Notes: generated from the letters alone by a model not told the origin. A DNA stretch of 6,967 nucleotides from an uncultured archaeon (GCA_964426185.1 CAYRPF010000033.1:26935-33901); one strand, 5' to 3'; shown: positions 1 through 6,967, counted from the first letter of the stretch. Numbers and translations: made by a program.

Positions 1-768
1 CAAGCCTTCGGTAAAATAATTTATCCAGTTCATGCGTTTTTCATAGATGGCCTTTTAATAGATACTGGATCTCGCACTTCTCACAGACATATTAAGCCTT
101 ACTGGGAAAAATTTCCTATTAAAGCAATTATTAATACGCACTGGCATGAAGATCATATAGGAAATAATAATTATCTTCAAAATAAGTACCATTTCCCGAT
201 TTATGCCCATGAATTAGATATTCCCATGATTAAACAGCCCCGAAAACAAAAGTACTGGCTCTACGAACGCCTTACATGGGGAATTCCCAAGCCCTCAGAA
301 CCATCTCCACTTGATTTAGAATTTTCTACCGAAAATTATACTTTTCAAATAATTCACACCCCAGGGCACAGTCCAGGGCATATCTCTATTTATGAGCCAA
401 AAAATAGGATTCTTTTCTCCGGAGATCTCTTTTTCAGCACCCGAATCACCTATTTACGTACTTTGGAGAAATTTCAACAACAATTAGATGGGCTGAAGAA
501 AATTCAAAAGTTGGATTTTAACACCATGTTCTGTTCTTTTAGCGGGATTGTACGCTCTCCTAAAGAAAAAATTGCCAAAAAAATCGACTTTATGGAAACT
601 TTAAAGGAAAATACCTTAAAACTTCGAAATCAAGGCTTATCACCACGGGAGATCCAACATCAGCTGCTCGGAAGAGAAGATATAATGAGTTTCATTACTT
701 CGCATGATTTCTCGAAATTTCACGTGATCCAACGAATTTTGGAAGAAAATCCAGTATCTACCGGTTAA
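1..768 (+). CDS. MBL-fold metallo-hydrolase (glyoxalase II-like), 5'-truncated by the window edge
   Basis: Frame 1 is open from base 1 (QAFGKIIYPVHAFFIDGLLIDTG...), so the ORF-track start at 226 is an internal Met. Motifs: LLIDTG, THWHEDH (HxHxDH, 139-156), HTPGHSPGH and LFSGD. Stop TAA at 766-768. Confidence 0.93.
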   Translation, partial: QAFGKIIYPVHAFFIDGLLIDTGSRTSHRHIKPYWEKFPIKAIINTHWHEDHIGNNNYLQNKYHFPIYAHELDIPMIKQPRKQKYWLYERLTWGIPKPSEPSPLDLEFSTENYTFQIIHTPGHSPGHISIYEPKNRILFSGDLFFSTRITYLRTLEKFQQQLDGLKKIQKLDFNTMFCSFSGIVRSPKEKIAKKIDFMETLKENTLKLRNQGLSPREIQHQLLGREDIMSFITSHDFSKFHVIQRILEENPVSTG

Positions 769-776
769 TAATCCCC

Positions 777-800
777 TTTTTCTTCATTTTTTAATTTTTT
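777..800 (+). terminator. Oligo-T tract, putative archaeal-type terminator of the MBL gene
   Basis: TTTTTCTTCATTTTTTAATTTTTT starts 8 nt after the stop codon, with no GC-rich hairpin. Confidence 0.5.
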
Positions 801-1049
801 TGCTGATATAGAATCACTTTGTTGCTTTTCAGTAATTAATTTCATTATTACAGAATTCATATTATTCTATTTAAAAGAATTTCAAAATTAATTCTCTCAA
901 ATTAAGGGCGTGAAGATTTCAATTTCTCTCTTTCTTGACAATTTCATTTGTAAAGTAAGTGAAAATAATTAAATCTATTAAATTATTCAATATCGCGAAT
1001 TTTTAAAAATATTATCCCAAGAAAACAATATAAATCATTTCTCCTTAGT

Positions 1050-1064
1050 AAAAAAAAATATAAG
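1050..1064 (+). promoter_or_regulatory. Putative BRE/TATA-like promoter of the Gfo/Idh/MocA gene
   Basis: An A-run leads into ATATAAG (1058-1064), about 22-28 nt upstream of the GTG at 1086. GGAG at 1071-1074 could alternatively act as an SD. Confidence 0.4.
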
Positions 1065-1085
1065 CTTATCGGAGTTATAAGAATT

Positions 1086-2603
1086 GTGACTGAGAAAGCT
1101 GAACAAAAAATTCTGAGAGTTGGTGTTATCGGCCTGGGGGATATTTGGCAAAGCCATGCACAAGCATATCCAGACAACCTAAACGCCGTAGTGGTTGGAT
1201 TTTATGACCGAATTCGAGGACGAGCGGAAACTTGGAAAGATAAAATGATGCGTTACATGCATTTAGTGAGAAAAGCCGCTGAAGAAAAATTAGACCCAGA
1301 AGATGAAATTCACCTACAACGTTGCACAATTTTTGACAAAGAAGCAAAAGTATATGATTCTATTCAAGATATGTTAAACCACGTCGATGTTATTGATATT
1401 TGTGCCCCCAATCATGTTCATGCTTCATATGCTATTTGGGCTCTAAAAAAAGGAAAGTCTGTAATGAGCGAAAAGCCTGCGGGCCGATGCTCTTATGAAA
1501 CAGAACATCTATGCCGTGTGGCAGCATCTTCTACGGGATTTTACCAATTAAACGAAAATTTTCTGTGGTACTCATCTCTCAGGAAACTGAGGGAAATCGT
1601 AACCTCGAAAAAAATTGGAAAAATAAATAAAATTAATATTAGACTCGGTCATGGTCATCCATCATGGGGTTGGCAGAATCATTTTCTGAACCCTTCACTT
1701 TCAGGAGGAGGAGTACTTTCAGATATGGGAGTACATGCAATAGGGTTTGGATATGGGATTCTTGGACCAAATTATAAGGTACAATCAGTTCAAACCATTC
1801 GAATGAACGCAGGAACGACCAAAGAACGTACACTTCACCAATTCGACGGTGCAAATGAATACTATCTCTCTTCATTCATGGTTGAAGATGAAGCAAAAAT
1901 TAAAGTCATTTTCCGCCCTGACCCAATAAATAACTCTTTAATTGAGAAAACAGTGACAGATTCAAATGCATTTTCGGAAGCAGATTTAGCAAATGAATCG
2001 AAATCCCAGACAAACGAAATTACAAACCCCGAAGGAGAGATGCAACGGACAGAACTAGAAGCAAAAGCAAAAACGATTGCAAATGGAGAAAAAAAAGAAT
2101 TAAAAAAAATAGAAGAATTAGAAGAAATTTCGGTAATAATCGAGGTGTCTTGGGCAAAATCTTATCGAGATATCACCATTCACGGCAGTTTGGGCACCTG
2201 TGGGCTGGATCGAAATTCTAAAAAACAAGAAATAGTTGCAATATATTACGAGAACGGTCAACAAGAAGAAATTTCTATCTCTAACCAAGCTCGAGATTCC
2301 CACCAATTAGAAATCATTGATTTCTTAAACCGAATTCAAGCCAAGCGTCAATCTTTATTAGAACCAACTTGGGCTCATCGATTCCAAGAGATTATCAGCT
2401 GTGCTTATCTCTCACATTTACGGGGTTTTGAAATGAATTCTAAAAAGGGCATGATTGTGACATTGGATGATTTGCGAAAATATTATCGGGAGATAGAAAA
2501 CAGCGGAGTGCCTAAAGAAATGATAATTGAAGAAATTGTTTATGATTTTATGCGTCCATTTACCAGTTCGTACTATTCTGTAGAAGAACACTCGCCCCAA
2601 TAA
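1086..2603 (+). CDS. Gfo/Idh/MocA family NAD(P)-dependent oxidoreductase with large insertions (505 aa)
   Basis: Rossmann motif LRVGVIGLGDI, VDVIDICAPNHVHA, SEKP, and GGGVLSDMGVH (catalytic DxxxH). GTG start. Confidence 0.92.
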   Translation: MTEKAEQKILRVGVIGLGDIWQSHAQAYPDNLNAVVVGFYDRIRGRAETWKDKMMRYMHLVRKAAEEKLDPEDEIHLQRCTIFDKEAKVYDSIQDMLNHVDVIDICAPNHVHASYAIWALKKGKSVMSEKPAGRCSYETEHLCRVAASSTGFYQLNENFLWYSSLRKLREIVTSKKIGKINKINIRLGHGHPSWGWQNHFLNPSLSGGGVLSDMGVHAIGFGYGILGPNYKVQSVQTIRMNAGTTKERTLHQFDGANEYYLSSFMVEDEAKIKVIFRPDPINNSLIEKTVTDSNAFSEADLANESKSQTNEITNPEGEMQRTELEAKAKTIANGEKKELKKIEELEEISVIIEVSWAKSYRDITIHGSLGTCGLDRNSKKQEIVAIYYENGQQEEISISNQARDSHQLEIIDFLNRIQAKRQSLLEPTWAHRFQEIISCAYLSHLRGFEMNSKKGMIVTLDDLRKYYREIENSGVPKEMIIEEIVYDFMRPFTSSYYSVEEHSPQ

Positions 2604-2655
2604 ATATTCTTGCAAAATCGTGTTGATTATTTGGAAAAATAGATACATAACTTTC

Positions 2656-2770
2656 CAAAAAGAAAACAAGAAGAAAATGGAGGAAGAGGGAAAATAGCAA
2701 ACCTCTCCCTCCTGGGGGGTTGGGGATTTATGTGATTGGTTATGAAGGATTGTTGGGATTATGAGATTTT
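2656..2770 (-). ncRNA. Candidate small non-coding RNA (about 110 nt): unstructured A/C-rich body, 3' hairpin, U tail
   Basis: Minus strand has ATATATAAAA (2798-2789) upstream, a G-free stretch (2787-2713), the 11-bp stem GGAGGGAGAGG/CCUCUUCCUCC (2712-2679), then AUUUUCUUCUUGUUUUCUUUUU. Ends are estimated. Confidence 0.45.
2657..2712 (-). terminator. GC-rich stem-loop followed by a U-rich tail on the minus strand
   Basis: Arms 2679-2689 and 2702-2712 with a 12-nt loop. The single A/C mismatch on + (2684/2707) is a G.U pair on -, and the U-tract follows the stem only on -. Confidence 0.6.
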
Positions 2771-3168
2771 TAAATTTTTATGTAATTCTTTTATATATTT
2801 TTAGGAGATCATTTCCATTTTGATGAACTACTTCAATATCTTGAATAAATTGGTGAACTTTCAGAATTTCAAAATATGAATAAAATGTTCCGAGAGAAGG
2901 CATAAATTTCGCAAAATCAATTTCGATGTTGGGCATGAGCGGACACCAATAATGTTTTAAATCTAAGTTACCTTACATGCGAACTGATTTATATCAATTA
3001 TATTGGAATCATTCTAAGAATTATTCTCTTTTTTTTGTAGTAGAAAAAATATTTTTGTAACTTCACCAGAAATACATCAAAATTGCTCCCCATAGCTTCA
3101 TAAAGTATGCTTTCTCAATGATAAACAATAGGCAGGTGAATTCCTCGACCTAATATTGGGGTAGAAAA

Positions 3169-4341
3169 ATGTCGGAAATAAAAAATGTTGTGGTGATCGG
3201 CGCGGGGCTCATGGGCTCTGGAATTGCCCAAGTCTCCATTCAAGCAGGATATCACGTCACATTAGTCGATATTAAGGAAGAATTTATCGAAAAAGGGCTT
3301 AAAGGTATTCTCAAAGGTCTTACCAGGTTAGAAGAAAAGGGAAAACTCAAAGAAGGAACTACAGCTCAAGTTTTGGTGAATTCCATTAAAAAAACCACAG
3401 ATATTGCTGAAGCCGTAAAAGATGCGAATATCGTTGTAGAAGCCGTGATAGAAAACTTAAAAATCAAGCAGGATGTCTTCCAAAAATGCGATGCCAACGC
3501 ACCTGCACATTGCCTACTAGCATCAAATACCTCATCAATGAGTATCACCAAAATCGCAGAAGCAACCAAACGACCGGAAAAATGTTTGGGGATTCATTTC
3601 TTTAATCCAGTGCCGTTGATGAAATTAGTTGAAGTCATCAAAGGTGAAAAAACCACAGATTCAACTTTGGAAGCGGCTAAAAAGTGGGCAGAAAGTTTAC
3701 CATGCAGAGGTTCCAGGTATGTGCCATATGTTTTGAAAGATCGACCAGGGTTTATTGCAAATAGAATGATCGCACCAGGTTTTATATTAATGAATTGGGC
3801 TTTCGAAGAAGCTGTCAAGAGAGGAATTTCTTGGGAAGCTTTAAATGCTGACACCTTAAAAGAAGGAATTCCAATGGGTTATTTAGAGTTAGGAGATTAT
3901 GTGGGCCACGATACCTATTTACACATCAATAATTACTATGCACAAACCCTTTCTGAAGATTTCAAACCTGGACCCTTTTATATGAAAATGGTAGAAGAGA
4001 AGAAGTTAGGTAGAAAAACTGGTATGGGATTCTTTGACTGGAGCCAAGGACGCCCAAAACTTTCCCTTGAACCAAAAGCAAATTTAGTTTCTGCAGAGTT
4101 ATTAGATGCAATTGAAGCGAATGAAGGATGTCGCTTATTGGAAGAAGGTGTGGTTAACCAATGGCATGTTATAGATGAGACTATGATGGCTGGCTTCAAT
4201 CGAGCAGGTGTAATGCATGAAGCTGTGGAAAAATACGAAAAATGGGCACAAATGTTGGAAGAAATTGCCGAAAAAATTAATAAACCCTATCTAAAACCTT
4301 GTGAAATGCTAAAAAGTGGAAAATTCGTTGATTTAAAATAA
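3169..4341 (+). CDS. 3-hydroxyacyl-CoA dehydrogenase (NAD-binding domain plus two C-terminal helical domains, archaeal type)
   Basis: VVVIGAGLMGSGIAQ, VVEAVIENLKIK, ASNTSS, GIHFFNPVPLMKLVEV (catalytic His/Glu), KDRPGFIANR and LGRKTGMGFFDW. SD-like GGGGT at 3158-3162. Confidence 0.96.
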   Translation: MSEIKNVVVIGAGLMGSGIAQVSIQAGYHVTLVDIKEEFIEKGLKGILKGLTRLEEKGKLKEGTTAQVLVNSIKKTTDIAEAVKDANIVVEAVIENLKIKQDVFQKCDANAPAHCLLASNTSSMSITKIAEATKRPEKCLGIHFFNPVPLMKLVEVIKGEKTTDSTLEAAKKWAESLPCRGSRYVPYVLKDRPGFIANRMIAPGFILMNWAFEEAVKRGISWEALNADTLKEGIPMGYLELGDYVGHDTYLHINNYYAQTLSEDFKPGPFYMKMVEEKKLGRKTGMGFFDWSQGRPKLSLEPKANLVSAELLDAIEANEGCRLLEEGVVNQWHVIDETMMAGFNRAGVMHEAVEKYEKWAQMLEEIAEKINKPYLKPCEMLKSGKFVDLK

Positions 4342-4370
4342 TTTTACAAGATAAGATGAACAGTACCAGA

Positions 4371-4406
4371 TTTTTTGGACTTTTTATTCTTTTTTCGTTT
4401 TTTCTT
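4371..4406 (+). terminator. Oligo-T tracts, putative terminator of the dehydrogenase gene
   Basis: TTTTTTGGACTTTTTATTCTTTTTTCGTTTTTTCTT lies 30-65 nt after the stop. A minus-strand T-tract (plus A-run 4464-4470) lies just past the stop of the convergent PAS gene. Confidence 0.5.
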
Positions 4407-4482
4407 ATAATATCCTTTGTTAAATGGACTAAGTAACATTCTAAAATAATTAATTTTCAAAGGAAAAAAAGTTTTTTGAAAT

Positions 4483-4932
4483 CTATTTGATATTCAATAG
4501 CTTTAACTGCTTTTCCAACTGTTGAATCTGATCGAATAACTCAAATTCATGACTTTTCTGCTTGGTGATATCTACGATATAACCCTCAATATATTCCAAT
4601 TCTTGTGTCTCCTTCGAATAAATCCCATATCCTTCATCCATAACCCATTTCTCCGTTCCTCCAGCGGTCCGAATCATGTAAATCAAATGATAAGCTATTT
4701 TATTATCTATCGCGAATTGAACTTGATTTCTAACAATATCTCTATGGTCTGGATGAATAATATCAGTATAACTAACTTTGGAATCATAAAAATCTGAGGG
4801 TTTATAACCTGTTAAACAAAAACATCCTTCACTTACAAATAATTTAGACCAGTTTTCATCATTCTGGCTCCGATAAATCATTAATGGGAGATTATTAAGC
4901 ATTTTCAATATTTCGGAATGTTCCAAACCCAT
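4483..4932 (-). CDS. Stand-alone PAS/PAC (PAS_3-like) domain protein with a C-terminal helix
   Basis: NLPLMIYR...FVSEGCFCLTGYKPSDF, IIHPDHR, PAC-type YMIRTAGGTEKWV..G...IEGYIVDITKQK, then a coiled-coil-like tail. No output domain. Confidence 0.9.
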   Translation of the reverse strand: MGLEHSEILKMLNNLPLMIYRSQNDENWSKLFVSEGCFCLTGYKPSDFYDSKVSYTDIIHPDHRDIVRNQVQFAIDNKIAYHLIYMIRTAGGTEKWVMDEGYGIYSKETQELEYIEGYIVDITKQKSHEFELFDQIQQLEKQLKLLNIK

Positions 4933-4968
4933 AATTATAAAAGCTCATCGATAAATAAATGATCTTCG

Positions 4969-5037
4969 AAAATGTATCCAAGTTAACTTCTTTTACTGAT
5001 TTTACCTAAAATGTATCCAAGTTAACTTTTTTTACTG
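4969..5037. repeat. 30-bp tandem direct repeat (period 39), each copy holding the palindrome AAGTTAACTT
   Basis: AAAATGTATCCAAGTTAACTTCTTTTACTG (4969-4998) and AAAATGTATCCAAGTTAACTTTTTTTACTG (5008-5037) are 29/30 identical with a 9-nt spacer. Confidence 0.95.
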
Positions 5038-6080
5038 TATCTGCATTTCAATTGCCCACAAGCTGCTTGAATATCGTCACCTAATGTACGCCTAATGCTG
5101 GTAGGAATATGTGAATTTTCTAATATGTGTTGAAAATTTAGAACTTCTCTCGAAGATGAGGGTTGGAATTTATCTTCTTGAGGTAATTCTGCGCTATTCA
5201 CAGGAATTAAATTGACATGGCACAACAAACCTGAAAGCAACCTTCCTAAGGCTTTAGCATGCAGAGGAGAATCATTAATACCCGCAATTAAAGAGTATTC
5301 AAAAGTGATACGCCGATTAGTCTTTTTCAAATAATATTTACATGCTTGAATGATTTCTGCCAGAGGGTATTTTCTATTAATTGGGACCAAACGATTCCGA
5401 AGTTCATCAGAAGGGGCATGTAAAGAAATAGCAAGAGTGATAGGTAGCTTGAAATCTGCCAATTCATATATTTTCGGAGCAATTCCACAAGTGGAAATGG
5501 TGATATGTCGGTAACCCAAATTCAATCCATTTGCATTATGAACAATATTAAGAAATTTGGTCAATTCGGAAAAATTATCCAAAGGTTCACCCGATCCCAT
5601 CAATACTACAGACCCTACCCGCTTTCCCACTTGTCTTTGGATTAATAACAGTTGTTGGATCATTTCTCCTGCAGTTAGATTGCGGAAAAAGCCATTTTTT
5701 CCAGAGGCACAGAAGGCGCAATGCATTTTGCATCCAACTTGTGTAGAAATGCAAGCAGAAATACCGTGATGATATTCCATCTTGACTACTTCAATAACTG
5801 CCCCGTCTTCAAGTTCCATCAAATATTTTGCAGTATGATCGGATGATTCTAAGGTTTGGATAATGATGGGATTATAAAAGGAAAAATTTCGAACCAATTC
5901 GGTTCGTAAAGATTTTGGAATATTTGTCATTTGCTCGAATGATTGAATATCGCGGTATAGCCATTGAAAAATTTGTTTGGCTCGATAGTTCGGTTGCTGC
6001 AAGATTTCAGTAATAAAATTTTTCAATTCAAGAAAAGTGTAAGAAAAAATATCCGGCAATCGGTGTAGTGAGTTGTTCAC
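5022..6080 (-). CDS. rlmN: 23S rRNA (adenine(2503)-C2)-methyltransferase RlmN, radical SAM
   Basis: YRAKQIFQWLY, ACISTQVGCKMHCAFCASG (resolving Cys plus CxxxCxxC), RNLTAGE, MGSGEPLDN, LAISLHA, RRITFEY, VNLIPVN and DIQAACGQL (methyl-accepting Cys). GTG start. Confidence 0.95.
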   Translation of the reverse strand: MNNSLHRLPDIFSYTFLELKNFITEILQQPNYRAKQIFQWLYRDIQSFEQMTNIPKSLRTELVRNFSFYNPIIIQTLESSDHTAKYLMELEDGAVIEVVKMEYHHGISACISTQVGCKMHCAFCASGKNGFFRNLTAGEMIQQLLLIQRQVGKRVGSVVLMGSGEPLDNFSELTKFLNIVHNANGLNLGYRHITISTCGIAPKIYELADFKLPITLAISLHAPSDELRNRLVPINRKYPLAEIIQACKYYLKKTNRRITFEYSLIAGINDSPLHAKALGRLLSGLLCHVNLIPVNSAELPQEDKFQPSSSREVLNFQHILENSHIPTSIRRTLGDDIQAACGQLKCRYSKKS

Positions 6081-6098
6081 AATGATACTAATTGTGAA
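6076..6098. promoter_or_regulatory. Perfect 8-bp inverted repeat overlapping the rlmN start codon
   Basis: TTCACAAT-GATACTA-ATTGTGAA. The function is inferred. Confidence 0.4.
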
Positions 6099-6129
6099 GA
6101 AATTTTGAATTTTCAGTATTTCTGGAGTA

Positions 6130-6146
6130 GAAAAGAATTATTTAAA
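6130..6146 (+). promoter_or_regulatory. Putative BRE plus TATA box for a leaderless metallophosphoesterase transcript
   Basis: GAAAAGAA-TTATTTAAA, with TTTAAA at -28..-23 from the ATG at 6169 and no SD before the ATG. Confidence 0.5.
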
Positions 6147-6168
6147 CCCAGCAAGAAATATATTAAAT

Positions 6169-6687
6169 ATGAAAAAAATTGGAATCTTAAGTGATACACA
6201 CGATAATTTACCTAAAATCAAGAAAGTGGTTGAACTTTTTATCGCTGAAAATGTCGATCTAATTACACATTGTGGCGATTATGTTGCCCCATTTGTGAAA
6301 AGAGCCATGACACCACTCCAAGAAGCGGGCATTTCTGTGTGGGGCGTTTATGGAAATAATGATGGGGAAAGAATTGGTTTAAAAAAAATTGCAGGAGACA
6401 TAATCAGTTTTAAAGGAGAATTTTATGAATTTCAAGAAGGAGAATGGAAATTTGCAATGTATCATGGAACAGATCTTCGGATTTTGGAAAATTTAATTCA
6501 TTCACACTTCTATAATGTTGTATTAACGGGGCATACTCATCAAGCAAAAGTTGAAGAAGTAGGAAAAACCTTGGTTATTAATCCAGGAGAAGGATGCGGG
6601 TATCTCACTGGAACGGCAACATGCGCCATTTTAGAATTAAATACTGATGAATTATCTCTTGAAAATGTTCGTATTCTTCAAATTTAA
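6169..6687 (+). CDS. Metallophosphoesterase, MJ0936/YfcE family (calcineurin-like)
   Basis: All metal-binding motifs are present: SDTHDN, HCGD, GNND, YHG, GHTH and INPGE. Confidence 0.94.
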   Translation: MKKIGILSDTHDNLPKIKKVVELFIAENVDLITHCGDYVAPFVKRAMTPLQEAGISVWGVYGNNDGERIGLKKIAGDIISFKGEFYEFQEGEWKFAMYHGTDLRILENLIHSHFYNVVLTGHTHQAKVEEVGKTLVINPGEGCGYLTGTATCAILELNTDELSLENVRILQI

Positions 6688-6701
6688 ATAAGAGAATTCT
6701 G

Positions 6702-6749
6702 AGAGAAGAAAGAAAAAGAAAAAAATTTTAGCCTGAGGGGTAGTGCCTC
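6702..6749 (-). terminator. Small hairpin plus long pyrimidine/U tract, putative end of a convergent minus-strand transcript
   Basis: Minus strand reads GAGG-CACUACC-CCUC then ...AAAAUUUUUUUCUUUUUCUUUCUUCUC. Confidence 0.4.
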
Positions 6750-6927
6750 TTTAGAGATAAATTTCAATTTTTTTATTTTCCACTTCTATTTGACCATTTA
6801 GATATTGGGATTTTCGAATAAGGCGGTGAAAACCATTTAATAAATGCTATCTAATGTTCTATTCAATAATTCGGAATATTTTCAGCATGAATTTGAAGAT
6901 TCTGGCGTGCAAAATGTACCGCAAATT

Positions 6928-6967
6928 TCAATAGATAAAGGGTATTACAGCGGCAGATCGCGATTTA
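6928..6967 (-). CDS. Probable C-terminus of a gene entering from the right edge, resembling steroid 5-alpha-reductase/ICMT-superfamily membrane proteins
   Basis: The frame from 6966 reads KSRSAAVIPFIY-stop (TGA 6930-6928), similar to the K.R...IPFIF/Y ending of that superfamily. Only 12 residues are visible. Confidence 0.4.
   Translation of the reverse strand, partial: KSRSAAVIPFIY

Follow-up and report, generated by a model that had tools for sequence, protein, structure and literature searches.

A conserved hairpin element behind a small-protein gene of Loki-type Asgard archaea probably marks the end of its mRNA

The element described here, consisting of an unpaired tract with a conserved motif, a hairpin and a U-rich tail on the minus strand of an archaeal genome, is real and conserved, and is best read from sequence comparison as the mRNA end of a 52-codon gene, not as a free-standing small RNA gene. 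We consider it probable that positions 2777–2657 (minus strand) constitute a gene-specific 3′ UTR together with the transcription end of a small gene at 2936–2778. All positions refer to the window, the whole stretch of 6,967 nucleotides that was analysed, which corresponds to contig C33:26935–33901 of an assembly of 3.26 Mb (155 contigs, 34% G+C, 17% G, 92% completeness). A first-pass annotation had taken the region for an independent small RNA gene, and misjudged the nature of the element because the small gene had been missed.

Judged by the named relatives that carry the small protein, the host is a Loki-type Asgard archaeon. These relatives are Candidatus Harpocratesius repetitus FW102 (G001), which belongs to the same genus as the window, Lokiarchaeum ossiferum B35 (G010) and Promethearchaeum syntrophicum MK-D1 (G011). 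The logic of archaeal promoters (TATA box) and of archaeal termination (U runs) therefore applies. The two large flanking genes lie on the plus strand, as had been stated before, and encode a GFO/IDH/MocA oxidoreductase (1086–2603) and a 3-hydroxyacyl-CoA dehydrogenase (3169–4341). A search of the window for tRNA and tmRNA genes identified none.

The first-pass annotation held that no credible minus-strand ORF precedes the hairpin. However, an ORF of 52 amino acids (MPNIEIDFAKFMPSLGTFYSYFEILK..., 2936–2778 on the minus strand, with its TAA stop codon at 2780–2778) ends 65 nt before the hairpin stem, and it is a conserved gene. In a DNA search of 41 related genomes, this ORF is the best-conserved part of the intergenic region. 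Of the genomes belonging to the same family, 10 of 13 encode the small protein, whereas none of 135 does so in the sister family; there are up to seven matches per genome, all of 42–65 amino acids. Within a protein library of 1.8 billion representatives, the family comprises 46 clusters, almost all of 44–93 amino acids, and the relatives are annotated as “hypothetical protein”. Substitutions were counted in the first 37 codons, which align without gaps in 13 orthologues; summed for all pairs, they number 726, 381 and 1543 at codon positions 1, 2 and 3, respectively. The corresponding numbers for the window and its closest relative are 2, 1 and 13, and of the codons changed 10 are synonymous and 3 non-synonymous. 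By this codon pattern the ORF is a real gene under purifying selection, and by its distribution it is a gene of the Lokiarchaeia, the family of Promethearchaeum, Lokiarchaeum and Harpocratesius. No TGA codon interrupts the reading frame, and TAA is the stop codon of every orthologue. A SECIS element was rejected on account of the missing in-frame UGA, the lack of any SECIS in the Rfam search and a stem devoid of an internal loop. An extension by stop-codon read-through was likewise rejected, as the frame stays open for ∼120 codons past the TAA in the window alone, while orthologues close after 4–50 codons and indels shift the frame.

The small gene probably has its own, regulated promoter. An imperfect 15-bp palindrome (TTAGAA-TGA-TTCCAA, 3017–3003, minus strand) lies upstream of the likely TATA box (ATATAAAT, 2994–2987), which is held in the AT-rich block AATATAATTGATATAAAT (3004–2987, minus strand). 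The palindrome, whose consensus in the family is TTGGAA-N3-TTCCAA, occupies this place in every orthologue irrespective of the upstream gene, ∼50–80 nt ahead of the ATG and followed a few bases on by a TATA-like AT-rich block. Since the palindrome and the block are kept with a dehydrogenase, an oxidoreductase or a response regulator as the upstream gene, they would represent the promoter of the small gene itself, in which the palindrome is a probable regulator site. The AT-rich block of the window shares 19 of 20 bases with that of Harpocratesius repetitus, where the surrounding spacer has diverged. The minus strand of the window has only five matches to a TATA-like octamer, at three sites, and this block accounts for one of them. 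Based on the usual archaeal distance from TATA box to start, transcription of the small gene is predicted to begin near 2965. A genome-wide scan for the palindrome with up to two mismatches returned 464 matches, which are too many for defining a regulon.

The predicted 3′ UTR (2777–2657, minus strand) follows the TAA. Its C/A-rich part at 2777–2713 contains no G in 65 nt and is unpaired; it belongs to a G-free run of 75 nt (2787–2713, 32% C) whose first bases lie within the last codons of the small gene. Runs of at least 75 nt without G or without C occur 28 times in the genome and, hence, the run is less special than the hairpin. The motif CAUAACCAAUCACAUAAAU is located at 2744–2726, with the core AAUCACA at 2737–2731. 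It is followed by a hairpin of 11 bp (2712–2679), in which a purine arm (GGAGGGAGAGG, 2712–2702) pairs with a pyrimidine arm (CCUCUUCCUCC, 2689–2679) around a U-rich loop of 12 nt (2701–2690); seven of the 11 pairs are G-C and one is G.U. The U-rich tail (AUUUUCUUCUUGUUUUCUUUUU, 2678–2657), with T at 15 of its first 20 nt, contains runs of U4, U4 and U5 and is the probable transcription stop. A terminator scan detects the hairpin together with its tail. The first-pass annotation had described the 11-bp hairpin with one G.U pair, the U-rich tail, the 75-nt G-free tract and the string ATATATAAAA, and all four were found on the minus strand.

Folding of the 80-nt element gives a z-score of −3.6, with none of 200 shuffled sequences as good, and the single hairpin accounts for 86% of the ensemble. 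The hairpin persists in the fold of the whole predicted mRNA, in which the motif is unpaired and the G-free tract remains unpaired in both the MFE and centroid structures, in line with the earlier expectation that this tract forms little structure. The plus-strand version contains an A.C mismatch in the stem, is followed by G-rich sequence and lacks a T tail. The earlier argument that the G.U pair and the tail orient the hairpin to the minus strand also holds in most orthologues. Inspection by eye for a pseudoknot between loop and motif yielded 4–6 A-U pairs only, which in such AT-rich sequence are not distinguishable from chance.

The module is shared by the orthologues of the small gene. Sixteen loci, of which 13 are distinct, were collected from at least three genera and from metagenomes. 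After the stop codon, all 13 distinct orthologues contain a G-poor unpaired tract with AAUCACA and then a hairpin of 7–12 bp, and all except one have a U/C-rich tail behind it. Across all loci, the motif [A/U]AUCAC(A) begins 20–63 nt after the TAA, and the hairpin starts 5–19 nt after the motif. The orthologous hairpins have a purine-rich 5′ arm, a pyrimidine-rich 3′ arm and a loop of 5–14 nt that is mostly U-rich, and the first 20 nt of the tail contain 6–15 T, with one exception. The tract between stop codon and stem holds 0–7 G per 34–78 nt in every orthologue, compared to 17% G in the genome. Among the 16 sequences, UCAC is invariant and the flanking A's are almost so. The 18-nt block CAUAACCAAUCACAUAAA is the same, or nearly so, in six Harpocratesius-like sequences, in which third codon positions of the adjacent ORF differ from the window by 35–59%. 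As the block stays unchanged over this divergence, the motif is, by this comparison, under selection in its own right and more conserved than synonymous sites.

All 13 distinct orthologues are predicted to fold into one shared single hairpin with the motif unpaired (MFE and centroid), with z-scores ranging from −0.9 to −7.0, nine of them at or below −2. Of 14 sequences, 8 contain G.U pairs and 12 fold more stably on the sense strand than on its complement. On these grounds, the functional form is the RNA that has the same orientation as the ORF. The first-pass annotation had proposed a search of relatives for homologues and for covariation in the stem; the element proved to be conserved over at least three Lokiarchaeia genera, with the place of the hairpin maintained, but formal covariation is weak and not decisive. 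In the model-fitted alignment, 86.5% of cells are paired compared to 83% in shuffles, with slid registers nearly equal, because the purine arm can pair with the pyrimidine arm in many registers. The pair types seen in the stem are almost only G-C, G-U and A-U, which would fit descent through transitions and would also explain the kept purine/pyrimidine polarity.

The element is found once per genome. A covariance model (R1) built from the orthologue alignment was searched in five genomes (that of the window, G000, as well as G001, G002, G010 and G011), and gave one strong match in each, with E-values of 1e-8 to 1e-10, always behind the small ORF. The next-best matches have E-values of at least 0.003, and the paralogues of the small ORF are unmatched. 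The only next-best match with an E-value below 0.05 (L. ossiferum 3,336,826) lies antisense within a coding region and was rejected as a second copy. Searching the window against Rfam 15 at permissive thresholds produced only four matches, all with E > 7; the one that touches the element, IMES-5, is on the plus strand and scores 17.8 bits against a threshold of 96. The same search of 12 orthologous loci found nothing overlapping the element, which agrees with the earlier impression that it belongs to no known family.

Such hairpins are rare at the gene ends of the window genome. Only 81 hairpins of at least 9 bp with at least 5 GC pairs were identified on both strands of the 3.26-Mb genome, and a T-rich tail follows only three of these, including that of the window. 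A perfect stem of at least 8 bp lies within 200 nt downstream of 36 of the 2150 long ORFs, and such a stem with a T-rich tail behind 4 of the 2150 (<0.2%). In comparison, T≥6 occurs within 100 nt past the stop codon in 47% of long ORFs, and A≥6 in 28%. T runs are thus a general post-stop signal of this genome, in agreement with the archaeal termination described in PMC8716108, where the polymerases stop at U runs and a hairpin is not needed. The tail at 2678–2657, with U4, U4 and U5 on the sense strand, has the form of an archaeal U-tract terminator. The stem also has the form of a bacterial-type intrinsic terminator (GC-rich, 5–14 bp, with a U run at once), but the 12-nt loop exceeds the short loops (3–8 nt) of that class, and the rarity of hairpins with T tails, almost absent from the genome with the four ORFs and three sites given above, argues against a general device and led us to reject a generic terminator. 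A Rho-dependent terminator was also rejected; the tract would fit a rut site (no G, 32% C), but no Rho_RNA_bind domain is present in the 92%-complete genome.

Trans-acting sRNAs derived from 3′ UTRs are likewise marked by a conserved unpaired motif directly ahead of a terminator hairpin. One alternative, which we regard as possible though tentative, is that an sRNA of ∼85–110 nt shares the hairpin and U tail with the mRNA, from which it would be cut unless it starts at an internal promoter located within the end of the ORF or shortly behind it, and acts in trans via the unpaired AAUCACA/C-rich seed, with the U-rich loop and tail perhaps bound by an Sm-like protein. The layout matches that of bacterial 3′-UTR sRNAs such as DapZ and CpxQ, in that the element sits in a 3′ UTR, places a short conserved unpaired motif right upstream of a terminator-type hairpin with a U tail, and thereby offers a conserved unpaired candidate seed beside the mRNA's own terminator. 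In such bacterial cases, DapZ and MicL have an internal promoter, CpxQ and SroC arise by processing, and all share the terminator of the mRNA. As in these, the UTR is more conserved than neutral sites, and the conservation of the motif goes beyond the needs of termination. In contrast to the bacterial sRNAs, the element belongs to an archaeal host that lacks Hfq and Rho and has another polymerase, no conserved target emerged among its 12-nt complements, and its loop, of 9–14 nt in the majority of orthologues and mostly U-rich, is large and unlike that of typical bacterial terminators.

An internal promoter could be seen in TATA-like octamers, defined as matches of 6 of 8 or better to TTTAWATA. 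In 9 of 13 orthologues, such an octamer starts 28–39 nt before the motif, and that of MK-D1 is a perfect TTTAWATA. The octamer of the window, TTTAAAAA (2774–2767, minus strand), would put a start near 2743, at a conserved YCAU that precedes the motif by 3–6 nt and is a possible initiator. However, 36–42% of equivalent 12-nt windows past ordinary genes match as well in this AT-rich genome, the enrichment is not significant, four orthologues lack the octamer, and the orthologues are related to each other. With regard to targets, the genome uses GGAGG/GGUGA-type ribosome-binding sites (the 16S rRNA 3′ end is GGAUCACCUCCU), and such Shine-Dalgarno-like sequences are enriched before start codons, so that targets for a UCAC or C-rich seed are plausible, as is, chemically, the pairing itself. 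Nevertheless, the search yielded no target that is conserved. In G000, 12-mers complementary to the unpaired tract occur about as often as expected by chance, with no site of 14 nt or longer, and the only 12-nt complement at a start region, that of EF-1alpha, is down to the 5–8 nt Shine-Dalgarno core GUGA(U/A) in G001, G002, G010, G011 and G013, with no compensatory change. Pairing between the motif and the gene's own 5′ UTR or start gave no consistent duplex (z-scores of −2.0 to +1.2). That the element is tied strictly to one ORF, and always in one orientation, suits a role in cis at least equally well. A literature search returned no transcript-end or small-RNA map for Asgard archaea.

The distribution of the hairpin among paralogues bears on a second alternative, in which the small protein binds the motif or hairpin of its own 3′ UTR as an operator and controls stability or translation. 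By a strict definition, the hairpin is present at 13 of 16 orthologous loci, at 3 of 17 paralogous loci and at 1.7% of ordinary genes. The three hairpin-bearing paralogues include a tandem pair in Lokiarchaeum ossiferum, whose small acidic proteins are members of the small-protein family described here (tblastn E about 3e-10). These tandem loci resemble the orthologues in having a C-rich lead-in, a hairpin of 9–11 bp and a pyrimidine-rich tail past the stop codon, but the hairpin sequence is different (GGUGGGAU.../...AUCCCACC), AAUCACA is missing and R1 does not match; by sequence, they are a separate subfamily of elements.

Autoregulation of this kind is suggested by the strict association of the element with the orthologue group of the small gene (13 of 13 cases, and nowhere else) and by the protein's likeness to uS8, a ribosomal protein that binds RNA and, in bacteria, acts as the repressor of its own operon. 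The AlphaFold model of the small protein, obtained with a 39-sequence alignment (pLDDT 87.6), consists of a short helix, a 13-residue helix and a β-hairpin, and this predicted helix and β-hairpin resemble the N-terminal domain of uS8. uS8 was the top match by three routes, all weak: the family profile against PDB sequences (E = 0.0046, with uS8 making up 25 of 29 among the matches listed), Foldseek (E 0.1–1, TM 0.5–0.6) and VIA-align against 48,161 chains (top Z of 3.6 for a Pyrobaculum calidifontis ribosome entry chain, followed by other uS8-sized small-subunit chains). The residues of uS8 aligned are about 36–65 by profile, with an overall likeness over about 27–65. Against this, Pfam Ribosomal_S8 does not match any of 16 members (E ≤ 1), and hhalign against the full uS8 that the window genome has of its own covers 17 columns with a probability of 2%. 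uS8 contacts RNA mainly through a C-terminal domain that is missing from the small protein, internal-loop features like those of the uS8 site in helix 21 are absent from the hairpin, and most paralogues of the small protein are without a hairpin. The likeness is, therefore, one of resemblance and not of membership, and these weak matches may motivate, but do not support, binding to the protein's own 3′ UTR. We consider autoregulation unlikely.

Less likely still is the original proposal of an independent sRNA gene, unrelated to any ORF, with a TATA box at 2798–2789 and a start near 2765–2770. Its layout of an unpaired motif, hairpin and U-rich tail on the minus strand was borne out, and is that of a conserved RNA element. 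The independence of the transcription unit was not, as the element is always in the same orientation, downstream of one small gene and once per genome. The string proposed as the TATA box, ATATATAAAA, is a good match and fairly rare, with 59 copies in the genome, and TATA-like octamers occur at 0.62 per strand-kb. However, it lies within codons 47–50 of a gene under purifying selection, so that it is coding sequence; both the C-terminus and the string differ in the same-genus relative, and the string is absent at that place in others, such as locus L045. The region around the proposed start (2770–2750) is poorly conserved, with conservation beginning at about 2756. A conserved promoter of its own and independence from a coding gene, as expected for an independent sRNA gene, were thus not found.

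The neighbours of the element change while the small ORF does not. In G001, the oxidoreductase is replaced by an unrelated convergent ORF of 409 amino acids, and the element still lies behind the small ORF; in L045, the oxidoreductase is upstream, and in L050–52 there are other neighbours, with the element again behind the small ORF. In the window and in most relatives, the next gene is convergent; in three relatives it is co-directional, unrelated and equipped with its own TATA-like sequence. With these changes, the element can be neither the 3′ UTR of the oxidoreductase nor a bidirectional terminator. A leader-peptide attenuator is excluded as well, since a co-directional regulated gene would be expected downstream of it. 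The first-pass annotation had itself named the 3′ UTR of the plus-strand oxidoreductase mRNA as the reading that would undo its proposal, and this reading fails where the oxidoreductase is absent or elsewhere. That the element is an ordinary or bidirectional terminator or a convergent oxidoreductase 3′ UTR with no specific function is hardly credible: its position, flanked by convergent genes in the window and in most relatives, would suit such a role, but the mismatched and tailless plus-strand stem, the tie to the small ORF, the co-directional next gene of the three relatives and the rarity of such hairpins at gene ends all speak against it, and conservation across genera rules out a chance inverted repeat.

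If 2777–2657 is the 3′ UTR and transcription end of the small gene, its parts could act as follows. Termination in archaea takes place on U runs without a hairpin, and the RNA polymerase would stop in the U runs behind the stem. The hairpin, at or near the 3′ end, may shield the short mRNA from 3′-to-5′ decay, and may make termination efficient ahead of the next gene. The lack of G would keep the AAUCACA platform single-stranded, and AAUCACA, the U-rich loop and the tail could be the recognition sites of a putative factor that sets the fate of the mRNA. Such a role is attributed to the hairpin by analogy with the 3′ stem-loops of bacteria and eukaryotes. Like bacterial intrinsic terminators and 3′ stabiliser stem-loops, the element has a GC-containing stem with a U-rich run at once, past a stop codon, but it differs from bacterial intrinsic terminators in its 12-nt loop, its conserved sequence-specific motif upstream and the rarity of such hairpins in the host genome. 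The 3′ stem-loop of eukaryotic replication-dependent histone mRNAs is similar in logic only, being gene-family-specific and having an A/C-rich unpaired stretch before the stem; there is no Rfam Histone3 match to the present element, which differs in stem length, loop and flanks and has no SLBP-type partner known here.

Recognition of an overlooked but real small gene corrects an annotation-style error and explains what appeared to be an “orphan” hairpin. The element has been kept over at least three genera of Lokiarchaeia and is tied to lineage-specific tiny proteins with a faint likeness to a ribosomal RNA-binding domain. Gene control in eukaryotes is characterised by conserved 3′ UTR elements that are specific to individual genes; to our knowledge, few archaeal examples have been described. 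The element is present in two cultured species, around 937,618–937,880 of NZ_CP042905.2 in MK-D1 and around 4,437,584–4,437,860 of CP104013.1 in L. ossiferum B35, which makes its transcript ends, partners and function directly testable. It is conceivable, though we hold it to be doubtful, that the element is a dedicated device of post-transcriptional control, either as a UTR-born RNA that pairs with Shine-Dalgarno regions through its AAUCACA/C-rich seed or as an operator bound by the uS8-like protein. If true, this would amount to 3′ UTR control in the style of eukaryotes in their closest archaeal relatives.

The element's AAUCACAUAAAU is a perfect 12-nt complement to the sequence around the EF-1alpha start codon in the same genome (AUUUAUGUGAUUUAAC-AUG; contig C38, minus strand, start codon at 1543). 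This complementarity is not retained in the five relatives compared, so the match is probably a product of chance and likeness to a Shine-Dalgarno sequence. The tract preceding the hairpin contains reiterated AAUC and CAUAA words (window 2720–2782, minus strand), of which only the hairpin-proximal copy (2744–2726) is conserved beyond the genus; the upstream copies are divergent as near as Harpocratesius repetitus.

Besides the window element, the genome contains only two hairpins of at least 9 bp with a T-rich tail, both on the minus strand of their contigs (C51, 3577–3606, and C87, 11968–11993). The C51 hairpin, located ∼40 nt downstream of an Hsp20-like small heat-shock gene, shares with the window element a 5′ arm of purines and a 3′ arm of pyrimidines. 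In one relative (G006), the orthologous locus L016 on contig C67 carries a second, weaker hairpin copy (L016 1803–1875) with a 14-bp stem, ∼100 nt after the first copy, which is itself without the U-rich tail.

The frame of the small ORF continues beyond its TAA for ∼120 codons without a stop (window 2418–2777, minus strand), running through the hairpin and lying antisense to the end of the convergent oxidoreductase gene. This long open frame is kept in no orthologue of the small ORF.

A 15-bp palindrome of consensus TTGGAA-N3-TTCCAA (window 3003–3017, minus strand) adjoins the TATA box of the small gene on its upstream side, and is found immediately upstream of this box in every orthologue. 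It is possibly the operator of some regulator. Since the pattern is too common, with 464 matches at up to two mismatches, it does not define a regulon. A perfect copy occurs at position 11646 of contig C74, which places it ∼100 nt ahead of a gene for an Lrp/AsnC-like regulator.

The small gene itself (window 2778–2936, minus strand) encodes a 52-residue protein that falls in no Pfam family. Its own family is confined to Lokiarchaeia, with lengths of 42–93 residues, 46 clusters at 50% identity and up to seven copies per genome. The protein is predicted to fold into a helix and a β-hairpin; the sequence profile, Foldseek and VIA-align each rank the N-terminal domain of ribosomal protein uS8 first, though the similarity is weak.
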